The notes beneath the pieces are model-generated. The model had not been told where the DNA came from and made no database searches. It was given only the letters and a program-made list of their open reading frames with translations. From positions 1,277,000 through 1,340,999 of the forward strand of contig CP070821.1 in the NCBI GenBank assembly GCA_020344335.1: a stretch of 64,000 nt of DNA. Reading direction: 5' to 3'. Origin of the DNA: Gammaproteobacteria bacterium. Its GTDB lineage: Bacteria > Pseudomonadota > Gammaproteobacteria > UBA9214. Position 1 is the first letter of the stretch, and each line of letters begins with the position of its first letter. The position numbers and the translations under genes were made by a program. Of the stretch, positions 1 to 64,000 are shown in pieces.

Positions 1-258
1 TGCTGCCCTGTTCATGTGCCGGTTCATGGCACGTCCGTTATAGTGATGCAGGCCCGGTGTATCGACATAGATCTGCTGTGATCGGCTGCCGGTCTTGATT
101 CCAAGTATGCGGTGGCGGGTTGTCTGGGGCCGCTTCGAGGTAATGCTGATTTTCTGGCCCAGCAACCGGTTCAGCAAGGTCGACTTGCCGACATTCGGTC
201 GTCCGACCAGCGCGATATATCCGCAACGAAATTCCGGTGACAACGGTTTACCCGCCAT
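1..258 (-). CDS. era: GTPase Era, N-terminal part (gene runs off the left edge)
   Basis: Minus-strand translation from ATG at 258 reads [30 protein letters not shown] (G1 P-loop GRPNVGKST). It overlaps the rnc stop by 11 nt and sits after rnc as in the lepA-lepB-rnc-era cluster. It is absent from the ORF track only because it is truncated at the window edge. Confidence 0.85.
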
Positions 259-928
259 TCAAAAGCTCAAGCATTTTCATTGCCGCTTCCTGCTCGGCAT
301 GCCTGCGGCTCCTTGCCTTGCCCTCTGTAACCAGTTTCTCGGCCGCATTGACAGTACAATTCACCCGGAATGTCTGGGCATGGGCAGTGCCGGAGACTTC
401 CAGCACGACGTACTCGGGCAAGGCCAGCTGACGCGCCTGCAGGTATTCCTGCAAGCGTGTCTTGGGATCCTTGAGCCTGTCCGGGTGCGGCACCTCGCCA
501 AGTTTTTCCGCAAACAGGGAAAGGATGCATTGCCGGCAGGAAGTAAACCCCCCGTCAAGATAAATGGCGCCAAACAGGGCTTCCAGTGCATTGGCGGCAA
601 TGGAGTCACGCTGGTGTCCGCCGCTCTTGCGCTCGCCGGGACCGAGCCTGAGATAGTGGCTGATCTGAAGTTCCCTGGCGAGTTCGGCCAGCGTTTCGCG
701 CCGCACGAGACTGGAGCGCAGCCGGCTGAGTTCCCCCTCGCGGGCCTGCGGGTAACGTGCATACAACTCGTCCGCGATCACGAAACCGAGCATCGCGTCA
801 CCGAGAAACTCCAGGCGCTCATTGTTCCGGCTGCCGACACTTCGGTGAGTCAGCGCCTGTTGCAGGATATTCAGATCAGCAAACTGGTAACCAAGTTTTT
901 TTGCAAGATCTGCAAGGGGGTATGTCAA
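248..928 (-). CDS. rnc: Ribonuclease III
   Basis: 226 aa, RNase III signature [10 protein letters not shown]-terminal dsRBD-like region, position between lepB and era. Confidence 0.95.
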
Positions 929-1299
929 TTCCGGCGAACCTTGACCTGCTTGTGAAACTTCATCACGACATAAACATTTCCGAATATAGGTTCGCGTGCT
1001 TCATACCTGGCCGACACGTTGTAATAGGCGCCGAGCGGCTTGATGCTCACCTGCCGGGGGGTAATCGACTGCACATAACTGATGTCGAAACGTCGTTCGA
1101 TCAGTCGTCTGATGGCTTGCGGCGTCACATTGGACCAGCCGGTTTCTTCTTCAAGCGACTCCAGGGTAGATACGACCTTGTAGTATTCCATATACGCCGG
1201 CACCATCCGCAGCGCCAGAAGCACAAAAAAGCCGATCAATGCCAGCACGATCAGCCAGCCAATGGCAGTCATACCCTTTTGTCTGTTTAGTGAGTGCAT
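925..1299 (-). CDS. DUF4845-like small membrane-anchored protein
   Basis: 124 aa with N-terminal TM helix (GWLIVLALIGFFVLLAL). Conserved small ORF located between lepB and rnc in many gammaproteobacteria; 4-nt overlap with rnc. Confidence 0.6.
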   Translation of the reverse strand: MHSLNRQKGMTAIGWLIVLALIGFFVLLALRMVPAYMEYYKVVSTLESLEEETGWSNVTPQAIRRLIERRFDISYVQSITPRQVSIKPLGAYYNVSARYEAREPIFGNVYVVMKFHKQVKVRRN

Positions 1300-1320
1300 A
1301 GAGTCATCCTCGCATCTGCG

Positions 1321-2148
1321 CTATTGAATTTTCATTCCGATCCGGTCAGTGTCAATGCCCCCGTTGGCGGAATCCCAGTTCATCCAGATACGGAATGCCT
1401 TGCCGACCAGGTTCTTTTCAGGAACCGGCCCCCAGTAACGGCTGTCGTTACTATTATCACGGTTATCTCCCATAACAAAATACTCTCCTTCCGGGACAAT
1501 GTATTCCGCCTCGATCCCTGGTGTGCGCGGCATCACAAGAATACGGTGCTCCAGGTCACCCAAGCGCTCGATGCGCTCGTCGGCCCCCGACATGGAGACG
1601 CCGGATCCCGTGCCTACATAGGTAGCCTCCGGCACCTGCTCAGCGGGTTTTCCATTGATATGCAGGGTCTTCTTGTAATAGCCGATGCGGTCACCGGGGA
1701 CCCCGACGACTCGCTTTATGTAGTCCACGGACGGGTCCTTGGGATACCTGAACACCACAACATCACCGCGTTGTGGTTCTCCAATATCAATCACCTTGGT
1801 GTTCAGCACCGGCAGGCGGATACCGTAGGCATACTTGTTCACGAGAATGAAGTCGCCCACCAGCAGCGTCGGCATCATGGAACCCGACGGAATCCTGAAC
1901 GGTTCCACGAGGAATGATCGCAGCAGCAGCACGGCGAGGATGACCGGAAAGAAAGACTTGCAGTACTCGATCCAGGTTGGCTCCTTGAGTACTGATGCAA
2001 CCTGTTCAGATTCCGTGGGGACCCCGGCCTGGACCAGCCCGTCGGCCTTGCGGCGCCGGCGCGGCGCCCACAGCATGGAATCGACTGCCCAGGCCAGGCC
2101 GGTGAAAAAGGTCGCCGTTACCAGTACGGCTGGAAAATCAAAGTTCAT
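1321..2148 (-). CDS. lepB: Signal peptidase I
   Basis: 275 aa, N-terminal TM, catalytic Ser region (IPSGSMMPTL) and GDNRDNSNDSRYWG box; downstream of lepA. Confidence 0.95.
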   Translation of the reverse strand: MNFDFPAVLVTATFFTGLAWAVDSMLWAPRRRRKADGLVQAGVPTESEQVASVLKEPTWIEYCKSFFPVILAVLLLRSFLVEPFRIPSGSMMPTLLVGDFILVNKYAYGIRLPVLNTKVIDIGEPQRGDVVVFRYPKDPSVDYIKRVVGVPGDRIGYYKKTLHINGKPAEQVPEATYVGTGSGVSMSGADERIERLGDLEHRILVMPRTPGIEAEYIVPEGEYFVMGDNRDNSNDSRYWGPVPEKNLVGKAFRIWMNWDSANGGIDTDRIGMKIQ

Positions 2149-2207
2149 AAATACCCGTTTCTTTTATGTGGATAAATACAAGGCGGCCATTATAGACGAT
2201 ACCGACT

Positions 2208-4010
2208 TCAGTGGTTATCTACCCGCAACACGGCAAGAAATGCCGATTGCGGTATCTCGACCTTGCCAAACTGCTTCATGCGTTTCTTGCCGGCTTTCTG
2301 CTTCTCAAGCAGCTTGCGCTTGCGCGTGATATCGCCGCCATAGCATTTTGCGGTTACGTTCTTGCGCATGGCCTTGACCGTGGTCCGCGCAATGATCTGG
2401 GAGCCAATGGCTGCCTGTATCGCGACCTCATACATCTGCCGCGGTATCAGTTCCTTCATCTTTATAGCCAGAGCGCGGCCGCGACTCTGCACCGCGTCCC
2501 GGTGTACGATAACCGAGAGCGCATCGACCCGTTCGCCGTTAATCAGAATATCCAGCTTCACAAGCGGTGCCGGCTGGAAGCGCACGAAATGATAGTCAAA
2601 CGAGGCATAACCGCGACTCACCGATTTGAGCCGGTCAAAGAAATCGAGCACGATTTCACTCATCGGTAATTCATAAGTCAATGAGACCTGGGTGCCCAGG
2701 TACTGCATGTTTTTCTGGATACCGCGCTTCTCAACGCACAGGCCAATCACAGCCCCGAGATAGTCCTGGGGCACCAGGATATTCGCCTCGATGACCGGTT
2801 CGCGGACCTCCTCGATCCGGTTGGCCGGCGGCAGGCTGGCGGGATTATCTATCTGCAGCAGCTCTCCAGAGGTGGTCTGCACCTCGTAGATGACCGTGGG
2901 CGCCGTGGTGATCAGGTCCAGATCGTATTCGCGTTCCAGTCGCTCCTGCACGATCTCCATGTGCAACATACCAAGGAATCCGCAACGGAAACCGAAACCA
3001 AGTGCCTGCGATGTTTCCGGCTCATAGTGCAGCGCCGCATCATTCAGGCGCAGTTTTTGCAGTGCCTCGCGCAGATTCTCGTAATCATCCGAGTTCACCG
3101 GAAACAGACCTGCGAATACGCGCGGTTGCACCGTCATAAATCCCGGCAACGACTCCTTCGCCGGGTGACCGGCATGCGTCAGGGTATCACCTACCGGCGC
3201 ACCCTCGATGTCCTTGATGCCGGCAATGACAAATCCCGTATCACCGGCCTGCAGATAATCACGGTCTTTCGGTTTCGGTGTAAACACACCCAGTTTCTCG
3301 ACCTGAAAGGTCCGCCCGGTAGACATGACCGAGATTTTTTCGCGTCGGCAAAGTTTTCCCTCGACAATTCTTACCAGCGAGATGACCCCGACATAGTTGT
3401 CGAACCAGGAATCCACAATCAGGGCACGCAAGGGTGCTTCGTCATCCCCTCCCGGAGGCGGAATCTTTTCAATCAGCGACTCGAGCAGGTCAACCACCCC
3501 TTCCCCGGTCTTGGCGCTCACGCGTACCGCATCGTCGGCCTCAATACCGATAATGCTCTCGATCTCCTGGATCACACGTTCCGGTTCGGCCGCTGGCAGG
3601 TCGATCTTGTTGAGCACAGGGACAACCTCCAGCCCCTGGTCAATCGCCGTGTAGCAGTTGGCGACACTTTGCGCCTCGACACCCTGGGCAGCATCAACCA
3701 CCAGCAGCGCACCTTCGCACGCGGCCAGTGACCGTGACACCTCGTAGGAAAAATCCACATGGCCCGGGGTGTCGATCAGGTTGAGTTCATAGGTTTCTCC
3801 ATTGCGCGCACGGTAGTTGAGGGACACGCTCTGTGCCTTGATGGTGATGCCGCGTTCCCTCTCAAGATCCATGGAATCCAGTACCTGGTCTTCCATTTCA
3901 CGCTCGCTCAGTCCACCGCATATCTGGATAAACCGGTCGGCCAGCGTCGACTTGCCATGATCAATATGGGCAATGATCGAGAAATTGCGGACGTGTTGTC
4001 GATCAGTCAT
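2208..4010 (-). CDS. lepA: Elongation factor 4 (LepA)
   Basis: GTPase motifs [32 protein letters not shown], plus the LepA C-terminal domain. ORF extends to 4061, but the Met at 4010 ([10 protein letters not shown]...) gives the canonical 600 aa length. Confidence 0.92.
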
Positions 4011-4134
4011 GACAAGATTGCGCGCAGGGGCCATGCTGGCGCGTGAGCCCTGCGATGCCATCGATTCTGTGATTCGGGCAATGGGACAGTAAGTTAACTG
4101 GCTGATTGTACTTAAAGTTTTTTATTATACACGT

Positions 4135-4377
4135 TCAGGCCGACCGGCAGTACTCGTGCAGGCGTTTCCGGTCGAGAAAATAACAGCACAGCTCGGTGTC
4201 AGCACCTACCAGCACCGGCACCCGGTCCCCGTAGCACTCGGCCAGTGCCGGGTCATTATCGACGTCACAAACGCGGTAACTGAAATCCAGTCCGGGCTTC
4301 AGCAACTCCAGCTCCTGCACCATGTCGGTACACAGGTGACAGCCATGCCGTACATAGACCGTTAACGTGGCCGGCAT
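4135..4377 (-). CDS. Glutaredoxin-like small thioredoxin-fold protein (DUF836-like)
   Basis: 80 aa with N-terminal CxxC (GCHLCTDM) and a CC pair near the C-terminus; size and motif typical of glutaredoxin 2-like proteins. Confidence 0.55.
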   Translation of the reverse strand: MPATLTVYVRHGCHLCTDMVQELELLKPGLDFSYRVCDVDNDPALAECYGDRVPVLVGADTELCCYFLDRKRLHEYCRSA

Positions 4378-4410
4378 TGCCCGCCAGCTTTACCTGCACG
4401 CAAGGCGCGT

Positions 4411-5844
4411 CTAGCCTTCATCGGCGGCCGGCACCCTGATCGCCAGAAAGGTGGGCCCGCCATTGCGCTGAACCAGTACGGCTACCGACTTGTCACCGGG
4501 AAGGTCCTTCACCAGTTCCTGGAACTTCTCGACATTCTTTACGGGCTTGTTGCCAATACTCAGGATGATGTCACCCTTGCGTACACCGGCTCGGGAAGCC
4601 GGCCCATCAACGAGACGGGTTACCACGACACCAGCATCGACCTCGAGTTCCGCGCGCTGCTCATCCGTCAAATCTGACACACTCAGACCCAGCCGGTTGC
4701 TTTTATCAGCTGCAGGCTTTTCGGCACTGGCAACGGCCACATCCTCCGGCAGCTCACCAAGCTTTACCTTGATAGCCTTCTGCTTGCGGCCACGAATCAC
4801 GTCAACCGGTACAAAAACACCGACCCTGGTTCTGCCAACGATGGGTGGCAGACTGGCCGAATCCCTGACTTCCTTGCCGTCAAACCTGATGATCACATCA
4901 CCCACCTCGATGCCCGCCTCTTTGGCCGGACTGTCCGGCAGAACCTTGGCAACCAGTGCGCCGCGCGGCTGTTCCATGCCAAACGATTCGGCAAGGTCGA
5001 GGGTGATGTCCTGGATCAGCACCCCAAGCCAGCCGCGACTGACCCGGCCGGTGGTCTTGAGCTGTTCAGCCACATCCATGGCCACCTCGATCGGGATGGC
5101 AAAAGACAGGCCCATGTAACCACCGGTTCGGCTGTAGATCTGTGAATTTACCCCGACGACCTCGCCATCCTGGTTAAACAGCGGACCACCCGAGTTACCC
5201 GGATTGATCGCCACATCTGTCTGGATGAAAGGAACATAGTTTTCCCGCGGCAGGCTGCGCCCCTTGGCGCTCACAATGCCGGCAGTGGCTGAATAGTCGA
5301 AACCGAAGGGTGAACCGATCGCCAGTACCCATTCACCGACTTCCAGTGAATCCGAGGTGCCGATTTTCGCAACCGGCAGGTCGGTGGCATCGATCTTCAG
5401 CAGTGCCACGTCACTGCGCTTGTCTGTCCCGATCACCTCACCACGCAGTTCACGCCGGTCATTGAGTCGTACGATGATCTCGTCAGCATCCTTGACCACA
5501 TGGTAGTTCGTAAGCACGTACCCGTCTGCCGAGATGATAAAACCGGATCCCAGCGACTTCGCATCGCGGTAGCCGGGTCCACCCTCTTCCTGGTCAAAGA
5601 AATACTTGAACAGCTCTCCGAACGGGCTGCCTTCCGGCAGATCCGGAATCTCGAAGCCCTCCGGCAGCCCCTGGACCCTGGATTGCACCTTCTGTGTGGT
5701 GCTGATATTGACCACGGCCGGGCCAGCCTCCTTGACAAGGTCGGTGAACCCCGGAAGCTCACGCGCCTGGGCGCTATGGACAGCGAACATCACTAAAAGA
5801 CCTGTCAGACAGGTATACCCAAAAATCTTGCGGGTCTGTGTCAT
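4411..5844 (-). CDS. mucD: Periplasmic serine endoprotease DegP/MucD (HtrA family, two PDZ domains)
   Basis: 477 aa with signal peptide, trypsin-like catalytic triad region including GNSGGPL, and two PDZ-like repeats; last gene of the rpoE-mucABCD operon. Confidence 0.9.
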   Translation of the reverse strand: MTQTRKIFGYTCLTGLLVMFAVHSAQARELPGFTDLVKEAGPAVVNISTTQKVQSRVQGLPEGFEIPDLPEGSPFGELFKYFFDQEEGGPGYRDAKSLGSGFIISADGYVLTNYHVVKDADEIIVRLNDRRELRGEVIGTDKRSDVALLKIDATDLPVAKIGTSDSLEVGEWVLAIGSPFGFDYSATAGIVSAKGRSLPRENYVPFIQTDVAINPGNSGGPLFNQDGEVVGVNSQIYSRTGGYMGLSFAIPIEVAMDVAEQLKTTGRVSRGWLGVLIQDITLDLAESFGMEQPRGALVAKVLPDSPAKEAGIEVGDVIIRFDGKEVRDSASLPPIVGRTRVGVFVPVDVIRGRKQKAIKVKLGELPEDVAVASAEKPAADKSNRLGLSVSDLTDEQRAELEVDAGVVVTRLVDGPASRAGVRKGDIILSIGNKPVKNVEKFQELVKDLPGDKSVAVLVQRNGGPTFLAIRVPAADEG

Positions 5845-5902
5845 ACGATTCTCTCCAGACTATTTATCAGGTAAAACACTTTAATACGGCAATAGCCGGT
5901 CT

Positions 5903-6364
5903 CTAATCTACAGTTGCAGTCAACTGGCGCAGCAAGACAGGCTGGTAGCGCTCATCCTGCTCCGATCTTCTGCTAAAGGAACGTAACCAGGCAAGACCTG
6001 CGGCAAAACCGGCGGCTGCCGCCAGGATAGTGGTCAAATCGGCATGTGCCGACGCGCTCCCGGAAAACAGGTAAGAACCTGCCACGGCACCGGCAAACAG
6101 GCCCGCCAGCGGTACGCAATAAACCGCCAGAGAACCGCGCAGCAGTCCGGACTCCGAAATCCCGATCACGACGCGATCACCGACCGAGACCCCGATGCGG
6201 TCGATCACGCGTACCGGCTCAATGCGCCGGCCCAGGATTTTCGCCAGCACCGAGGTACCACAGCCGCTGCGCACCGAACAGCTGTTACAGGCCGTATTCG
6301 GCGCTGTTTCTATCCAGGCGAATTGATCCCGCACTGCGACTACCTTCCCTGCTTCCTCAAGCAT
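5903..6364 (-). CDS. rseC: Sigma-E factor regulatory protein RseC/MucC
   Basis: About 153 aa, N-terminal Cys cluster CNSCSVRSGCG and two C-terminal TM helices, located between mucB and mucD. ORF extends to 6379; the Met at 6364 is preferred. Confidence 0.7.
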   Translation of the reverse strand: MLEEAGKVVAVRDQFAWIETAPNTACNSCSVRSGCGTSVLAKILGRRIEPVRVIDRIGVSVGDRVVIGISESGLLRGSLAVYCVPLAGLFAGAVAGSYLFSGSASAHADLTTILAAAAGFAAGLAWLRSFSRRSEQDERYQPVLLRQLTATVD

Positions 6365-7349
6365 CGGGGGAATCCTCATGCTGTTGCACTGATTCGGCCA
6401 TCATCTTGACAGTCACGGCCGGCACATCGCCTACCACGGTTACAAGGTGACTGTCGACAACGACCCGGTAGGCATTTATGGCACCCATACTGGACAAGCC
6501 GAGATAGGCATCCTTGTCGGGCGGCCCGGTTTCCACATAGACAGAAACGGTTGCCAGCCCGTCACTGTACACCAGGTGTTCACCATACTCGCCGTCAGGC
6601 CTGATACGCTTGCGCTGGTAATTCGTCAGGTCAAATCCGGCCGGTAATCTCGATACTGTCCAGTGTGGTTCTCTTTGTGTTTCTGCCTGTTGCGTCTCCT
6701 TGCTGACATCCTGGTGATACCATGCATAACCGTCCCCCGTAAGAGAAGGCTGCAGCTCCGAATCCGGTATGGGGATGCCAATGCCCAGGCGGGTAAACAT
6801 GACCTGCTCGATCGGTTTGCTGTCAACATCGGTAAGGTCAGAGCGAAGAAACATCTTGCTGTCCTTGTCGATCCAGAAACGGTACCCGTATCGATAGGCG
6901 TCCTTCGGGGTAATTGAAATCATCCGGGTAAGGTAACCTGCGATCCTGTCCTCGCCGGAATTTTCAATACGGTAGTATTTTTCCAGTGTATCCAGGTCCC
7001 GGGGAACCACCGGGAACGGCTGCCGTGGCCGGCTCTGCCCCACCATGACCGATTTGCTGTCGGGCATGATGCAGGTCACCGATTCGTTGTTGCGCAGCAC
7101 CTCGCGGGCACTGCCCGTAAGCGAGACCAAACGTTCCCGCTCTCCGCCTTCTCCAAGCTGGTGAATAATCCGCATGGCTTCCAGCTTGCCATCATGCAGG
7201 TAAACAAATGTCCCGTCGTAATTGAGGTTCTGTACCGCGCTTGACATATCATCCAGCCATTGCCCCGGTGGTTCCTGTGCAACAGCCGGGGCTGCCGCCG
7301 CCAGGAACAACAGCTGCAGCCAGCGCACGTCGTTATTCCTTGCTGCCAC
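6357..7349 (-). CDS. rseB: Sigma-E regulatory protein RseB/MucB
   Basis: 330 aa periplasmic protein with signal peptide and the RseB-like body; operon position after rseA. Confidence 0.85.
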   Translation of the reverse strand: MAARNNDVRWLQLLFLAAAAPAVAQEPPGQWLDDMSSAVQNLNYDGTFVYLHDGKLEAMRIIHQLGEGGERERLVSLTGSAREVLRNNESVTCIMPDSKSVMVGQSRPRQPFPVVPRDLDTLEKYYRIENSGEDRIAGYLTRMISITPKDAYRYGYRFWIDKDSKMFLRSDLTDVDSKPIEQVMFTRLGIGIPIPDSELQPSLTGDGYAWYHQDVSKETQQAETQREPHWTVSRLPAGFDLTNYQRKRIRPDGEYGEHLVYSDGLATVSVYVETGPPDKDAYLGLSSMGAINAYRVVVDSHLVTVVGDVPAVTVKMMAESVQQHEDSPDA

Positions 7350-7896
7350 TGCTTATTTCATTACTGAGAATACGCACATAGGGCAGCACGCCCTGCATCC
7401 CGCGATTCACAGCATATTCATTGTGGTTCACAAGGTAGATATCGAGAGTCGTATCCGCACGGGGCGGGGTTGCCGGCTCCGGCGTACTATCAGCCCGGAT
7501 AAAGTCCGCACTGGATGGTGTGCTCGCCACTGGGGGCAGTGGGGCAGCATCCTCACGAACAGATTGCAGGGAAAGTACCGCGACAACTGCTACGGAAGCC
7601 GCCACCGCGAGCCCTGTTACCGGCTTCAACAAGGCAGCCAACCGCTTGCTTGCCGGTATGGAGGACCGGGCATCCGTCGGTTCGTTCAGGACAGCGGCCT
7701 GCACCCGCGCAGAGAACCCCGGATCGATCTGGTCCGGCAACTGGTTCCGCAGGGAGTCACTGATAAGCTGGTAGCGGGCCAGGCGCCTGTGCAGGTATGA
7801 ATCTGTTCCAAGGCGTTTCATCAGCAATGCCTGCTCCGCCTCTGACAATTCATCATCAACCAGTGCCGAAAGCTGTTCGTGTAATTTGTCTTTCAT
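7333..7896 (-). CDS. rseA: Anti-sigma-E factor RseA/MucA
   Basis: 187 aa; N-terminal anti-sigma domain MKDKLHEQLSALVDDELSEAEQ..., central TM helix, Pro/Ala-rich periplasmic tail; immediately downstream of rpoE. Confidence 0.8.
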   Translation of the reverse strand: MKDKLHEQLSALVDDELSEAEQALLMKRLGTDSYLHRRLARYQLISDSLRNQLPDQIDPGFSARVQAAVLNEPTDARSSIPASKRLAALLKPVTGLAVAASVAVVAVLSLQSVREDAAPLPPVASTPSSADFIRADSTPEPATPPRADTTLDIYLVNHNEYAVNRGMQGVLPYVRILSNEISSGSKE

Positions 7897-7915
7897 AAAA
7901 ATGAACCTGCTTAAA

Positions 7916-8491
7916 CTATTTCAGTAACGGTTGCAATTTGCCGTCAATCGCATCCCTGGCCCTGAATATCCGCGAACGCACTGTACCGATGGGGCAATCC
8001 ATGGCCAGCGCTATTTCCTCATAACTCATACCTTCAAGTTCCCGTAGCGTAATTGCCGTGCGCAGATCATCAGGCAGCTCATCGATAGCCCTGGCTATGG
8101 TTGCCTGAATCTCGTCCTTCAAAACCAGGTGCTCCGGTGTGTCATACTCTCTCAGACCGGCAGCACCGTCATATTGTTCCGCCTCACCTGCATCAATGTC
8201 GTTACCAGGTGGGCGCCGGCGCATCGCCACCAGGTGATTCTTGGCCGTGTTGATCGCTATCCGGTACAACCAGGTGTAGAACGCACTTTCGCCACGGAAC
8301 CGGCCCATGGCACGGTAGGCCTTGATAAAGGCCTCCTGGGCGACATCCATGGCCTCATCTGGATCATGTACATAGCGATGTACCAGCTTGATGATCTTGT
8401 TCTCGTATTTGAGTACGAGTATGTCAAAAGCCGACTTGTCACCACCCTGTACCCGCTCAACCAGTGCCTGATCAATATTTCGTTCACTCAT
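7916..8491 (-). CDS. rpoE: RNA polymerase sigma-E (sigma-24, AlgU/RpoE, ECF family)
   Basis: Region 2 (DVAQEAFIKAYRA) and region 4 (SYEEIALAMDCPIGTVRSRI) of an ECF sigma; divergent from nadB as in E. coli. Met at 8491 gives about 191 aa (ORF reaches 8536). Confidence 0.93.
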   Translation of the reverse strand: MSERNIDQALVERVQGGDKSAFDILVLKYENKIIKLVHRYVHDPDEAMDVAQEAFIKAYRAMGRFRGESAFYTWLYRIAINTAKNHLVAMRRRPPGNDIDAGEAEQYDGAAGLREYDTPEHLVLKDEIQATIARAIDELPDDLRTAITLRELEGMSYEEIALAMDCPIGTVRSRIFRARDAIDGKLQPLLK

Positions 8492-8672
8492 CGGTGCCCC
8501 GTTCACCGGCGCCCCGGAACGCTGTGTGCCGGCCATGTGACAACATCAACAACAAATAGTTCGCATAAATCATCAAAATTATGATATTTATCAGGAAGTC
8601 CCAACAAGCCCCCGGATGCCGGTACCCGGTACAAGGGCCAACAGTAACCATTAAGCCCTACAGGCTCAAGCG

Positions 8673-10316
8673 ATGGAACCAGCAGAGGCATTCGACGTAC
8701 TGATCATCGGCAGCGGCGCCGCCGGCCTGAGCCTCGCGCTCGAACTCCCGGCACATCTGCAGGTTGCCGTCATTTCCAAGAGCCGCCTGCAGGAGGGTTG
8801 CACCCTATATGCCCAGGGCGGGATCTCGTCCGTCACCCACCCGGAGGATTCCTTCGCCTCGCATATCGAGGATACGCTGGATGCCGGTGTCGGGTTAAAC
8901 AACCCGGAGGCCGTCCGGTATGCCATAGAGGCCGCGCCTGCTGCCATCAAGCAACTGGTGAAAATCGGTGTCCCGTTTACCCGGCACCCGGAGGCGGACC
9001 AGAAACAGCAATTTCACCTCACCCGGGAAGGCGGCCACTCGGCGCGCCGGGTACTGCACTCGGCGGATGCCACGGGCAAGGCGATCGAGGATACGCTGAT
9101 AAACCAGGCACAGCAGCGCAATAATATTTCCCTGTTCGAGCATCACATCTGCGTCGACCTGATTACCGGTGCGAAGCTCGGGCTGGACCAAAACCGCTGC
9201 CTGGGAGCCTATGTGCTCGACCGCAAGGAGAAACACGTCAAGGTTTTTGCCGCACGCTTCGTGGTGCTGGCAACCGGGGGGGCCAGCAAGGTCTACCTGT
9301 ACACCAGTAACCCGGACACCTCCAGCGGTGATGGCATCGCCATGGCCTGGCGTGCCGGTTGCCGGGTCGCGAACATGGAATTCAACCAGTTTCACCCGAC
9401 CTGCCTGTACCACCCGAAGGCCAAGTCCTTCCTCATATCGGAGGCAGTCCGCGGCGAAGGCGGCCGGCTGCTGCTTCCCAATGGTGAACCGTTCATGGAA
9501 CGCTTTGATCACCGTGGTGACCTGGCACCACGGGACATCGTTGCCCGTGCCATCGACCACGAGATGAAACGCCTGGGGCTGGAATATGTTCTGCTGGATA
9601 TCAGCCACAAGCCGGCACCGTTTATCAGGGAACATTTTCCGACCATCTACGCCCGTTGCAGGGAACTGGGTTACGACATGGCCCTGAAGCCGATTCCTGT
9701 GGTACCGGCAGCGCATTACACCTGTGGTGGCGTGGTGACCGATCTCCGGGCGCGTACCGACATCCCCGGCCTGTATGCCATTGGCGAGGTGGCGTGTACC
9801 GGAATGCACGGGGCCAACCGCATGGCCAGCAACTCGCTGCTGGAATGTGTAGTGTTCGCCCATGTCGCAAGCATGGACATCCAGGAGCAGCTGGACACAG
9901 TGGCCGCACCGCCCCCGTTACCGCCCTGGGATGAATCCCGGGTACGCGATTCCGATGAGGAGGTCGTGGTCACCCACAACTGGGATGAACTGCGCCGTTG
10001 TATGTGGAACTACGTCGGCATTGTGCGCACCAACAAGCGACTGGAGCGTGCGTCCCGGCGCGTGCAGCTGCTGCTGCAGGAAATCCAGGAGTATTACAGC
10101 AATTTCACCATCTCCGGGGACCTGCTGGAACTGCGCAACCTGGCACAGGTTGCCGAGCTGATTATCCGCTCGGCCCAGCAACGCAAGGAAAGTCGCGGGT
10201 TGCATTACACGCTGGATTACCCGGAAACGGATACCAGCAGGCCGCCCAGGGATACGGTCCTGGTCCCTCACACCTTCAGGGAGGAAGCCGCTACCAGGCA
10301 CCTCGCCAGTCAGTAG
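8673..10316 (+). CDS. nadB: L-aspartate oxidase
   Basis: 547 aa; FAD dinucleotide-binding N-terminus [16 protein letters not shown] and fumarate reductase/succinate dehydrogenase flavoprotein family body. Confidence 0.93.
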
Positions 10317-10576
10317 GGCAGAAAACCGTCCGGTGGCATTTCATTATCCGGACTGCAGGTGACATCACTCACCCGTGCGGCCGGCGGGCCCTGCGCCAGC
10401 CAGTCACACAGTTGCTGTACAGCCGCATCCGTGCCACAGGCCAGCACCTCGACCCGGCCATCGGGCAGATTGCGTGCATAGCCGCGGATGCCCAGCAAGT
10501 GTGCCTGCTCGGTTGTGGAGGCTCTGAAAAACACGCCCTGAACCCGACCGGAGACATAGCATCGCCTGCAGGACAT
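10310..10576 (-). CDS. Acylphosphatase
   Basis: 88 aa, acylphosphatase signature [11 protein letters not shown] ... [13 protein letters not shown]. Confidence 0.85.
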
Positions 10577-10591
10577 GCCGCGTGGATAATG

Positions 10592-11110
10592 CTAGCGTGT
10601 CATGGTGGCGGTCCTGACCCGGACGGGTCCCGCCTGTGTACTGCCCTGTTGTGTACGTTTACGCTCCAGGAACGCCTCGAGTGCTACCCCGGTAATCGGC
10701 CCTTCCTGGCGTGCAATGCGTTCACCGGTCGGCGAGATGATGTAGGTCGTCGGCAGCCCCATCACCGGGCCCAGTTCCGTTCTCGGTGCCGGGTCCATGC
10801 GCAGTACGGGATAGGACATGAAATGGCTTTCAACGAACTCCAGCAGGTAATCCTCGTTGACCTCTTCAAAACTCACGCCCAGGACAACGGCATCCTTGTC
10901 CTTGTGTTTCTCGTGAAATTCAACCAGCTCAGGGATCTCTTCCAGGCATGGCGGACACCAGGTGGCCCAATAGTTAACGACGACCCACTTGCCGCGATAG
11001 TCTGACAGGGACACCTTGTTACCGTTGATATCGGGCAAGGTGAAATCGACCTTCTCCGCACCAACGGCGGCAAGGGAAAACAATCCGGCCAGAAAAATGA
11101 CAAAACGCAT
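10592..11110 (-). CDS. Periplasmic TlpA/ResA-like thiol:disulfide oxidoreductase
   Basis: 172 aa with signal peptide and thioredoxin motif WATWCPPC. Confidence 0.85.
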   Translation of the reverse strand: MRFVIFLAGLFSLAAVGAEKVDFTLPDINGNKVSLSDYRGKWVVVNYWATWCPPCLEEIPELVEFHEKHKDKDAVVLGVSFEEVNEDYLLEFVESHFMSYPVLRMDPAPRTELGPVMGLPTTYIISPTGERIARQEGPITGVALEAFLERKRTQQGSTQAGPVRVRTATMTR

Positions 11111-11251
11111 CAGCTGCTCCCGCGCAAAAAACAGCAGTGATTATACCCTAAATTCACAACGATCATCATTGTATCCAGTACCTGCCTGCAGCGAATCAGG
11201 CTAGAATTGAAGTGAATCAGGGGCATGCAACCGTCTGCAAGGTGCATCGTT

Positions 11252-12778
11252 ATGGGAAACACGATAAAAAAACAGGATTTCATCGACAGCATCCGCGATG
11301 CGCTGCAGTACATCTCCTATTATCATCCGCCGGATTTCATCCGGGCCATGACCGAGGCTTGGGAGAATGAGCAATCTCCGGCGGCGCGCGATGCCATGGC
11401 ACAGATCCTGATCAATTCGCGGATGTGCGCCGAGGGACAGCGGCCTATCTGTCAGGATACCGGCATCGTCAATGTGTTCCTGAACATCGGCATGGATCTG
11501 CGCTGGGAGACGGATACCGGCATCGATGACATGGTCAATGTCGCGGTTCATCAAGCCTATACCGACTCTGCAAACCCGTTGCGCGGCTCGGTAGTCACCG
11601 ACCCTGCTGGCGAGCGGCGCAACACCGGGGACAACACACCCGCCGTCATTCACAAGAATGTTGTCCCCGGCGACCGGCTCGAGGTAACCGTGGCAGCCAA
11701 GGGTGGCGGCTCGGAAAACAAATCCCGCTTTACCATCCTGAATCCGAGCGACGACATCACCGACTGGGTGCTGGAACAGGTTCCGGCCATGGGTGCCGGC
11801 TGGTGCCCGCCCGGCATCCTCGGCATCGGTATTGGCGGGACTGCGGAAAAGGCCATGTTGCTGGCCAAGGAGGCCTTACTCGCCCCTGTCGACATCCACG
11901 AACTGCAACAGCGCGGGCCACGAAACCGGCTGGAGGAACTGCGCCTCGAAATCTATGACAAGGTGAACGCCCTCGGAATCGGTGCGCAGGGACTCGGCGG
12001 CCTGACTACCGTCCTGGATGTCAAGATCCGTGACTACCCGACACACGCAGCCTCCAAGCCGGTCGCGATGATTCCGAACTGCGCCGCCACGCGGCACATC
12101 CACTTCACCCTCAACGGCAGTGGTCCCGCACAGCTCGAGCCGCCGGCCCTGGATGACTGGCCCGAGATTGCCGCCGACAGCAGTGCCAGCGCACGGCATG
12201 TCAATCTCGATACCCTCGATCGCAGCGCAGTGGGGGAATGGCAACCGGGCGAAACCCTGCTGATCAGCGGCAAACTGCTCACCGGGCGGGATGCGGCGCA
12301 CAAGCGCATCATCGACCTGCTGGACCGTGGGGAACCGTTACCGGAAGGACTTGATTTCAATGGCCGGTTTATCTACTACGTCGGCCCGGTCGACCCCGTC
12401 GGCGAGGAGGTTGTCGGACCTGCCGGCCCGACCACGGCTACGCGCATGGACAAGTTCACCGAGCCGCTGCTGGATAAAACCGGTCTGCTCGGAATGATCG
12501 GCAAGGCCGAGCGCGGTGCGCAGACGGTGAAGACCATCGCACGTTACGGGGCTGTGTACCTGGTCGCCACCGGCGGCGCTGCATACCTCGTCTCCAAGGC
12601 CATTCGTCAGGCCCGTGTGATCGCCTTCCCGGAACTCGGCATGGAGGCCGTGTACGAATTCGAGGTCGAGGACATGCCCGTCACGGTGGCCGTCGATGCC
12701 CACGGCCATTCCGTGCACGAGAGCGGCCCGAGGGAATGGCGCATGCGGATCGGCAAGATACCGGTCAACATAGCCTGA
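11252..12778 (+). CDS. fumA: Class I fumarate hydratase (Fe-S, FumA/FumB type)
   Basis: About 508 aa; N-terminal catalytic domain with CQDTGI motif and C-terminal beta-subunit-like domain typical of class I fumarases. ORF begins at 11225; Met at 11252 is preferred. Confidence 0.88.
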   Translation: MGNTIKKQDFIDSIRDALQYISYYHPPDFIRAMTEAWENEQSPAARDAMAQILINSRMCAEGQRPICQDTGIVNVFLNIGMDLRWETDTGIDDMVNVAVHQAYTDSANPLRGSVVTDPAGERRNTGDNTPAVIHKNVVPGDRLEVTVAAKGGGSENKSRFTILNPSDDITDWVLEQVPAMGAGWCPPGILGIGIGGTAEKAMLLAKEALLAPVDIHELQQRGPRNRLEELRLEIYDKVNALGIGAQGLGGLTTVLDVKIRDYPTHAASKPVAMIPNCAATRHIHFTLNGSGPAQLEPPALDDWPEIAADSSASARHVNLDTLDRSAVGEWQPGETLLISGKLLTGRDAAHKRIIDLLDRGEPLPEGLDFNGRFIYYVGPVDPVGEEVVGPAGPTTATRMDKFTEPLLDKTGLLGMIGKAERGAQTVKTIARYGAVYLVATGGAAYLVSKAIRQARVIAFPELGMEAVYEFEVEDMPVTVAVDAHGHSVHESGPREWRMRIGKIPVNIA

Positions 12779-12863
12779 GTACCCCGCCCACATCCCGGCG
12801 CCTCCCGCAAAACAATGCACGGGCTATAATAACCGCCTTTCATATCGCCGGAATCAGATACCC

Positions 12864-13816
<953 letters not shown>

Positions 13817-13930
13817 ATCGGATCATGCTGTGTGCTCGTGACCTGCTGGACAAAACCGGTCCCGGGAAGGGCCATTGTTCGATCCTGAAAATCAGAACAG
13901 GCAAGTTACAGGTCATTCCAGGAAATTGTT

Positions 13931-14287
13931 ATGTGCTGTCGCCGAGGTTGGTATCTTGTCACGCTTGCCGGTTATTTCGGGACCTTTGCGCTGCTGGTCG
14001 CCTGGTACACCGTGCTTGCCCCTTCGCCCCACTTCCCGGTCTCACTGGTCCTGCTGGTACTGGGCACGCCGCTGCTGTTCCCGTTGCGCGGCCTGTTGCA
14101 CGGCCGTGATTACACCTTTTCCTGGAGCTGCTTTCTGGCCCTGTTGTATTTTATCCACGGGGTAGTGGAAGCCGTGCACGCGGATGTGACACGGCTTTAT
14201 GGCCTGATGGAAATCGTATTCACCGCCATGTGGTTTGGCGGTGCCATTATGTTTGTTCGAGTCGGCAGGGAAATGGAAGACCGCTAG
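13931..14287 (+). CDS. DUF2069-like integral membrane protein
   Basis: 118 aa, four predicted TM segments; small membrane ORF commonly found directly after wrbA. Confidence 0.55.
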   Translation: MCCRRGWYLVTLAGYFGTFALLVAWYTVLAPSPHFPVSLVLLVLGTPLLFPLRGLLHGRDYTFSWSCFLALLYFIHGVVEAVHADVTRLYGLMEIVFTAMWFGGAIMFVRVGREMEDR

Positions 14288-14319
14288 GATGCAATACTGG
14301 TTTTTCCTGCATTTCCGGA

Positions 14320-15021
14320 TCAGCAAATTTCATCCAGCACGGCTTTAACGAACGGAATCGTCAGGCGCCGCTGTTCCACCATGGAGGCTTCGTCCAACCG
14401 GTCGAGCAGTGTAAACACCGACGGCAGGTCGCGCGGGATGCGTTTCAGCAAAAAAGCCGCCGTCTCTTCCGGCAACTCCAGCCCGCGACTCCGCGCCCGG
14501 TGCATCAGTGCCATGTGCACCGAGTCATTATCGATGGGCTTGAGGGTATAGGTCACGCCCCAACCCAACCGTGACACCAGGTCGGGCAATTTAATCCCGA
14601 GCCGGTCGACATGTCCGGACCCGGTGATCAGCAGTCGGCTTCCGGACTCGCGCGTGCGGTTGAACAGGTGAAACAAGCCGGCCTCCCATTCCGGCAACCC
14701 GGCAATGGCATCCACATCATCAATGCATAGCAGCTGCATCGCCTCCATTTCATCGAACAGCTCCGGCGACAGGGATTTCAATTCATTCAGCGGCAGATAG
14801 GCCGCCGCATGTTCCCGTCGGGCCGCCTCGTGGCATGCGGCCTGCAGCAAGTGGGTTTTTCCAAGACCGGTGTCACCGGACAGGAACACCAGTGTTTCCC
14901 CCTCCCCGACTGCCGCCAACTGCAGGCAGCGTACTGCCTCGGCATTGGGGCCGGGGAAAAAGCTCGCGAAACGCGCACTGTCACGCAATGCCAGGCCGAG
15001 CGGCAATTGGGGATGGTTCAT
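14320..15021 (-). CDS. hda: DnaA regulatory inactivator Hda
   Basis: About 233 aa DnaA-like AAA+ protein with Walker A GDTGLGKTHLLQA. ORF reaches 15084; Met at 15021 (MNHPQLPLG) is preferred. Confidence 0.85.
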   Translation of the reverse strand: MNHPQLPLGLALRDSARFASFFPGPNAEAVRCLQLAAVGEGETLVFLSGDTGLGKTHLLQAACHEAARREHAAAYLPLNELKSLSPELFDEMEAMQLLCIDDVDAIAGLPEWEAGLFHLFNRTRESGSRLLITGSGHVDRLGIKLPDLVSRLGWGVTYTLKPIDNDSVHMALMHRARSRGLELPEETAAFLLKRIPRDLPSVFTLLDRLDEASMVEQRRLTIPFVKAVLDEIC

Positions 15022-15037
15022 GAAGGCACCCCGGGTA

Positions 15038-15589
15038 CTAGTGTGCACGTTTGAGCCAGGCACGGCGGCCCCAGGTCCACACATAGCCGATGCCGCTCCA
15101 CACGATGGTTACCAGCACGCTGTAGATCAGGGCATCAATCCAGAGCAATGGCAGCGCGTAGATGGCATGGCTGAACATAACCGACAGCACCAGCAGAATC
15201 TGCGCCAGCGTGTTCAGCTTGCTGACGACACTCGGGTCGGCTTCCACCTTTTCAATGCGTGCGTTGTAGATGATGGCACCGGTCACGATCACCAGGTCAC
15301 GCAGAATCACCAGCCCGACCAGCCAGTACGGCAGCAGGCCGAGCCAGCCGAGAGCAAGGAAACTGGAGACCATCAGCAGCTTGTCGGCCAGCGGATCCAT
15401 CAGTGCCCCAACCCGGCTGGTCCATTGGTAGCGCCGTGCCAGGAACCCGTCCAGGGCATCGGAAATACCGGCGAGCGCAAACAGTACCAAAGCCGGTCCG
15501 AAGCTGTGATCCAGCATGTAAACGACAACCAGAGGCACCAGCAGGAAGCGAAAGGCCGTCAGGATGTTGGGGAGGTCGCTGCGCTTCAC
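15038..15589 (-). CDS. CDP-alcohol phosphatidyltransferase family protein (PgsA-like)
   Basis: 183 aa multi-TM protein with motif DALDGFLARR...G...DPLADK. Confidence 0.8.
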   Translation of the reverse strand: MKRSDLPNILTAFRFLLVPLVVVYMLDHSFGPALVLFALAGISDALDGFLARRYQWTSRVGALMDPLADKLLMVSSFLALGWLGLLPYWLVGLVILRDLVIVTGAIIYNARIEKVEADPSVVSKLNTLAQILLVLSVMFSHAIYALPLLWIDALIYSVLVTIVWSGIGYVWTWGRRAWLKRAH

Positions 15590-16623
15590 TGGCGAACCCG
15601 GTAGATCCCCGGCGTATCCACCGTGGCAGGCTCCAGCACGGTACCAATGGTGATTGTTTGCGTCAGCCCCTGCAGGGTACCGTTAAGCTGCAAGACATAG
15701 ACCACGGAAGTCCCGGCCACCTGTTCGACCTGCAATTGCCGGACGGCAGTCAACGAGGCCAGGTAATCCGTCACCCGTGCATAGGCCGCCAGGGTGTTGA
15801 TATCCTCGACGGTCACGTTGACCCGGTTGCCGACCGTGCCGGAATCCGTTACCGCGAGGCGCGATGCCAGGTTATCAGCCACATTGTCGATGCCGGCCTG
15901 TACCACGCCCGCCAGCTGCTTGTCGGTATCCGACCAGGCCGTGGTATTGCCGGCAAGGCGCAGGTTCCAGCGTGCCGTCCAGCTGCCCGTCGAACTGCGG
16001 TTAAGGCGCCCGATCAGCACCGCCTGCGGGTTGTAACGGTCAGATGCCTCCAGCACACGGTCGAAGAAACCACCCCAGACATCACTGAAACGCACCTGTG
16101 TCTGGTCCTGCAGGTCCATCAGCGGAAACAGCAAGGGGATGCCGCGTTGTTTTGCCGCCTGCCGAACCTGTTTCTGGGCAACCGTTTCATCCTGGGCCGA
16201 GACGATATAGCGCCGACCGCGCTCCTCCACCGCGAGCCATACCAGCGTGTCCGGCCGTTCGGCACCGCCCCAGTAGGCGATGCCATGCTCACGCAATGCC
16301 CGGCGAACCCCCTCCCCGTCAAAGCGTACCCGCAGCATCAGCCTGGGCGGCGTGCTTTCGGGCTCGGTAAAATAACGGTATTGCTGGACATGGTGTGTTG
16401 CATCGTCCAGTAACAGCCGCGCCCGCTCGGAATGCAACAGTTCACGCTGACCGGTCACCCGGACCAGAACGTCCGACAATGCCTGCCGCATGGCCGCCTT
16501 GCGTTCGTCCGGCTGCTGGCTGGTAACCGGGACCTCGGCCTCGAACAGGTCCTGGCCGCTGGCACCAGAAACCGGCAGCAGCGCCAGCCACAGCACAGCG
16601 GTTGTCAACATCAACCGGATCAT
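15586..16623 (-). CDS. DUF2066-like secreted protein
   Basis: About 345 aa with signal peptide (MIRLMLTTAVLWLALLPVSGASGQ); conserved unknown-function gene lying between purM and hda. ORF reaches 16791; Met at 16623 is preferred. Confidence 0.55.
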   Translation of the reverse strand: MIRLMLTTAVLWLALLPVSGASGQDLFEAEVPVTSQQPDERKAAMRQALSDVLVRVTGQRELLHSERARLLLDDATHHVQQYRYFTEPESTPPRLMLRVRFDGEGVRRALREHGIAYWGGAERPDTLVWLAVEERGRRYIVSAQDETVAQKQVRQAAKQRGIPLLFPLMDLQDQTQVRFSDVWGGFFDRVLEASDRYNPQAVLIGRLNRSSTGSWTARWNLRLAGNTTAWSDTDKQLAGVVQAGIDNVADNLASRLAVTDSGTVGNRVNVTVEDINTLAAYARVTDYLASLTAVRQLQVEQVAGTSVVYVLQLNGTLQGLTQTITIGTVLEPATVDTPGIYRVRQ

Positions 16624-16840
16624 CCGTTGCCTTATACCCTGCATACAGCGTCGCACCTGTCCCTCCTGACCAAGGTGGATAAGCATACGGATATCAACCG
16701 GTTTTGACCATATCAGTCGATCGGCAGTCCTGCCCACAGGTCCAGGTACAGTTGATAGCGGTTTACACAAATAGCAGGCGACCGCTACCATTACCGCTGT
16801 TACCTACCGGAGTCCTTCCTTAAGCGCGCAGAAAACAGGC

Positions 16841-17971
16841 ATGACTACCTCGCATCCCTCCAAGTCCCTTAGCTACCGCGACTCCGGCGTCGATATCGAT
16901 GCCGGCAACCGGCTGATAGAGAATATCAAGCCGGCAGTTGCCCGCACCCGGCGACCCGAGGTACTGGCCGGCCTGGGAGGTTTCGGTGCCCTGTTCGAAT
17001 TGCCACTGGATCGCTACCGGCAACCGGTACTGGTCTCGGGCACCGACGGGGTCGGCACCAAGCTAAAACTCGCCATCGAAGCCGGCCTGCACGACAGTAT
17101 CGGTATCGACCTCGTGGCCATGTGCGTCAATGACATCATCGTCCAGGGCGCGGAACCGCTGTTCTTCCTCGACTATTACGCCACCGGTTCGCTGGACATA
17201 GAAATTGCCACGGACGTCATCAGCGGTATTGCCAGTGGCTGCGAACAGGCCGGTGCGGCACTGATTGGCGGAGAAACGGCCGAGATGCCCGGTATGTACG
17301 CCGCGGGCGATTACGACCTCGCCGGCTTCAGCGTCGGAATCGTTGAAAGGGACGCCATTATCGACGGGAGCAAGGTCAAGGCAGGCGATACCCTTGTCGG
17401 GCTGGCATCCAGCGGCCCGCATTCCAATGGCTATTCGCTGATTCGCAAGATTATCGAGGTATCCGCCAGCAACCTGGAAGAAACCCTTGACGACCTCTCG
17501 CTGGCCGAGTGGCTGCTGGCACCAACCCGCATCTATGTCAAACCCCTGCTATCACTGTTCAGAGAGGTCGATGTGCATTCGCTGGCGCATATCACCGGAG
17601 GCGGACTGACCGAGAACCTGCCACGCGTCATGCCGCAGGACACCTGCGCCAGGATCGATACCACGGCATGGCAACGACCGGCGATTTTTGGCTGGTTGCA
17701 GGACAAGGGACACGTCACCGATCCCGAAATGTACCGTACCTTCAACTGCGGCATCGGTATGGTGGTTTGCATCGATCCGGCCGATGTCCAGCGCACCCTC
17801 GAACATCTTGCCAACGCAGGCGAAGATGTCTTTATTATCGGCCAGGTAGAAGGCGGTGCAGGGTCACCCGTCGTCGTTCTGGAAGACAGACCCGATACCG
17901 ACAGATCCATTCTACTCCCAAGCTGCTCATGGCCGGCGCTGCACAACAACCCCTGCCCATCGTGGTACTGA
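16841..17971 (+). CDS. purM: Phosphoribosylformylglycinamidine cyclo-ligase (AIR synthetase)
   Basis: PurM N-terminus [13 protein letters not shown] and [14 protein letters not shown] motif. The ORF has a roughly 25 aa C-terminal tail that overlaps the purN start. Confidence 0.93.
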
Positions 17972-18609
17972 TCTCAGGGCATGGCAGTAACCTCGAGGCA
18001 ATCATCGAAGCCAACCGGCGCAGTGAACTGCCGGTCGATATTCGCGCCGTCATCTGCAACCGTCCGGATGCCGGCGGTATCGAGATATCCCGCCAGGCCG
18101 GTATCGAAACCAGAATCATAGACCATACCCGCTATGCCGATCGTGCCGGGTTCGATGCCGCCCTGCAAACCGCCATCGACGCCTACAACCCGGGACTCGT
18201 GGTGCTTGCGGGTTTCATGCGTATTCTGACACCGGGATTCGTCGACCATTACCGCGGACGACTGATCAACATCCATCCATCGCTGCTACCCGAGTTTCCC
18301 GGACTGAATACCCACCAGCGCGCACTGGATGCCGGCAGGCAGGTCGCTGGCGCAACCGTGCATTTTGTCACCGCGGAAACCGACGGCGGCCCGGCGTTTT
18401 TGCAGGTGCAGGTTGCCGTACAGGAAAATGACACGGCCGAGACACTGGCGGAACGGGTTTTACAGCATGAGCACAGGCTGTACCCGGAGGCAATCCGGCG
18501 GGTGGCAGAGGGGCGCATCGCACTGGATGAAAAGGACAGGGTGCTCTGCGACGGGATACCGCTGGAAACCGCGTGTCTGCTGGAGCCCGACGTGGCATCC
18601 GGTACATGA
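17929..18609 (+). CDS. purN: Phosphoribosylglycinamide formyltransferase
   Basis: 226 aa; [15 protein letters not shown], formyl-transferase HPSLLP motif. Real start ATG 17929 lies inside a longer track ORF (17509..18609) whose N-terminal part is a shadow of purM. Confidence 0.9.
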
Positions 18610-19343
18610 AAGCCACCGGCTGCCGCTGGCTTGCCATGTTCGCTCTTCTGCCTGGCGGGTGTCTTGTCAGCGTACTGGCTGCCCCGGTCATCCCTTCCTT
18701 TGAGGCCAGCTACTCGATCGAACGTGCAATTTTTGATGTTGGCCGTATCCAGTTGCGCTTCCAGCTTGATCCCTCCGGCAACTATGTCTACGAGTCTGTT
18801 ACCGAGGTGGCCGGTTTTATTTCCTGGTTCCGGGACGAACGGGTCGAGGAGTCCAGCCGCGGCATGATGGATGCCAGCGGCATCCATCCCGATCATTACC
18901 GCTTTGAGCGCGTCGGCGGAAAGGCAGACAAGCAGGTAGAGGTCAGCTTTGACTGGCAATCCGGACGCGTGAAAAATCTGGTGGATGGCCAGCCTTGGGA
19001 AATGGTGGTCCCCGAGGGAACGCTCGACAAACTGGTTGTACAGCTTGCCATGATGCGCAATCTGCAGAATAGCCTGCAGGTCCAGCACTTCCGGGTAGCA
19101 GATGGTGGCAAGCTGAAAGACTTTCGCATCCACATTCGCGGGCGTGAAACCCTTGACGTGCCAGCCGGGCATTTCGAAACCATCAAGGTGGAAAAAACAC
19201 CGGAACACGGTAACCGGAAGACCTATCTGTGGCTTGCGCCGGCACTTGGCTACCTGCCGGTCCGTATCATGCGTATAGAGAGTGACGGTGCCAGGTACTA
19301 CAGCGTACTGGAACACGTCAGTGATTCACTGCTCCCGAGGTAA
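18606..19343 (+). CDS. DUF3108-like secreted protein
   Basis: About 245 aa with signal peptide, conserved gene directly downstream of purN. Start taken at Met 18606 within the ORF beginning at 18573. Confidence 0.55.
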   Translation: MKATGCRWLAMFALLPGGCLVSVLAAPVIPSFEASYSIERAIFDVGRIQLRFQLDPSGNYVYESVTEVAGFISWFRDERVEESSRGMMDASGIHPDHYRFERVGGKADKQVEVSFDWQSGRVKNLVDGQPWEMVVPEGTLDKLVVQLAMMRNLQNSLQVQHFRVADGGKLKDFRIHIRGRETLDVPAGHFETIKVEKTPEHGNRKTYLWLAPALGYLPVRIMRIESDGARYYSVLEHVSDSLLPR

Positions 19344-19344
19344 T

Positions 19345-19911
19345 TCAGGTCTTGGGCAAGGTGACGCCTTTCTGCCCCTGGTACTTCCCGCCCCGGTCCT
19401 TGTAGGACGTCTCGCAGATTTCATCGGACTCCAGGAACAACACCTGCGCAACACCTTCATTGGCATAAATCTTGGCAGGCAGCGGTGTGGTGTTGGAGAA
19501 CTCCAGTGTCACGTGTCCTTCCCATTCCGGTTCGAACGGGGTGACATTCACGATAATGCCGCAGCGGGCATAAGTCGACTTGCCAAGGCAAATGGTCAGC
19601 ACATTGCGCGGGATCCGGAAGTACTCGACCGTGCGTGCCAGTGCAAAGGAATTGGGCGGGATGATACAGACATCGCCCTTCACATCTACAAAGCTGTTTG
19701 CATCGAAGTTTTTGGGGTCGACGATGGCGGAATTGATGTTGGTGAAGATCTTGAATTCATCGGAACAGCGGATGTCATAACCATAACTCGAGGTACCGTA
19801 GGAGACGATGCGTCCCGCACCGTTTTCACGAACCTGCCCGGCCTCGAAAGGCTCGATCATGCCGTGTTCGATTGCCATGCGGCGGATCCACTTGTCAGAT
19901 TTTATCGACAT
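19345..19911 (-). CDS. dcd: dCTP deaminase
   Basis: 188 aa, dUTPase-fold Dcd family with N-terminus [12 protein letters not shown]. Confidence 0.93.
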
Positions 19912-20036
19912 TGAATTATCGATCTTCGAATTCGGGTTGAACGATACCTAGCCAAGGTGCGCCATGCGCTACCGGAAGTGGCGGGCACAGGACGGTACAT
20001 ACGGCGTGCCCTGCATGCACTGTATGCATCAAGTCG

Positions 20037-21128
20037 CTAATCGTTCTGGATAACGATCTGCGGAAACTTCGCCGCATAGTCTTTTGTCTTCATTGACAGC
20101 TTCGCTGCCGTGCGCCGTGCAATCTCCCGGTAGATCTCGGAAATGCGGCTGTCCGGTTCGGCTACCACGGTCGGCTTGCCGTTGTCGGTCTCCTCGCGGA
20201 TGCGCTTGTCCAGCGGGATACCGCCGAGAAAATCAACATTGTATTCCTCGGACATGCGCTGGCCACCGCCTTCGCCAAAAATGTGCTCCTCGTGTCCGCA
20301 TTCACTGCAGATATGCATACTCATGTTTTCAACGATGCCAAGCACCGGAACCTCCACTTTCTCGAACATCTTGAAGCCTTTGCGGGCATCCAGCAGGGCG
20401 ATATCCTGTGGCGTGGTCACGATCACCGCGCCGCTGACCGGCACCTGCTGCGCCAGCGTAAGCTGGGTATCGCCGGTGCCCGGCGGCATGTCCACTACAA
20501 GATAGTCGAGGTCCTTCCAGTTGGTATCACCCAGCAACTGTTGCAGCGCCTGGGTCACCATGGGGCCACGCCAGATCATCGGCGTCTCCTCGTCAACTAG
20601 GAAACCGATGGACATGGCCTGCACATGGTAGCTCACCATGGGTTCCAGTGACTTTCCGTCGATGGATTCGGGCTTGCCCTGCACGCCAAGCATGCGCGGC
20701 TGACTGGGACCGTAGATATCTGCATCCAGCACGCCGACCGTGGCTCCCTCAGCCGCCAGTGCCAGTGCCAGGTTGACCGCAACAGTGGACTTGCCTACGC
20801 CGCCCTTGCCGGAAGCGACGGCAATGATGTTCTTGATGCTCTCGATGTGCTTGACGCCCTTCTGGACGGAATGCTCGGCAATCTTTGAAGATACATCGAT
20901 ATTGGCCGTGGTGATGCCATCGACCGATTCCACCAGCTCCTTCAGGGTGCTTGTCAGCTGCTCCCGATAACCGCCTGCAGGAAAACCCAGTACCACCTTC
21001 ACATCCGCCGTTTCGCCATCGACAGAAATGTCTTTCACGCACTTGGCGGACACCAGATCATGTTCGAGATACGGATCCACGTAACTCTTCAGTTGTTCCT
21101 CGATGTCGGACGCGTTTACATCAGCCAT
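20037..21128 (-). CDS. apbC: Fe-S cluster carrier ATPase ApbC/Mrp
   Basis: About 363 aa; N-terminal DUF59-like domain, deviant Walker A SGKGGVGKST, CxxC; divergent from metG as in enterobacteria. ORF reaches 21320; Met at 21128 is preferred. Confidence 0.9.
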   Translation of the reverse strand: MADVNASDIEEQLKSYVDPYLEHDLVSAKCVKDISVDGETADVKVVLGFPAGGYREQLTSTLKELVESVDGITTANIDVSSKIAEHSVQKGVKHIESIKNIIAVASGKGGVGKSTVAVNLALALAAEGATVGVLDADIYGPSQPRMLGVQGKPESIDGKSLEPMVSYHVQAMSIGFLVDEETPMIWRGPMVTQALQQLLGDTNWKDLDYLVVDMPPGTGDTQLTLAQQVPVSGAVIVTTPQDIALLDARKGFKMFEKVEVPVLGIVENMSMHICSECGHEEHIFGEGGGQRMSEEYNVDFLGGIPLDKRIREETDNGKPTVVAEPDSRISEIYREIARRTAAKLSMKTKDYAAKFPQIVIQND

Positions 21129-21318
21129 TATCTGTTCCTCAACAAGCACAGGGGCACAGCGGTGCCCGATCAGGTGAAAAGACCGCGCATTGTACACGAA
21201 CTGCCACGACAGGTGCCATGCCTCAAGGCCGCTGGTCTGCCGCAATCCTGACAGGTCTATGGCATACTTACGCCCCTGATTTTCACACTGGAAACACGGT
21301 TTTAGACAGAACTCTCGC

Positions 21319-23352
21319 ATGACTCAAGCCAAGCGCACCATGCTGGTCACCAGCGCCCTCCCGTATGCCAACGGGCCGATCCATCTCGGCCATCTGGTTG
21401 AATACATCCAGACGGATATCTGGGTGCGCTTCCAGAAGCTGCGCGGGCACGACTGCCTGTACGTTTGCGCAGATGATGCACATGGCACACCTATCATGCT
21501 CCGCGCGCAGCAGGAGGGTATAACCCCCGAACAGCTGATCGAGGCCGTCGGTCAGGAGCACCGGACAGACTTCAGCGACTTCAACATCGGCTTCGACAAC
21601 TATCACAGCACGCATTCCCCGGAAAACCGGGAGCTCGCCGAACTGGTCTACCGACGCCACCGGGATGCCGGGCATATCACCACCCGCACCATCACCCAGG
21701 CCTACGATGCCGAGAAAGACATGTTTCTGCCGGACCGCTTCATCAAGGGCGAGTGCCCGCGCTGTGGTGCTGCCGATCAGTACGGCGACAGCTGCGAGGT
21801 CTGCGGGGCCACCTATTCGCCAACCGAGCTCAGGAACCCGGTTTCGGTTATCTCGGGCTCGACCCCGGTCGAGCGGGACTCGCTGCACTATTTCTTCAAG
21901 CTGGCGGATTTCGAGACCCTGCTGCGCGAATGGACCACAGCCGGCCATGTGCAGGAGGAGGTCACCAACAAGCTCAATGAATGGTTCGAGGCAGGCTTGC
22001 GTGAATGGGATATTTCCCGCGATGCCCCGTATTTCGGTTTTCGCATCCCGGAGACGGATGACAAGTACTTTTACGTCTGGATGGATGCACCCATCGGTTA
22101 CATGGCCAGCTTCCGGAACCTGTGTGACAGGACTGACTTGAACTTCGATGAATGGTGGGACAAGGGAAGCGACACCGAGCTCTACCATTTTATTGGCAAG
22201 GACATCATCTACTTCCATACCCTGTTCTGGCCGGCCATGCTGGCCGGCGCCGGGTTTCGGACGCCGACGGCCGTGTTTGCACACGGCTTTCTGACCGTGG
22301 ATGGCCAGAAGATGTCGAAGTCGCGCGGTACTTTCATCAAGGCGCGTACCTATCTCGACCATCTGAATCCGGAATACCTGCGTTATTATTTTGCGGCCAA
22401 GCTCGGCAGCGGGATTGACGATATTGATCTCAACCTTGCCGATTTCCAGCAACGGGTCAACAGTGACCTGGTTGGCAAGGTCGTCAACATTGCCAGCCGC
22501 TGTGCCGGTTTTATCAACAAGCAGTTTGACGGGGAACTGTCGGCCACCTGCTCAGAACCTGATCTTTATGATGAATTCATCGCCGCCGGTAATGCGATTG
22601 CCGCTGATTACGATGCCAGGGAATTCGGGCATGCGCTACGCAAGATCATGGCACTTGCCGACCGGGCCAACCAGTATATCGATGCCAACAAGCCCTGGGT
22701 GCTGGCCAAACAGGAAGGCAATCAGGATGCGGTGCAGGACATCTGCAGCACCGGGATCAACCTGTTCCGGGTATTAGCAACCTGGCTGCAACCGGTGTTG
22801 CCGGCCATGGTCAGCGATGTGGAGGCCTTGCTGAATATTCCGCCCATGACCTGGGATGCCATCAACACACCGCTGACAGCGCACAAGATAAACAAGTTCA
22901 GACCCCTGATGACCCGTGTGGAACAGGAGAAGATAAACAATATGCTTGAAGATTCAAGGGAAAATCTCGCCAGTGCTGAAACTGCAGAGCAAGCTGCCGG
23001 CCCCCTGCAGGATGAACCGATCGCGGAAACCATCAGCTTTGATGACTTTGCCAAACTTGATTTGCGCATTGCTCGCATCAAGAAGGCCGAACTCGTCGAG
23101 GGAGCCGACAAGCTATTGCGCCTGACGCTCGACCTCGGTGGAGAAACCCGTAATGTGTTTGCCGGCATCAAGAGCGCCTATTCACCGGAATCACTGGAAG
23201 GCAAACTGACCGTGATGGTCGCGAACCTGGCGCCGCGCAAGATGCGCTTCGGTGTCTCCGAGGGTATGGTGCTGGCTGCCGGTCCCGGTGGCGCCGAACT
23301 GTGGATACTCAATCCTGACGAAGGCGCACAGCCGGGAATGCGCGTCAAGTAA
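21319..23352 (+). CDS. metG: Methionyl-tRNA synthetase
   Basis: 677 aa; HIGH motif [16 protein letters not shown], Zn knuckle [19 protein letters not shown]-terminal EMAP/tRNA-binding domain. Confidence 0.95.
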
Positions 23353-23371
23353 CCACAACAAAACTGACCCG

Positions 23372-23953
23372 ATGACCGAGCTTGCCCTCATTCTTGTCAG
23401 CACCGTACTGGTCAACAACTTTGTTCTGGTCAAGTTTCTCGGCCTGTGTCCTTTTATGGGGGTCTCGCGCAATGTGGATACAGCGACCGGCATGGCACTG
23501 GCTACTACCTTTGTGCTGACGCTGTCCGCGGTCTGCAGCTACCTTGCCAATGAATACCTGTTGCAGCCGCTGGGTCTCGAATACCTGCGCACGATCACAT
23601 TTATCCTGGTCATTGCCGCGGTCGTGCAGTTCACGGAAATGGTGGTCCACAAGACCAGCCCCCTGCTGTACCGGGTACTTGGAATATTTCTGCCACTGAT
23701 TACCACCAACTGCGCGGTACTCGGTGTGGCATTGCTGAACACGCAGGAGCAGCATAACTTCCTGCAGTCAGCCGTGTATGGTTTCGGTGCTGCCATCGGT
23801 TTTTCGATGGTATTGATCCTGTTCTCCGCCATGCGGGAACGCATCGCCGCAGCCGATGTGCCGGTACCCTTCCGGGGTTCAGCCATTGCCCTGATCACTG
23901 CCGGGCTGATGTCACTCGCCTTTATGGGCTTCTCCGGTCTGGTCAAGGGCTGA
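23372..23953 (+). CDS. rnfA: Rnf electron transport complex subunit A
   Basis: 193 aa six-TM protein [28 protein letters not shown] typical of RnfA/RsxA. Confidence 0.9.
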
Positions 23954-23988
23954 ACCGGTAGCGTTTCAGTCCCCCCCCACATGCCACC

Positions 23989-24573
23989 ATGCTGACTGCA
24001 TTGCTGACACTGGGCCTGCTTGCCGCCTTGATCGGCCTGCTGCTGGGCTATTCCGCGATCCGCTTCCGCGTGGAAAGCGATCCGGTTGTCGAACAAATCG
24101 ATGCCCTGCTGCCGCAAACCCAGTGTGGCCAGTGTACCTATGCAGGCTGTCGTCCCTATGCCGAGGCAATCGCCGCGGGTGAAGCCGATATCAACCAGTG
24201 CCCGCCCGGTGGTGACAGCACAATACAGGCACTGGCGGACCTGCTGGGCCAGGATCCCAAGCCGCTCAACCCGGAACACGGTGAACACAAGGAAAAAACG
24301 GTCGTCGTCATCGATGAACAGGTTTGCATCGGCTGCACCCTCTGCATCCAGGCCTGCCCGGTTGATGCGATCCTGGGTGCCCCCAAGCAGATGCATACCG
24401 TCATCCGGGATGAATGCACGGGCTGTGACCTGTGCATCCCACCCTGCCCCGTGGAGTGCATTCATGTGGTACCCGTTGAAACGAAAATCGACAACTGGAT
24501 ATGGCCGGTACCGCGAGCGGACAGACCGGCGCAATCAACCTCGGTAACAGCACGGGCAGTAGACAGCACATGA
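23989..24573 (+). CDS. rnfB: Rnf complex subunit B (ferredoxin-like)
   Basis: 194 aa; N-terminal TM, CxxCxxxxC cluster and two 4Fe-4S ferredoxin motifs. Confidence 0.9.
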
Positions 24574-26252
24574 TTCAATCCATGGAAACATTCGTCGGCA
24601 CGGGAATGCCTGGTCATTCGCCGGACCTGCACAGCTTTCATGGCGGGCTTAGATTACCGGGCAACCGGGAACGCACTTCCGCTGTCCCGATAAGGCAAGC
24701 AGGTATCCCGCCAATGCTGGTGCTGCCGCTGCTGCAGCACATCGGTGAAGTCGCGGAGTGCCTGGTTACGCCCGGGGAACGGGTACTCAAGGGCCAGATG
24801 ATCGCCGCACCGAGGGGGGATGTCAGTGCACCGGTCCATGCGTCGAGTTCCGGTACGGTCGTTGCTATCGAACCACGCCCGTATCCACATCCCTCGGGGT
24901 TGCCGGCCCCTGCCATCATCATTGAGACCGATGGCAAGGACGAATGGCTGGATTCAGAACACGGCCTGGCGAATTACCACGAAATTGAGGCTGCCCGATT
25001 GCTGGATCACATTCGCCAGTCGGGTATTGTCGGCCTCGGTGGCGCCGGATTTCCCACCCAGGTAAAACTCGGCAGTTCGGTCTATCACAATATCGAGTTG
25101 CTGGTCATCAATGGTGCCGAATGCGAACCCTACCTGTCCTGTGACAACCGCCTGATGCAGGAACGCGCTGCTGAAATACTTGAGGGTGTGCGCATACTGC
25201 AACATTTACTGAAACCGGACAACTGCATTATCGCACTTGAAAACCATATGGGTGCGGCACGGGAAGCGATGCAGGTGGCTGTCGACAACACTGCCGATCG
25301 TGCCATCAATCTTGTGAGTGTCCCGGACATCTATCCGTCCGGTGGTGAACGCCAGCTGATCAGGATACTCACGGGGAAGGAGGTCCCGAGCCAGGGCTTT
25401 CCTGCCGACATCGGTATACTTTGCCAGAATGTCGGGACGGCTACCGCCATCTACCAGGCAGTTGTCCATAACCGGCCATTGGTGTCGCGTATTGTCACCG
25501 TAACCGGTGCCGGTGTGAAACAACCTTGCAACCTTGAGGCCCTGATTGGTACACCGTTCCTCGACATGATCACAGCCTGCGGGGGCTACGCAGATCGTGT
25601 CGACCGGCTGCTGATGGGTGGCCCGATGATGGGTTTTGCGGTCAATACGGACAACGTGCCGGTAATCAAGACGACCAATTGCATACTTGCCGTTACCCGG
25701 GATGAAATGCCCCCGCCACCACCGGAACAACCCTGTATCCGCTGCAGCAAATGTACCGACGTGTGTCCTGCTGACCTGCTGCCGCAACAGCTGTTCTGGC
25801 ATGCACGGAGCGGTAATCTGGATGCTGCACAGGACTATAACCTGTTCGACTGCATCGAATGCGGCTGCTGTGCCTATGTCTGCCCGAGCCATATCCCCCT
25901 GGTGCAGTACTACCGGCACAGCAAGGCGGAAATATGGACGAGGGACAGGCAGAAACAGGCATCCGATATCGCACGCCGCCGGCACGATGCACGCAAGGCG
26001 CGCCTGGAGCGCATAAAGCAGGAACGCGCGGAACGCCTGGCGCGCAAAAAACAGCAGCTTGGAAGCAGTGAGGACACCGCGGAGAATACCCGCAAGGCAG
26101 CGATACAGGCGGCCCTGGAACGCGTTCGCCGGAAAAAGGCCCAGACAGAGATTGCGCCGAAAAATGTTGACAACCTGACAGCAGAACAGCAGCAACGGAT
26201 CCACGAAGTGGATGAACGCCGTCAGCAGTCAGGTAAGGATCCGGAGCAGTAA
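24570..26252 (+). CDS. rnfC: Rnf complex subunit C
   Basis: RnfC body with NADH/FMN-binding GLGGAGFP and 2x CxxCxxCxxxCP, plus a charged repetitive C-terminal tail. ATG at 24570 overlaps the rnfB stop (ATGA). Confidence 0.9.
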
Positions 26253-27280
26253 TGGACTTCGGGAACTACAGTTCGCCTCATTTCCCGGTATCCGGGAGTG
26301 TCGCCACCATGATGCGCCACGTTCTGTTCGCGTTGCTGCCGGGTAGCATTTGCATGACCTGGTTCTTCGGACCCGGGGTCGTGTGCAATCTGGTGCTGGC
26401 TGCCCTGACGGCCATCTGTAGTGAGGCGGGCATGCTATACCTGCGCGGCAAACCGGTCCGCTCGACCCTTGCCGACAGCAGTGCCCTGGTCACCGGGATA
26501 CTGCTCGCGCTGGCCCTCCCGCCGCTCGCACCCTGGTGGATCCCGGTTATCGGGACACTGTTTGCCGTCATCGTGGCAAAACAGCTGTATGGCGGTATTG
26601 GATACAATCCGTTCAATCCGGCAATGGCCGGTTATGTAGTATTGCTGATTTCGTTTCCCCTGGAGTTGACCCTGTGGCCTGCACCACACGCGGGCCTGGG
26701 ACTGTCGGATACGCTCGCACTGGTATTTCTGGACACCCTCCCGGCCGGCATGGACCTGGATACTCTCACCATGGCAACCCCCATGGACAGCGTCAGGACC
26801 CGGCTCGGCCTGGAACAAACCATCCCCATGATGCAGGACGGCGAACTGTTTGGCCTGGTTGGCGCCGGCGGCTGGGAGTGGGTTAACTTCTGGTTCCTCA
26901 TCGGCGGGCTGTGGCTGTTCAAGGCGCGGGTTATCCAGTGGCAGATCCCGGCAAGCATGCTGTGCGCCCTGGCTGGCATGGCACTGGTTTTCTATCTTCT
27001 GGATCCGGAAACACACACCTCCCCCGCCTTTCAACTATTCAGCGGCGCTGCCATGCTGGGTGCTTTTTTTATCGCTACCGATCCGGTATCCGCCAGTACC
27101 ACGCCGACCGGCCGGCTGTTCTACGGCGCCGGTATCGGCATCCTGACCTACATCATCCGCCACTGGGGCGGTTATCCCGAAGGGATTGCGTTCGCAGTGC
27201 TGCTGATGAACATGGCAGCCCCGACCATCGATTACTACACACAACCCCGTGTCTTCGGAAAAAGCGGTGACGAAACTTGA
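26252..27280 (+). CDS. rnfD: Rnf complex subunit D
   Basis: 342 aa polytopic membrane protein of the RnfD/NqrB family; start overlaps the rnfC stop. Confidence 0.9.
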   Translation: MDFGNYSSPHFPVSGSVATMMRHVLFALLPGSICMTWFFGPGVVCNLVLAALTAICSEAGMLYLRGKPVRSTLADSSALVTGILLALALPPLAPWWIPVIGTLFAVIVAKQLYGGIGYNPFNPAMAGYVVLLISFPLELTLWPAPHAGLGLSDTLALVFLDTLPAGMDLDTLTMATPMDSVRTRLGLEQTIPMMQDGELFGLVGAGGWEWVNFWFLIGGLWLFKARVIQWQIPASMLCALAGMALVFYLLDPETHTSPAFQLFSGAAMLGAFFIATDPVSASTTPTGRLFYGAGIGILTYIIRHWGGYPEGIAFAVLLMNMAAPTIDYYTQPRVFGKSGDET

Positions 27281-27915
27281 ATTACCGCACCATCATTATC
27301 ACGGCTGTCATCCTGCTGCTGTTTGCGATAACCGGGACCGCCCTGGTTGCCTTTACCTATGAAAACACCCGCGACAGGATTGCCGCCAACGAGCGCGAGA
27401 CCTTGCTGCGAAAACTGCACGCATTAATTGAACCCGCTCGCCATGACAACAACCTGTTTGAAGATACAATCAGTGTGCGCAATCAGGCACTGTTCGGAAC
27501 TGCCGATCCTGTCGCGATTTACCGGGCTCGCATGGGATCCCGTCCGGTTGCACTGGTGCTGCCTACGGTCGCACCGGATGGTTACAACGGCAAAATCAAG
27601 CTGCTGGTTGGTATCAACTACGAAGGGACACTTGCCGGGGTACGTGTTATTGCCCACAAGGAGACCCCGGGGCTGGGCGACGGCATCGAGATTGAACGTT
27701 CAGACTGGATTTACGGATTTGACGACAAATCACTGGACAACCCGGCGACCAGCCGCTGGCAGGTAAAGAAGGATGGTGGCCACTTTGACCAGCTGACCGG
27801 CGCGACCATCACACCGCGCGCGGTTGTCGGGGCCGTCAGGGAATCCCTGATATACTACCGCGAACTCCGCGACAGCCTGTTCGGCACACCGGAGAACCAG
27901 GATAACCGGCAGTAA
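27277..27915 (+). CDS. rnfG: Rnf complex subunit G (FMN-binding)
   Basis: 212 aa, N-terminal TM anchor and FMN-binding domain of the RnfG/NqrC family. Confidence 0.88.
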   Translation: MNYRTIIITAVILLLFAITGTALVAFTYENTRDRIAANERETLLRKLHALIEPARHDNNLFEDTISVRNQALFGTADPVAIYRARMGSRPVALVLPTVAPDGYNGKIKLLVGINYEGTLAGVRVIAHKETPGLGDGIEIERSDWIYGFDDKSLDNPATSRWQVKKDGGHFDQLTGATITPRAVVGAVRESLIYYRELRDSLFGTPENQDNRQ

Positions 27916-27933
27916 ACCGGGACAGTTACCCGC

Positions 27934-28620
27934 ATGAGTTCACCAGGCTATAAAGAAATCGTCCACCAGGGACTGTGGCACAACAATTCCGGCACGGTAC
28001 AGCTACTTGGCCTCTGCCCGCTGCTTGCAGTCACCACGACTGTCATCAATGGCCTGGGACTGGGGCTGGCTACGACGCTGACGCTGGTTACCTCCAATGT
28101 CATCGTATCGATGATTCGCGGCCTGGTGCGTCCCGAGGTTCGCATCCCGGTTTTCGTACTGATCATCGCCTCTACCGTGACCGTAATCGAACTGGCCATG
28201 AATGCCTGGTTTCATGAACTCTACAGGATACTCGGAATTTTCATACCGCTGATCGTTACCAACTGCGTCATTATCGGACGCGCCGAATCTTTCGCTTCAA
28301 AACAGACAGTCGATCGTGCCCTGCTTGACGGCCTTGCAATGGGGATCGGCTTTACCCTGGTACTGGTCATCCTGGGTGGCATGCGCGAGCTGTTCGGTCA
28401 GGGAACCCTGCTTGCCCAGGCACATCTCATGTTCGGCGAGGCCGGCAAGATGCTGACGCTGACCATCCTGGATGACTACCGTGGCTTTCTGCTGGCGATC
28501 CTGCCACCCGGCGCCTTTATCGGTCTCGGCCTGATAATTGCCGGCATGAACATCATCAATGCCCGCCGCGAACGCACGGCGGCGGGAAAACTGCCGGTCG
28601 TACAACCCTCGAAAGCCTGA
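27934..28620 (+). CDS. rnfE: Rnf complex subunit E
   Basis: 228 aa, RnfE/NqrD family, paralogous to rnfA (LGLCPLLAVTTT). Confidence 0.9.
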   Translation: MSSPGYKEIVHQGLWHNNSGTVQLLGLCPLLAVTTTVINGLGLGLATTLTLVTSNVIVSMIRGLVRPEVRIPVFVLIIASTVTVIELAMNAWFHELYRILGIFIPLIVTNCVIIGRAESFASKQTVDRALLDGLAMGIGFTLVLVILGGMRELFGQGTLLAQAHLMFGEAGKMLTLTILDDYRGFLLAILPPGAFIGLGLIIAGMNIINARRERTAAGKLPVVQPSKA

Positions 28621-28641
28621 CCATACGCGCAGGCCACTGCC

Positions 28642-29277
28642 GTGAATCGCGCCAAGCGACAACAGATTTTCGAGCGCTTTCGCGCCGCCAACCCGTCACC
28701 CACAACGGAACTGCAATACGGCAATCCCTTTCAGTTGCTGGTGGCCGTCATTCTCTCGGCCCAGTCAACCGATGTCGGTGTCAACAAGGCCACTCGCGCT
28801 CTCTTCCGGAAGGTAAAAACACCAAAGGCCATGCTGAATCTGGGTGAGGCAGGTCTCAAGAAACACATAAAGACAATCGGCCTGTTCAACACCAAGGCAA
28901 GCAATATCATCAAGACCTGCAGCATCCTGGTGGAACAGCATAACGGCAAGGTGCCGGAAGACCGTGCCGCCCTCGAGGCCCTGCCCGGTGTCGGCCGGAA
29001 AACCGCCAACGTGGTCCTCAACACGGCATTCGGGCATCCCACCATCGCGGTTGATACGCATATCTTCCGGGTATCCAACCGGACCGGTATCGCGCCAGGG
29101 AAAAACGTGACCGAGGTGGAAAAGCGCCTGTTGCGACTGGTCCCGGAAGAGTTTCTAAAGGATGCGCATCACTGGCTGATCCTGCATGGTCGCTACACCT
29201 GCATCGCGCGCAAACCCCACTGCCAGTCCTGCACCATTGCCGACCTGTGTGAATATAAACACAAGAATATTGAATAG
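28642..29277 (+). CDS. nth: Endonuclease III
   Basis: 211 aa; helix-hairpin-helix region, catalytic Lys/Asp region, C-terminal Cx6CxxCx5C Fe-S cluster; follows the rnf cluster as in E. coli rsx-nth. Confidence 0.93.
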   Translation: MNRAKRQQIFERFRAANPSPTTELQYGNPFQLLVAVILSAQSTDVGVNKATRALFRKVKTPKAMLNLGEAGLKKHIKTIGLFNTKASNIIKTCSILVEQHNGKVPEDRAALEALPGVGRKTANVVLNTAFGHPTIAVDTHIFRVSNRTGIAPGKNVTEVEKRLLRLVPEEFLKDAHHWLILHGRYTCIARKPHCQSCTIADLCEYKHKNIE

Positions 29278-29280
29278 ATA

Positions 29281-29294
29281 TATGTAGTTACATA
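29281..29294. promoter_or_regulatory. Perfect 6-2-6 palindrome TATGTAgtTACATA in an AT-rich leader upstream of the RiPP-precursor gene
   Basis: Read directly from the sequence. It lies in a roughly 200-bp region (29278..29480) of much lower GC than its flanks, about 200 bp upstream of the precursor start. Candidate operator; no regulator identified. Confidence 0.3.
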
Positions 29295-29495
29295 ATAACT
29301 CCCTCTATCCGTATATGCTATATTTCGCGTCTGTAAATTAATGAGAATGCAAATCACTCTGCTTTATCACCTGAAAACCAGAAACTTTCTGATAGCGCCA
29401 ATGTCGTAGTCACTGGAAATAGCACAAGGTCGTGGCAAACGACCACAAACCGGGGCATCGCCCCTTTCCCAACAAACTGTATGGAGATTAAACAG

Positions 29496-29813
29496 ATGTC
29501 AGACAAACCCACAATGAAACCCCTGGCGCTGGCTGCCGGTGCCGTTTTCGTAACTTCACTGGCAAGCACAACGGCCATCAATGCGGCAGAGAACCCGTTT
29601 GCCATGTCCGAACTTTCTAGCGGCTACATGGTTGCCGAAGCCGCCGAAGGCATGAAGAAGGAAGGCGAAGGCAAGTGCGGTGAAGGCAAGTGCGGCGGCG
29701 AAAAGAAGGCCACTGAAGAAGGCAAGTGTGGTGAAGGCAAATGTGGCGGTGAAAAGAAGGCCACTGAAGAAGGCAAGTGTGGTGAAGGCAAGTGCGGCGG
29801 TGAAAAGAAGTAA
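29496..29813 (+). CDS. Bufferin-type (BufA-like) RiPP precursor: Sec signal peptide plus 3x EGKCGEGKCGGEKKATE Cys repeats
   Basis: ATG 29496 is preceded by GGAG at about -10 (track ORF starts at 29481). Predicted signal peptide MSDKPTMKPLALAAGAVFVTSLASTTAINA|AENPF, then three 17-aa repeats carrying 6 Cys, each Cys followed by Gly. Immediately upstream of DUF692/DUF2063/DoxX genes. Confidence 0.75.
   Translation: MSDKPTMKPLALAAGAVFVTSLASTTAINAAENPFAMSELSSGYMVAEAAEGMKKEGEGKCGEGKCGGEKKATEEGKCGEGKCGGEKKATEEGKCGEGKCGGEKK
29667..29810 (+). repeat. Tandem repeat, 51-nt unit x about 2.8 copies, encoding the Cys-repeat core of the precursor
   Basis: Units 29667..29717, 29718..29768, 29769..29810 are near-identical, with only a few synonymous differences (tgc/tgt, ggc/ggt, aag/aaa). 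Confidence 0.9.
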
Positions 29814-29831
29814 TCGGCACCCGAGCTTGTT

Positions 29832-30698
29832 GTGAGCAGTAAAAGCTATCCCGTGAAGGGAACCGGACTTGGACTGCGGCGGACCCTGATGGGTCCGCTG
29901 CAGGACAATCCGTCAGCAGAAATCGATTTTCTGGAGGTTGCCCCTGAAAACTGGATCGGTGTCGGCGGCAAGCTCGGCAGGGAGTTTCGCAAATTTACCG
30001 AGCAGTATCCGTTTACCGGTCATGGTTTGTCACTGTCTATCGGCAGTCCCTCACCCCTGGACGAGACGTTCCTGTATCGCCTGAAGCGATTTCTTGATGA
30101 GCATGATTTTCGTTACTACACAGAGCACCTGAGCTATTGCAGCGATGATGGTCATCTCTATGATCTGCTGCCGATCCCGTTTACCGAGGAGGCTGTTCAT
30201 TACGTGGCTTCCCGAATTCGCCGGGTACAGGATATCCTCGAGCGACGCATTGGCATGGAAAATGTGTCGTATTACGCGGCGCCGGGCAAGGAAATGGATG
30301 AAATTGACTTCATCAATGCAGTCCTGGAAGAAGCCGACTGCGACCTGCTGCTGGATGTCAACAATATCTATGTCAACAGCATCAACCACCACTATGATGC
30401 CGAAGCGTTTCTCAGGAAGCTGCCGGCAGAGCGCGTCGTCTACTTCCACATGGCGGGCCACTTTGACGAGGCAGAGGATTTGAAGGTCGACACCCATGGT
30501 GCGCCGGTCATCGCGCCCGTCTGGGACCTGCTGGAAAAGGCCTATGACCATTGCGGTGTGGTGCCGACCCTGCTGGAGCGCGACTTCAATATCCCCCCGC
30601 TCCCCGAATTGCTGTCAGAAATCAGCCATATCAAGGCCCTGCAATCGAAATCGGGCAGGGATAGCGGCAGTGACAATGGCATCGCACTCCAGAACTGA
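29832..30698 (+). CDS. DUF692/MbnB-like MNIO enzyme (BufB-like RiPP modification enzyme)
   Basis: 288 aa TIM-barrel family protein; N-terminal [12 protein letters not shown] resembles the DUF692 GxGLRxxH region, conserved His/Asp/Glu ligand-rich positions; 18 nt after the precursor stop. Confidence 0.85.
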
Positions 30699-31458
30699 GC
30701 AGCCGGATTTCATTCGTCGGCAATACGAATTTGCCGCCCATATCCGTGACCCTGATAACCAGCCCGCACCGGAGGATATTGAAGACCGGCGCATGGGTAT
30801 CTACCGTGAACTGTTCTTCAATAATGTGGAGAGCTTTATCGCCGGAACCTTTCCGGTCCTGCGGAAAATTCTGGATGACAAGACCTGGCATGCACTGATC
30901 CGGGATTATTTCTCCCGGCACAAGTCGCGCACCCCGCTGTTTCTGGAAATGCCGCGGGAATTTCTCACCTGGCTGGAGAGCGAACGCGACAAACAGGACG
31001 GGGACCTTCCCTTCCTCAGGGAACTGGCCCACTACGAGTGGGTGGAACTGGCCTTGTCGATTGCCGAGGAATCGCTCGATGGGCCCGCAATCGACGGCAA
31101 CGGCGACCTGATGAAGGGTATTCCCGTGCTGTCACCGCTGGCATGGCACCTCGCCTACAACTACCCGGTGCACCGCATCGGCCCGGACTTCCTGCCAGAC
31201 AGCCCGGGCGACAGCCCGACCTTCCTTGTGGTGTATCGTGATCGTGACAATGAAGTCGGGTTTCTCGAGATCAACCCGGTAACCAAGCGCCTGCTGGAAC
31301 TGGTTGACGAGGATTCAGGTGAAACGGGTGAAGCGCTATTGTCCCGCATCGCCCGCGAACTGAATCATCCGGACCCCGGGGTTGTCATCAAGGGCGGTGA
31401 AGAGATACTGAGAAACATGAAACAAAAGGACATCATTCTCGGAACAAGGCAACCGTAA
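30676..31458 (+). CDS. DUF2063-family partner protein (BufC/MbnC-like)
   Basis: About 260 aa starting [26 protein letters not shown]...; overlaps the DUF692 gene by 23 nt (translational coupling); DUF2063 is the usual partner of DUF692 enzymes. Confidence 0.8.
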
Positions 31459-31502
31459 ACCCGTCAAACTTCAATCAATAACGCATAACCGGGAGGGGCA
31501 CC

Positions 31503-32108
31503 ATGACTGGTTTTCTGAACTGCATGCAGGGTTTGCTTGACCGCACAAGGGCGCTCGATTTTCTTGGGCCACTTGCACTGCGAATCTACCTCGCACCCAT
31601 CTTCATCATGGCCGGCTCCAACAAGCTGGCCCATGCCGAGTACCTCGGACCCTACTTTGAATCACTCGGTATCCCTGCACCGCAATTAATGGTCTATGTT
31701 GCCGGACTGACCGAGCTGGTTGGCGGATTCGCCCTGCTTGCAGGACTGGCGGTGCGCTGGATGGCAGCGCCACTGATGTTCACCATGATCATTGCTGCGA
31801 CCACTGCACACTGGGAAAACGGCTGGCACGCCCTGCCGGAGACGGAGCTGACCATGCCCTGGGAATGGCGCACCGATCTCATCGAGGAAGGTACCACACG
31901 CAAGGAAAAGGCCCGGGAAATACTCAGGGAACACGGCAACTATGGCTGGCTGACCGAGGCCGGCAGTATCACCATACTGAAAAACGGCATCGAGTTTGCA
32001 GCCACCTATTTCATCATGCTGCTGGCCCTGTTCTTCACGGGGGCCGGAAAATACCTGAGTTTCGACTACTGGATCGCCCGCAAGTGGCGGCAGGAAGCAA
32101 CCTGTTGA
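31503..32108 (+). CDS. DoxX-family membrane protein (BufD-like)
   Basis: 201 aa, four TM helices, DoxX motif LALRIYLAPIFIMAGSNKL; fourth gene of the cassette. Confidence 0.85.
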   Translation: MTGFLNCMQGLLDRTRALDFLGPLALRIYLAPIFIMAGSNKLAHAEYLGPYFESLGIPAPQLMVYVAGLTELVGGFALLAGLAVRWMAAPLMFTMIIAATTAHWENGWHALPETELTMPWEWRTDLIEEGTTRKEKAREILREHGNYGWLTEAGSITILKNGIEFAATYFIMLLALFFTGAGKYLSFDYWIARKWRQEATC

Positions 32109-32160
32109 CCTGATTGACCCCGATACAAGCAACCGGGGAAACCTAGAGGAGCCGGGGAAG

Positions 32161-33690
32161 ATGATATCCGCCGAATCATTTCCCGTAATATCCACCACCG
32201 TACAGGTGATGGCCGCCCTGTTTGTGTTCCTTGTCGGAGTGGGAGTACTGGTCGCCATCATCCTGTTTGTCATTGACGTGACCCAGACGAAAAGCGCCAT
32301 CCGGCGCAATTACCCGGTCGTGGGCCGGTTTCGTTATTTCTTTGAGCACTTGGGTGAGTTTTTCCGTCAGTACTTCTTTGCCATGGACCGGGAAGAGCTG
32401 CCGTTCAACCGGGCCCAGCGTTCCTGGGCCTACCGGGCATCGAAAAATATCGATAACACCGTTGCTTTCGGCTCCACCCGCGACCTGCGCCCGACCGGTA
32501 CTGTATTGTTCGTGAACTGTCCCTTCCCCACGCTGGGTCAGGACGCCGTACCGGCAAGCGCTATCACCATCGGCCCGTACTGCAGGCAACCCTACACGAC
32601 CAGCTCCCTGTTCAATATATCCGGCATGAGTTATGGCGCGATTTCCAGGCCAGCGGTGCTCGCCCTCTCGAACGGGGCACGGGAAGCCGGCTGCTGGATG
32701 AATACCGGGGAAGGTGGACTGTCCCCCTACCACCTCGAGGGTGCTGCCGATATCGTGTTCCAGATCGGCACGGCGAAAAACGGTGTGCGTGACCTGGAGG
32801 GCAATCTGAATGACGACAGGATCCGCGAAGTGGCTGCACATGAAACTGTCAGGATGTTCGAAATCAAGATGAGCCAGGGCGCCAAGCCCGGCAAGGGCGG
32901 CATCCTGCCCGGCGGCAAGGTGACGGAGGAAATTGCCGGCATCCGCGGCATCCCTCCCGGCAGTGACGCCATCAGCCCGAATCGACACATCGATATCAAT
33001 TCGAACAGCGACCTGCTCGACATGATCCGGCGAGTGCGCGAGGTCTCCGGAAAACCAACCGGTTTCAAGACGGTAATCGGCGCCTATGGCTGGCTGGACG
33101 AGCTGTTCACCGAGATCAACAGGCGCGGCATCGAGACGGCACCTGACTTCATCACGGTCGATGGCGCCGATGGAGGTACCGGAGCAGCACCGATGCCACT
33201 GATCGACGATGTCGGCCTGCCGTTACGCGAAAGCCTGCCGTTGCTGGTCGACAAGCTGAATGAGCATGGCCTGCGCGAGCGCGTCAGGGTCATTGCATCA
33301 GGAAAGCTGATTACCCCGGCTGATGTGGCCTGGGCACTGTGTCTGGGGACCGATTTCGTCGTGTCTGCCAGGGGTTTCATGTTTGCACTCGGATGTATCC
33401 AGGCTCTGCAGTGCAACAAGAACACCTGTCCGACCGGCATCACGACGCACAACAAACGACTCCAGAAAGGCCTCGACCCGCAAGACAAGGCCGTCAGGGT
33501 AGCGAACTATGCGAAAAACATCGTCTACGAAGTCGGGATAATCGCCCATTCCTGCGGGGTCCGGGAACCACGCCAGCTACAGCGTTTCCATGCGCGGGTA
33601 GTGACCGACAACGGACTGTCCGTTGCCCTGAACGACCTGCATCCGGACGTTACCGGGCCGGAGAATGGCAACAGTGCGGCCGGCGCATGA
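32161..33690 (+). CDS. FMN-binding glutamate synthase family protein (GltB FMN-domain-like, membrane anchored)
   Basis: 509 aa; N-terminal TM helix, then a glutamate synthase FMN/Fe-S domain-2-like region (GEGG, DGADGGTGAAP, CxxxC...C). Confidence 0.8.
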   Translation: MISAESFPVISTTVQVMAALFVFLVGVGVLVAIILFVIDVTQTKSAIRRNYPVVGRFRYFFEHLGEFFRQYFFAMDREELPFNRAQRSWAYRASKNIDNTVAFGSTRDLRPTGTVLFVNCPFPTLGQDAVPASAITIGPYCRQPYTTSSLFNISGMSYGAISRPAVLALSNGAREAGCWMNTGEGGLSPYHLEGAADIVFQIGTAKNGVRDLEGNLNDDRIREVAAHETVRMFEIKMSQGAKPGKGGILPGGKVTEEIAGIRGIPPGSDAISPNRHIDINSNSDLLDMIRRVREVSGKPTGFKTVIGAYGWLDELFTEINRRGIETAPDFITVDGADGGTGAAPMPLIDDVGLPLRESLPLLVDKLNEHGLRERVRVIASGKLITPADVAWALCLGTDFVVSARGFMFALGCIQALQCNKNTCPTGITTHNKRLQKGLDPQDKAVRVANYAKNIVYEVGIIAHSCGVREPRQLQRFHARVVTDNGLSVALNDLHPDVTGPENGNSAAGA

Positions 33691-33704
33691 CCGCCTGAGC
33701 CGCG

Positions 33705-34919
33705 ATGGAGACTCCCCACGCGGTTTTCCTGCTGACCGGCCTGCTGGTCCTGGCCATCGTCCTCCAGCCGCTCGCGCGGCGACTGCATATACCCCCCAGT
33801 GCTCTACTTGTCATCGCGGGATTCCTGGCCTCGGAACTCATGGTAGGAGCCGGTATCGACACCGGGGTACGCGCCGGCAACTTCCATGACCTGGTATTCT
33901 TTGTCTTCCTGCCGATCCTGATTTTCGAATCGGCGTATAACATCGATGTACGGTTGCTCCTGCGGAACCTGCTGCCGGTACTGTTCCTCGCCATTCCCCT
34001 GATGCTGCTGTCGGCATTGATAACGGCGGTGCTGGTGTATGCCGGTATTGCACATCCCGGTGGCTTTCCCTGGATTGCCGCCCTGCTGACCGGTGCCCTG
34101 CTCTCGGCAACAGACCCGGTCGCAGTGGTTGCGCTGTTCCGCGAGATGGGTGTGCCCGATCGCCTCGGCCTGCTGCTGGAGGGTGAAAGCCTGTTCAACG
34201 ATGCCACCGCCATCGTCCTGTTCGGGGTCTTTCTTGCAATGGCAACCGGTTCGGGCGGTCCCATGACCTGGACGGAGGCATCGGTGCATTTTTCCAGGGT
34301 CTTTTTTGGCGGCATGCTTGCCGGCGGTATGACTGGCCTGGTTATGGCCGCGGTAATGAAGTTGCTCAAAGACCCGGTGACCCGTGGCGTTGCAACGGTA
34401 ATCACCGCCTACCTGGCCTTCGCCATCGCGGAATCAGTGCTGCATGTCTCGGGAGTCATGGCCGTGCTGGTCGCGGGACTGGTTCTGGGACGCGGCAGGG
34501 AGAATGAAAGCTTCGTGCAGAAACTCTGGGAGTTCAATGCCTGGATCGCGAATGCCCTGGTGTTCCTGCTGGTTGGTGTGACGATTACACTGGACATGTT
34601 CACGGAACGCTGGCTGGCCATGCTGATTGGCATAGCCGGGGTGATCAGCGCGCGTGCCATCGGGATATTTACCTGCATCCCGCTGCTGTCACGCGCACTG
34701 CCTGTCGAGGCAATACCGAGGTCCTACCAGGTCATCATGTTCTGGGGAGGATTGCGGGGCGCGGTTACCCTTGCGCTGGCCCTGTCCCTGCCAACCTCCC
34801 TGGATTACTGGTGGACAATTCAATCCATTGCATTTGGCGTGGTGCTGTTTACCCTGTTTATCCAGGCTACCACGACCGGCCCGCTGATCAGGCATTACAA
34901 CCTCAACAAGAGCAACTAG
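33705..34919 (+). CDS. Cation:proton antiporter (CPA1/NhaP-type Na+/H+ exchanger)
   Basis: 404 aa, about 11 TM helices, with ATDPVAV and FNDATAIVLF motifs typical of the Na+/H+ exchanger family. Confidence 0.85.
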   Translation: METPHAVFLLTGLLVLAIVLQPLARRLHIPPSALLVIAGFLASELMVGAGIDTGVRAGNFHDLVFFVFLPILIFESAYNIDVRLLLRNLLPVLFLAIPLMLLSALITAVLVYAGIAHPGGFPWIAALLTGALLSATDPVAVVALFREMGVPDRLGLLLEGESLFNDATAIVLFGVFLAMATGSGGPMTWTEASVHFSRVFFGGMLAGGMTGLVMAAVMKLLKDPVTRGVATVITAYLAFAIAESVLHVSGVMAVLVAGLVLGRGRENESFVQKLWEFNAWIANALVFLLVGVTITLDMFTERWLAMLIGIAGVISARAIGIFTCIPLLSRALPVEAIPRSYQVIMFWGGLRGAVTLALALSLPTSLDYWWTIQSIAFGVVLFTLFIQATTTGPLIRHYNLNKSN

Positions 34920-34958
34920 TTTCAGATAGTTAGGAGTCATTCACCACAGGGCACGCGC

Positions 34959-34985
34959 GCCGACACCCGTTCTTGCCGTGTCGGC
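34959..34985 (+). terminator. Hairpin (8-bp perfect stem GCCGACAC/GTGTCGGC, 11-nt loop) downstream of the antiporter gene
   Basis: Seen in sequence 40 nt after the stop codon. No clean U-tract, although a second weak stem followed by GCGTTTTCC lies about 10 nt further on. Lies in a 305-nt convergent intergenic region. Confidence 0.25.
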
Positions 34986-35224
34986 AACGACCGGAAACCG
35001 GGCGTTTTCCTTCCCCCGGCAATGACGGAAGCGTGACCGGATTCCCAGACCCGTCACATACGGTCATCCATACTGTAATGGCAGAAATGCTGTAAAATGA
35101 TTACCGAAAGGCGTTACAGTTATTGAGGTAATATGATTATGATCGCAGGGGACCGGAGACCGAAGAACTGTCATTCATTGCACATTTCCCCTTGACACAG
35201 TGATTAGGAAACCGGTCCCTTGCG

Positions 35225-35728
35225 TCATTTCTTAAGATCCCGAATCTTTTCAAGTAACCCCTTGTCATCCCATTCACGACTGCCGATGGCCCGGTAGGCA
35301 ATCGTGCCATCCGGCGCAATGATATAAGTCGTAGGCAGGCCCTTTACCGGCCACTGTTCAATAACAGCACCATCACGGTCCATCAAGATCGGAAAATCCG
35401 CCGGATAGTCGGCCGTGAAAATAAATATCGTATCCTCATCCTCTCCCATGTTGACGGCAAGCATGGCAATCCCTTCCTTTTCAAGCACATGCCAGGCGCG
35501 ATTCATGGAGGGAATTTCTTCACGGCAGGGCGGACACCAGGTTGCCCAGAAATTGATAATGACCGGCTTGCCACGATAATCCGACAGGCGGTGTGTTTTG
35601 CCTTCAGTATCCTGCAACACAAAGTCAGGCGCCGGCGTGCCTGGCGGGATGGCCGCCAGCATCTGTTCGGCATGCGCCGGGCCGGAAACCGCGAGCAGTA
35701 TTATCAACAATGACAGAAAAACCTTCAT
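35225..35728 (-). CDS. Periplasmic TlpA-like thioredoxin (second paralog)
   Basis: 167 aa, signal peptide, NFWATWCPPCREE motif. Confidence 0.85.
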   Translation of the reverse strand: MKVFLSLLIILLAVSGPAHAEQMLAAIPPGTPAPDFVLQDTEGKTHRLSDYRGKPVIINFWATWCPPCREEIPSMNRAWHVLEKEGIAMLAVNMGEDEDTIFIFTADYPADFPILMDRDGAVIEQWPVKGLPTTYIIAPDGTIAYRAIGSREWDDKGLLEKIRDLKK

Positions 35729-35732
35729 GCCA

Positions 35733-36359
35733 TCACTTCAGCCTGTCAACATCGGGAGCGCACTCCACACCATCGATACGCCCGGAGCGAAGCGCATCAC
35801 CCTCGTTCCAGGATACCTCGAGATCAAAAACCGAACCCGGGGGAATCCCGTAGGCAGTCAGACCCCAGTTATAGTCACCGGGCAGGTACTCCTGCCGTGT
35901 CGGGAACATGCCCCAGCGGACCACGAGTTTCGCTGCATGGCTCGCCTGCTCTTCCGTCCATGTGGCAAGCCAGGATTCCTTCAGTTTGATACCTGTTTCT
36001 TTCCCGGCATGCCGCATTCGCCATCCCGTCAGATCGATCGCAACCGGCTGGCCGGTTCCCGACTTGCCGTTATTGCGTATGATCGTCTGGAACATGCAAC
36101 TGGTTGCCAGTTCCTCGATGACCTCCCGGGAAAACTCGTGATTCATGAACAGTGCCCGGGTCTGGTCCGGCAATCTTTGAATCAGCTCGATCTCGATATC
36201 ACCATCGGTAAAATGCCATTTTTTCAGGCCGGTGTCCTCGTTGACACCCTGCATGACATCTGCACGAACAAGCGCGGGCATCAGACTGCAAAGCAGGCAA
36301 AGCACCCGGAACGATTTGCCGCTATAGCGCAGCACTGGAGGGACGCGGTGCAGGACCAT
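35733..36359 (-). CDS. Hypothetical secreted protein
   Basis: About 208 aa from Met 36359 (MVLHRVPPVLRYSGKSFRVLCLLCSLMPALVRADV, signal-peptide-like). No family recognised. Sits between the secretin-N protein and tlpA-like genes on the same strand. Confidence 0.4.
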   Translation of the reverse strand: MVLHRVPPVLRYSGKSFRVLCLLCSLMPALVRADVMQGVNEDTGLKKWHFTDGDIEIELIQRLPDQTRALFMNHEFSREVIEELATSCMFQTIIRNNGKSGTGQPVAIDLTGWRMRHAGKETGIKLKESWLATWTEEQASHAAKLVVRWGMFPTRQEYLPGDYNWGLTAYGIPPGSVFDLEVSWNEGDALRSGRIDGVECAPDVDRLK

Positions 36360-36370
36360 AGCCGGTTTCG

Positions 36371-37228
36371 TCAGTTCGCCCCGCAGTCGATGCATTCCAC
36401 CTTGACCCGGATCTGCTGCGACTGCATCGACTGCTGTTGCTGTGAGCGCGCCAGGCCAGTACGACTGTCCTTGCTGGCCGAATCGATGCCTCCGAGTACA
36501 ACCCACTCCCCCAGCCTGCCGCGGACAACGCTGCCGGCCCGCTGGATCTCGAAGGTTCCGGGTATCCGCCCGGGCCGGTCATCATGCTGAAGGATCTCCA
36601 GCAGGACCTCGGTTCCACTGATACGCGGAACCACGTAAAAACCACTGGTGACATCATGCAACTCGGTACCGTGTGGATAGCCGCCGTAGACCGGAACCCG
36701 TGACCCGGCATGTATCCAGGCCGGCCGACCTTCGAGCGCCTGGACCTGCTGTCCGGCACTGCGTTCCCCGAAGGCACCATGCCTGTAGACATCGAGACGG
36801 GCACGGGAATCCTCGGCCGGGCGCCCGGGGGAATTGATGCCCACCTGTCCGTCACCAATCCTGATATCCGCCCTGCCGGAATAACCCGACGCACGACCGG
36901 CATCTTCCCCGCTATTGCCTACTGTAATAATCAGTCGCCGTGGAGGGCGGTCAATCCGGACAAGCAACTCGCGTATCTCGCGCACCCGGTCCGGTGCCGC
37001 CTTGATTACCAGGTTATTGCCCATCCCGGTGACCGTGCCATCGGGACCGACCAGCGGCCTGACAACCGGTATTACTTCATTCAGGGTGGCCGCCCGAAGT
37101 TCGATTACCTCGATCGGATAATCGGCATATACAGGAATAAAGGACAGGAAAACTGTCAGCATGCAGCAAGCCAACCAGCGACTGCGGTAATGTGTCCTGG
37201 ATGCTTTCCGGAATGGCAGGTTCATCAT
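36371..37228 (-). CDS. Secretin N-domain (NolW-like) containing protein
   Basis: 285 aa, N-terminal signal/anchor. The segment IEVIELRAATLNEVIPVVRPLVGPDGTVTGMGNNLVIKAAPDRVREIRELLVRID resembles the secretin N/STN domain. No C-terminal secretin pore domain. Confidence 0.5.
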   Translation of the reverse strand: MMNLPFRKASRTHYRSRWLACCMLTVFLSFIPVYADYPIEVIELRAATLNEVIPVVRPLVGPDGTVTGMGNNLVIKAAPDRVREIRELLVRIDRPPRRLIITVGNSGEDAGRASGYSGRADIRIGDGQVGINSPGRPAEDSRARLDVYRHGAFGERSAGQQVQALEGRPAWIHAGSRVPVYGGYPHGTELHDVTSGFYVVPRISGTEVLLEILQHDDRPGRIPGTFEIQRAGSVVRGRLGEWVVLGGIDSASKDSRTGLARSQQQQSMQSQQIRVKVECIDCGAN

Positions 37229-37361
37229 GATCGGGGCAGGCTATTCTGTTACGGACCTGACAGGCAAAGGCACTTTCATTATAACTTTGCAGGATATGGC
37301 GGTAAAATAACCGCACAACCTGCTCGAAAGCCCCACGAAAACAAACAACAGGAACTGACTC

Positions 37362-38804
37362 ATGCCGCCCGTCCCGCAGCGCAAGACCAAGATCGTCGCC
37401 ACCATCGGCCCGGCATGTGAAACCCTGTCCATGCTGGTAGCCATGATCAAGGCCGGCATGAATGTCGCCCGCCTGAACCTGTCCCACGGATCGCTAGACG
37501 AGCACCGGCAGCGAATCAATCAACTGCGCATGGCAGCCGAACAGGCGGGTACCCAGATCGCCATCATGATAGACACACGGGGTATCGAGATCCGTACCGC
37601 TACCCTGAAAAACGGCCCGGTCGAACTTGAGCCGGGAAACGTGTTCACACTGTATACCGATGAGCACGAGGGTGACAGCAAGGGTGTTTCAGTTACTTAC
37701 CGGAAACTTGCCGAGGAAGTAACTCCCGGCAGCCCTGTCCTGCTGGATGACGGTGCCATCGAACTCGAGGTCAGGGAGTCTGCGAACAATGAAATTCACT
37801 GTGTCGTCATCCATGGCGGCTGGCTTGGCGACACCAAGAGTGTCAATCTCCCGGACACGCGCCTGGCACTGACCGCCGTCAGTCCGGAAAACCGGGAAGA
37901 TATCGTTCGGGAACTGGGCTTTGCTGCAGAGAATGACGTCGATTATGTCGCCGCCTCGTTCATCCAGTCTGCCGATGACATTTACAAGATGCGCGAGATA
38001 CTCATCGAGAAAAATGTAAACATACCGATTATTGCCAAGATCGAGAACAAGGCAGGGGTGGTCAATCTGGAAGAAATCGTCGCCGCAGCGGACGGCATCA
38101 TGGTGGCGCGTGGCGACATGGGCGTTGAACTGCCGCTCGCCGATGTCCCGGCCACGCAGAAAAATATCATCCGTACCACGGTCTCGAATGGCAAGCCGGT
38201 CATCACTGCAACCCAGATGCTGGCCTCCATGGAGCATAACCCGAAACCGACACGGGCCGAGGCCAGCGACGTTGCCAACGCCATACTGGATGGAACTTCG
38301 GCCGTCATGCTGTCGGGTGAAACGGCGGTCGGCGACTATCCCGTCGAGGCGGTCAGGACCATGGCGACCGTGGCGCGCCGTGCCGAGGCTTCACTGGGAG
38401 ATTACGGTTACCTGCAGAAAATCATACCGAATCCGTCCAATATCGTTACCGAAACCGTCGGCCAGGCCGCGGTCAGCATGGCCACCAACCTGAACGCGGC
38501 CGCGATCATCTGTTTGACGGAGACGGGGTTCACATCCCGTCTTATTTCAAAATACCGGCCGGCTTGTACCATCCTGGCGATTACCTCTTCCACCGTGGTG
38601 GCACGCAAACTGTCCATGAACTGGGGGGTGATTCCCCTGCTCTACAAGGGCGAACCCTCGGATGATGCCCGCATCCAATTTGCCACGCATCGGGCCAGTG
38701 AACTCGGTTATGTCGAAGCAGGTGATAATGTGATAGTCACCGCCGGACAGCGGCAGCGAGCCGGTGGTACCGACATGATTCGCGTCATCAAGGTCGACGA
38801 GTAG
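37362..38804 (+). CDS. pyk: Pyruvate kinase
   Basis: 480 aa; KIVATIGPA start, catalytic MVARGDMGVE, C-terminal allosteric domain. Confidence 0.95.
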   Translation: MPPVPQRKTKIVATIGPACETLSMLVAMIKAGMNVARLNLSHGSLDEHRQRINQLRMAAEQAGTQIAIMIDTRGIEIRTATLKNGPVELEPGNVFTLYTDEHEGDSKGVSVTYRKLAEEVTPGSPVLLDDGAIELEVRESANNEIHCVVIHGGWLGDTKSVNLPDTRLALTAVSPENREDIVRELGFAAENDVDYVAASFIQSADDIYKMREILIEKNVNIPIIAKIENKAGVVNLEEIVAAADGIMVARGDMGVELPLADVPATQKNIIRTTVSNGKPVITATQMLASMEHNPKPTRAEASDVANAILDGTSAVMLSGETAVGDYPVEAVRTMATVARRAEASLGDYGYLQKIIPNPSNIVTETVGQAAVSMATNLNAAAIICLTETGFTSRLISKYRPACTILAITSSTVVARKLSMNWGVIPLLYKGEPSDDARIQFATHRASELGYVEAGDNVIVTAGQRQRAGGTDMIRVIKVDE

Positions 38805-38914
38805 TCCGAATTCTCACAGGATGGTGTAGAGGTCAGATTCCGGGAAAGAGACCAGCGTCATCCCGTGTCCGCAGAACCATCGACCCGTCCAGGCGACAGA
38901 TCCGGTCAAGGCGA

Positions 38915-39586
38915 TCAGCCCTGGTGCTTGATTGCCTCTACACTAAGACAGAGTTTCACGGTATCACTCACCACACTGGAAAGAGTGTCCATACCAAAAT
39001 CGGATCGGCGAATGGATGTCGTGGCCTTGAACAAGACCACGTCGGTCTCGCCGGCAAGGTCTTCGCTAATATTCGTCAGCTCTACGTCAAAGTGTACCCG
39101 CCTGGTTTCCCCGCGCAGGGTCAGGTCGCCAGTCAGGATTGCTGACCGCTCACCGGTCCATTCAAAACCGGAACTGACAAACAGGATTTGCGGAAAATTC
39201 CCGGCATCAAAAAAGCGTTTACCCTTGATAACGGAATCTACGACGGCATTGTCCGTTTCCAGGCTGGCCGTGTTCACGGCTACCATGGTCTGCCCATCGC
39301 TGCCGTCCGGGGTACCCAGCGCCAGGCCGCCCTGGAATTCCGTGAAAGTGCCGGAAACCTCGCGCAACTGGCTGTCCACGCAAAATCCGACTCGCGAGGA
39401 ATCCTTGCGTATGCGATACAGGTAGCCGTCATCGGCCGCAGACAACATACGGCTGACCAGGGATTCCTCCACCACGCCATCCTGGAAAGGCGAACAGAGG
39501 TCATCTTCGACAGCCATGGCCGGCACTGACACCAGCAATACCGATATGACCAGAGCCAATCGTTTCGGCTTTTTGATCAACAACAT
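38915..39586 (-). CDS. YceI-family periplasmic protein
   Basis: 223 aa with signal peptide and YceI-like lipid/polyisoprenoid-binding beta-barrel pattern (GTFTEFQGGL... LTLRGETRRVHFDVEL). Confidence 0.8.
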   Translation of the reverse strand: MLLIKKPKRLALVISVLLVSVPAMAVEDDLCSPFQDGVVEESLVSRMLSAADDGYLYRIRKDSSRVGFCVDSQLREVSGTFTEFQGGLALGTPDGSDGQTMVAVNTASLETDNAVVDSVIKGKRFFDAGNFPQILFVSSGFEWTGERSAILTGDLTLRGETRRVHFDVELTNISEDLAGETDVVLFKATTSIRRSDFGMDTLSSVVSDTVKLCLSVEAIKHQG

Positions 39587-39744
39587 AATATATGCCTCAT
39601 CATGTATATATTATTAAATAATAATATACCTATTGCTATATCTGTCAAGTCAAAAAGCCCGGTGTACAAAGGCTATTTTTGTTTGTTTAACAAAAGTTTA
39701 CATTTTATTGTTTGACCAGGCCGGTCAAGTGGAGTGTCCGCTGA

Positions 39745-40686
39745 TTATCCCGGTTCGTTGCCCGCACCGGATTTATGGGCTGCCTTGAGCACGAGCTCGG
39801 CAACCACGGCACGATGGTCCGATACCACATCGGGTAACCTGCGATAGGAGCGGAACTCGAAATCGGCGGATACCAGGATCCAGTCAAGCCGCCGGTTCAA
39901 TCCCGGAAACGTTTCGAGTCCGGGATGCCCCGGCAGATAGATTTCCAGCTCCAGTGCCTCGCTGAGATAGCGTACACTGGATTGCCCGTCCTGCCAGTCG
40001 GAGTTCAGGTCACCCATGATGATGACCGGACGATTGCGCTCCCGCAATACGTCGATCAGTTCTCTCGCCTGTTTTCTGCGCGCTGCTTCACTGGAAAAGG
40101 CCAGGTGTACCGAGACGACGTCGACCTCGACCTCAGGCGCTGCCGGCCAGTTGATTGTGGAGACAACAAATCCCTTGGGTGTAAGGGAGTATGCCGGGTC
40201 AAAGGTTATCGCCTCGGCTGTCCGCAGCTCCAGTGTCGACATCAGGGCTGTCCCGTAGGACACACCGATGCCATCGGCATGCCTGCCATGCACATGCTGT
40301 TTGAAGTTGCTGGTATCCGCAAGCCAGGCGATGTGATCCAGTCCCCCGCTCCAGAAAGACGGTGCGTCCGCTTCCTGGAACGCTACCACGTCCGGGCGCT
40401 CGTTACAGAGCAAATCAGAAATCTCGTGAAGGTTGTTCAGGGTTTCGGCATCATCCAGCAGCAACTGGTGAAAACTGCTACCACGCCCGTGCGCAAGATT
40501 CAGCGTCATGACCTTGATTACTGCCTGATATGTCGCCACGGGTTCTGTTACTGCAGAGTTACCAACCTGCGGATAACTGCGCAGTTGTGCCGTGGTGCAG
40601 GCCTGCAACAACAGCAGAGACAGTCCCGCCAGCAAGGCCCCGCCTCTCTGCCATGCATCCCCGTGGTCATGCTTACCTGCAATCAT
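39745..40686 (-). CDS. Endonuclease/exonuclease/phosphatase (EEP) family lipoprotein
   Basis: 313 aa, lipobox LLLLQAC, EEP motifs (VMTLNLAHG, VVAFQE, GDLNSD, SDHRAV). Confidence 0.8.
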   Translation of the reverse strand: MIAGKHDHGDAWQRGGALLAGLSLLLLQACTTAQLRSYPQVGNSAVTEPVATYQAVIKVMTLNLAHGRGSSFHQLLLDDAETLNNLHEISDLLCNERPDVVAFQEADAPSFWSGGLDHIAWLADTSNFKQHVHGRHADGIGVSYGTALMSTLELRTAEAITFDPAYSLTPKGFVVSTINWPAAPEVEVDVVSVHLAFSSEAARRKQARELIDVLRERNRPVIIMGDLNSDWQDGQSSVRYLSEALELEIYLPGHPGLETFPGLNRRLDWILVSADFEFRSYRRLPDVVSDHRAVVAELVLKAAHKSGAGNEPG

Positions 40687-41093
40687 TGTGTGGCGGCCGC
40701 TTTTCTGCTGCGATATTCGAACAATATCCCGGTAAGCCAGTCACCGGTTGCCAGCTCGCGCCCGTCCTCCTCCACAATGGTGTACAGCTTGCCGCTTGCC
40801 AGGCTGCGCGTGGCGGTCAACCGGATAAAATCATCAGCCGACTCGATGTCATCACGAAAGTGTTCGAATTTTCTGCGCATGTGAGCGGCTGCCTCTGTCG
40901 CAGTATAACGACGGCCATTCCGCAGAAAAGTTAATCCGGACTGGCTGACATAATCCAGCAAATAGTCGATTGTCTGCTGCAGCGTCGTTTCCCGGGGTTC
41001 TGCACCGGCGCCGGCGGCTAGCAGCAACAGCACGGCAAACAGGACAACGTTGCGGCAAGTAGCAGTCTGTCTCATTGGCTTATGATTGTTCAT
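40683..41093 (-). CDS. DUF5329-like secreted protein
   Basis: 136 aa with signal peptide; family assignment by resemblance only. Confidence 0.45.
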   Translation of the reverse strand: MNNHKPMRQTATCRNVVLFAVLLLLAAGAGAEPRETTLQQTIDYLLDYVSQSGLTFLRNGRRYTATEAAAHMRRKFEHFRDDIESADDFIRLTATRSLASGKLYTIVEEDGRELATGDWLTGILFEYRSRKAAATQ

Positions 41094-41235
41094 TCAAACA
41101 GGCACGGGCCCGGCAGCATCCATAACCAGCGAGGTTGCACCCCGGACATTCCGGTATTCTCGGTCATCTTTGGAACAGACCCTGCAGCAGCAATTGCACA
41201 CCGCCCGCAACGAGGATGAAACGGTGACGAAACGG

Positions 41236-41862
41236 TTACCAGTAGGCCAGCAGCTGGTTGTCCTCGATCTTGTGCTCGAATTCGTTGAGCGGCCGGTTAC
41301 CCGTTTCCACGCATTCGCCGGTTGCCACGTCAAATGCCCATTTGTGCTTCGGGCATGTAAGGCGCGTCCCTTCCAGCGACAGGTGCGGGATATTGGTCAC
41401 CTGGTGGGGGCAACGGCTGTCATAAACGCGCAGGTTGTTTCCCTCACGGTAGATGAACAGGCTGCGCCCGTCGCAGTCCTTGTAGCTAATCTCCTTGGAT
41501 GCAATCTCATCCATGGAACATACGCTGTGCCAGGTCGGCTCGGCAAACAGATTTTCGGGACGAAATTCCGGGATATCCATATCCAGCAGGATATCCACTG
41601 CCCACACGATCTTTGCCAGTCCAAGCGTCGGAAAAGCCATCAGCAGTGCATCGAGCACCTCGTTGGGACTTGCCCCGTTGTGCAATGCCCGGCTCAGGTA
41701 CTGACGGAAACCGGCCTCGGTCTGCGCATCCACCTTGGTAATCACCGAGATCAGGTCACGGGTACGCGTGTCCAGGTTCTTGCCTGCCTCTTTCAGGAAT
41801 TTGAAGTAGGGGCCGATCGCGTCCGGCCGCGCGGCAACCAGGTAATTCAGGGCATCACTCAT
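41236..41862 (-). CDS. Carboxymuconolactone decarboxylase (AhpD-like) domain fused to a Rieske [2Fe-2S] domain
   Basis: 208 aa. N-terminal CMD/AhpD-like helices; C-terminal CPH-x16-CPKH Rieske ligand pattern (CPHQVTNIPHLSLEGTRLTCPKHKWAF). Confidence 0.75.
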   Translation of the reverse strand: MSDALNYLVAARPDAIGPYFKFLKEAGKNLDTRTRDLISVITKVDAQTEAGFRQYLSRALHNGASPNEVLDALLMAFPTLGLAKIVWAVDILLDMDIPEFRPENLFAEPTWHSVCSMDEIASKEISYKDCDGRSLFIYREGNNLRVYDSRCPHQVTNIPHLSLEGTRLTCPKHKWAFDVATGECVETGNRPLNEFEHKIEDNQLLAYW

Positions 41863-42033
41863 ACAGTTCTCCAGTCACGGTATCCAAGCCGGGCAATAGT
41901 AATGGCTCCGTTGCCCGGAGTACACCATATCCCCGCGAACAGCGCGGATGAATAGCCACACGTGCTGTGTACTGCAATTGCATGCCGATTTCTGAGAAAA
42001 TCGCCAGCTTCCCTGACTCGGAATACGGCAGCC

Positions 42034-42258
42034 ATGACCCGGAACGAAGATGAACTGACAGCGCGCATCGAGATGCTGGAAGCCCGGCTGATGCACCAGG
42101 AGGCCGCTCTCGATGAACTGACCCGGACCTTGCTGGCACAGGAACAACTGATCAGGCGCCAGGGGGAAATCCTCCGCAGGCTCGAGGCGCTGGTGCAACG
42201 CCTGTCGCCGGCAGATCTCGCGGCAGTGGAAGACAACAGCCCCCCGCCACATTACTGA
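42034..42258 (+). CDS. slyX: SlyX-family protein
   Basis: 74 aa coiled-coil MTRNEDELTARIEMLEARLMHQEAALDELTRTL...; the ORF at 41962 has an unlikely N-terminal extension. Confidence 0.8.
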   Translation: MTRNEDELTARIEMLEARLMHQEAALDELTRTLLAQEQLIRRQGEILRRLEALVQRLSPADLAAVEDNSPPPHY

Positions 42259-42492
42259 TTCACCCCCCATCCCGGATCACTGCAGCTGCCAGCAAGGACA
42301 GGGACCGCCCTGTGCGGTGTCGTGCATGTCTGCCCTACCGGCCAGCGGCAGGCAGAGCTATCCGCTATCTAATTGTTTTGGATAGTTTTTTCAATTTTGT
42401 TCGACGTGGTTCCGGGCTCAAGGTTCGAGGCTACGGGCCGATGATATAGCTGTTATGAAGTGACTGTTCGCGGCATCAAAACCGGATAGCTT

Positions 42493-43368
42493 ATGCATAC
42501 CTTACTTTACATATCCCAGGCTCTTGGGCTGGTCGCCCTCTTTTCGTTGATCTGGCTCATCATACGCGCCTTCAAAAAACACATCCTGTGGGGACTCGCC
42601 GTCTTGTTGCTGTCCCCGATCAGCGCGCTGTTTTTCGGTATCAAGTACTGGAGGGACGAAAAGAAGCCGTTCCTTGCCTACATGAGCTCGTTTGGGGTCG
42701 CGACTGGTCTGGCGGCGTATGTGTTCACGGCATGGGGGGGCTGGGAAGTTGTGAACACGGCACTCAATGTCAACGAGGGGATCCACTCCGAAAAACTGAC
42801 GGAACAGGAGGCACTCGACTTCATGCATGCAAACCTCCGGTTTCTCAAGCATGCCAGCCCCAACGAGGAAGATCGCAGGAATGTGGAAATGATGCAGAAG
42901 TTCCTGCAGCAGTACGAGTCGGGAATGTCCGATGCCGACAGGAAAAAAATGCAGGAAGAAATCATCAACATGATGGAAAACGAGGATCTGAGTCCGGCAC
43001 AGCGCCGGGAACTGAAACACCTGCGCAAGCAGCTGAACTTGAGCGAAGCGGAAAGCACCGCGAAAAACCCGGAGGTCGCCAAACCCACCCTCACCGAGGA
43101 CGCCAGCCGCACACTGTCCAAGCGACCCAGCACCAGAAAAGTGAACTACCGGGCTGATTACCAGGAGATTGAAATCTCCGAAGCCGGCAAATATATAGGG
43201 AAAACCTTCAAGGTCACCCGCAAGAACAGCGACGAGCGCCAGTGCAGGCTGATTGGCAGTTCACCAGGCAGACTGCGGTTCGAACAGCGGGGTCGTGGCG
43301 GCACATTCACCTTTGAATACAAGCACAGTGATATCGAGAAACTGAAACTGCTTGCCAGCCTGGAATAA
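42493..43368 (+). CDS. Hypothetical membrane protein (3 N-terminal TM helices plus charged coiled-coil C-terminal domain)
   Basis: 291 aa; no recognisable family. Confidence 0.45.
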   Translation: MHTLLYISQALGLVALFSLIWLIIRAFKKHILWGLAVLLLSPISALFFGIKYWRDEKKPFLAYMSSFGVATGLAAYVFTAWGGWEVVNTALNVNEGIHSEKLTEQEALDFMHANLRFLKHASPNEEDRRNVEMMQKFLQQYESGMSDADRKKMQEEIINMMENEDLSPAQRRELKHLRKQLNLSEAESTAKNPEVAKPTLTEDASRTLSKRPSTRKVNYRADYQEIEISEAGKYIGKTFKVTRKNSDERQCRLIGSSPGRLRFEQRGRGGTFTFEYKHSDIEKLKLLASLE

Positions 43369-43586
43369 CCTGACCAATAGGCTGCCGAGCGGCATACACT
43401 CTCACCACCGTATTGCAGCTGATCCGCCGGCCTTCCGGTCAATCCCCCGGGATCGTTCCGTTTTCCGTCATGAGCGGCGGGTGCATTTGCCGTGGTTTTC
43501 AGCAGACGCGCCCCCGCAGGCTACATGTTCTGATATCCGTCTATACTTAATCTGTCACAGATCCCTGTGGCCGCACGGATCGGCAG

Positions 43587-44207
43587 GTGACCATGCAGCA
43601 AAACCTTCCACTGGCAGACCGGATACTGGATACCGCCCTGGCAATCGCCGAAAACGGCTCATGGGAAGACCTGCAATTGCATGCAGTGGCCGCCAATCTT
43701 GATATCCCCCTCGAGCGGATCCGGGAATACTATGCGCAGAAGGACGACCTTGCCGAGGCATGGTTTGACCGTGCCGACCGGAGACTGCTTTCCTGGCAAC
43801 CGGAGGCGGAATTTTACGAGCAACCGGAGTACACACGCCTGCGGCAGGTCATCATGCACTGGCTCGAGGCATTGGAGCCGCACCACCGCATTACCCGCGA
43901 AATGCTGTACTACAAACTGGAACCCGGACATATCCACCTGCAGGCACTCGGTGTTATGCGCATCAGCCGTACCGTGCAATGGTTCCGGGAAATGGCCCGA
44001 TTGCAGGCCTCCTCACTCAAGCGCATTGTCGAGGAAACGGTGGTTACCGGGATCTACCTCGCCAGCTTCGGTCGCTGGCTGCTGGATGATTCACCACACA
44101 GAAGTGACAACACCGAATCCTTTATGGCAAGGGCGCTTGGGTGCCTGCAGCGCCGGGACAGCGCACGGAATAACGGTCCTGAAAGAAAACCGGATCCACC
44201 GGCGTGA
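43587..44207 (+). CDS. TetR/AcrR-like transcriptional regulator (tentative)
   Basis: 206 aa; the N-terminal about 50 aa (LADRILDTALAIAENGSWEDLQLHAVAANLDIPLERIREYY) resembles a TetR HTH. Confidence 0.45.
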   Translation: MTMQQNLPLADRILDTALAIAENGSWEDLQLHAVAANLDIPLERIREYYAQKDDLAEAWFDRADRRLLSWQPEAEFYEQPEYTRLRQVIMHWLEALEPHHRITREMLYYKLEPGHIHLQALGVMRISRTVQWFREMARLQASSLKRIVEETVVTGIYLASFGRWLLDDSPHRSDNTESFMARALGCLQRRDSARNNGPERKPDPPA

Positions 44208-44253
44208 CAAGCCGGCACGACTGGCAGACAACAGTACGCGGTCTTCGGCCGGG

Positions 44254-44640
44254 TCAGACCTCTTTCCCGATCAGCTCCACCTGGTAGCCATCCGGATCCT
44301 CGATAAAGGCAATGATCGTCGTACCGGCATTCATGGGGCCGGCTGCGCGAATCACCTTGCCGCCACGCTCTTTCAGTTCCTCAACGGCCTCGTAGACATC
44401 ATCGACCTCAATGGCAATGTGGCCGTAACCCTCACCGAGATCATAGTGGTCAGTGTCCCAGTTATGGGTCAGCTCGATGACGGTATTATCCGACTCATCC
44501 CCGTAGCCCACGAATGCCAGGGTGAACTTTCCATCCGGATAGTCCTGCTGCCGCAACAACTGCATACCCAGCACATTGGTGTAGAAATCGATCGAGCGAT
44601 CGAGGTTGCCGACGCGCAACATGGTGTGAAGCATTCGCAT
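44254..44640 (-). CDS. gloA: Lactoylglutathione lyase (glyoxalase I)
   Basis: 128 aa from Met 44640, [26 protein letters not shown]... near-canonical GloA. ORF reaches 44706. Confidence 0.9.
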
Positions 44641-44662
44641 CCGATTACCCTCCGTATGTGTC

Positions 44663-45877
44663 TTAGGTGCGTTTCCGGCTCGAACCGATACGCAACCGCA
44701 ATGCATTCAATTTAATAAATCCCTCGGCATCCTGCTGGTCATACGCCCCGGCATCCTCCTCGAACGTGGCAATGCGTTCGTCAAACAGGCTGTCGGATTC
44801 CGAGCGGCGCCCGACCACAGTCACATTCCCCTTGTAGAGTTTCAGCCGTATGTCCCCGTTGACGTGCTCCTGCGAGGCATCGATCATCTGCTGTAACAGA
44901 CGGCGTTCCGGACTCCACCAGTAACCATTGTAGACAAGGCTGGCATAGCGCGGCATGAGTTCATCCTTCAGGTGAGCGGCCTCGCGGTCCAGCGTCAGCG
45001 ATTCCATGGCACGATGCGCCTTCAACAGGATGGTCCCGGCCGGCGTTTCATAACAGCCACGTGATTTCATGCCCACGTAGCGGTTTTCCACGATATCCGT
45101 GCGTCCCACGCCATTGGCACCACCCAGCTTGTTGAGGATCTCCATGACCGCTCCCGGGCTGGCGGACTTGCCTTCGATGGCGACGGCATCACCGTGCGCG
45201 AATGTGATCTCGATATAGGTCGGCTCGTCCGGTGCCTTTTCCGGTGCGACGGTCCATAGCCACATATCCTCTTCCGGTTCCGTCCAGGGGTCCTCGAGAA
45301 TGCCGCCCTCATAGGAAATATGCAGGGAATTGGCATCCATTGAATACGGCGACTGCTTGCCTTTCTTGTGTTCCACCGGGATACCGTGCTGCGCGGCATA
45401 TTCGAGCAGCTTCTGCCGCGAGGTCAGGTCCCATTCGCGCCACGGGGCGATAATGCGGATCTCCGGATTCAGCGCATAGGCACCGAGTTCGAAGCGCACC
45501 TGGTCATTGCCCTTGCCGGTGGCACCATGCGCAATGGCATCGGCACCGGTCTCCCGGGCGATTTCCACCAGCCGCCTGGCAATCAACGGCCGTGCGATCG
45601 AGGTGCCCAGCAGGTATTCACCTTCATAGAGCGCGTTGGCACGAAACATGGGAAAGACATAATCACGTGCAAACTCTTCCCTGAGCGTCTCGATATAGAT
45701 TTCCCGGACACCCAGAGCCTGTGCCTTGGCACGTGCCGGTTCGATCTCCTCGCCCTGGCCGATATCGGCCGTAAAAGTGACGACCTCGCAGTCGTAGGTT
45801 TCTTCCAGCCACTTGAGAATGACCGAGGTATCCAGCCCGCCGGAGTAGGCGAGGACGACTTTATTAATGGACGACAT
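44663..45877 (-). CDS. argG: Argininosuccinate synthase
   Basis: 404 aa from Met 45877; [11 protein letters not shown]-loop, full ArgG body. ORF reaches 45970. Confidence 0.93.
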
Positions 45878-48548
45878 TGCTGACTTTCGCCTTTTTCCGG
45901 CTGCGGCGCAGGCGTGACAACAGGCGCCGTGCCAGGTCGCCAAACAGCTCGGTCTGGGTGGGATGGGCATGGATGGCTTCGGCTACCTGTTCCAGGGTCA
46001 GGCCTGCTGAGACCATCATAATGGCTTCACCAATCAGTGTGTCGGCATGGTCGGCCAGAAAATGCACACCAACGATCCGGTGTGTCGCCTTGTCGGCAAC
46101 CATCTTGATCATGCCATGTGTTTCATTGTTGATCATGGCCTTGGCATCGATACTCATCGGTACCTTCACCTCGACGGCATCAACCCCGTTCGCCCTGGCC
46201 TGCTCCACTGACAGACCCACAAAGGCCGCCTGCGGACGCGAGAAGATCACCCCGCAGTCCTTGTCCTGATCGTACTTCATGTTCTCGCCAACAATAGTGG
46301 TCGCGGCTACCCTGCCCTGTTGCGCCGCGGTGTGTGCCAGCATCAGACCGCCAATCACATCACCGACAGCGAAAATATGCGGCACGCTGGTGCGGCAGCG
46401 GCTGTCCGTGGTAACCACACTGCTGTCGCTGGCCACGCCGGCCGCTGCCAGGTCGAGGTCATCGAGTACCGGGCGTTTACCGGTCGCCATGATGATGTAG
46501 TCAACTGTCAGGTTGCGTTTCTTGCCGTCCGCATCGCTGTATGCGAGTTTCATGGCCCCCGGTGCCCCGCCGATCCTGCTGACAGCAGCGGAGGTTTGCA
46601 CATCCAGTCGCGGCTCGTCATTCAGTATGGCGGCCAGGGTGCCGGCGATTTCCGATTCGACCTCGGCGAGGATACGTTCCTGCGCCTCGAGCAGGGTGAC
46701 CTTGCTGCCGAAGTCCTGGAAGATCTGGGCCATTTCCACACCAATGGCCCCGGCACCGATTACCGCAAGCCTTTTCGGCGGTGCTTCCAGTGCCCACACG
46801 GTATCCGATGTCAGCACGCCGCCGCTTTCCAGCCCCTCGTGCGCGCCGGGGATCGGCGGCACGAACGGCGGTGCACCGGTAGCGATGACGGCGCAGCCGA
46901 AACTGACGACGTCTTTCCCGACCGACTCCGGGACCTCGGCACGCGTGTGCGGATCCGCCTGGTTGGTGGACTTGTTAATGGCAATATGGTGATCGTCAAC
47001 AAAACGGCCGAAGCCCTGGATATAGTTGATGCGCACACCCTTGTCGGTCTTGAGCGCCATTTCTCCCCGGGTTTCGAGTACCTTGCGACGGTGTGCCTCC
47101 AGATCCTGCCAGACCAGTTTGGCCTTGCTGGTGCCGGTCACACCGAGGCTGGCATCCTCCGCCCGGTCACGGATTCGGTCCGCCGCTGCACGCCAGGCCT
47201 TGGAAGGGATGCAGCCACGCCACAGACATTCGCCTCCCGGGAACGGGGAATCGTTGATGAGGGCAACTTTCAGCTTGTGCGCCACCAGATCACGAGCGCA
47301 GTCTTCACCGCCCGGACCGCCACCGATGACGACCACGTCGTAATCCCAGTCGCCCTCGGGAATCGCCGGACCGCCGGGACCCATCCAGTCGAATGGTTGC
47401 TCAACCAGGCCCTTCAGTGAATACAGGTATTTTGCAACATCGGCGCCAGTGACAACACGGTGGTCCGCAGTAATGGTGAAGGCACTGCCCTTCTCGGTAT
47501 TCGAGGAGATCGCCAGGATCGTGGCCAGACCCGGTGTCGCAATGGCGTCAAAGTAACTGACATCGAACATGCCCATATTGGAAATCTGGAACGTCGCCCC
47601 GGTAAATTCCTCGGGATTCAGATGGCGGGTACGGGCGCGCGCTACGAGGTCTTTCCAGTCGTTGTTGAGCTCGTCCAGTTCACGTGATTCACAGTTGCGC
47701 AGTATTGGCACCACCAGGCCACCATCATCGGCCGCGACCGCCATGCCAATATCCACCTGGTCACGCTCGATTAGCTTGTTGTCCGGCTGGTAACACCAGT
47801 TCATCCTGGGGTGCTGCTGCATGGCCAGTCCGCAGGCCTTGGCAATCGCGACGGTAACCGAGATACCTGCCTGCTTGGCCGCACTCATCAGGGTCTCGAG
47901 ATGGATATGCGAGGTCACCCGGAAGGTCGGCATCGTGATCGACGCCGCCATGGCGCGCGCCATGGCCTTTTCCATGGATTTCATCGGCCGGCCAGTACCC
48001 GGCACGGCGACTTCATACGGGGCCGGAGCACGCTGGATATCCGTTGCCGTGATCACGGCGTCCGGGCCGGAACCGGCGATGCGATCCAGGTCGGCATTCA
48101 CCAGGCCGGCAAGCTTGCGTGCCAGTGGCGAGGCCTTGCCACCTTGCGGGCGCGGCGCCGGCCGCGCGCCGGAGTTAGCCGCACGAACAGCCCCCGCAAC
48201 CGGTGTTTGTACCGGCACCGGTGCGGCATCCGCCTGCTCGGCCGGTGCGGCTTCGGTCACCGGCTGCGGGCGCTGCTCTGCCTCGCTGTCGACGACCTCG
48301 TCGGGAGATTCAACCAGGTAGCCTATGGGGTGCGTGACCGCCACCACGGTATCGACGGGCGCAATCGGTCCGGAGAGGTAGCCGTCACGAAACACTTCTA
48401 CATCCATGACCGCCTTGTCGGTCTCTACCGTAGCGACGATATCGCCACGCGCGACCTGGTCACCGATATTTTTCTCCCAGCTGACGATGACACCTTCCGT
48501 CATGGTATCGGAAAGCTGCGGCATCTTGATGACGTAGGGTTCAGCCAT
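45864..48548 (-). CDS. Fused dihydrolipoamide acyltransferase (E2: lipoyl domain, E3-binding domain, catalytic domain) and dihydrolipoyl dehydrogenase (E3)
   Basis: 894 aa continuous ORF. The E2 catalytic DHRVVTGA motif near aa 385 is followed, after a short [12 protein letters not shown] linker, by a complete E3: [15 protein letters not shown] site and the redox disulfide [13 protein letters not shown]. Confidence 0.8.
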
Positions 48549-48605
48549 TAGGCATTGATCCTTGTTTGTATGTGGGCATCACTGCCGGCCGCAGAAGCCA
48601 TGCAC

Positions 48606-49586
48606 CTAGATGCCAAACATTTTGCGCACCGCTTCGACGACGTCATTGGCATCCGGCAATACCGCCCTTTCCAGTGCGTGGTTGTAGGGAATCGGTACAT
48701 TCAGGGCCGACACCCGGACCGGTGCGGCGTCCAGTTCGAAGAAACACTCCTCGTTGAGTATCGCCATCACCTCGGCACCCACACCGACTGCCGGCTCGGC
48801 CTCCTCGACAATGATTGCGCGATGCGTCTTGGTGACTGAATTGCGGATACCCTCGCGGTCCAGCGGGCTCAGGGCAAACAGGTCGATCACCTCCGCCTCG
48901 ATACCGTGATTTCTCGACAGCAAGTCGGCTGCCTCCAGGCACCAGTGCACGGAAATGTTGTATCCGAACAGGGTAACGTCCCTCCCCTCACGGGCGATTT
49001 CGGAACCCTCGAGGGGATGAAAATATTCCTTCTCCGGGACCTCGCCTTTCATGTTGTACATGAGTTCGTGCTCATTGATGAACACCGGGTCATTGCAGCG
49101 CACGGCCGATTTCAGCAGGCCGTAGGCCTGGCGCGGATTCGATGGCGTGACGACGCGCAGCCCGGCAATGCCCATGAACACCTTCTCCATGCGTGCCGAG
49201 TGCTGCGAGCCCAGCTGGTGCGCGGTACCTCCCGGTGCCCGCACCACGATGGGGGCAGAAAGCTGTCCGCCGGACATGTACCGTACCTTGGCTGCCGTGT
49301 TGAACAGCTGGTCCATGGCCAGCCAGGCAAAATTCACCGACATGATCTCGATAATCGGGCGCACCCCCAGGAAGGAGGCACCGATCCCCAGACCGGTAAA
49401 CCCGTTCTCGGAAATCGGCGTATCGATGACGCGCTCCTGCCCGTACTTGTCATACAGGCCCAGCGTCGCCTTGTAGGTACCGCCGACCACGCCGACATCC
49501 TCGCCCATCACAATCACCATGTCATCGTTGGCGAGCTCCTCGTCATGCGCGCGGCGCACGGCTTCCCAATACATGATTTCGTGCAT
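48606..49586 (-). CDS. 2-oxoacid (pyruvate/acetoin) dehydrogenase E1 component beta subunit
   Basis: Transketolase-like E1-beta (VIVMGEDVG ... RVIDTPISE). Preferred start Met 49586 (MHEIMYWEAV); ORF reaches 49685. Confidence 0.88.
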   Translation of the reverse strand: MHEIMYWEAVRRAHDEELANDDMVIVMGEDVGVVGGTYKATLGLYDKYGQERVIDTPISENGFTGLGIGASFLGVRPIIEIMSVNFAWLAMDQLFNTAAKVRYMSGGQLSAPIVVRAPGGTAHQLGSQHSARMEKVFMGIAGLRVVTPSNPRQAYGLLKSAVRCNDPVFINEHELMYNMKGEVPEKEYFHPLEGSEIAREGRDVTLFGYNISVHWCLEAADLLSRNHGIEAEVIDLFALSPLDREGIRNSVTKTHRAIIVEEAEPAVGVGAEVMAILNEECFFELDAAPVRVSALNVPIPYNHALERAVLPDANDVVEAVRKMFGI

Positions 49587-49587
49587 C

Positions 49588-50580
49588 TTAGGGTACTCCG
49601 CCACGGACCCAGGGGTCATTCTCCGCAAGCACGTAGCGTTCCACTCCCGATACATGCGGCTCGGGTGATTCTTCGGCAAAGGCAATCACCTCGTTCTCGA
49701 TCTGGTCGAGAATCTCGGTATCCATGTTCTTGAAGTCTTCCCGCGTCATCTTGCCTTCCTCGATCAGGCGGTCGCGCAGCATGATGACCGGGTCACGCTT
49801 GCTCCACATGCGCTCTTCTGCCCTGGCGCGGTAGGCATTGGAATCCGACATCGAATGACCGCGGTAGCGATAGGTCATGAGTTCCAGGAAATACGGCCCC
49901 TTGCCCGAGCGCACATGCCGGATGGCCCTGGTGGCGGCCTTGTAGACCAGTTCGACATCCTGGCCGTCCTCCTGGCGGGATGGAATGCCGTAGCCGGAAA
50001 CACGCTTGTACTGGTCAACGACCGCCGTGGATCGGTCGATGCGTGTTCCGATCCCGTAATGATTGTTTTCACATACATAAAGCACCGGCAGATTCCAGAG
50101 CTTGGCCATGTTCAGCGACTCGTGGAAGGTGCCCTGGTTGTTGGCGGCATCGCCCAGAAAGCAGATGCAGATTTCCTCGCCACCCTGCATCTGGATCGCC
50201 TTGGCAATGCCGGCGGCCAGCGGGAAGGGCGCACCAACCAGTGCATAGCCACCCATGAAGCGGTTCTTGACATCGAAAATATGCATGGAGCCACCACGGC
50301 CCTTGCTGACGCCGGTCTCCTTGGCGTACAGCTCGGCCATGACTTCCCTGGGATCGGCGCCCCACTTGATGGCATGGATATGATCGCGATAGCTGGTGAT
50401 CACATAATCCTTGCCAAAGTCGGCGGCTTCCAGCACACCGTGGGCACAGGCCTCCTCCCCGGGATAGAGGTGCAGGAATCCGCCGATATTGCGTTCGACA
50501 TAGGCCTCGTAGCAGCGCTCCTCGAAGCGCCGGGCAAACAGCATTTCTCTCAGCAGGCGTTTTTTTCTCTCGATTTTCAT
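49588..50580 (-). CDS. 2-oxoacid (pyruvate/acetoin) dehydrogenase E1 component alpha subunit (TPP-binding)
   Basis: 330 aa, TPP motif GDAANNQGTFHESLNMAKLWNLPVLYVCENNHYGIGT. Confidence 0.9.
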   Translation of the reverse strand: MKIERKKRLLREMLFARRFEERCYEAYVERNIGGFLHLYPGEEACAHGVLEAADFGKDYVITSYRDHIHAIKWGADPREVMAELYAKETGVSKGRGGSMHIFDVKNRFMGGYALVGAPFPLAAGIAKAIQMQGGEEICICFLGDAANNQGTFHESLNMAKLWNLPVLYVCENNHYGIGTRIDRSTAVVDQYKRVSGYGIPSRQEDGQDVELVYKAATRAIRHVRSGKGPYFLELMTYRYRGHSMSDSNAYRARAEERMWSKRDPVIMLRDRLIEEGKMTREDFKNMDTEILDQIENEVIAFAEESPEPHVSGVERYVLAENDPWVRGGVP

Positions 50581-50758
50581 TCGGCTTGGCCTGATTGTAG
50601 AGTGCCCGGGGCCTGATTACTGACGACTGAGTCCGCTCCGTGCGCAGTTTCGAAACAGGAGAAAGGCCCTCTCCCTGAATGCAGGGAGACAGCGGTATCC
50701 GAAAGACAGCAAGCGCGATATGATCAGTGTTTTGCGTTAACAGGTCAAGGCACAAAGT

Positions 50759-52276
50759 ATGGAAATCCCCTACCGGCACACAGAAAATATCAAGACAAAT
50801 CAACATACAACAGCGGCCCGCGGGAAGCATCTCGACGCCCACCGGGTAGCATTGCTGCTGTTGCCGGAGAATCCGCGCAAGCCCCATTGGGAGCAGTTAC
50901 CCCATGGATCCATCCTGAAGCGGCGCTTCCTTGCAATGAAGCGTCGTGACAAGAGCCGGAACCGGCTGACCACCGACCTGCCGAACCGCAATGCGACACA
51001 TACCCTCATACAGGCCATCGATCCGGCAGCGGACACCTTCGAGATACTCACGACGGCACGCGAGCTGGCTGCCGCGGTACGCGAACACGATCCGGCGGCA
51101 GTTCTGGTCCAGGTCACGGGGTTTGCATCGGCCACGAGCGAACGCCTGGTCGAGAGCCTTGTGACCGCCCTGCTGTCCGTGGCCTGCCCGATGCCCAGTT
51201 TCAAGAGCGAGCCAGCACCTGCCGCAAGACTAAACCGCATCGAAGTCTACGGGCTGGAGGAGAAAACCGATCTGGCCGCCGTCCGGGCGGAAGTCATTGG
51301 TAACCACCTGGCACGCTGGTTGTCCGCGCTGCCGTCGAGCGAACTCACGCCGACGAGCTATCGGGAATTCGTGAAGACACTGGCCGGCAGGGAGGGCTGG
51401 CAGATGAACTTTCTGGACACGAAGACACTGGCGCGAAAAAAGGCCGGTGCCTTCCTCGCCGTCGCACAGGCCAGTCCGGTTGCCGACGCCGGCATCATCC
51501 GCTTACGTTACCGGCCCCCAACGCGCGGTGGCAGACGCCTGGCCCTGGTCGGCAAGGGCATCTGTTTCGATACCGGCGGTGTGAATGTAAAACCGGCACG
51601 CCACATGAATGGAATGCATGAAGACATGCAGGGCAGTGCTGTCGCACTCGGCACCCTGCTCGCACTGAGCCGTCTGGAAACAGCACATCCGGTCGACTGC
51701 TGGCTGGCACTTGCCCAGAACCACATCGGCAGCAAGGCCTACAAGCCGAACGATGTGGTGACGGCCAGCAACGGAACCACCATAGAAGTCATCCATACCG
51801 ACGCCGAGGGACGCATGGTACTGGCCGACACCCTGGTGCAGGCCAGCAAGGAGAAACCGCACACCCTCATCGATTATGCAACCCTGACCGGTGCCTGCAT
51901 CTATTCGCTGTCATCCCGCTACAGCGGTGTATTCAGCAACCGGCCGGCACTGCACGCACCCCTGATTGCCGCCGGGCAGGACAGCGGTGAGCGTGTCTGG
52001 CCATTCCCGCTCGACAAGGATTTCGATGAATCCATCAAGTCAACCATTGCCGACACCAAGCAATGCACCCTCGAAGGTGATGCCGATCATATACTCGCCG
52101 CGCGGTTTCTCAGCCGCTTCGTGGATACAGACATTAACTGGATCCACGTAGACCTGTCCGCGAGCCATCACAAGGGCGGCCTGGGACACATCCCGACCGA
52201 TACGACCGGATTCGGGGTGCGCTTTTCGCTCAATCTGCTGAGACAGCAGGGCGTGCTGGAGAAAACATGGAACTGA
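50759..52276 (+). CDS. M17 leucyl aminopeptidase family protein
   Basis: NTDAEGR-type active-site motif ([13 protein letters not shown]) and Zn/Mn ligand pattern. The roughly 60-aa basic N-terminal extension may mean the true start is downstream. Confidence 0.75.
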
Positions 52277-53319
52277 CCATGCTTCGGCCGGATGACTGGC
52301 ACCTGCACGTGCGTGACGGTGCAGCACTGGCGTCAGTCATCCCGCATACTGCATACCGGTTCGGTCGCGCCATCATCATGCCCAACCTGTCAGTGCCGGT
52401 CACCACTACGGAACAGGCACTGGCCTACCGGGAACGCATCCTGGCGGCCGTACCCGATGCTTCCGGTTTCATTCCCCTGATGACGCTGTACCTGACGGAC
52501 AACACCACCGCGGAGGAAATCCTGCGCGCCAAACAAAGCGGTCATGTATACGCGGTCAAGCTCTACCCGGCCGGTGCGACCACGCATTCCGATGCCGGCG
52601 TTACGGACATCCGCAATACCCATGCCACACTGGCGGCCATGGAGGAACATGGTCTGCCGTTACTGGTGCACGCGGAAAGCACGGACCCGGATATCGACGT
52701 ATTTGATCGCGAGGCCGTCTTCATCGACCGTCACCTGCAACCGCTCGCGGAAAAGTTTTCCCGGCTGAAAATAGTCCTCGAACACGTAACGACACGCGAG
52801 GGTGTGGATTTTGTCACCGGATCCCCTGACACGGTGGCAGCAACCATCACGGCGCACCACCTGTTGCTGAACCGCAATGCCCTGTTCAGCGGCGGCCTGC
52901 GCCCGCACGCCTATTGCCTGCCGGTGCTGAAACGCGAACAGCACCGTGCCGCACTGGTCAGTGCCGCGACCGGTGGCAACAGGAAGTTTTTCCTTGGAAC
53001 CGACAGCGCGCCCCATCCGAGAGACGCCAAGGAGTCCGCGTGTGGCTGCGCCGGTATCTATACCGCGCACGCGGCCCTGGAACTGTATGCCCAGGTGTTC
53101 GAGGCAGCGGGCGCACTCAACCGGCTGGAAGGGTTTGCCTGCCGGCACGGTCCGGACTTCTACGGCCTGCCGTACAACACCGACACGATTACGCTGCAAA
53201 AAACCGACTGGCAGGTCCCCGATCATTACCCGCTGGGTAATGCAAGCCTCGTCCCGCTGTTCGCGGGTGAGACCCTGCACTGGCAGGTGAGCACCCAGGC
53301 ACCGCTACCCGGTCAGTAG
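52267..53319 (+). CDS. pyrC: Dihydroorotase (class II, E. coli PyrC type)
   Basis: 350 aa; [12 protein letters not shown] ... AIIMPNL ... LVHAE ... FLGTDSAPH; alignable end to end with E. coli PyrC. Confidence 0.92.
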
Positions 53320-54233
53320 ACACGCTTCAGCGAATAGCCGCGCTGGCCGAGCAGGCTCAGCAATCCCTGTTCACCTGGCAGGTGCAACGCACCGACCGCA
53401 ACAAAGGCCCTGCCGGCCTCGAGGTGTTCCTGCATGCGCTCCAGCATGCGCAGATTACGATCGATCAGCAATTCCTGCTGGAACATATGACTCAGTTGCG
53501 GGTCACCGGTCTGCAGGGAGGCTTCATTGATTGCCATCATCTCCCGGAGGTCCTGTCGTTTCCAGGCATCGAGCAATGTCCTGTGCATCACGGCGATCTG
53601 GTCATGGTTTTCAACCGTATCTTTCAGCAGGGCCACCTGGTCCTCTATCTTCATGCCATCAAAAATACCCAGTTGCTCCTGGATGGTTTCCAGTCCGTAC
53701 ACCGGTTTGCCATCTGCCATGGCCTGCTGGTAAAGAGAGTAATCAAGCACCACACCGGTCTCCGGGGCGGGCATTGCCAGGTTTATGGCAACCGCCCAGG
53801 GCTTCATGTGTTCAAGTACAACTTCGGATACCCCGTGCGCCTCCATGAGTGCGGCCGTCCTGCGGAACAGCATACTGCCCAGCAGTTCCGATAATTTTCT
53901 CCCGTCCATCATCAGCATGGCGGTACTGGCATAGGCCATGGAGTCCATATCCATCATCACTTCCAGTACGACCCGCCGTGCGCCGGAAAAGGACTGCCTG
54001 ACGGAAGCTGACAGGGCGAGAACCCCGGGGTCTTCTGAGTGGATGGTGCCGAACAGGTAGCTGCTCTCGGCTCCGGGCCTGCTGATCTCCCACAACAGCC
54101 CGTGATCCCGCGGTTCCTCAGCGATTACCGCGGCAGACAAATACAGGAAGACCAGGCACAGGAAATTACGCAACAGCCACGCTATCGGGTTACGCTGGAC
54201 AAGCATGTTTCCGGCCCTGACATTCATAAGCAA
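53313..54233 (-). CDS. TraB/GumN family protein
   Basis: 306 aa with signal peptide and GTIH motif ([23 protein letters not shown]) characteristic of TraB/GumN/YbaP. Confidence 0.7.
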
Positions 54234-54338
54234 TATTGACTCTCCCGTACTTCTACCACAGCATCACCGACCTTGCGACTGCCCGTAGCAGATTGTACTT
54301 CCTTCCCAAGGGCCGGCCGGTTCCGGTATGCTGTACCG

Positions 54339-54989
54339 ATGACAAGCACCGATTCTGCACCCGCAATTGCGAAACGCTTTCGCGGCTTCCTGCCCGTTGT
54401 AGTCGACGTCGAAACCGCCGGCTTCAATCCAAAGAAGGACGCCCTGCTGGAAATCGCTGCGGTAACGCTGAAAATTGACGGCCACGGTCACCTGCAACGA
54501 CAGGAAACCATTTCCTGCCATGTAGAGCCGTTCCCCGGTGCCAATCTCGACCCGGAGTCACTGCAGTTCACCGGTATCGACCCCTATCACCCGTTCCGCA
54601 TGGCCAAGCCGGAACTGGAAGCACTGGAGTCGGTTTTCAAACCGGTTCGCAAGGCGATCAGGGAAGGTGGCTGCAACCGCGCCATCCTGGTCGGACATAA
54701 CTCTTCGTTCGATCTTTCCTTTCTGAATGCGGCGATTGAGCGCACCGGAATAAAGCGCAACCCGTTCCATCCGTTCAGCACCTTTGACACGGTTACGCTG
54801 GGAGGTCTGGCCTACGGTCAGACCGTGCTGGCGCGCGCGGTCCAGGCAGCCGGCTTTGACTGGGACAGCGAGAAGGCCCATTCCGCCGTCTATGATACGG
54901 AACGAACTGCCGACCTTTTCTGTACAATAATCAATCAATGGCACGATTACAGTGGCGGCATAACTTCGTTGTCTTCTCGGGCTGTTTAA
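54339..54989 (+). CDS. rnt: Ribonuclease T
   Basis: 216 aa DEDDh exonuclease ([31 protein letters not shown]). ORF begins at 54273; Met 54339 is preferred. Confidence 0.9.
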
Positions 54990-55002
54990 CAGGTAACAGA
55001 TC

Positions 55003-55557
55003 ATGACGACCACACCCGAACTCACCGAGCAGATCCTGCAATCACACTCCGGGCTGATCCATCGGGTGGTTATGCACTGCAATAATCCCGGCTCGGTACC
55101 CGACATGGAGGAAGTATTGCAGCAGGCCGAGGAAAACGAGTGGACCCGGCTGGTTGCGGCGATCCGTGACATCATGTCGGGTAACCGGGACGAATCCATA
55201 CTGCTCGGTCTTGATGATGAAGACCGGGTCATTATCGAGTCTATCCTGCGGGGCTTGCAGGATCCGGGCACCCTGCCTGATTTACAGGCCGACTTTGATT
55301 CGGACATGGCAGCGCCCGGAATTGCCGGGCTGATTCATGCATCCCGGAGCGGTAATGCACAGGCCCTGCATATTATCGCCAACATGGCCAAGCAGATGCT
55401 GCAGGTCGGTGGCGACATGGGGATCCTGGCGGGACGTATACGCCCGCTGGTCGAAGGGGAGCGGGATGCCGGCAAGCTGTCAGAGAACATGACCGAGAAA
55501 GGCCAGAAACTGATCACGGACATCCTTGAAGAACTGCTAAAACTCGAGGGCAGTTAA
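55003..55557 (+). CDS. Hypothetical acidic cytoplasmic protein
   Basis: 184 aa, no family recognised; located between rnt and grxD. Confidence 0.4.
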   Translation: MTTTPELTEQILQSHSGLIHRVVMHCNNPGSVPDMEEVLQQAEENEWTRLVAAIRDIMSGNRDESILLGLDDEDRVIIESILRGLQDPGTLPDLQADFDSDMAAPGIAGLIHASRSGNAQALHIIANMAKQMLQVGGDMGILAGRIRPLVEGERDAGKLSENMTEKGQKLITDILEELLKLEGS

Positions 55558-55665
55558 TCTCTTTTCAGGAAGACACTGTTCCGCGAGCAGGCAACCTCAC
55601 GGAAAAAAGCACCATAACACGGTCAGTCACAGCCCCGCAGTGAGCCGATGGAAACCGGCAAACCG

Positions 55666-55992
55666 TCAGGACCCGGTCTTTTCCACCGCTTCCTTGACCA
55701 TCTTCTGCAGCTCGCCCTTCTGGTACAGTTCAAGGGTTATGTCACACCCGCCTATCAGCTCGCCGTTGATGTAAACCTGCGGAAAGGTCGGCCAGTTGGC
55801 ATAACGCGGCAGGTTTTCGAATACCTCGGGGTCAGCCAGCACATTCACATGGGCAAATTCTTCCCCGCAGGCCATCAATGCCTGCGCGGTACGGCTGGAA
55901 TAGCCACACTGCGGAATCTGTGGTGATCCCTTCATGAAGATAACGACGGGGTTATCTTTTACTACCGCGTCAATGCGCTCCAGAATATCCAT
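55666..55992 (-). CDS. grxD: Monothiol glutaredoxin Grx4/GrxD
   Basis: 108 aa, CGYS active site (PQCGYSSRTAQAL) and WPTFPQVYING box. Confidence 0.95.
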   Translation of the reverse strand: MDILERIDAVVKDNPVVIFMKGSPQIPQCGYSSRTAQALMACGEEFAHVNVLADPEVFENLPRYANWPTFPQVYINGELIGGCDITLELYQKGELQKMVKEAVEKTGS

Positions 55993-56070
55993 GTCCTGTT
56001 TCCTCTCTGTTCGTCTGTTTTGTTGTATGCAAATTCTACCCGCTGCAAGCCTGCCGAATAAAGGTACTTT

Positions 56071-57855
56071 TCAGGCGGTAATCGAGTCTACATTGCGCTG
56101 CAGCCAGAATTCCAGCAACGCCAGATGCCACAGCTTGTTGCCTTTTATCGGGGTCAGGTGATGGTCCGGACTCGAGAGCAGGTGGTCAATCATCTCAGGC
56201 CGGAGCAGGCCGCGTTCCCGGCATGCCCTTGACTCCAGTACCTCGCGCATAAACTCCAGCACCTCTCCACGAATATACTTCAGTGCCGGCAGGGGGAAAT
56301 AGCCCTTGGGCCGGTCAATCACGACATCCGGCAACATGTCCCGGGCAATGCTCTTCAGTACATGCTTGCCACCGGACTTGAGCTTGATTTCCGGCGGTAT
56401 CTGAATGGCCAGCTCAACCAGCGTCTGGTCCAGAAACGGCACGCGCGATTCCAGCCCCCACGCCATGGTCATGTTGTCCACGCGTTTCACCGGATCATCC
56501 ACGATCAGCGTCGTGACATCCAGGGCCAGCACCCGGTTTACAAAGTCCTCCGCACCGGTTTCGGCCAGCCCGTGTGCAATACGGGGGGTGGTGTAATCCG
56601 GTCCGTGATAACGCTGCATCACCGTGTCCCTGAACTCCTGGTGAGTACGGTCGAAATACCGGGGTGCAAACCGCCGGATGTCGCTGCCATCTGCCGCCTG
56701 CATTTGCGGGTACCAGAAATAACCTCCGAACACCTCATCTGCACCCTGCCCGCTTTGCACCACCTTGACCTCGCGTGACACCTGTTCACCGAGCAGGTAA
56801 AACGCCAAGGCATCCTGGCCGACCATCGGCTCCGCCATGGCCTCCACGGCCTCCGGCAAACGGACAAGAACTTCACTGTTCGCTATCGAAAAGCGCTTGT
56901 GACGCGTACTGTACAGGTCTGCAACCAGGTCCGAATATTCAAATTCGTGCCCTTTTTCTTCCTCCTGGTCCTCGAACCCGACGGAAAAGGTATACAGCTC
57001 ACCACCACCGGCCTCGGCCAGCAGCGCCACCAGCAGACTGGAATCCAGTCCGCCTGACAGCAATACACCGACAGGCACATCGGCAATGGCCCTGCGCTTT
57101 TCGACGGCACGCACCAATGCCTCGTGCACGGCGTCGATCCACTCCCATTCACTGCGGGCCAGAACGTGCTGCTCGGCTTCCAGTCTCCAGTATCTACTGA
57201 CCTGCCTGCGACCCTGTACATCAACCCTCATGCTGTGCGCCGGTGCCAACTTGCGCAAGCCACGCAGCACGGTTCGCGGTGCCGGCACCACCGCATGCAA
57301 GGTCAGGTGATGATGCAGTGCCACCGGATCTATTGCCGTATCCACGCCACCGGCAGCCAGCAGTGCCTGGCTGGTTGATGCAAAACGCAGTCCCTGTGAG
57401 GTGAGGCTGTAGTACAGCGGCTTGATACCAAACCGGTCACGGGCAAGGAACAGGGTCTGCTCGTCAAGATTCCAGATAGCGAAGGCAAACATCCCGTGGA
57501 GATGCCGTGGGCAATCCTCACCCCACTCGGCGTATGCTTTCAGGATTACTTCAGTGTCGCCTTCGGAAAAAAACCGGTAACCCCTGGCACGCAGCTGCTC
57601 CCGGAGTTCGGGATAGTTGTAGATCGTTCCATTGAAAACCAGCACCAGCCCGAGTTCGGTGTCCACCATTGGCTGGGCCGAGCGTTCAGAAAGATCAATA
57701 ATGGAAAGTCGCCGGTGTCCCAGTGCAACCGGCCCTGCCGCGTACTCGCCCCCGGCATCCGGTCCGCGACGTTCCAGCCTGGCCACCATGTCCACAATCG
57801 TCTGGTGTTCCGGGCGCGTACCGTCGAAACGTAGTTCACCGCAAATGCCACACAT
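56071..57855 (-). CDS. asnB: Asparagine synthase (glutamine-hydrolysing) family amidotransferase
   Basis: 594 aa; N-terminal MCGI Ntn-hydrolase domain, PP-loop SGGLDSS in the synthetase domain. Confidence 0.88.
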   Translation of the reverse strand: MCGICGELRFDGTRPEHQTIVDMVARLERRGPDAGGEYAAGPVALGHRRLSIIDLSERSAQPMVDTELGLVLVFNGTIYNYPELREQLRARGYRFFSEGDTEVILKAYAEWGEDCPRHLHGMFAFAIWNLDEQTLFLARDRFGIKPLYYSLTSQGLRFASTSQALLAAGGVDTAIDPVALHHHLTLHAVVPAPRTVLRGLRKLAPAHSMRVDVQGRRQVSRYWRLEAEQHVLARSEWEWIDAVHEALVRAVEKRRAIADVPVGVLLSGGLDSSLLVALLAEAGGGELYTFSVGFEDQEEEKGHEFEYSDLVADLYSTRHKRFSIANSEVLVRLPEAVEAMAEPMVGQDALAFYLLGEQVSREVKVVQSGQGADEVFGGYFWYPQMQAADGSDIRRFAPRYFDRTHQEFRDTVMQRYHGPDYTTPRIAHGLAETGAEDFVNRVLALDVTTLIVDDPVKRVDNMTMAWGLESRVPFLDQTLVELAIQIPPEIKLKSGGKHVLKSIARDMLPDVVIDRPKGYFPLPALKYIRGEVLEFMREVLESRACRERGLLRPEMIDHLLSSPDHHLTPIKGNKLWHLALLEFWLQRNVDSITA

Positions 57856-57893
57856 CGGCCGTTTACCGCTTCCGGAACAATATCAGCCGGTGA

Positions 57894-58244
57894 TCAGGGG
57901 GTAACACCGATACGCGAGACGACCTGCCTGACGTTCCCGGTGCCGCGGGCCAGCTCTACCGCCCGGCTGGCGGCGGCCTGCGATTTCACCGTCCCGCTCA
58001 GGGTCACGACGCCCTGTTGTGTATCGATGCCGATGGTATAGACACGGAGGAGAGCATCATTCCGGTATTTCGCTTTAATCGCCGATGTAATACTGGCATC
58101 ACTGCCCGTCTTGCCGGCATCGTGCTGCTGCTGGCCGGCATAGTAACCCCCCGCCCCCGCGGCACCACCAATGACCAGCGAGGCACAGCCGGTCTGGGTA
58201 AGTCCGATAATCAGGGTGATAACATATATCCGCGCCATGCCCAT
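57894..58244 (-). CDS. BON-domain lipoprotein (OsmY-like)
   Basis: About 117 aa from Met 58244 with lipobox LTQTGC and one BON domain (GVVTLSGTVKSQAAASRAVELARGTGNVRQV). Track ORF reaches 58448. Confidence 0.65.
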   Translation of the reverse strand: MGMARIYVITLIIGLTQTGCASLVIGGAAGAGGYYAGQQQHDAGKTGSDASITSAIKAKYRNDALLRVYTIGIDTQQGVVTLSGTVKSQAAASRAVELARGTGNVRQVVSRIGVTP

Positions 58245-58293
58245 AGCCGTTGCTCCCGTTGTTGTCCTGTTTACCGGTTGTGCGGCGCGGTCA

Positions 58294-59853
58294 CTAAACC
58301 GTGTCAGGTCGCTGTATCCCGGTGTTGCCCCAGCCACCACCACCGGGTGTGCAAACCCTGAGCCGCTCACCGGTACTGATTTCCAGACTTGTCTTCGCGG
58401 GCAGGCGGCGGCCGGATAGCCAGTTCTCGCCAGGTGCGCCCGCACCACCCCCGTCGAGTCCCCAGGGTCTGTGAGTGCGCCTTTCCGTCAGCAGAGTCAC
58501 GGTGGCCGGTTCCAGAAACTCGTACTCGCGCACCAGGCCATCGCCCCCCCGGTGCTGCCCTTCACCACCCGACCCGTCACGCAACTGGTAGCGCAGCAGG
58601 CGAAGAGGAAAATTCATTTCCAGTACTTCAATCGGTGTATTCAGTGTATTGGTCATGTGAGAATGCGTGGCATGCAAACCGCCATAGCGGCAGCCTGCAC
58701 CCGTACCGCCACCGATGGTTTCGTAGTAATCCCAGGACCGACCGGCACGCCGTGCACCCATCGCCAGGTTATTCATGGTCCCCTGGCTTGCAGACGGAAT
58801 CCTCTCGGGCACTGCCCGCGCCAGCGCACCCATCACAACATCGACGACCCGGCTGCTGGTCTCGACATTGCCGGCGGCTACCGCGGCCGGGCGCCGGGCA
58901 TTCAGCAAACAGCCGTCCGGCGCCACGATATGGATGTCGCGGAAACTGCCGGCACAGGCCGGGGTGTGTTCCGGCATCAGGCAGCGAAACACATAATACA
59001 CACCTGCCGCCGTGACCGGGAGCGGACAATTGATATTACCCGTCACCTGCCAGGCTGTCCCGGTGAAATCCACCTCGATGCAGGTGCCCGCAACGCGGAT
59101 GCAAACCTCGATTCCGATATCGTGGCCGCCCATTCCGTCATCATCCATGACATCACGAAACCGGTAGTTGCCATCCGGAATCTCCCGCAATGATTCACGT
59201 GCAAGTCGCGCACCGTATTCATTTACAGCGAAAAGACCCTGCGAAAAATGCCTGACACCCATGGCCTCACCCAGCCCGGCAAGGCGCCTGATGCCGGTGC
59301 GGTTGGCACTGATCTGGGCAGCCAGATCGCCCTCCATTTGCCGGGGGTTGGCCGTCGCACCGATAATCATGTCCGTGGTTGCCGCTACCGGTTCACCCGC
59401 CTGCAGCAACAGCATGGGCGGAATCACCAGGCCTTCCTCCTGCAATGAGCTTGATACCGGCATGGAGCCCGGACTGTGCGCCCCGATATCCGCATGATGG
59501 GCCCGGTTGGCGACAAATCCCGCCAAAGCATTGCTGGCAAATACCGGGGCCACCAGCGTGACATCCGGCAGATGCGTACCACCGAGAAAGGGGTCATTGA
59601 CGACCAGCATGTCACCAGGTGCCCAGTCCGTTCCGGTCACGAGGTCATGCATGGCATAGGCCATGCTGCCGAGGTGCACCGGGATATGTGCGGCCTGGGC
59701 GCACAGTTGCCCGCGGGCATCAAAAACGGCACAGGAAAAATCCAGCCGGTCCTTGATATTCGGGGAAAACGCGGCACGCCGGAGGACCGCGCCCATCTCG
59801 TCACAGGTCGCCGCAATCCGGCTGGCAAATACACTCAGTTCGATGGCATCCAT
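58294..59853 (-). CDS. Hydantoinase B/oxoprolinase (HyuB) family protein
   Basis: About 519 aa from Met 59853 with characteristic HyuB N-terminus DAIELSVFASRIAATCDEMGAVLRRAAFSPNIKDRLDFSCA. Confidence 0.85.
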   Translation of the reverse strand: MDAIELSVFASRIAATCDEMGAVLRRAAFSPNIKDRLDFSCAVFDARGQLCAQAAHIPVHLGSMAYAMHDLVTGTDWAPGDMLVVNDPFLGGTHLPDVTLVAPVFASNALAGFVANRAHHADIGAHSPGSMPVSSSLQEEGLVIPPMLLLQAGEPVAATTDMIIGATANPRQMEGDLAAQISANRTGIRRLAGLGEAMGVRHFSQGLFAVNEYGARLARESLREIPDGNYRFRDVMDDDGMGGHDIGIEVCIRVAGTCIEVDFTGTAWQVTGNINCPLPVTAAGVYYVFRCLMPEHTPACAGSFRDIHIVAPDGCLLNARRPAAVAAGNVETSSRVVDVVMGALARAVPERIPSASQGTMNNLAMGARRAGRSWDYYETIGGGTGAGCRYGGLHATHSHMTNTLNTPIEVLEMNFPLRLLRYQLRDGSGGEGQHRGGDGLVREYEFLEPATVTLLTERRTHRPWGLDGGGAGAPGENWLSGRRLPAKTSLEISTGERLRVCTPGGGGWGNTGIQRPDTV

Positions 59854-60033
59854 CCCGGTTCCAGGCTTTGCGCGTCCCCTCAGGGCTTGCTCCAAATGGT
59901 GTAAGTATATGCTTTTTTTGTAGAAAATCGCCATCGTGCATATTGCAATATGGGAATCTCTGCCTTATGCTCCCATTCCCGAGTAATTTGGTCACCTATT
60001 TCATTCAGCCACGAGCGGCAAAGAGGAGTGCAC

Positions 60034-60633
60034 ACCATGAACCCGTTAACTTCTATCCTGGGAACCATTATTTCCGGTTTCGTCCTGGCGATAATCATCA
60101 TTCTTGCCCTTGGCACCTCCGGCCTGAATCTCTGGTCACTGGAAGTCTGGGCCCACGTACTTGCCGGCATTACCTGGATCGGCCTGCTCTATTACTTCAA
60201 CTTCGTGCAGGTTCCCGCCGTCGGCGAGGCGCTCGGGGATGAAGGTGGCCCGGGCCCGGCAGCCATCAACAAATACGTCGCACCGCGTGCCCTGCTGTGG
60301 TTCCGCTGGGGTGCCGTTGCCACTTGGCTGACCGGTGCTGCAGCACTGGAGCAATTGTACACCGGCGAAGGCTCCGGCTTCGTCAAGGCATTCACCTTGC
60401 AGGATCCGTTGACCATCATCGGCATCGGCGCCTGGCTGGGCACCATCATGCTGTTCAACGTCTGGGTACTGATCTGGCCGAACCAGAAGAAGATCCTCGG
60501 TATCGTCGAAGCCAGTGCCGACGAAATTGCCGGCGCCAAAAAGGTCGCCCTGATGGCCTCGCGCACCAACACGCTGCTGTCCATCCCGATGTTGATGTGC
60601 ATGGTCGGTCATGGTCACGGTCTGCCGTTCTGA
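60034..60633 (+). CDS. Hypothetical integral membrane protein (possibly urate-oxidase-N/PuuD-N-like)
   Basis: About 199 aa from Met 60034, 4-5 TM helices. The weak resemblance to Urate_ox_N-type membrane domains is from memory only. Confidence 0.45.
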   Translation, partial: TMNPLTSILGTIISGFVLAIIIILALGTSGLNLWSLEVWAHVLAGITWIGLLYYFNFVQVPAVGEALGDEGGPGPAAINKYVAPRALLWFRWGAVATWLTGAAALEQLYTGEGSGFVKAFTLQDPLTIIGIGAWLGTIMLFNVWVLIWPNQKKILGIVEASADEIAGAKKVALMASRTNTLLSIPMLMCMVGHGHGLPF

Positions 60634-60653
60634 CGAAGTAACAGAATAGACGC

Positions 60654-60692
60654 ACACAAGCCCGGCCAGTGGCCGGGCTTGTGTCTTTCAGG
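60654..60692 (+). terminator. Rho-independent terminator
   Basis: Perfect 14-bp GC-rich stem ACACAAGCCCGGCC-agtg-GCCGGGCTTGTGT followed by CTTTCAGGTGTTTG, 20 nt after the stop of the membrane-protein gene. Confidence 0.6.
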
Positions 60693-60790
60693 TGTTTGCC
60701 TGAACCCGGACCAGATTATAGAATCGGGCATTATAGTGATGGCAGTCTTTAACCGGGCTGCCTTTTTTCTTTTCGGATACTGTAAAACAA

Positions 60791-61966
60791 ATGGCTGATC
60801 ACCTTATGTCGACGTACGCGCGCCTGCCGGTTCAGTTTGACCGTGGAAACGGGATCTGGCTGTGGGACACGGAAGGCAGACAATACCTCGACGCCCTCAG
60901 CGGCATCGCAGTGTGCGCACTTGGCCATGCTCACCCGAACGTAACCAGGGCACTTGCGGAACAGGCTGCCTTGTTGGTACACACTTCCAATCTGTACGGA
61001 ATCGGCCTGCAGGAAGAACTCGCCGACCGGTTGTGCTCCCTTTCGGGTATGGAACGCGTATTTTTCTGCAACTCGGGGGCAGAAGCCAATGAGGCCGCCA
61101 TCAAGATTGCCCGGCTGTACGGTCACAGCAGGGAAATTACCTGCCCGGCTATTATCGTCATGGAAAACAGTTTTCATGGCCGCACCCTGGCGACACTGAC
61201 AGCCACCGGCAACCGCAAGGTCCAGGCGGGTTTCGAACCCCTGGTCCGTGGTTTCATCCGGGTCCCCTTCAACGATCTCGCGGCAATCGACGCAGTCGCG
61301 GAAACCAAGAACGACGTAGTCGCCGTGCTGGTGGAACCGGTCCAGGGTGAAGGTGGCATCAATATCCCTGACCCGGGCTACCTCGAGGGAATCCGGAAAA
61401 TCTGTGATTCGCGGAGCTGGCTGATGATGCTCGATGAAATACAGACCGGTATTGGTCGCACCGGGAAATGGTTTGCCTTCCAGCATGAATCGCTGTCGCC
61501 GGATGTGGTTACCGTGGCCAAGGCACTGGGCAACGGCGTGCCGATCGGAACCTGCATGGCGCACGGTGTTGCAGCGGAGATGCTGCAGCCCGGTACCCAC
61601 GGCACCACCTTTGGAGGTAATCCGCTGTCGGCACGTGCCGCACTGGCAGTACTTGACTGCATCGAGTCCGAAAACCTGGTTGCAAATGCCGGCATACTCG
61701 GGCAGAAACTACGGACCGGTTTCATCGACAGCCTTTCCGGCACAGCCGGGGTTGTCGATATTCGAGGCAGCGGTCTGATGATCGGCATTGAACTCGATCG
61801 TCCCTGCGGGGAACTGGTCAGGACGGCGCTGGATCGCGGCTTGCTGATCAATGTAACGGCAGAACGGGTCGTGCGGCTGCTGCCACCACTGATTACAACC
61901 GATCACCAGGCAGAAATGATCGTGGAAAAAGTCAGTGAGTTGATCCAAGAGTTCCTGGCCGAGTAG
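60791..61966 (+). CDS. argD: Acetylornithine/succinyl-diaminopimelate aminotransferase (class III PLP aminotransferase)
   Basis: 391 aa, class-III aminotransferase pattern ([25 protein letters not shown]). Confidence 0.9.
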
Positions 61967-61970
61967 CACA

Positions 61971-62894
61971 ATGATGACAAGACATTTCCTGAGTCTGCTT
62001 GACCTTACCCCCGGTGAACTCAGGGCGATCATTGCCCGTGCGTCGGAACTCAAGGCCATCAACCGGTCAGGTACCCTGCACGAGACACTGAAAAACCGGA
62101 TCCTTGCGATGGTGTTCGAAAAGTCATCAACGCGTACCCGGATGTCCTTCGAGGCTGGAATGGCACAACTGGGCGGTCACGCGATCTACCTGTCGCCCCG
62201 TGACACCCAGATCGGCCGCGGAGAACCCATCGAGGACACGGCCCGGGTACTTTCCCGGATGGCAGATGCCATCATGATCAGGACCTTCGAACACAGCAAA
62301 ATCGAGCGCTTCGCTGCCTATTCAGAGGTACCCGTCATCAATGCACTGACCGATATGTATCACCCCTGCCAGCTGCTGGCAGACATACAGACCTGGATCG
62401 AACTGCGCGGCGACATCAGCGGCAAGACCGTGGCGTGGATCGGGGATGGCAACAACATGTGTCATTCCTACATAAATGCCGCACGACAATTCGGTTTTAA
62501 CCTGCATATCGCTGCACCGGCGGGTTATACACCGGACGCACAACTCATGAAGGAAGCCGACCACTGTGCCACCCTGTTTGACAGCCCGGTCGAGGCAGCC
62601 GGTGACGTCGACCTCGTAGTAACCGATGTCTGGGCCAGCATGGGACAGGAAGAAGAACAGGCAAGACGTGCAAAGGCATTTGCAGATTTCCAGGTTAATG
62701 CAAGCGTGATGTCAGCCACAAAGCCGGACGCGCTGTTCATGCACTGTCTCCCTGCACATCGCGGCGAAGAGGTTTCGGAAGACGTGATTGATGGCCCGCA
62801 GAGTGTCGTATGGGATGAAGCCGAGAACCGCCTGCATGCACAGAAGGCGCTGCTGGAATTCCTGATAACCCCCGAAACCGGTCGCTCAGCCTGA
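61971..62894 (+). CDS. argF: Ornithine carbamoyltransferase
   Basis: 307 aa; carbamoyl-phosphate binding STRTR and ornithine-binding HCLP motifs. Confidence 0.93.
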
Positions 62895-62900
62895 CATCCC

Positions 62901-63680
62901 ATGTGCAGACTCGCCGCCTATCTCGGACCTGCAATCAGCCTGAAACAGTTTCTGCTTGACCCGCCGCACAGCCTGTACCGGCAGTCCTGGGAACCGCGGG
63001 AACTGAAGTACGCAAAAATGAACGCCGACGGTTACGGGTTCGGGTGGTACGGACAGGATGACACTCCGGCAATCTATACCAATCCAATGCCCGTCTGGTC
63101 CGACAACAACCTGCCCCACCTGGCGCGCACCCTGAGTCAACCGCTATGGCTGGCTGAAGTACGCAGTGCCACCCCGGGCAGCCATGTACACCAGTTCAAT
63201 ACCGCACCCTTTTGCGATGCAGAGCTGCTCTACATACACAACGGCTTTATCCGTGAATTCCACATGCAGCTGGTACAACGGATAACTGCCATGCTCGATT
63301 CCGAAATCGCAGCGGACATCCATGGCAACACCGATTCCGAATACCTGTTCGCCTGCCTGCGCCAGCTGCTCGCAGATGATCCGGACCTCACCATTGCGGC
63401 CGCCATGGCAAGACTGTTTGATTTGCTTGCCGACTGGATTGATGAACAGCCGGCATTGATAAATATCGTGATCACAGACGGACAACGCCTGTATGCAAGC
63501 CGGCATGGTCTCAACCACGAGTGCCCGTCCCTCTACTACACGACCGACGATGAGCTGTTTCCCGGCGGTCAGGTCATTGCATCGGAACGCCTTACCGGTG
63601 ACAGTTACTGGCAACCGGTACCCGAACATCACATTCTCATCCTTGACCCGGACAAGCCGCCTGAACTGCTGGCCCTGTGA
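62901..63680 (+). CDS. Class II (Ntn) glutamine amidotransferase, EgtC-like
   Basis: 259 aa beginning MCRLAAYLG (catalytic Cys2); overall pattern of the EgtC-like class II amidotransferase family. Confidence 0.75.
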   Translation: MCRLAAYLGPAISLKQFLLDPPHSLYRQSWEPRELKYAKMNADGYGFGWYGQDDTPAIYTNPMPVWSDNNLPHLARTLSQPLWLAEVRSATPGSHVHQFNTAPFCDAELLYIHNGFIREFHMQLVQRITAMLDSEIAADIHGNTDSEYLFACLRQLLADDPDLTIAAAMARLFDLLADWIDEQPALINIVITDGQRLYASRHGLNHECPSLYYTTDDELFPGGQVIASERLTGDSYWQPVPEHHILILDPDKPPELLAL

Positions 63681-64000
63681 GCTGGACTGCATTACTTGGC
63701 GAACTGCAGAGGGCACGTGTACTGGTTACCGGTCTGGTAGAAGACCGGGATGAGGCCGACTGGCGCAGCCAGGCACACCCCGACCTGAGCCCGCTCGGCT
63801 GGCACCTGGGTCATTGCACCTTCACAGAGTGTTACTGGCTGCAGGAAGTCATACAACATGACGCGCGTTACACAACACCGGTTGCCGACCTTTATACACC
63901 ACCCCGAACACCGAAGTCGGAGCGCGGCAAACAGCTGCCGCCCCGGGAAGCATTGCTTGCCTGGGTACACGGCCTGCAGGAAATAAACACGGACACACTG
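63677..64000 (+). CDS. EgtB-like DinB_2-domain protein (sulfoxide-synthase family), 5-prime part only; runs off the right edge
   Basis: From GTG 63677 (overlapping the upstream stop) the translation VSWTALLGELQRARVLVTGLVEDRDEADWRSQAHPDLSPLGWHLGHCTFTECYWLQEVI... matches the EgtB/OvoA N-terminal DinB_2 domain pattern (SPL.W.LGH). Confidence 0.55.
   Translation, partial: MSWTALLGELQRARVLVTGLVEDRDEADWRSQAHPDLSPLGWHLGHCTFTECYWLQEVIQHDARYTTPVADLYTPPRTPKSERGKQLPPREALLAWVHGLQEINTDTL

Follow-up and report, generated by a model that had tools for sequence, protein, structure and literature searches.

Organization of the locus

Immediately downstream of nth, four co-directional genes occupy positions 29496-32108 on the forward strand of the window (the whole 64-kb stretch of DNA analysed). 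They encode a precursor peptide, an MNIO (DUF692), its DUF2063/RRE partner and a DoxX membrane protein. The region considered here extends from 29278, the first base past the nth stop codon, to 32108, where the DoxX stop codon ends. The precursor and MNIO genes are separated by 18 nt, the MNIO and partner genes overlap by 23 nt, and 44 nt lie between the partner and DoxX genes; the arrangement and spacings given in the initial annotation thus agree to the base with our ORF check. The GC content of the cassette is the same as that of its flanks. Two further genes follow on the same strand, and the features are:

29381-29408, + strand: putative ECF/sigma-E-type promoter GAAACTTTCTGATAGCGCCAATGTCGTA (conserved block, motif statistics)
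29409-29495, + strand: predicted 5' UTR with two small hairpins and the RBS GGAG
29496-29813, + strand: hvfA-like precursor, ATG start, 105 aa
29832-30698, + strand: hvfB-like MNIO (DUF692), GTG start, 288 aa
30676-31458, + strand: hvfC-like partner (DUF2063 N-domain and NGO1945_C/RRE C-domain), 260 aa
31503-32108, + strand: hvfX-like DoxX membrane protein, 201 aa
32161-33690, + strand: GltS-domain FMN/[3Fe-4S]-type protein, 509 aa, 52 nt past hvfX
33705-34919, + strand: NhaP/CPA1-type cation:proton antiporter, 404 aa, 14 nt past the GltS-like gene

The RBS (29483-29486) lies 9 nt ahead of the precursor ATG at 29496; an in-frame ATG at 29481 is an alternative start that would yield 110 aa. An identical 105-aa protein is deposited as UCC57373.1 with the label 'hypothetical protein', which is how such precursors had been expected to be annotated.

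The precursor peptide

All six Cys residues of the precursor lie within GKCG, in agreement with the earlier description of a protein of about 105 aa with six Cys, each followed by Gly. They are distributed over three EGKCGEGKCGGEKK(ATE) cassettes, each of which carries a double EGKCG (EGKCGEGKCG), and the underlying DNA repeat (29667-29810) has a period of 51 nt (17 aa), with 2.8 copies and 93% matches (Tandem Repeats Finder, score 260). Residues 1-30 (29496-29585) are predicted to form a signal peptide cleaved between INA and AE; in the hydropathy profile, a basic n-region (MSDKPTMK) is followed by an h-region with Kyte-Doolittle values up to 2.2 and an A-x-A-type site at INA-AE. The same n/h/c layout is found in 56 relatives, with the predicted cleavage immediately before a conserved xNPF. 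A conserved leader-like segment, AENPFAMSELSSGYM, follows at 29586-29630. The predicted mature peptide comprises 75 aa, of which the first 27 (AENPFAMSELSSGYMVAEAAEGMKKEG) are non-repeat, and the NPF...L..GY core of this N-segment is highly conserved among relatives; the mature region therefore does not consist almost wholly of repeats, as had been proposed. The computed mass of the mature peptide, 7612.5 Da, would fall to 7588.3 Da upon six modifications.

Nor is the Cys-Gly repeat core an extreme or minimal version of such precursors. On the contrary, it is canonical: repeats of 17 residues that bear two EGKCG motifs define the Buf_EGKCG/oxazolin family, for which about 2,000 precursors are known (PMC12452194). 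The Cys count of the relatives' precursors ranges from 2 to 16, so that six is mid-to-low, and an EGKCG precursor is encoded directly 5' of the MNIO gene in most of the 80 related loci. The precursor matched no Pfam family at E <= 0.01, hence no DUF2282, and its NCBIfam matches are confined to HvfA-family models, so that the BufA/DUF2282 check recommended in the initial annotation turned out negative. With the HvfA family model NF050137 (KCGExKCG_twice) it scores 66.3 bits over three stretches (cut-off 19.5), and with the HvfA equivalog model NF050188 it stays at 51.8 bits, below the cut-off of 95 (NCBIfam). By domain model, it is a member of the HvfA family and not an equivalog of HvfA itself.

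The enzyme, its partner and family assignment

The DUF692, DUF2063 and DoxX assignments of the initial annotation are all borne out by Pfam: the MNIO matches PF05114 with 351.2 bits (cut-off 25), the partner PF09836 with 94.7 bits (cut-off 27.2) as well as PF22106 with 106.1 (cut-off 27), and the DoxX protein, which has three TM-like segments by hydropathy, PF07681 with 77.2 bits (cut-off 23.6). The MNIO is 48.9% identical to the Histophilus somni (H. somni) MNIO 3BWW, compared with which its metal-site motifs are intact (HGLSLS, EHLS, MENVSYY, LDVNNIY, HMAGH, VDTHG and LLERDF). The equivalents of HvfB N175, D242 and H244 are conserved; in HvfB, these site-3 residues are essential by mutagenesis (bioRxiv 10.64898/2026.07.17.739211). 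The partner belongs to PME type 1 (DUF2063 N-domain and RRE-containing C-domain) and matches N. gonorrhoeae NGO1945 (3DEE) with E = 7e-10. In the deposited record, it is labelled 'DNA-binding'. DoxX proteins of the HvfX type are frequent but not universal in oxazolin clusters.

Each of the four products passes the respective Hvf-family cut-off of NCBIfam: 66.3 against 19.5 for the precursor, 445.3 against 360 for the MNIO (NF003818, HvfB family), 321.6 against 142 for the partner (NF050145, HvfC family) and 190.3 against 80 for the DoxX protein (NF050144, HvfX family). With considerable confidence, we assign the locus, which comes from a Gammaproteobacteria MAG, to the RiPP metallophore clusters of the oxazolin type (HvfABCX, 'Buf_EGKCG', captophorin). 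The MNIO does not reach the cut-off of the ChrH model (60.7, cut-off 600). Methanobactin (MbnABC) identity was rejected: the MNIO scores 42.6 with the MbnB model TIGR04159 (cut-off 325), the partner is a DUF2063 protein and not MbnC, and the precursor appears to be of the signal-peptide type.

The initial annotation had described the locus as a bufferin-type cassette, and of this the RiPP set of precursor, DUF692, DUF2063 and DoxX genes stands by homology, whereas identification with BufABCD in the strict sense (Buf1/Buf2) does not. Such an identity would be in keeping with the common enzyme superfamily, the PME-1 type of partner, the DoxX gene, the predicted Sec signal peptide and the same expected product chemistry and metal; moreover, bufferin and oxazolin MNIOs fall into one sequence-similarity cluster (PMC12452194), and 'Buf_EGKCG/oxazolin' is the hybrid name given by the Lille group itself. 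Nevertheless, the MNIO scores 266.7 with the BufB model NF050167 (MNIO_BufB), under the cut-off of 310, yet passes that for HvfB; the precursor has neither DUF2282 nor another Pfam match and hits only HvfA-family models in NCBIfam, and the sigmaF/NrsF pair is absent near the locus. We therefore regard a strict bufferin cassette as scarcely probable. Much the same holds for a different product, in which Cys residues would become methanobactin-like oxazolone/thioamide pairs and not 5-thiooxazoles. Such pairs were what HvfA was assigned at first, in 2024 (PMC11252979), the two kinds of product are isomers and hard to tell apart, and the Microbulbifer authors term their own thiooxazole assignment tentative. 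However, two groups have since reassigned the oxazolin modification to 5-thiooxazole, using alkylation-assisted HMBC, methanobactin as a reference and the absorbance at 305 nm (PMC12668002; bioRxiv 10.64898/2026.06.05.730506), and the score of the locus MNIO with the MbnB model (42.6 against 325) also speaks against oxazolone/thioamide pairs, which we consider very unlikely. The 5-thiooxazoles and Cu(I) binding that the initial annotation had anticipated agree, by homology, with this current assignment for the oxazolin family.

A conserved motif in the leader region

The leader is AT-rich, as had been noted, with a GC content of 0.405-0.435 across 29200-29499 compared with 0.58 for the whole window. 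In an alignment of nth-hvfA intergenic regions, the sole strongly conserved block is the putative promoter, with a -35-like GAAACTT at 29381-29387 and a -10-like GTCGTA at 29403-29408; the conserved motif, GAAACTTT-N14-GTC, is of the sigma-E/ECF type. When up to 320 nt 5' of the precursor were scanned with the pattern G[AG]AAC[TC]T-N15-17-TCNN[AT], it was present in 29 of the 56 loci, compared with a chance expectation of about 0.7% per locus, and positions that the pattern does not force are conserved as well (G23 in 100%, T8 in 88%). The motif also lies directly 5' of the precursor in all six of the loci L081, L083 and L085-L088, in five of which it is the sole match (L088 has an extra one inside the GltS-like gene). 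Its strict form is unique within the window. We infer that the motif acts as a promoter, which lends the earlier suggestion of a regulated module a more specific form. In H. influenzae and Neisseria, the orthologous clusters are under the control of ECF sigma factors (PMC7907618). The window contains a single ECF sigma gene, rpoE, at a distance of about 21 kb.

The predicted 5' UTR contains the hairpins GGTCGT-GGCAA-ACGACC (29428-29444) and GGGGC-AUC-GCCCC (29452-29464). RNAalifold on seven relatives yielded nine pairs, four of them with compensatory changes (e.g., GGGGC/GCCCC to GGAAC/GUUCC), the z-score of the single-sequence fold is -1.9, and no Rfam match was found for the 5' UTR. These data hint weakly at hairpins conserved as RNA structure.

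Genes that travel with the cluster

The cassette had been described as wedged between core genes, which is not supported. On the nth side, the site beside rnfE-nth is conserved in at least 34 of the 80 related genomes, and the GltS-like/NhaP pair on the other side co-travels with the cluster: it accompanies the cluster in 6/6 sampled homologues, in two chromosomal contexts and in permuted orders. The GltS-like protein (PF01645, 299.6 bits) aligns with the FMN domain of glutamate synthase large chains, has an N-terminal membrane anchor and contains the Cys motif C412-x5-C418-x4-C423-P. Among the 80 genome loci, 14 have its gene beside hvf genes, with at least five different gene orders, and the same adjacency holds in all six loci found starting from its own homologues; nearly always, this flavo-FeS gene is next to the DoxX gene. 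It is thus probably an accessory gene of the hvf cluster, and this pattern of adjacency would imply a functional link. The NhaP gene (PF00999, 220.7 bits for its product) comes after the GltS-like and DoxX genes in 6/6 sampled clusters and lies between hvfX and hvfB in L071; it is possibly an accessory gene too, functionally linked on the same kind of reasoning. The literature searched contained no mention of a link of the GltS-like/NhaP genes to oxazolin clusters, and this linkage is the only new lead of a locus that otherwise represents a known family. A TlpA/SCO1-like thioredoxin gene is also found downstream of the cluster.

We tentatively propose, as a reading that is plausible if somewhat short of probable, that the oxazolin cluster of this clade is a six-gene operon (hvfA-B-C, hvfX, the membrane-anchored GltS-domain FMN/[3Fe-4S] oxidoreductase and NhaP) under a sigma-E/ECF-type promoter, in which the flavo-FeS protein might act as the physiological redox partner that the pathway has so far lacked. 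It might donate electrons so that the MNIO reaches its active mixed-valent Fe(II)/Fe(III) state, for which ascorbate is needed in vitro, or it might act jointly with DoxX to keep thiooxazole thiols or copper in reduced form.

Proposed pathway and physiological role

By homology, we infer expression, export, modification and metal binding at this locus along the following lines. The ECF/sigma-E-type promoter in the AT-rich leader would drive transcription under envelope, oxidative or metal stress, and the 105-aa HvfA pre-peptide would be made in the cytoplasm. There, RRE-containing HvfC would bind it, probably via the NPF..EL..GYM segment, as conservation and published models suggest. The iron enzyme HvfB with O2 is expected to carry out four-electron oxidation of the six EGKCG Cys residues to 5-thiooxazoles (-4 Da each), by analogy with HvfBC, which acts on every one of the six Cys in three AEGKCGEGKCG motifs, giving a product that binds Cu(I) (PMC11252979). 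The modified peptide would then be exported by Sec and cleaved after INA, as predicted, and the resulting periplasmic product of about 7.6 kDa may bind Cu(I) via thiooxazole N/S pairs and sequester the metal. In this lineage, the operon probably runs on into the genes for the GltS-like flavo-iron-sulfur protein and the NhaP antiporter.

The same chemistry might serve mainly in defence against envelope, oxidative or hypochlorite stress, or in thiol/redox homeostasis, and not in copper buffering. We consider this unlikely, although it is the alternative to be taken most seriously: the promoter motif is of the sigma-E/ECF type, dedicated genes for an ECF sigma factor and a zf-HC2 (ZAS-type) anti-sigma factor adjoin the cluster in L081, L086 and L087, and the orthologous H. 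influenzae cluster is RpoE2-dependent and induced by HOCl (PMC7907618). The DoxX proteins, the flavo-FeS protein and the nearby TlpA-like thioredoxin suggest redox functions, and the copper-protection phenotypes of EGKCG peptides are weak, protection being slight in E. coli and mmr not being expressed in Microbulbifer (PMC12538549). Nevertheless, Cu(I) is bound tightly and selectively by every member characterised so far. The two roles are compatible, copper itself being a source of envelope and oxidative stress. Clearly less probable is a chalkophore-like peptide for copper acquisition, storage or delivery to cuproenzymes instead of detoxification. Cu(I) binding, as in methanobactin, the TlpA/SCO1-like thioredoxin gene downstream and a cupredoxin gene in the same neighbourhood in L088 would be compatible with it, but neither a TonB receptor nor an MbnT-like importer or an exporter is encoded in the cluster, retention of the product in the periplasm is predicted, and related systems respond to excess metal and not to starvation. 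Sequestration of Cu(I) in the periplasm remains our preferred reading.

The cassette is one more environmental member of a family for which some 2,000 precursors and over 24,000 MNIO-partner loci are on record, and its main practical value is the re-annotation of a 'hypothetical' precursor and a 'DNA-binding' partner. Beyond that, the GAAACTTT-N14-GTC motif would tie many oxazolin clusters to an ECF/sigma-E-type stress regulon and bears on the question of copper defence versus oxidative/envelope-stress defence, and the co-travel of the GltS-like flavo-FeS and NhaP genes with DoxX/hvf genes is a lead on the function of DoxX/HvfX and on the in vivo reductant of the MNIO cofactor.

Comparison with characterized systems

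All four gene families are common to the locus and the HvfABCX oxazolin system of nontypeable Haemophilus influenzae (NTHI1440-1444). Both precursors carry six modifiable Cys in three (A)EGKCGEGKCG cassettes behind a Sec signal peptide, a predicted one in our case; the metal-site residues of the MNIO, among them the equivalents of N175, D242 and H244, are conserved, and ECF-type control is plausible for either system. The gene order differs (X-A-B-C in NTHi, A-B-C-X here), as does the N-segment, which has C38/C43 in HvfA and no Cys pair there in our precursor. Furthermore, the latter falls under the strict HvfA equivalog cut-off (51.8 vs 95), identity of the MNIO to 3BWW, a close HvfB homologue, is no more than about 49%, the GltS-like and NhaP genes are additional co-travellers, and the host is an environmental MAG, whereas NTHi is a pathogen.

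The nearest characterised relative found by sequence is that of Microbulbifer, whose MNIOs are 70-72% identical to the one described here. Its MmrABC system (bulbicupramide) likewise has three two-Cys EGKCG cassettes and a conserved N-terminal leader-like region, which has been modelled as binding the partner RRE; the cassettes acquire six thiooxazoles, and the finished peptide is selective for Cu(I) (PMC12538549). In contrast, the Microbulbifer loci L034, L035, L039 and L066 consist of A-B-C only, with no adjoining DoxX gene, their spacers are KKK-rich instead of GGEKKATE, and the promoter motif was not found 5' of Microbulbifer precursors. The captophorins fontiphorin (FonABC) and gonophorin (NgoABC) share the EGKCG-repeat precursor and the MNIO with a PME1 partner; for these, Cu binding is known and installation of 5-thiooxazoles was shown by NMR. 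The fon cluster is a minimal one of three genes, with seven modification sites in FonA, and the Neisseria cluster has an ECF sigma gene of its own as a neighbour.

The bufferins Buf1/Buf2 (BufABCD) of Caulobacter vibrioides have a like architecture, i.e., a precursor exported by Sec (at our locus by prediction), MNIO, DUF2063 partner and DoxX, and thiooxazole chemistry, periplasmic Cu chelation and ECF-sigma regulation are, by homology, probable common ground. Their precursors, however, are folded domains (DUF2282 or Buf_6/12Cys) in place of EGKCG repeats, and their regulators sigmaF/NrsF are absent at the locus. Methanobactin MbnABC is alike in that an MNIO-family enzyme turns the Cys of a ribosomal peptide into Cu(I) ligands, but differs in its oxazolone/thioamide product, its cleaved leader peptide (no Sec signal), its MbnC partner and its function in copper uptake.

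Cassette organization and family assignment

The cassette consists of four co-directional genes, here denoted hvfA, hvfB, hvfC and hvfX, which encode the precursor, the MNIO (DUF692) enzyme, its DUF2063 partner and a DoxX protein, respectively:

29496-29813, + strand: precursor gene (hvfA-like), ATG start, 105 aa
29832-30698, + strand: MNIO gene (hvfB-like), GTG start
30676-31458, + strand: partner gene (hvfC-like)
31503-32108, + strand: DoxX gene (hvfX-like)

The spacings (18 nt between hvfA and hvfB, a 23-nt overlap of hvfB and hvfC, and 44 nt between hvfC and hvfX) are those reported in the initial annotation, and all four ORF boundaries coincide with those of the deposited proteins UCC57373.1-UCC57376.1, which derive from a Gammaproteobacteria MAG (contig of 2.62 Mb). 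The proteins are named, in order, "hypothetical protein", "DUF692 domain-containing protein", "putative DNA-binding domain-containing protein" and "DoxX family protein", so that the precursor is indeed annotated merely as hypothetical. A GGAG sequence is located 9 nt 5' of the precursor ATG at 29496, and the upstream in-frame ATG at 29481 is a less likely start. The AT-rich leader described previously is evident as well, with a GC content of 0.405-0.435 over 29200-29499 vs. 0.58 for the window.

Pfam searches supported the proposed DUF692, DUF2063 and DoxX assignments: the MNIO matches DUF692/MbnB_TglH_ChrH (351 bits), the partner matches DUF2063 (95 bits) and NGO1945_C (106 bits), and the DoxX protein matches DoxX (77 bits). 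No Pfam family matched the precursor. The NCBIfam models are more discriminating in separating the families concerned.

Table. NCBIfam scores of the cassette proteins and model cut-offs
Precursor, HvfA-family domain (KCGExKCG_twice), three stretches matched: 66.3, cut-off 19.5
Precursor, strict HvfA equivalog: 51.8, cut-off 95 (below)
MNIO, HvfB family: 445.3, cut-off 360
MNIO, BufB: 266.7, cut-off 310 (below)
MNIO, ChrH: 60.7, cut-off 600 (below)
MNIO, MbnB: 42.6, cut-off 325 (below)
Partner, HvfC: 321.6, cut-off 142
DoxX protein, HvfX: 190.3, cut-off 80

Given that the cut-offs for HvfB, HvfC, HvfX and the HvfA domain are passed and that for BufB is not, the cassette is assigned by profile similarity to the oxazolin (HvfABCX) type rather than to BufABCD. 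Thus, the original interpretation as a bufferin cassette was right in substance but named the wrong sister family; the observation itself stands, and the cassette is a further member of the known oxazolin family.

The MNIO is 48.9% identical to the Histophilus somni MNIO 3BWW, and comparison of the two indicates that all metal-site motifs are retained, including LDVNNIY and VDTHG. Within these motifs lie the counterparts of the essential HvfB residues N175, D242 and H244 (bioRxiv 10.64898/2026.07.17.739211). The partner protein matches NGO1945 (3DEE).

The precursor peptide

The N-terminus of the precursor consists of MSDKPTMK (n-region), PLALAAGAVFVTSLA (h-region) and STTAINA (c-region, followed by AE after the predicted cleavage site), as is usual for Sec signals. 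Cleavage at this site would leave a mature peptide of 75 aa, with a calculated mass of 7612.5 Da, or 7588.3 Da with six modifications. Each of the six Cys residues lies within a GKCG motif. At the DNA level, the core is a repeat (29667-29810, + strand) with a period of 51 nt (17 aa), 2.8 copies, 93% matches and a score of 260. The three cassettes within it are 93% identical in DNA, and the number of Cys ranges from 2 to 16 among 56 full-length precursors of relatives, which were located by motif; together, these observations suggest that the repeat number frequently grows and shrinks via recombination or slippage. Immediately C-terminal to the predicted cleavage site, the same 56 precursors share a strongly conserved leader-like segment (N 96%, P 98%, F 100%, L 92%, G 100%, Y 87%).

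The repeat core had been considered extreme, which overstates the case: about 2,000 "Buf_EGKCG/oxazolin" precursors surveyed in 2025 (PMC12452194) have the same architecture, and accordingly the window precursor is canonical.

In the nearest relatives (loci L001, L003, L004 and L006 of the MNIO scan described below), an EF-hand-like insert (DADGDGKVTKDEF...) is located between the EGKCG cassettes of the precursor; the window precursor has no such insert. It may represent the second, EF-hand-containing type of Buf_EGKCG precursor from the 2025 survey, although the EF-hand is reported there as a terminal fusion (PMC12452194). Several loci encode an MNIO and HvfC, and often DoxX, yet the 700 nt upstream contain neither an EGKCG precursor nor another convincing Cys-rich one (L017, L031, L036, L040, L048, L054, L067-L071). 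Their substrate gene may be elsewhere or of another type. Two of these, L068 and L070, share a conserved ORF of ~145 aa (MFFGDDR...RQRY.DAWRKA...) between nth and the MNIO gene.

Genomic context and origin of the cluster

The MNIO was used in a genome scan that yielded 583 relatives; 80 of these were retained as the loci compared here. The best relatives, from Ectothiorhodospiraceae-, Thiogranum- and Thiohalobacter-like MAGs, are 82% identical to the window MNIO, and those of Microbulbifer are 70-72% identical. The EGKCG precursor is encoded immediately 5' of the MNIO gene in most of the 80 loci, and rnfE-nth precedes the cluster in at least 34. A recent horizontal acquisition was considered and rejected: the GC content of the cassette (0.51-0.63) equals that of the flanks, and this unremarkable composition, together with the nth-adjacent site common to these relatives, argues against a recently inserted island. 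One locus, L006 (CAVYIJ010000003.1), is titled "uncultured Halobacteria archaeon" and nevertheless carries rnfE-nth-hvfABCX-GltS-like genes 76-85% identical to those of this gammaproteobacterial window, which probably reflects a mislabelled bin or a mis-binned contig.

The GltS-like and NhaP genes

Two further genes follow hvfX, and no terminator-like site was found between the hvfX, GltS-like and NhaP genes:

32161-33690, + strand: GltS-like gene, 52 nt after hvfX
33705-34919, + strand: NhaP antiporter gene, 14 nt after the GltS-like gene

The GltS-like protein contains an N-terminal membrane anchor, a glutamate synthase FMN domain and a C-x5-C-x4-C-P [3Fe-4S] motif. The pair was initially regarded as core flanking genes, a view that the comparison of loci does not bear out, as the pair travels with the cluster. 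Among the 80 loci, 14 have the GltS-like gene next to hvf genes, and at least five gene orders occur: X-G, C-G-X, C-G, G-X-B-C and G-X-P-B-C (A, precursor; B, MNIO; C, partner; X, DoxX; G, GltS-like; P, NhaP). Starting independently from GltS-like homologs, all six examined lie within hvf clusters together with NhaP; all share 79% identity or more with the window protein, and the sample therefore represents one orthologous group rather than the whole PF01645 family. One of them, L088, has the window arrangement, rnf-nth-A-B-C-X-G-P, whereas the other five (L081, L083, L085-L087) occupy a different neighborhood, [prfB-lysS]-[ECF sigma + zf-HC2 anti-sigma]-A-B-C-G-X-P. L081, L086 and L087 have the dedicated sigma/anti-sigma genes just upstream, L083 lacks them, and none are visible in L085, where the flank ends just 5' of the precursor.

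Thus, the GltS-like and NhaP genes accompany hvf genes in two chromosomal neighborhoods and several gene orders (window 32161-34919, + strand; L021, L033, L041, L049, L071, L081-L088), and the GltS-like gene nearly always adjoins that for DoxX. From this conserved but rearranged adjacency, we infer that the pair belongs with the hvf cluster and is functionally coupled to it. The main text and searched supplements of two large surveys do not mention the association, and the literature searched contained no paper combining MNIO or DoxX with glutamate synthase. Beyond the cassette itself, two leads emerge: this unreported linkage and, as described below, a conserved promoter motif of ECF type.

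Two more genes face the end of the cluster in convergent orientation:

35225-35728, - strand: TlpA/ResA-like periplasmic thioredoxin gene, also with a weak SCO1/SenC match
35733-36506, - strand: 257-aa ORF without a family match

Both genes are found again 3' of the hvf cluster in the closest relatives (L002, L004, L005, L006 and L012) and in L088, which has a cupredoxin gene after them; weaker TlpA-like matches alone are found in L028 (40% identity) and L041 (28%). Given this distribution, which fits plain synteny, the pair (35225-36506) was not retained as part of the system, and its position could reflect either synteny or a copper/redox link.

Putative promoter motif and predicted 5' UTR

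Alignment of the nth-hvfA intergenic region among the closest relatives contains one strongly conserved block, CAGAAACTTT...GTCGTA. In the window, this block corresponds to a putative promoter, which is followed by a predicted 5' UTR:

29381-29408, + strand: putative ECF/sigma-E-type promoter, GAAACTTTCTGATAGCGCCAATGTCGTA
29428-29444 and 29452-29464, + strand: two small hairpins in the predicted 87-nt 5' UTR

The consensus upstream of oxazolin-type precursors is GAAACTTT-N14-GTC(R)(W)(W), with sigma-E/ECF geometry; RpoE/ECF promoters have a GGAACTT-N16-TCNAA-like layout. Of 56 loci, 29 carry a motif with this geometry in the 320 nt that precede the precursor, compared to an estimated ~0.7% per locus by chance. 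Conservation extends to positions that the search pattern left free, G23 (100%) and T8 (88%), while the spacer sequences diverge. All six loci reached via GltS-like homologs, including those in the prfB-lysS neighborhood, have the motif directly upstream of the precursor (L081 3778, L083 3541, L085 557, L086 3681, L087 3661, L088 3196); in five it is the sole match, and L088 has one more, inside the GltS-like gene. The strict form is unique within the 64-kb window.

RpoE is the only ECF sigma factor that the window encodes, and it shares 32% identity with the cluster-linked ECF sigma of L081. The region upstream of rpoE has the same layout as the motif above, CGAACTAT-N14-GTCACA (8563-8536, - strand). 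Within 8563-8488 (- strand), the longest rpoE ORF starts at ATG 8536; homology starts at ~8488-8491 (MSERNIDQ...), and the sigma-E-like element CGAACTATTTGTTGTTGATGTTGTCACA overlaps this upstream ATG. Translation therefore probably begins at the downstream Met, and autoregulation of rpoE is probable. The rseA/B/C genes and a DegP-like protease gene follow rpoE (7896-4411).

Other regulatory elements were sought in the leader. A scan for the sigma-70 consensus found no promoter in it, with overall counts at the level of shuffled sequence. A Fur/Zur-box-like sequence, TAATGAGAATGCAAATCA (~29343-29360), was dropped because the footprinting alignment shows no conservation there. The second UTR hairpin exhibits compensatory changes in close relatives, from GGGGC/GCCCC to GGAAC/GUUCC, and the single-sequence fold adds a third helix that pairs CUUUCC with the GGAG ribosome-binding site. 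With seven related sequences and z = -1.9, these data weakly suggest that the hairpins are conserved as structure. Rfam (gathering thresholds) and ARAGORN gave no RNA gene match over the window, and therefore no known riboswitch or leader RNA.

Proposed function and comparison with known systems

By homology, the six Cys of the peptide would be converted to 5-thiooxazoles through an HvfC-assisted, O2- and iron-dependent four-electron oxidation, the peptide would be exported via Sec with cleavage of its signal, and the product would bind Cu(I) in the periplasm. From genomic context alone, ECF-dependent stress induction may be proposed, as may roles of the GltS-like protein, NhaP or DoxX.

In H. 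influenzae, HvfA comprises a 24-residue signal peptide and a 20-residue N-terminal segment, followed by AEGKCGEGKCG in three copies. All six of its Cys are modified by HvfB and HvfC to give a Cu(I)-binding product (PMC11252979). This modification was originally called oxazolone/thioamide, and the thiooxazole chemistry of the initial annotation now agrees with the literature, since two groups have reassigned oxazolin to 5-thiooxazole (PMC12668002, published as PMC13097082; bioRxiv 10.64898/2026.06.05.730506). In bufferin 1, DoxX is dispensable for both modification and copper protection. An ECF sigma and a ZAS anti-sigma control the orthologous cluster in H. influenzae, where it is HOCl-induced, and in Neisseria (PMC7907618), and bufferins are controlled by SigF/NrsF; the putative promoter motif fits both modes of control. 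Other characterized members include fontiphorin, gonophorin and Microbulbifer bulbicupramide, in which three two-Cys cassettes yield six thiooxazoles and binding is Cu(I)-selective (PMC12538549). The conserved post-cleavage segment corresponds to the Microbulbifer leader region modelled as bound by the RRE of the partner, and the window precursor has the architecture that the 2025 survey gives for Buf_EGKCG/oxazolin.

Follow-up and report, generated by a model that had tools for sequence, protein, structure and literature searches.

A 51-nt tandem repeat encodes the cysteine-rich core of an HvfA-family RiPP precursor whose relatives gain and lose whole repeat units

Tandem DNA repeats whose unit is a multiple of 3 raise the question of what they encode and whether their copy number changes. 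The window considered here, i.e. the whole stretch of 64,000 nt that was analyzed, carries a 51-nt repeat of this kind, for which the initial annotation had proposed that it encodes a cysteine core and that whole modules could be gained or lost in frame, so tuning the number of metal-binding heterocycles. Tandem Repeats Finder placed the array at 29667..29810 with a period of 51, 2.8 copies, 93% matches, zero indels, and a score of 260, exactly as it had been described, and the same three copies were recovered by a second, separate repeat search of the array. A nested 15-nt period inside the 51-nt array corresponded to the EGKCG sub-repeat, a motif found six times in the window peptide. Each 51-nt unit was in frame with the open reading frame and was translated as EGKCGEGKCGGEKK(ATE), three times, yielding the three two-cysteine cassettes of the presumed core. 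As claimed, the units differed only synonymously, at unit offsets 12, 24, 27, and 33 (e.g. window positions 29678/29729/29780); all four were third-codon positions, and the differences were TGC/TGT, AAG/AAA, TGC/TGT, and GGC/GGT. The sequence GARGGNAARTGYGG occurred six times in the 64-kb window, always within the array, compared with 0.03 occurrences expected by chance.

The gene containing the array was recognized by the NCBIfam model NF050137 (KCGExKCG_twice), which carries the title "HvfA family oxazolone/thioamide-modified RiPP metallophore" domain. The match extended over three stretches and reached 66.3 bits, with a cut-off of 19.5; the precursor itself had no Pfam match. Its sequence was identical to that of UCC57373.1, a hypothetical protein of a gammaproteobacterial MAG, and more than 7000 homologues exist. 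The adjacent partner genes of the HvfA family were all present, with HvfB, HvfC, and HvfX each scoring above the respective cut-off, and the gene order on the same strand was hvfA-family precursor, hvfB, hvfC, and hvfX (Table 1). The locus is an ordinary new member of the HvfA family, also referred to as oxazolin, Buf_EGKCG, or captophorin. The precursor stayed below the cut-off of the NTHi HvfA equivalog (NF050188, 51.8 bits versus 95), and this score together with a missing N-terminal Cys pair identifies it as a family member and not as an orthologue of NTHi HvfA. We consider it highly probable that the array codes for the core of an hvfA-family RiPP precursor and that whole cassettes can be added, removed, or overwritten in frame.

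Table 1. Features of the hvfA-family locus in window coordinates
Feature	Coordinates	Strand	Remarks
Bipartite box AGAAACTTT-N14-GTCGTA (GAAACTT-N16-TCGTA)	29380..29408	+	Conserved in related loci
17-nt palindrome GGTCGTGGCAAACGACC, leader region	29428..29444	+	Perfectly conserved
hvfA-family precursor gene, 105 aa	29496..29813	+	NF050137 match; orthologues 105 aa
Predicted Sec signal peptide MSDKPTMKPLALAAGAVFVTSLASTTAINA	29496..29585	+	Predicted cleavage after INA
Conserved N-terminal segment of mature peptide, AENPFAMSELSSGYMVA	29586..29636	+	Near-invariant in relatives
Cys-less pseudo-cassette EGMKKEG	29646..29666	+	Precedes unit 1; same GAAGGCATGAAGAAGGAAGGC segment elsewhere in L082 and L083 arrays
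Repeat unit 1, EGKCGEGKCGGEKKATE	29667..29717	+	Cys codons 29676..29678, 29691..29693
Repeat unit 2, EGKCGEGKCGGEKKATE	29718..29768	+	Cys codons 29727..29729, 29742..29744
Repeat unit 3, truncated, EGKCGEGKCGGEKK	29769..29810	+	Cys codons 29778..29780, 29793..29795
Stop codon of hvfA-family gene	29811..29813	+	Directly 3' of unit 3
Antisense "shadow" ORF, 67 aa, GTG start	29617..29820	-	Not a gene
hvfB, MNIO (DUF692) maturase	29832..30698	+	NF003818 and PF05114
hvfC, DUF2063/RRE partner, 260 aa	30676..31458	+	NF050145, PF09836, and PF22106
hvfX, DoxX-family membrane protein	31503..32108	+	NF050144, PF07681

The precursor consists of a predicted Sec signal peptide, the conserved NPFAMSELSSGYMVA segment, and three copies of EGKCGEGKCGGEKK(ATE). 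Translation probably starts at ATG 29496 rather than at the upstream ATG 29481, because a GGAG element is located at 29483..29486, 9 nt upstream, and orthologues of 105 aa begin with MSDKP. The signal region was assigned by inspection only, on the basis of a basic n-region, a hydrophobic core, and an AxA-type site (INA/AE), and it is conserved in homologues. In HvfA, the signal peptide is cut by signal peptidase I (PMC11252979). The AENPFAMSELSSGYMVA segment hardly varied between relatives with different cores. HvfC probably recognizes this segment, by analogy with MmrC, which has been modeled as engaging the conserved leader (PMC12538549).

HvfB reached 445.3 bits against NF003818 (cut-off 360) and matched PF05114 at 4e-105. 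Its GTG start lies 18 nt past the hvfA stop. Gene callers place the start in related contigs at an internal ATG instead (window 29889; 267-269 aa), but the GTG is likelier, since four orthologues conserve the in-frame peptide of 15 residues upstream of that ATG and the family profile begins to align at residue 11 of the long ORF. HvfC scored 320.6 bits with NF050145 (cut-off 142) and combines DUF2063 and NGO1945_C domains; the first 23 nt of the gene lie within the end of hvfB, and its start was picked by analogy with 260-aa orthologues that show the same 23-nt overlap. HvfX matched NF050144 with 190.3 bits (cut-off 80). The housekeeping genes rnfCDGE and nth are located 5' of the cluster, syntenic rnf-nth-hvfABCX orthologues were found in several metagenomes, and the composition profile gave no sign of a foreign island, the base composition being native. 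Downstream in the window, genes for a glutamate-synthase-domain protein (32161..33690) and then a Na+/H+ exchanger (33705..34919) follow. In one related lineage, an HMA-domain P-type ATPase of the copper-exporter type is encoded directly after hvfABCX (L092, 4257..4962; L093, 2689..3394), which fits a copper role.

The relationship between the repeat units was analyzed at the DNA level. The three unit pairs showed 8 differences, compared with 24.9 ± 3.4 expected if codons for the identical peptide were drawn independently at the codon frequencies found in the window; in 100,000 such simulations, the count never fell to 8 or below. The similarity of the units appears to exceed what the peptide requires, although gene-specific codon bias could explain part of it: GAA is the sole Glu codon of the repeat (11 of 11), and AAG accounts for 11 of 12 Lys codons. 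The longest exact direct repeat among the units was 41 nt. RecA-dependent recombination in E. coli requires a minimum of roughly 25 bp, and the 41-nt stretch therefore qualifies as a recombination substrate.

Comparison with a syntenic orthologue that also has three units (L081; nucleotide identity 88.9% for hvfB and 94% for hvfA) revealed concerted evolution of the units. Both linkers in L081 read ACC ACT GAG (TTE), whereas both linkers in the window read GCC ACT GAA (ATE). One change alters the amino acid and the other is synonymous, and the probability of such a parallel linker change under independence was ~0.001-0.008, which points to gene conversion or re-duplication. At the same time, the 5' halves of the units carry TGC in unit 1 and TGT in units 2 and 3, both in the window and in L081; these common unit-specific marks indicate that the three units are real and that the array is old. 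An ungapped hvfB comparison with a further locus, L095 (about 82%), was left unused as a probable offset artifact.

Rearrangement was also evident from the 21-nt EGMKKEG segment (GAAGGCATGAAGAAGGAAGGC). It precedes unit 1 in the window, whereas L082 has it between the last two cysteines and L083 between Cys 2 and Cys 3. The segment behaves like a shuffled Cys-less cassette as judged from its positions. Moreover, gain or loss of exact units was observed in relatives. The hvfA genes of the complete Neptuniibacter genomes CP180549 and CP180550 differed by exactly one 51-nt unit (six versus five cassettes, 12 versus 10 Cys), with hvfB 98.5% identical. Two metagenomic alleles, L092 and L094, were exactly one 48-nt unit apart (four versus three cassettes) with flanks 99.7% identical; each allele came from several independent assemblies, these being short-read assemblies in which repeat collapse is possible and from which no rate can be derived. 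Frame-preserving gain and loss of whole modules, as envisaged for the window by the initial annotation, thus does occur among its relatives.

These data bear on the view that the array is static, i.e. that the units resemble each other merely through selection for identical peptides combined with codon bias and that recombination is not ongoing. The identity of the peptide units and the narrow codon set given above agree with such a view. The codon-draw simulation rejected independence, however, and neither the synonymous GAA to GAG change in both linkers of one lineage, nor the differing array positions of EGMKKEG in orthologues, nor the exact unit indels between near-identical relatives would be expected from a static array, which we regard as unlikely.

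We further determined how cassette and cysteine numbers vary among relatives. Among the best 120 of more than 7000 homologues, the Cys count ranged from 5 to 11, spacings of 16-17 aa dominated, and 103 of 167 pairs with leaders at least 90% identical differed in Cys number; 4-Cys alleles would score lower and could rank below these 120. Eighty genome loci covered Cys counts from 2 to 12 or more. Odd Cys counts, triple EGKCG runs, and Cys-less ghost cassettes indicate that change also takes place at the 15-nt level and by decay.

Closer to the window the picture was different. All three sequences of its 90% cluster had 105 aa and three cassettes. Six cysteines were present in each of the ten relatives whose leaders were most similar (at least 83% identity, among the matches listed), and yet these ten displayed at least seven cassette arrangements, including 2+2+2, 2+ghost+2+2, 2+2+ghost+2, 2+2+1+1, 1+1+2+2, and 2+ghost+ghost+2+2. 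At 79% leader identity, one homologue (P0067) again had six Cys, arranged 1+1+2+1+1, and others had five (P0061), seven (P0059), or eight (P0032). The differing array positions of EGMKKEG imply that the array was reshuffled while the Cys total was conserved, and reshuffling at a constant six Cys argues against free tuning in the window's clade. A scan of metagenomes for near-identical DNA at the leader-repeat junction gave zero matches, and a looser junction pattern gave five loci, none of which was a length variant of the window allele. Comparing hvfB of these five loci by blastn yielded zero matches, probably owing to short contigs or to megablast as the default.

The proposed potential for copy-number variation was therefore borne out by whole-unit indels in relatives, but such variation was absent from the three sequences of the window's own cluster. 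Comparison of alleles across genomes gave the same divided answer: 12 versus 10 Cys in Neptuniibacter, and a uniform three cassettes in the cluster of the window. A rather speculative interpretation, to which we give only a small chance, is that a total of six Cys is held by selection despite continual cassette duplication, conversion, decay, and EGMKKEG shuffling, the unit number elsewhere being a population polymorphism that sets copper capacity. If this were true, the peptide would bind three Cu(I) in fixed stoichiometry or fold into a defined product, rather than act as a copper sponge of freely adjustable capacity.

At the opposite extreme, the array might be a true contingency locus, at which slipped-strand mispairing switches units at high frequency and cells thereby vary in copper-binding capacity. 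The coexistence of 4- and 3-unit alleles in a related population, with flanks of 99.7% identity and several independent assemblies for each, would suit a contingency locus, as would the exact 41-nt stretch common to the window units. Classical contingency loci, however, are short, many-copy tracts, and the window has only three long (51-nt) units. Three units in 3/3 sequences of the 90% cluster and six Cys in all ten closest relatives by leader identity, among the matches listed, also argue against high-frequency switching. Furthermore, the unit-specific synonymous marks are common to the window and an orthologue with an hvfB 11% diverged, which implies that the array was stable for a long time. 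A contingency locus is quite unlikely on this evidence.

It is very improbable that the three-copy array is an assembly artifact caused by a collapsed or expanded repeat. The window does stem from a MAG, the 144-nt array is about as long as one short read, and tandem repeats are prone to mis-assembly. Nevertheless, NCBI, JGI (3 contigs), and ENA data each gave this 105-aa architecture in independent assemblies, the four synonymous sites tell the units apart, and one unit-specific mark is kept in L081.

The antisense ORF, 67 aa with a GTG start, is almost certainly not a real gene served by the repeat, because it had no Pfam match at E ≤ 1, all three antisense frames were open across hvfA in every orthologue checked, whatever the arrangement, and the strong family matches and the operon context belong to the sense strand. 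The three alternative-frame ORFs had no Pfam match, and four of the six frames were open across the repeat in the window. The open antisense frames result from the restricted GAA/GGC/AAG/TGY codon set, in line with the earlier designation of this ORF as an artifact.

Two conserved elements were found upstream of hvfA. A bipartite box precedes the hvfA start by ~90-115 nt. Nineteen related loci each had a single copy of it in the same position upstream of hvfA, among them the distant loci L001, L002, L005, L006, L010, L012, L013, and L020 as well as L022, L025, L028, L030, and L055; across the 19 loci the spacer was fixed in length and variable in sequence. The geometry GAAACTT-N16-TCGTA is that of RpoE/ECF-sigma promoters, and the box may serve the hvf operon as an ECF/RpoE-type promoter. 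A sigma factor gene was absent from the hvf cluster, and a scan of 29200..30000 gave zero matches to the sigma-70 consensus. The second element, the palindrome GGTCGTGGCAAACGACC, had the same sequence throughout L081-L086 and also in three loci further removed, L004, L005, and L006. A second GC hairpin (GGGGCATCGCCCC) comes after it, the two spanning 29428..29464. In L081 the second hairpin was changed on both arms, yet it remained palindromic (GGGCCATTGGCCC). The palindrome GGTCGTGGCAAACGACC could be an operator or an RNA hairpin/5'-UTR structure; an Rfam scan of 28500..32500 gave zero matches. Two "terminator-like" matches were discarded, being either within the part that encodes the signal peptide or on the other strand.

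What the window peptide may do can be outlined from characterized relatives. In NTHi, HvfB and HvfC act on every one of the six Cys in the three AEGKCGEGKCG repeats of HvfA, versions shortened to fewer repeats are still modified, and ~1 Cu(I) is bound per pair of modified Cys (PMC11252979). The modification of the HvfA type has been reassigned from oxazolone/thioamide to 5-thiooxazole, and the 5-thiooxazole (-4 Da each)/Cu(I) chemistry is known only for NTHi HvfA, FonA, and MmrA. In vitro, FonBC accepted a peptide with two EGKCG motifs as substrate but did not modify a single-repeat peptide; this need for a double repeat may explain the double-motif cassette. Copper buffering and copper acquisition have both been proposed as the physiological role, and copper-responsive expression was not found in the Microbulbifer study (PMC12538549).

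The 105-aa product of the window gene has, after its predicted Sec signal peptide, a conserved segment with a probable role in recognition and then three cassettes of 17 residues, each with two EGKCG motifs. By analogy, HvfB, a multinuclear non-heme iron oxidase, together with HvfC would turn each of the six Cys into a 5-thiooxazole, and the peptide would be exported through Sec. With one Cu(I) bound per heterocycle pair, the product of the window allele would accommodate about three Cu(I). In terms of DNA, the cassettes are young or homogenized copies, and unequal recombination, gene conversion, or replication slippage may add, remove, or overwrite whole cassettes in frame, gain or loss as well as overwriting of cassettes being observed in relatives. 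If cassette number sets copper capacity or fitness, such alleles would provide a simple natural dose series for metallophore study.

The system most similar to the locus is that of NTHi (NTHI1441; hvfABC and hvfX). HvfA from NTHi and the window peptide both have a Sec signal peptide (predicted for the latter), three double-EGKCG repeats, and six Cys, and both are encoded with the same three partners, the MNIO HvfB, the DUF2063 protein HvfC, and the DoxX protein HvfX. The window peptide differs in that it lacks the N-terminal Cys38/Cys43 disulfide pair, its repeat period is exactly 17 residues, and its linker is GGEKKATE. In the window hvfX lies downstream of hvfC, and the host is an environmental gammaproteobacterial MAG, whereas NTHi is a pathogen.

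Variable numbers of 17-residue double-EGKCG repeats have been described in the Buf_EGKCG/oxazolin landscape of Leprevost et al., a family whose members measure 31-506 residues, carry as many as 58 Cys, and are encoded in the same four-gene clusters (PMC12452194). The tandem repeats of the window, 17 residues with two EGKCG each encoded by 2.8 copies of 51 nt, agree with the first type of Buf_EGKCG, of which the window peptide is a short member with 3 repeats. The idea of variable copy number is correct but already published at the protein level (PMC12452194, PMC12538549). The words "recombination" and "duplication" do not occur in PMC12452194, and a DNA-level mechanism is not discussed there, so that the DNA-level evidence is a modest increment. 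It consists of within-gene homogenization, exact gain or loss of 48-51-nt units between near-identical genomes, and six-Cys constancy. The locus is one more environmental example in a large, recently characterized family of copper-binding RiPPs, and nothing in it is expected to surprise a specialist. In some close homologues, an EF-hand pair (DADGDGKVTKDEF...) was located between EGKCG cassettes, with cassettes on both sides (L001, 3446..3982; L003, L004, and L006; P0016, P0019, P0045, etc.). Published chimeras carry EF-hands C-terminal to a short EGKCG domain, and these homologues look somewhat different from them.

Fontiphorin (FonA)/captophorins and bulbicupramide (MmrA) share the EGKCG repeats, which in their case become Cu(I)-binding 5-thiooxazoles via an MNIO/PME1 pair. 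Linkers and periods are unlike those of the window: Microbulbifer cassettes have 15-16 residues, and FonA has seven modification sites. Across the genus Microbulbifer, represented among the fetched relatives by L034, L035, L039, and L066, the precursors combine a conserved leader with a variable core of 5-8 Cys (PMC12538549). Bufferins (BufA1, DUF2282; BufA2, Buf_6/12Cys) and methanobactin (MbnA/MbnBC) are more remote. They also bind copper through Cys-derived heterocycles made by MNIO enzymes, but their precursors are not tandem EGKCG arrays, and HvfB of the window was below the BufB cut-off (266.7 versus 310) and far below that of MbnB (42.6 versus 325). Methanobactin contains oxazolone/thioamide groups and is made with a leader peptide rather than a signal peptide, whereas bufferins resemble the window system in having Sec signal peptides and DUF2063 partners.

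What the first reader, a model, noticed from the sequence alone, without database searches (positions are those of the whole stretch)
45864..50580. 2-oxoacid dehydrogenase operon with a natural-looking in-frame E2-E3 fusion (894 aa)
The E1-alpha, E1-beta and E2 arrangement is the heterotetrameric-E1 type (acetoin/pyruvate/branched-chain dehydrogenase-like). The third ORF continues without a stop from a complete E2 (one lipoyl domain, E3-binding domain, catalytic DHRVVTGA) through a 12-aa Gly/Pro linker into a complete dihydrolipoyl dehydrogenase ([18 protein letters not shown] redox disulfide, C-terminal interface domain). Separate E2 and E3 genes are the rule. A covalent E2-E3 fusion would fix E3 stoichiometry on the core and is unusual. 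It could alternatively be a sequencing indel that fused two adjacent genes.
Basis: seen in the sequence. Interest (0 to 1): 0.55.

Follow-up and report, generated by a model that had tools for sequence, protein, structure and literature searches.

The report
Conserved natural E2-E3 fused pyruvate dehydrogenase subunit
The 894-residue gene is a real, evolutionarily conserved fusion of the E2 (acetyltransferase) and E3 (lipoamide dehydrogenase) subunits of a pyruvate dehydrogenase complex; it is not a sequencing error, but the same fusion is already present in at least 80 other species in public genomes, so it is a curiosity and not a discovery.

Summary
One stop-free ORF (45864-48548, minus strand, 894 aa) carries a lipoyl domain, an E3-binding domain, an E2 catalytic domain, a 12-residue linker and a complete E3. 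It follows E1-alpha and E1-beta genes that pass NCBI's pyruvate-dehydrogenase cut-offs. The indel alternative is refuted. All 80 related species loci retrieved (64-88% identity, including the cultured Thiohalobacter thiocyanaticus) have the E2 and E3 motifs in one frame. Linker-length differences are whole codons. Nucleotide diversity across the linker sits at third codon positions (0.08/0.06/0.37), as in the flanking domains. All 64 loci with enough upstream DNA keep the order E1a-E1b-E2E3. Unrelated E2-E3 fusions with different linkers also occur in distant lineages, including archaeal MAGs, again behind E1a-E1b genes. From memory only (the paper library held nothing), this fusion was described for Thiobacillus ferrooxidans in 1997. 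Inferred mechanism: E3 at 1:1 with E2, E3 dimerisation cross-linking E2 trimers, and the E3-binding domain left free for E1. No solved structure covers both halves, and my AlphaFold model was too poor to use. Verdict: a new member of a known kind, of low to moderate interest.

The parts
49588..50580 (-). E1-alpha subunit of pyruvate dehydrogenase (330 aa)
   Evidence: Pfam E1_dh 8e-84. TIGR03182 PDH_E1_alph_y scores 402 bits against a cut-off of 393.85.
48606..49586 (-). E1-beta subunit (326 aa from ATG 49586, directly after the E1-alpha stop)
   Evidence: Pfam Transket_pyr and Transketolase_C. NF006667 PDH E1 beta scores 373 bits against a cut-off of 321, with the match starting at aa 34 of the longer TTG ORF. 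The orthologue in L001 is 326 aa.
45864..48548 (-). Fused E2-E3 gene (894 aa plus stop)
48321..48530 (-). Lipoyl domain (aa 7-76), with lipoyl-lysine K45 in ETDKA at 48414-48416
   Evidence: Pfam Biotin_lipoyl 8e-13. The ETDKA motif is invariant in alignments A1 and A2.
48033..48137 (-). Peripheral subunit-binding (E3_binding) domain, aa 138-172
   Evidence: Pfam PF02817 scores 29.8 bits against a cut-off of 23.7.
47379..47990 (-). E2 acyltransferase catalytic domain, aa 187-390, with Ser323 (ISNMG), His363 (DHR), Thr367 and the C-terminal hydrophobic W388-M389
   Evidence: Pfam 2-oxoacid_dh 2e-46. In the alignment to human E2p 3b8k, query residue 386 pairs with chain residue 235 of 239, so the E2 half is complete to its normal C-terminus.
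47343..47378 (-). Junction linker [12 protein letters not shown] (aa 391-402)
   Evidence: Nearly invariant in 77 of 81 sequences. Indels are whole codons only. Codon-position diversity is 0.08/0.06/0.37.
45939..47342 (-). E3 dihydrolipoyl dehydrogenase half, aa 403-870: FAD site GGGPGG, redox disulfide C441/C446, NAD site GAGAIG with E621, and the His862-Glu867 dyad in HAHPTQTE
   Evidence: Pfam Pyr_redox_2 6e-60 and Pyr_redox_dim 1.5e-27. The best NCBIfam hit is TIGR01350 at 358 bits. The best PDB hit is 1ebd at 1e-59.
45867..45938 (-). Conserved Arg/Lys-rich C-terminal tail of the E3 half (aa 871-894)
   Evidence: Conserved in all complete related loci and in the stand-alone paralogue P0123. 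Its function is unknown.
44663..45877 (-). argG (argininosuccinate synthase), whose start codon overlaps the last 14 nt of the E2-E3 gene; probably co-transcribed
   Evidence: Pfam Arginosuc_synth and Arginosuc_syn_C. Sequence read. The adjacency is conserved in related loci.
50720..50748 (-). Weak sigma-70-like promoter match in the E1-alpha/pepA intergenic region
   Evidence: 9 of 12 hexamer matches. The count of such sites in the region is no higher than in shuffles, so this is only a candidate.

Best explanation
This is a three-gene pyruvate dehydrogenase operon (E1-alpha, E1-beta, E2-E3) of an uncultured gammaproteobacterium. Its relatives in the retrieved records include Thiohalobacter and Thiogranum and MAGs labelled Ectothiorhodospiraceae. 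The last gene encodes a single polypeptide that carries both the acetyltransferase core subunit (E2) and the lipoamide dehydrogenase (E3). Shown here: the fusion is real, ancestral to a large clade and kept in frame by selection, and the residues needed for lipoylation, acetyl transfer and lipoamide re-oxidation are present. Inferred from established knowledge of these complexes: E1 (alpha2beta2) docks on the retained peripheral subunit-binding domain and acetylates the lipoyl-lysine. The E2 domain passes the acetyl group to CoA. The covalently attached E3 then re-oxidises the dihydrolipoyl arm and reduces NAD+. E3 is active only as a dimer, because its His-Glu dyad comes from the partner chain, whereas E2 is a trimer. 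E3 domains from different E2 trimers must therefore pair. The natural place for this is across the two-fold axes where the E2 C-terminal hydrophobic 'knob' (here W388-M389, immediately before the linker) contacts the neighbouring trimer. This would give a fixed 1:1 E2:E3 stoichiometry, and E1 would no longer compete with E3 for the binding domain.
For: Domain architecture and PDH-type E1 genes. Conservation: at least 120 protein clusters of 868-902 aa with both domain sets at 79-90% identity. Eighty species loci at 64-88% identity cover query residues 1 to about 873-893, among them the cultured Thiohalobacter thiocyanaticus Hrh1. All 81 loci hold DHR..G and CLWRGC in one stop-free frame. Selection: the DHR-to-CLWRGC distance is 79 aa in 77 sequences, 78 in 3 and 88 in 1, so all differences are whole codons; diversity at codon positions 1/2/3 is 0.08/0.06/0.37 in the linker against 0.09/0.06/0.40 in the flanks. 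The E1a-E1b-E2E3 order holds in 64 of 64 loci with enough upstream DNA. The E2 half aligns to the last residues of solved E2p chains and the E3 half from residue 5 of 1ebd, so both halves are complete. Catalytic motifs: Ser motif in 80 of 80 loci and His-Glu motif in 77 of 80. There is no second E2, E3 or lipoyl gene in the 64-kb window.
Against: There is no protein-level evidence here that the 95-kDa polypeptide accumulates uncleaved. The E3 half scores below the TIGR01350 equivalog cut-off (358 against 408.8 bits) and belongs to a divergent CLWRGC subfamily that also occurs as a stand-alone protein (P0123). The window protein has Thr where the clade has Asn in DHRVVNG. The assembly model, with E3 dimers on two-fold axes and the binding domain reserved for E1, is inference only. 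The AlphaFold monomer model was unusable (mean pLDDT 50.9) and no multimer prediction was possible.
Confidence: 0.82

Rival explanations
1. The fusion is an artefact: a sequencing or assembly indel joined two adjacent genes, E2 and E3.
For: A single-base indel near a stop codon can fuse adjacent genes. No read data were available to check.
Against: The same uninterrupted frame is found in 80 independently assembled species genomes and in at least 120 protein clusters. There is no remnant stop or start at the junction. Linker-length changes are whole codons only, and third-position-dominated variation runs across the junction.
Confidence: 0.01
2. The gene is fused, but the cell also makes free E3 by internal translation initiation or by proteolysis in the linker. 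Functionally there would then be a pool of unattached E3, for example for glycine cleavage.
For: In-frame ATG (M389) and GTG (V405) codons lie at the junction, and a GGGA sequence lies 7 nt upstream of the GTG. Gly/Pro-rich linkers can be protease-sensitive.
Against: There is no convincing Shine-Dalgarno sequence before M389. M389 and the W-D-Y codons that create the GGGA are explained by protein-level conservation: M389 aligns with the hydrophobic C-terminal end of solved E2p chains and the W-D-Y residues lead into the first E3 strand. No data show a shorter product.
Confidence: 0.07
3. The E3-like half is not a lipoamide dehydrogenase for this complex but a diverged flavoprotein disulfide reductase with another substrate or role, such as a lipoyl-dependent antioxidant relay.
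For: It falls below the TIGR01350 cut-off, and MerA and other family models also score highly. It has an atypical CLWRGC motif and an unusual basic C-terminal tail. A stand-alone paralogue sits next to an operon that already has its own E3 (L082). A relative is fused to a lipoyl domain and a stretch that looks by eye like a carboxymuconolactone decarboxylase (AhpD-type) domain (P0126; no family search was run on it).
Against: TIGR01350 is still the best-scoring family, and the best solved relatives are bona fide E3s. The redox disulfide, the His-Glu dyad and both dinucleotide sites are intact. The operon and the window hold no other E3. Fusion to E2 in 80 species is most simply explained by the E3 role.
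Confidence: 0.05
4. The complex acts on a substrate other than pyruvate, such as acetoin or branched-chain 2-oxoacids.
Against: E1-alpha passes the PDH_E1_alph_y equivalog cut-off and E1-beta passes the PDH E1-beta cut-off. The E2 half is closest to mitochondrial-type PDH E2 (TIGR01349; 3b8k, 7uom and 6zlo). The neighbourhood is housekeeping (argG, pyrC, pepA, pyruvate kinase), not a catabolic island.
Confidence: 0.05

Closest known systems
E2-E3 fused subunit of the Thiobacillus (Acidithiobacillus) ferrooxidans pyruvate dehydrogenase complex (Powles and Rawlings, Microbiology 1997; recalled from memory, not retrievable with the paper tools)
   Same: A chemolithoautotroph-type proteobacterial PDH operon with E1-alpha, E1-beta and one ORF that joins E2 to E3. 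The A. ferrooxidans genome paper lists exactly three genes for pyruvate dehydrogenase, AFE3068-70 (PMC2621215), which fits a fused third gene.
   Different: Orthology could not be tested, because no Acidithiobacillus sequence was reachable. The window protein has one lipoyl domain; most relatives (52 of 80) have two.
Fused E2-E3 orthologues in Thiohalobacter thiocyanaticus Hrh1, Thiogranum, Sulfuriflexus, and Granulosicoccaceae and Ectothiorhodospiraceae MAGs
   Same: Same operon order, the same junction sequence [27 protein letters not shown], the same CLWRGC E3 subtype and the same basic tail, at 64-88% identity.
   Different: The window and its nearest relatives (25 loci) have lost one of the two lipoyl domains. 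The window has Thr in place of Asn in DHRVVNG. argG overlaps the 3' end of the gene.
Conventional alpha2beta2-E1 PDH complexes (Geobacillus stearothermophilus, mitochondria) with separate E2 and E3
   Same: The same domains and chemistry. The E2 half is closest to mitochondrial 60-mer E2p and the E3 half to G. stearothermophilus E3 (1ebd).
   Different: In those complexes E3 is a separate gene product held non-covalently on the peripheral subunit-binding domain, in competition with E1 and at less than one E3 per E2 (established knowledge). Here E3 is covalent at 1:1.
Independent E2-E3 fusions in other lineages (cluster representatives P0131, P0132, P0133, P0135, P0137, P0168, P0174, P0183, P0193)
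   Same: The same lipoyl, binding-domain, E2 and E3 order in one chain of 838-928 aa. Where checked, they also lie behind E1a-E1b genes.
   Different: Only 28-34% identical, with canonical DHRxxDG and CLNxGC motifs. Their linkers are unrelated, with 66-95 aa between the two motifs. The nearest relatives of their E3 halves are unfused E3s, which suggests separate fusion events. Two come from archaeal MAGs.
Lipoyl-domain-E3 fusions such as Neisseria meningitidis P64k
   Same: E3 covalently joined to another component's domain. P64k structures (1bhy, 1ojt) are among the E3 hits.
   Different: Those carry only an N-terminal lipoyl domain on E3, with no binding domain and no E2 catalytic core.

Membership tests
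Pyruvate dehydrogenase E1, heterotetrameric alpha2beta2 type | E1-alpha matches the PDH-specific equivalog model above its curated cut-off | tested here: met
   TIGR03182 scores 402.0 bits against a cut-off of 393.85.
Pyruvate dehydrogenase E1, heterotetrameric alpha2beta2 type | E1-beta matches the PDH E1-beta model above its cut-off and is adjacent to E1-alpha | tested here: met
   NF006667 scores 373.3 bits against a cut-off of 321. The ATG at 49586 directly follows the E1-alpha stop.
Dihydrolipoamide acyltransferase (E2) | Lipoyl domain with the lipoyl-lysine in a DKA motif | tested here: met
   Pfam PF00364 at aa 7-76. ETDKA with K45 is invariant in A1 and A2.
Dihydrolipoamide acyltransferase (E2) | Peripheral subunit-binding domain | tested here: met
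   PF02817 at aa 138-172, above its cut-off.
Dihydrolipoamide acyltransferase (E2) | Catalytic domain with the active-site His of DHR and the Ser of (T/I)SN(L/M)G | tested here: met
   PF00198 at 2e-46. H363 and S323 are present; the Ser motif is found in 80 of 80 relatives.
Dihydrolipoamide acyltransferase (E2) | Asp or Asn four residues after the catalytic His (DHRxxDG or DHRxxNG) | tested here: not met
   The window has Thr367 (DHRVVTG). Relatives have Asn, and three have Tyr. The consequence for activity is unknown.
Dihydrolipoamide acyltransferase (E2) | PDH E2 equivalog model above its cut-off | tested here: not met
   TIGR01349 scores 241.9 bits against a cut-off of 445. It is the best E2 model, but the domain is diverged and shortened.
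Dihydrolipoyl dehydrogenase (E3) | FAD and NAD dinucleotide-binding GxGxxG motifs, CxxxxC redox disulfide, and a C-terminal His-Glu dyad in the dimerisation domain | tested here: met
   GGGPGG, GAGAIG with E621, C441-C446 and H862...E867 are present; PF07992 and PF02852 match.
Dihydrolipoyl dehydrogenase (E3) | Equivalog model TIGR01350 above its curated cut-off | tested here: not met
   357.9 bits against a cut-off of 408.8. It is the top-scoring family, but the E3 half belongs to a divergent CLWRGC subfamily.
Dihydrolipoyl dehydrogenase (E3) | NAD+-dependent oxidation of dihydrolipoamide | not testable with these tools
   Requires an enzyme assay.
Natural E2-E3 fused PDH subunit (T. ferrooxidans type) | E2 and E3 in one reading frame, conserved among orthologues | tested here: met
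Natural E2-E3 fused PDH subunit (T. ferrooxidans type) | Orthology with the published A. ferrooxidans protein | not testable with these tools
   No Acidithiobacillus sequence was among the returned hits. The 1997 paper and any paper citing it are absent from the library.
Natural E2-E3 fused PDH subunit (T. ferrooxidans type) | A single polypeptide of about 95 kDa in the cell | not testable with these tools
   Requires proteomics or a western blot.

The most novel reading that the evidence does not exclude
The conserved short linker places each E3 directly after the E2 C-terminal 'knob' that makes the inter-trimer two-fold contact. E3 dimers would then sit on every two-fold edge of the E2 cage (30 on a 60-mer, or 12 on a 24-mer), producing a PDH core architecture with obligate 1:1 E2:E3 that has never been visualised. 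In the same reading, the divergent CLWRGC E3 subfamily, with its conserved Arg-rich C-terminal helix, has a structural or regulatory role not seen in canonical E3s.
Probability: 0.25. Interest if true: 0.5.

Novelty: new member of a known kind. Interest (0 to 1): 0.22.

Why it matters
The result matters mainly as a correction and for annotation. The gene should be read as a bifunctional E2-E3 PDH subunit, whereas public records name its orthologues only 'FAD-dependent oxidoreductase' or 'dihydrolipoamide dehydrogenase'. Pathway reconstructions of these sulfur-oxidiser-like Gammaproteobacteria could therefore wrongly score PDH E2 as missing. Beyond that, a natural and widely conserved 1:1 E2-E3 fusion with no solved structure would be a convenient system for asking how E3 is positioned on 2-oxoacid dehydrogenase cores, and how E1 and E3 compete for the binding domain.

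Tried and rejected
Literature: eight full-text searches, one DOI look-up and one supplement search for the remembered 1997 T. ferrooxidans paper, or for any mention of E2-E3 fused PDH subunits, found nothing relevant. The only related item was that the A. ferrooxidans genome paper assigns three genes, AFE3068-70, to pyruvate dehydrogenase. Prior description therefore rests on my memory.

Structure: an AlphaFold2 model of the full protein, built from a 61-sequence alignment of relatives at 80% identity or more, gave mean pLDDT 50.9 and pTM 0.40. I judged it unusable, so I ran no fold search and drew no geometric conclusion.

Signals: promoter-like and terminator-like sites in 44000-51000 are no more frequent than in shuffles. 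Only the site at 50720-50748 is sensibly placed.

Internal start: I looked for in-frame starts with a ribosome-binding site at the junction and found nothing convincing.

Second E3 or E2: a tblastn of the three parts against the whole window found none. The rest of the genome could not be examined.

The indel artefact and a non-PDH substrate were considered and rejected for the reasons given under the rival explanations.


Full report
THE OBSERVATION

The minus strand of the window carries a stop-free ORF at 45864-48548 encoding 894 residues. Pfam places five domains along it, all above gathering thresholds:
- a lipoyl domain at aa 7-76;
- an E3-binding (peripheral subunit-binding) domain at aa 138-172;
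- a 2-oxoacid dehydrogenase acyltransferase catalytic domain at aa 187-389;
- a pyridine nucleotide-disulfide oxidoreductase domain at aa 403-745;
- its dimerisation domain at aa 766-870.

The E3 His-Glu dyad is also present, in HAHPTQTE.

Two genes lie upstream on the same strand. E1-alpha (49588-50580) scores 402 bits on TIGR03182 against a cut-off of 393.85. E1-beta scores 373 bits on NF006667 against a cut-off of 321. The real E1-beta start is the ATG at 49586, directly after the E1-alpha stop. The upstream TTG listed mechanically is not the start: the family match begins at residue 34 of that ORF, and the orthologue in a related contig is 326 aa.

IS THE FUSION REAL OR AN INDEL?

They are.
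- A search of the 5.8-billion-protein collection returned at least 120 cluster representatives at 79-90% identity. All are 868-902 aa and all carry both the E2 and the E3 Pfam domains.
- A scan of one genome per GTDB species found 472 candidate stretches. The 80 best (64-88% identity) all match the query from residue 1 to about 873-893. They include the cultured Thiohalobacter thiocyanaticus Hrh1, and MAGs assigned to Thiogranum, Sulfuriflexus, Granulosicoccaceae, Ectothiorhodospiraceae and Chromatiales.
- In every one of the 81 loci then held, the E2 motif DHR..G and the E3 motif CLWRGC lie in a single stop-free frame. The junction [27 protein letters not shown] is almost invariant.
- The distance between the two motifs is 79 residues in 77 sequences, 78 in three and 88 in one, so every length change is a whole number of codons.
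- Across the linker, nucleotide diversity at codon positions 1, 2 and 3 is 0.08, 0.06 and 0.37. Over the whole DHR-to-CLWRGC stretch, which includes parts of both domains, it is 0.09, 0.06 and 0.40. This is the signature of a translated, selected frame.
- All 64 loci with enough upstream DNA have E1-alpha, E1-beta and E2-E3 in the same order and on the same strand.

An assembly artefact is therefore excluded for all practical purposes.

ANATOMY OF THE JUNCTION

In the alignment to solved structures, query residue 386 pairs with residue 235 of the 239-residue human E2p catalytic domain, 3b8k. Query residue 404 pairs with residue 5 of the G. stearothermophilus E3, 1ebd. Both halves are therefore complete. 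The E2 part runs to its normal C-terminus (D-W-M-G, aa 387-390) and the E3 part starts at its normal N-terminus. Only about 9-12 residues ([12 protein letters not shown]) join them.

The hydrophobic W388-M389 occupies the position of the C-terminal hydrophobic residues of canonical E2s. From established structural work on E2 cores, those residues form the 'knob' that inserts into the neighbouring trimer across the two-fold axis.

Two smaller peculiarities stand out. The catalytic domain lacks some 14-17 residues just before the DHR motif compared with solved E2p chains. The window protein, and its 90%-identical relative P0001, has Thr367 where almost all relatives have Asn and three have Tyr. 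From my own knowledge, Asn at this position is normal for E2p (Asn614 of Azotobacter vinelandii E2p), so the clade is canonical and the window is a minor variant.

THE E3 HALF

TIGR01350 (dihydrolipoyl dehydrogenase) is the best-scoring NCBIfam model, but at 358 bits it stays under its 408.8-bit cut-off. This probably explains why NCBI names the orthologues only 'FAD-dependent oxidoreductase'.

In a distance analysis of the 50%-identity cluster representatives, the E3 half groups with a small set of CLWRGC-type proteins, well separated from ordinary E3s. The set contains three kinds of protein:
- the two-lipoyl fused form, P0121;
- a stand-alone 487-aa protein, P0123, which keeps the IPEGDWD N-terminus and the basic tail, and lies divergently next to a conventional E1a-E1b-E2-E3-LplA operon;
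- P0126, in which a lipoyl domain, a CLWRGC-type E3 and a C-terminal stretch that looks by eye like a carboxymuconolactone-decarboxylase (AhpD-type) domain are joined (no family search was run on it).

All members end in a conserved Arg/Lys-rich amphipathic tail, FGD(L/M)[13 protein letters not shown]. I have no explanation for it.

Because all catalytic elements are intact, no other E3 lies in the operon or the window, and solved E3s are the closest structures, I take the E3 half to be the lipoamide dehydrogenase of this complex.

HOW IT MOST LIKELY WORKS

The chemistry is that of any PDH complex, and this part is inference from family membership. The likely consequences of the fusion are also inferred.
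1. E3 is present at exactly one copy per E2 chain, not at sub-stoichiometric levels.
2. In complexes of the alpha2beta2-E1 type, the peripheral subunit-binding domain binds E1 and E3 in competition (established for G. stearothermophilus). With E3 covalently attached, the retained and conserved binding domain can be devoted to E1.
3. E3 is active only as a dimer, while E2 is a trimer, so E3 domains from different trimers must pair. The linker starts immediately after the two-fold 'knob'. The number of two-fold edges (30 on a 60-mer, 12 on a 24-mer) also equals half the number of chains. E3 dimers sitting on the two-fold edges are therefore the simplest model.

I could not test this model. The AlphaFold2 monomer model was poor (mean pLDDT 50.9), because only close relatives could be used in the alignment, and no multimer tool was available. 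No PDB chain covers both halves.

COMPARISON WITH WHAT IS KNOWN

From memory, an 'unusual E2-E3 subunit fusion' was reported for the PDH complex of Thiobacillus ferrooxidans by Powles and Rawlings (Microbiology, 1997). The paper tools hold neither that paper nor anything citing it. The A. ferrooxidans genome paper does assign three genes (AFE3068-70) to pyruvate dehydrogenase (PMC2621215), which fits. I could not test orthology.

Among the 150 best 50%-identity cluster representatives, at least a dozen further fused proteins of 838-928 aa appear at 28-34% identity. They have canonical DHRxxDG and CLNxGC motifs and unrelated linkers. The nearest relatives of their E3 halves are unfused E3s. Two come from Promethearchaeota and Bathyarchaeota MAGs. 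The two I looked up lie behind E1a-E1b genes in quite different neighbourhoods. The fusion has therefore probably arisen several times.

Within the window's own clade, 52 of 80 species have two lipoyl domains (about 1007-1046 aa). Twenty-five, including the window's closest relatives, have one (881-893 aa).

CONTEXT

The neighbourhood is housekeeping:
- argG lies immediately downstream, and its ATG at 45877 overlaps the last 14 nt of the E2-E3 gene;
- next come a glyoxalase and an unassigned ORF with no Pfam match at 1e-5;
- pepA and a dihydroorotase-like amidohydrolase lie divergently upstream;
- pyruvate kinase is 7 kb away;
- arginine-biosynthesis genes lie near the window's end.

The same synteny is seen in a related Ectothiorhodospiraceae MAG. 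argG follows E2-E3 in most related loci, sometimes with overlapping or abutting codons.

VERDICT

The feature is the normal state of this gene in a large group of sulfur-oxidiser-like Gammaproteobacteria. It recurs elsewhere and was, to my knowledge, described decades ago, so it is a new member of a known kind. What remains of interest is structural: no natural E2-E3 fusion has been visualised, and the divergent E3 subfamily with its basic tail is uncharacterised. I score the interest at 0.22.

Noticed in passing
window 45864-45877 (-): The argG start codon (ATG at 45877) lies inside the last 14 nt of the E2-E3 gene, which suggests co-transcription or translational coupling of arginine biosynthesis with PDH. 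argG follows E2-E3 in most related loci. The gap ranges from -14 to about 1900 nt and is 5 nt or less, or overlapping, in about ten of them.
   Followed up: partly
window 45867-45938 (-), aa 871-894: The E3 half ends in a conserved Arg/Lys-rich amphipathic tail ([16 protein letters not shown]...) that, to my knowledge, canonical E3s lack. It is present in all complete relatives and in the stand-alone paralogue P0123. Its function is unknown.
   Followed up: partly
window 47448-47450 (-), Thr367: The E2 catalytic motif reads DHRVVTG here and in the 90%-identical P0001, whereas almost all other species have Asn (DHRVVNG or DHRVING) and three have Tyr. The effect on activity is unknown.
   Followed up: partly
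window about 47460-47520 (-), aa 345-362: The E2 catalytic domain is about 14-17 residues shorter than solved E2p chains just before the DHR motif (gaps in the alignments to 3b8k, 7r5m and 7uom). The short form is conserved in the clade.
   Followed up: no
L082 6001-7464 (protein P0123); protein P0126: The CLWRGC-type E3 subfamily also occurs in two other forms. One is a stand-alone 487-aa protein placed divergently from a conventional E1a-E1b-E2-E3-LplA operon. The other is a 797-aa protein that joins a lipoyl domain, the E3 and a C-terminal stretch that looks by eye like a carboxymuconolactone-decarboxylase (AhpD-type) domain (no family search run). This may hint at a lipoyl-dependent redox relay.
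   Followed up: partly
L011, L013, L054: Public MAG records titled 'Halobacteria archaeon' carry this gammaproteobacterial PDH operon at 80-84% amino-acid identity to the window. They are probably mis-binned or mislabelled contigs.
   Followed up: no
L024, L025, L054: The stop-free frame that contains the junction is shorter here (853, 818 and 669 aa), although tblastn covers query residues 1-873 or 1-888. There are frame breaks upstream of the junction, possibly assembly errors.
   Followed up: no
window 35733-36506 (-), 38865-39425 (+), 41086-41955 (+), 42493-43368 (+), 43587-44207 (+), 55003-55557 (+): Six sizeable ORFs near the operon have no Pfam match at E <= 1e-5. It was not checked whether they are real genes.
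   Followed up: no
loci L026-L081 compared with L002-L023: The number of lipoyl domains differs within the clade. Fifty-two of 80 species have two (about 1007-1046 aa) and 25 have one (881-893 aa), the latter including the window's closest relatives. This indicates loss, or gain, of one lipoyl domain.
   Followed up: partly
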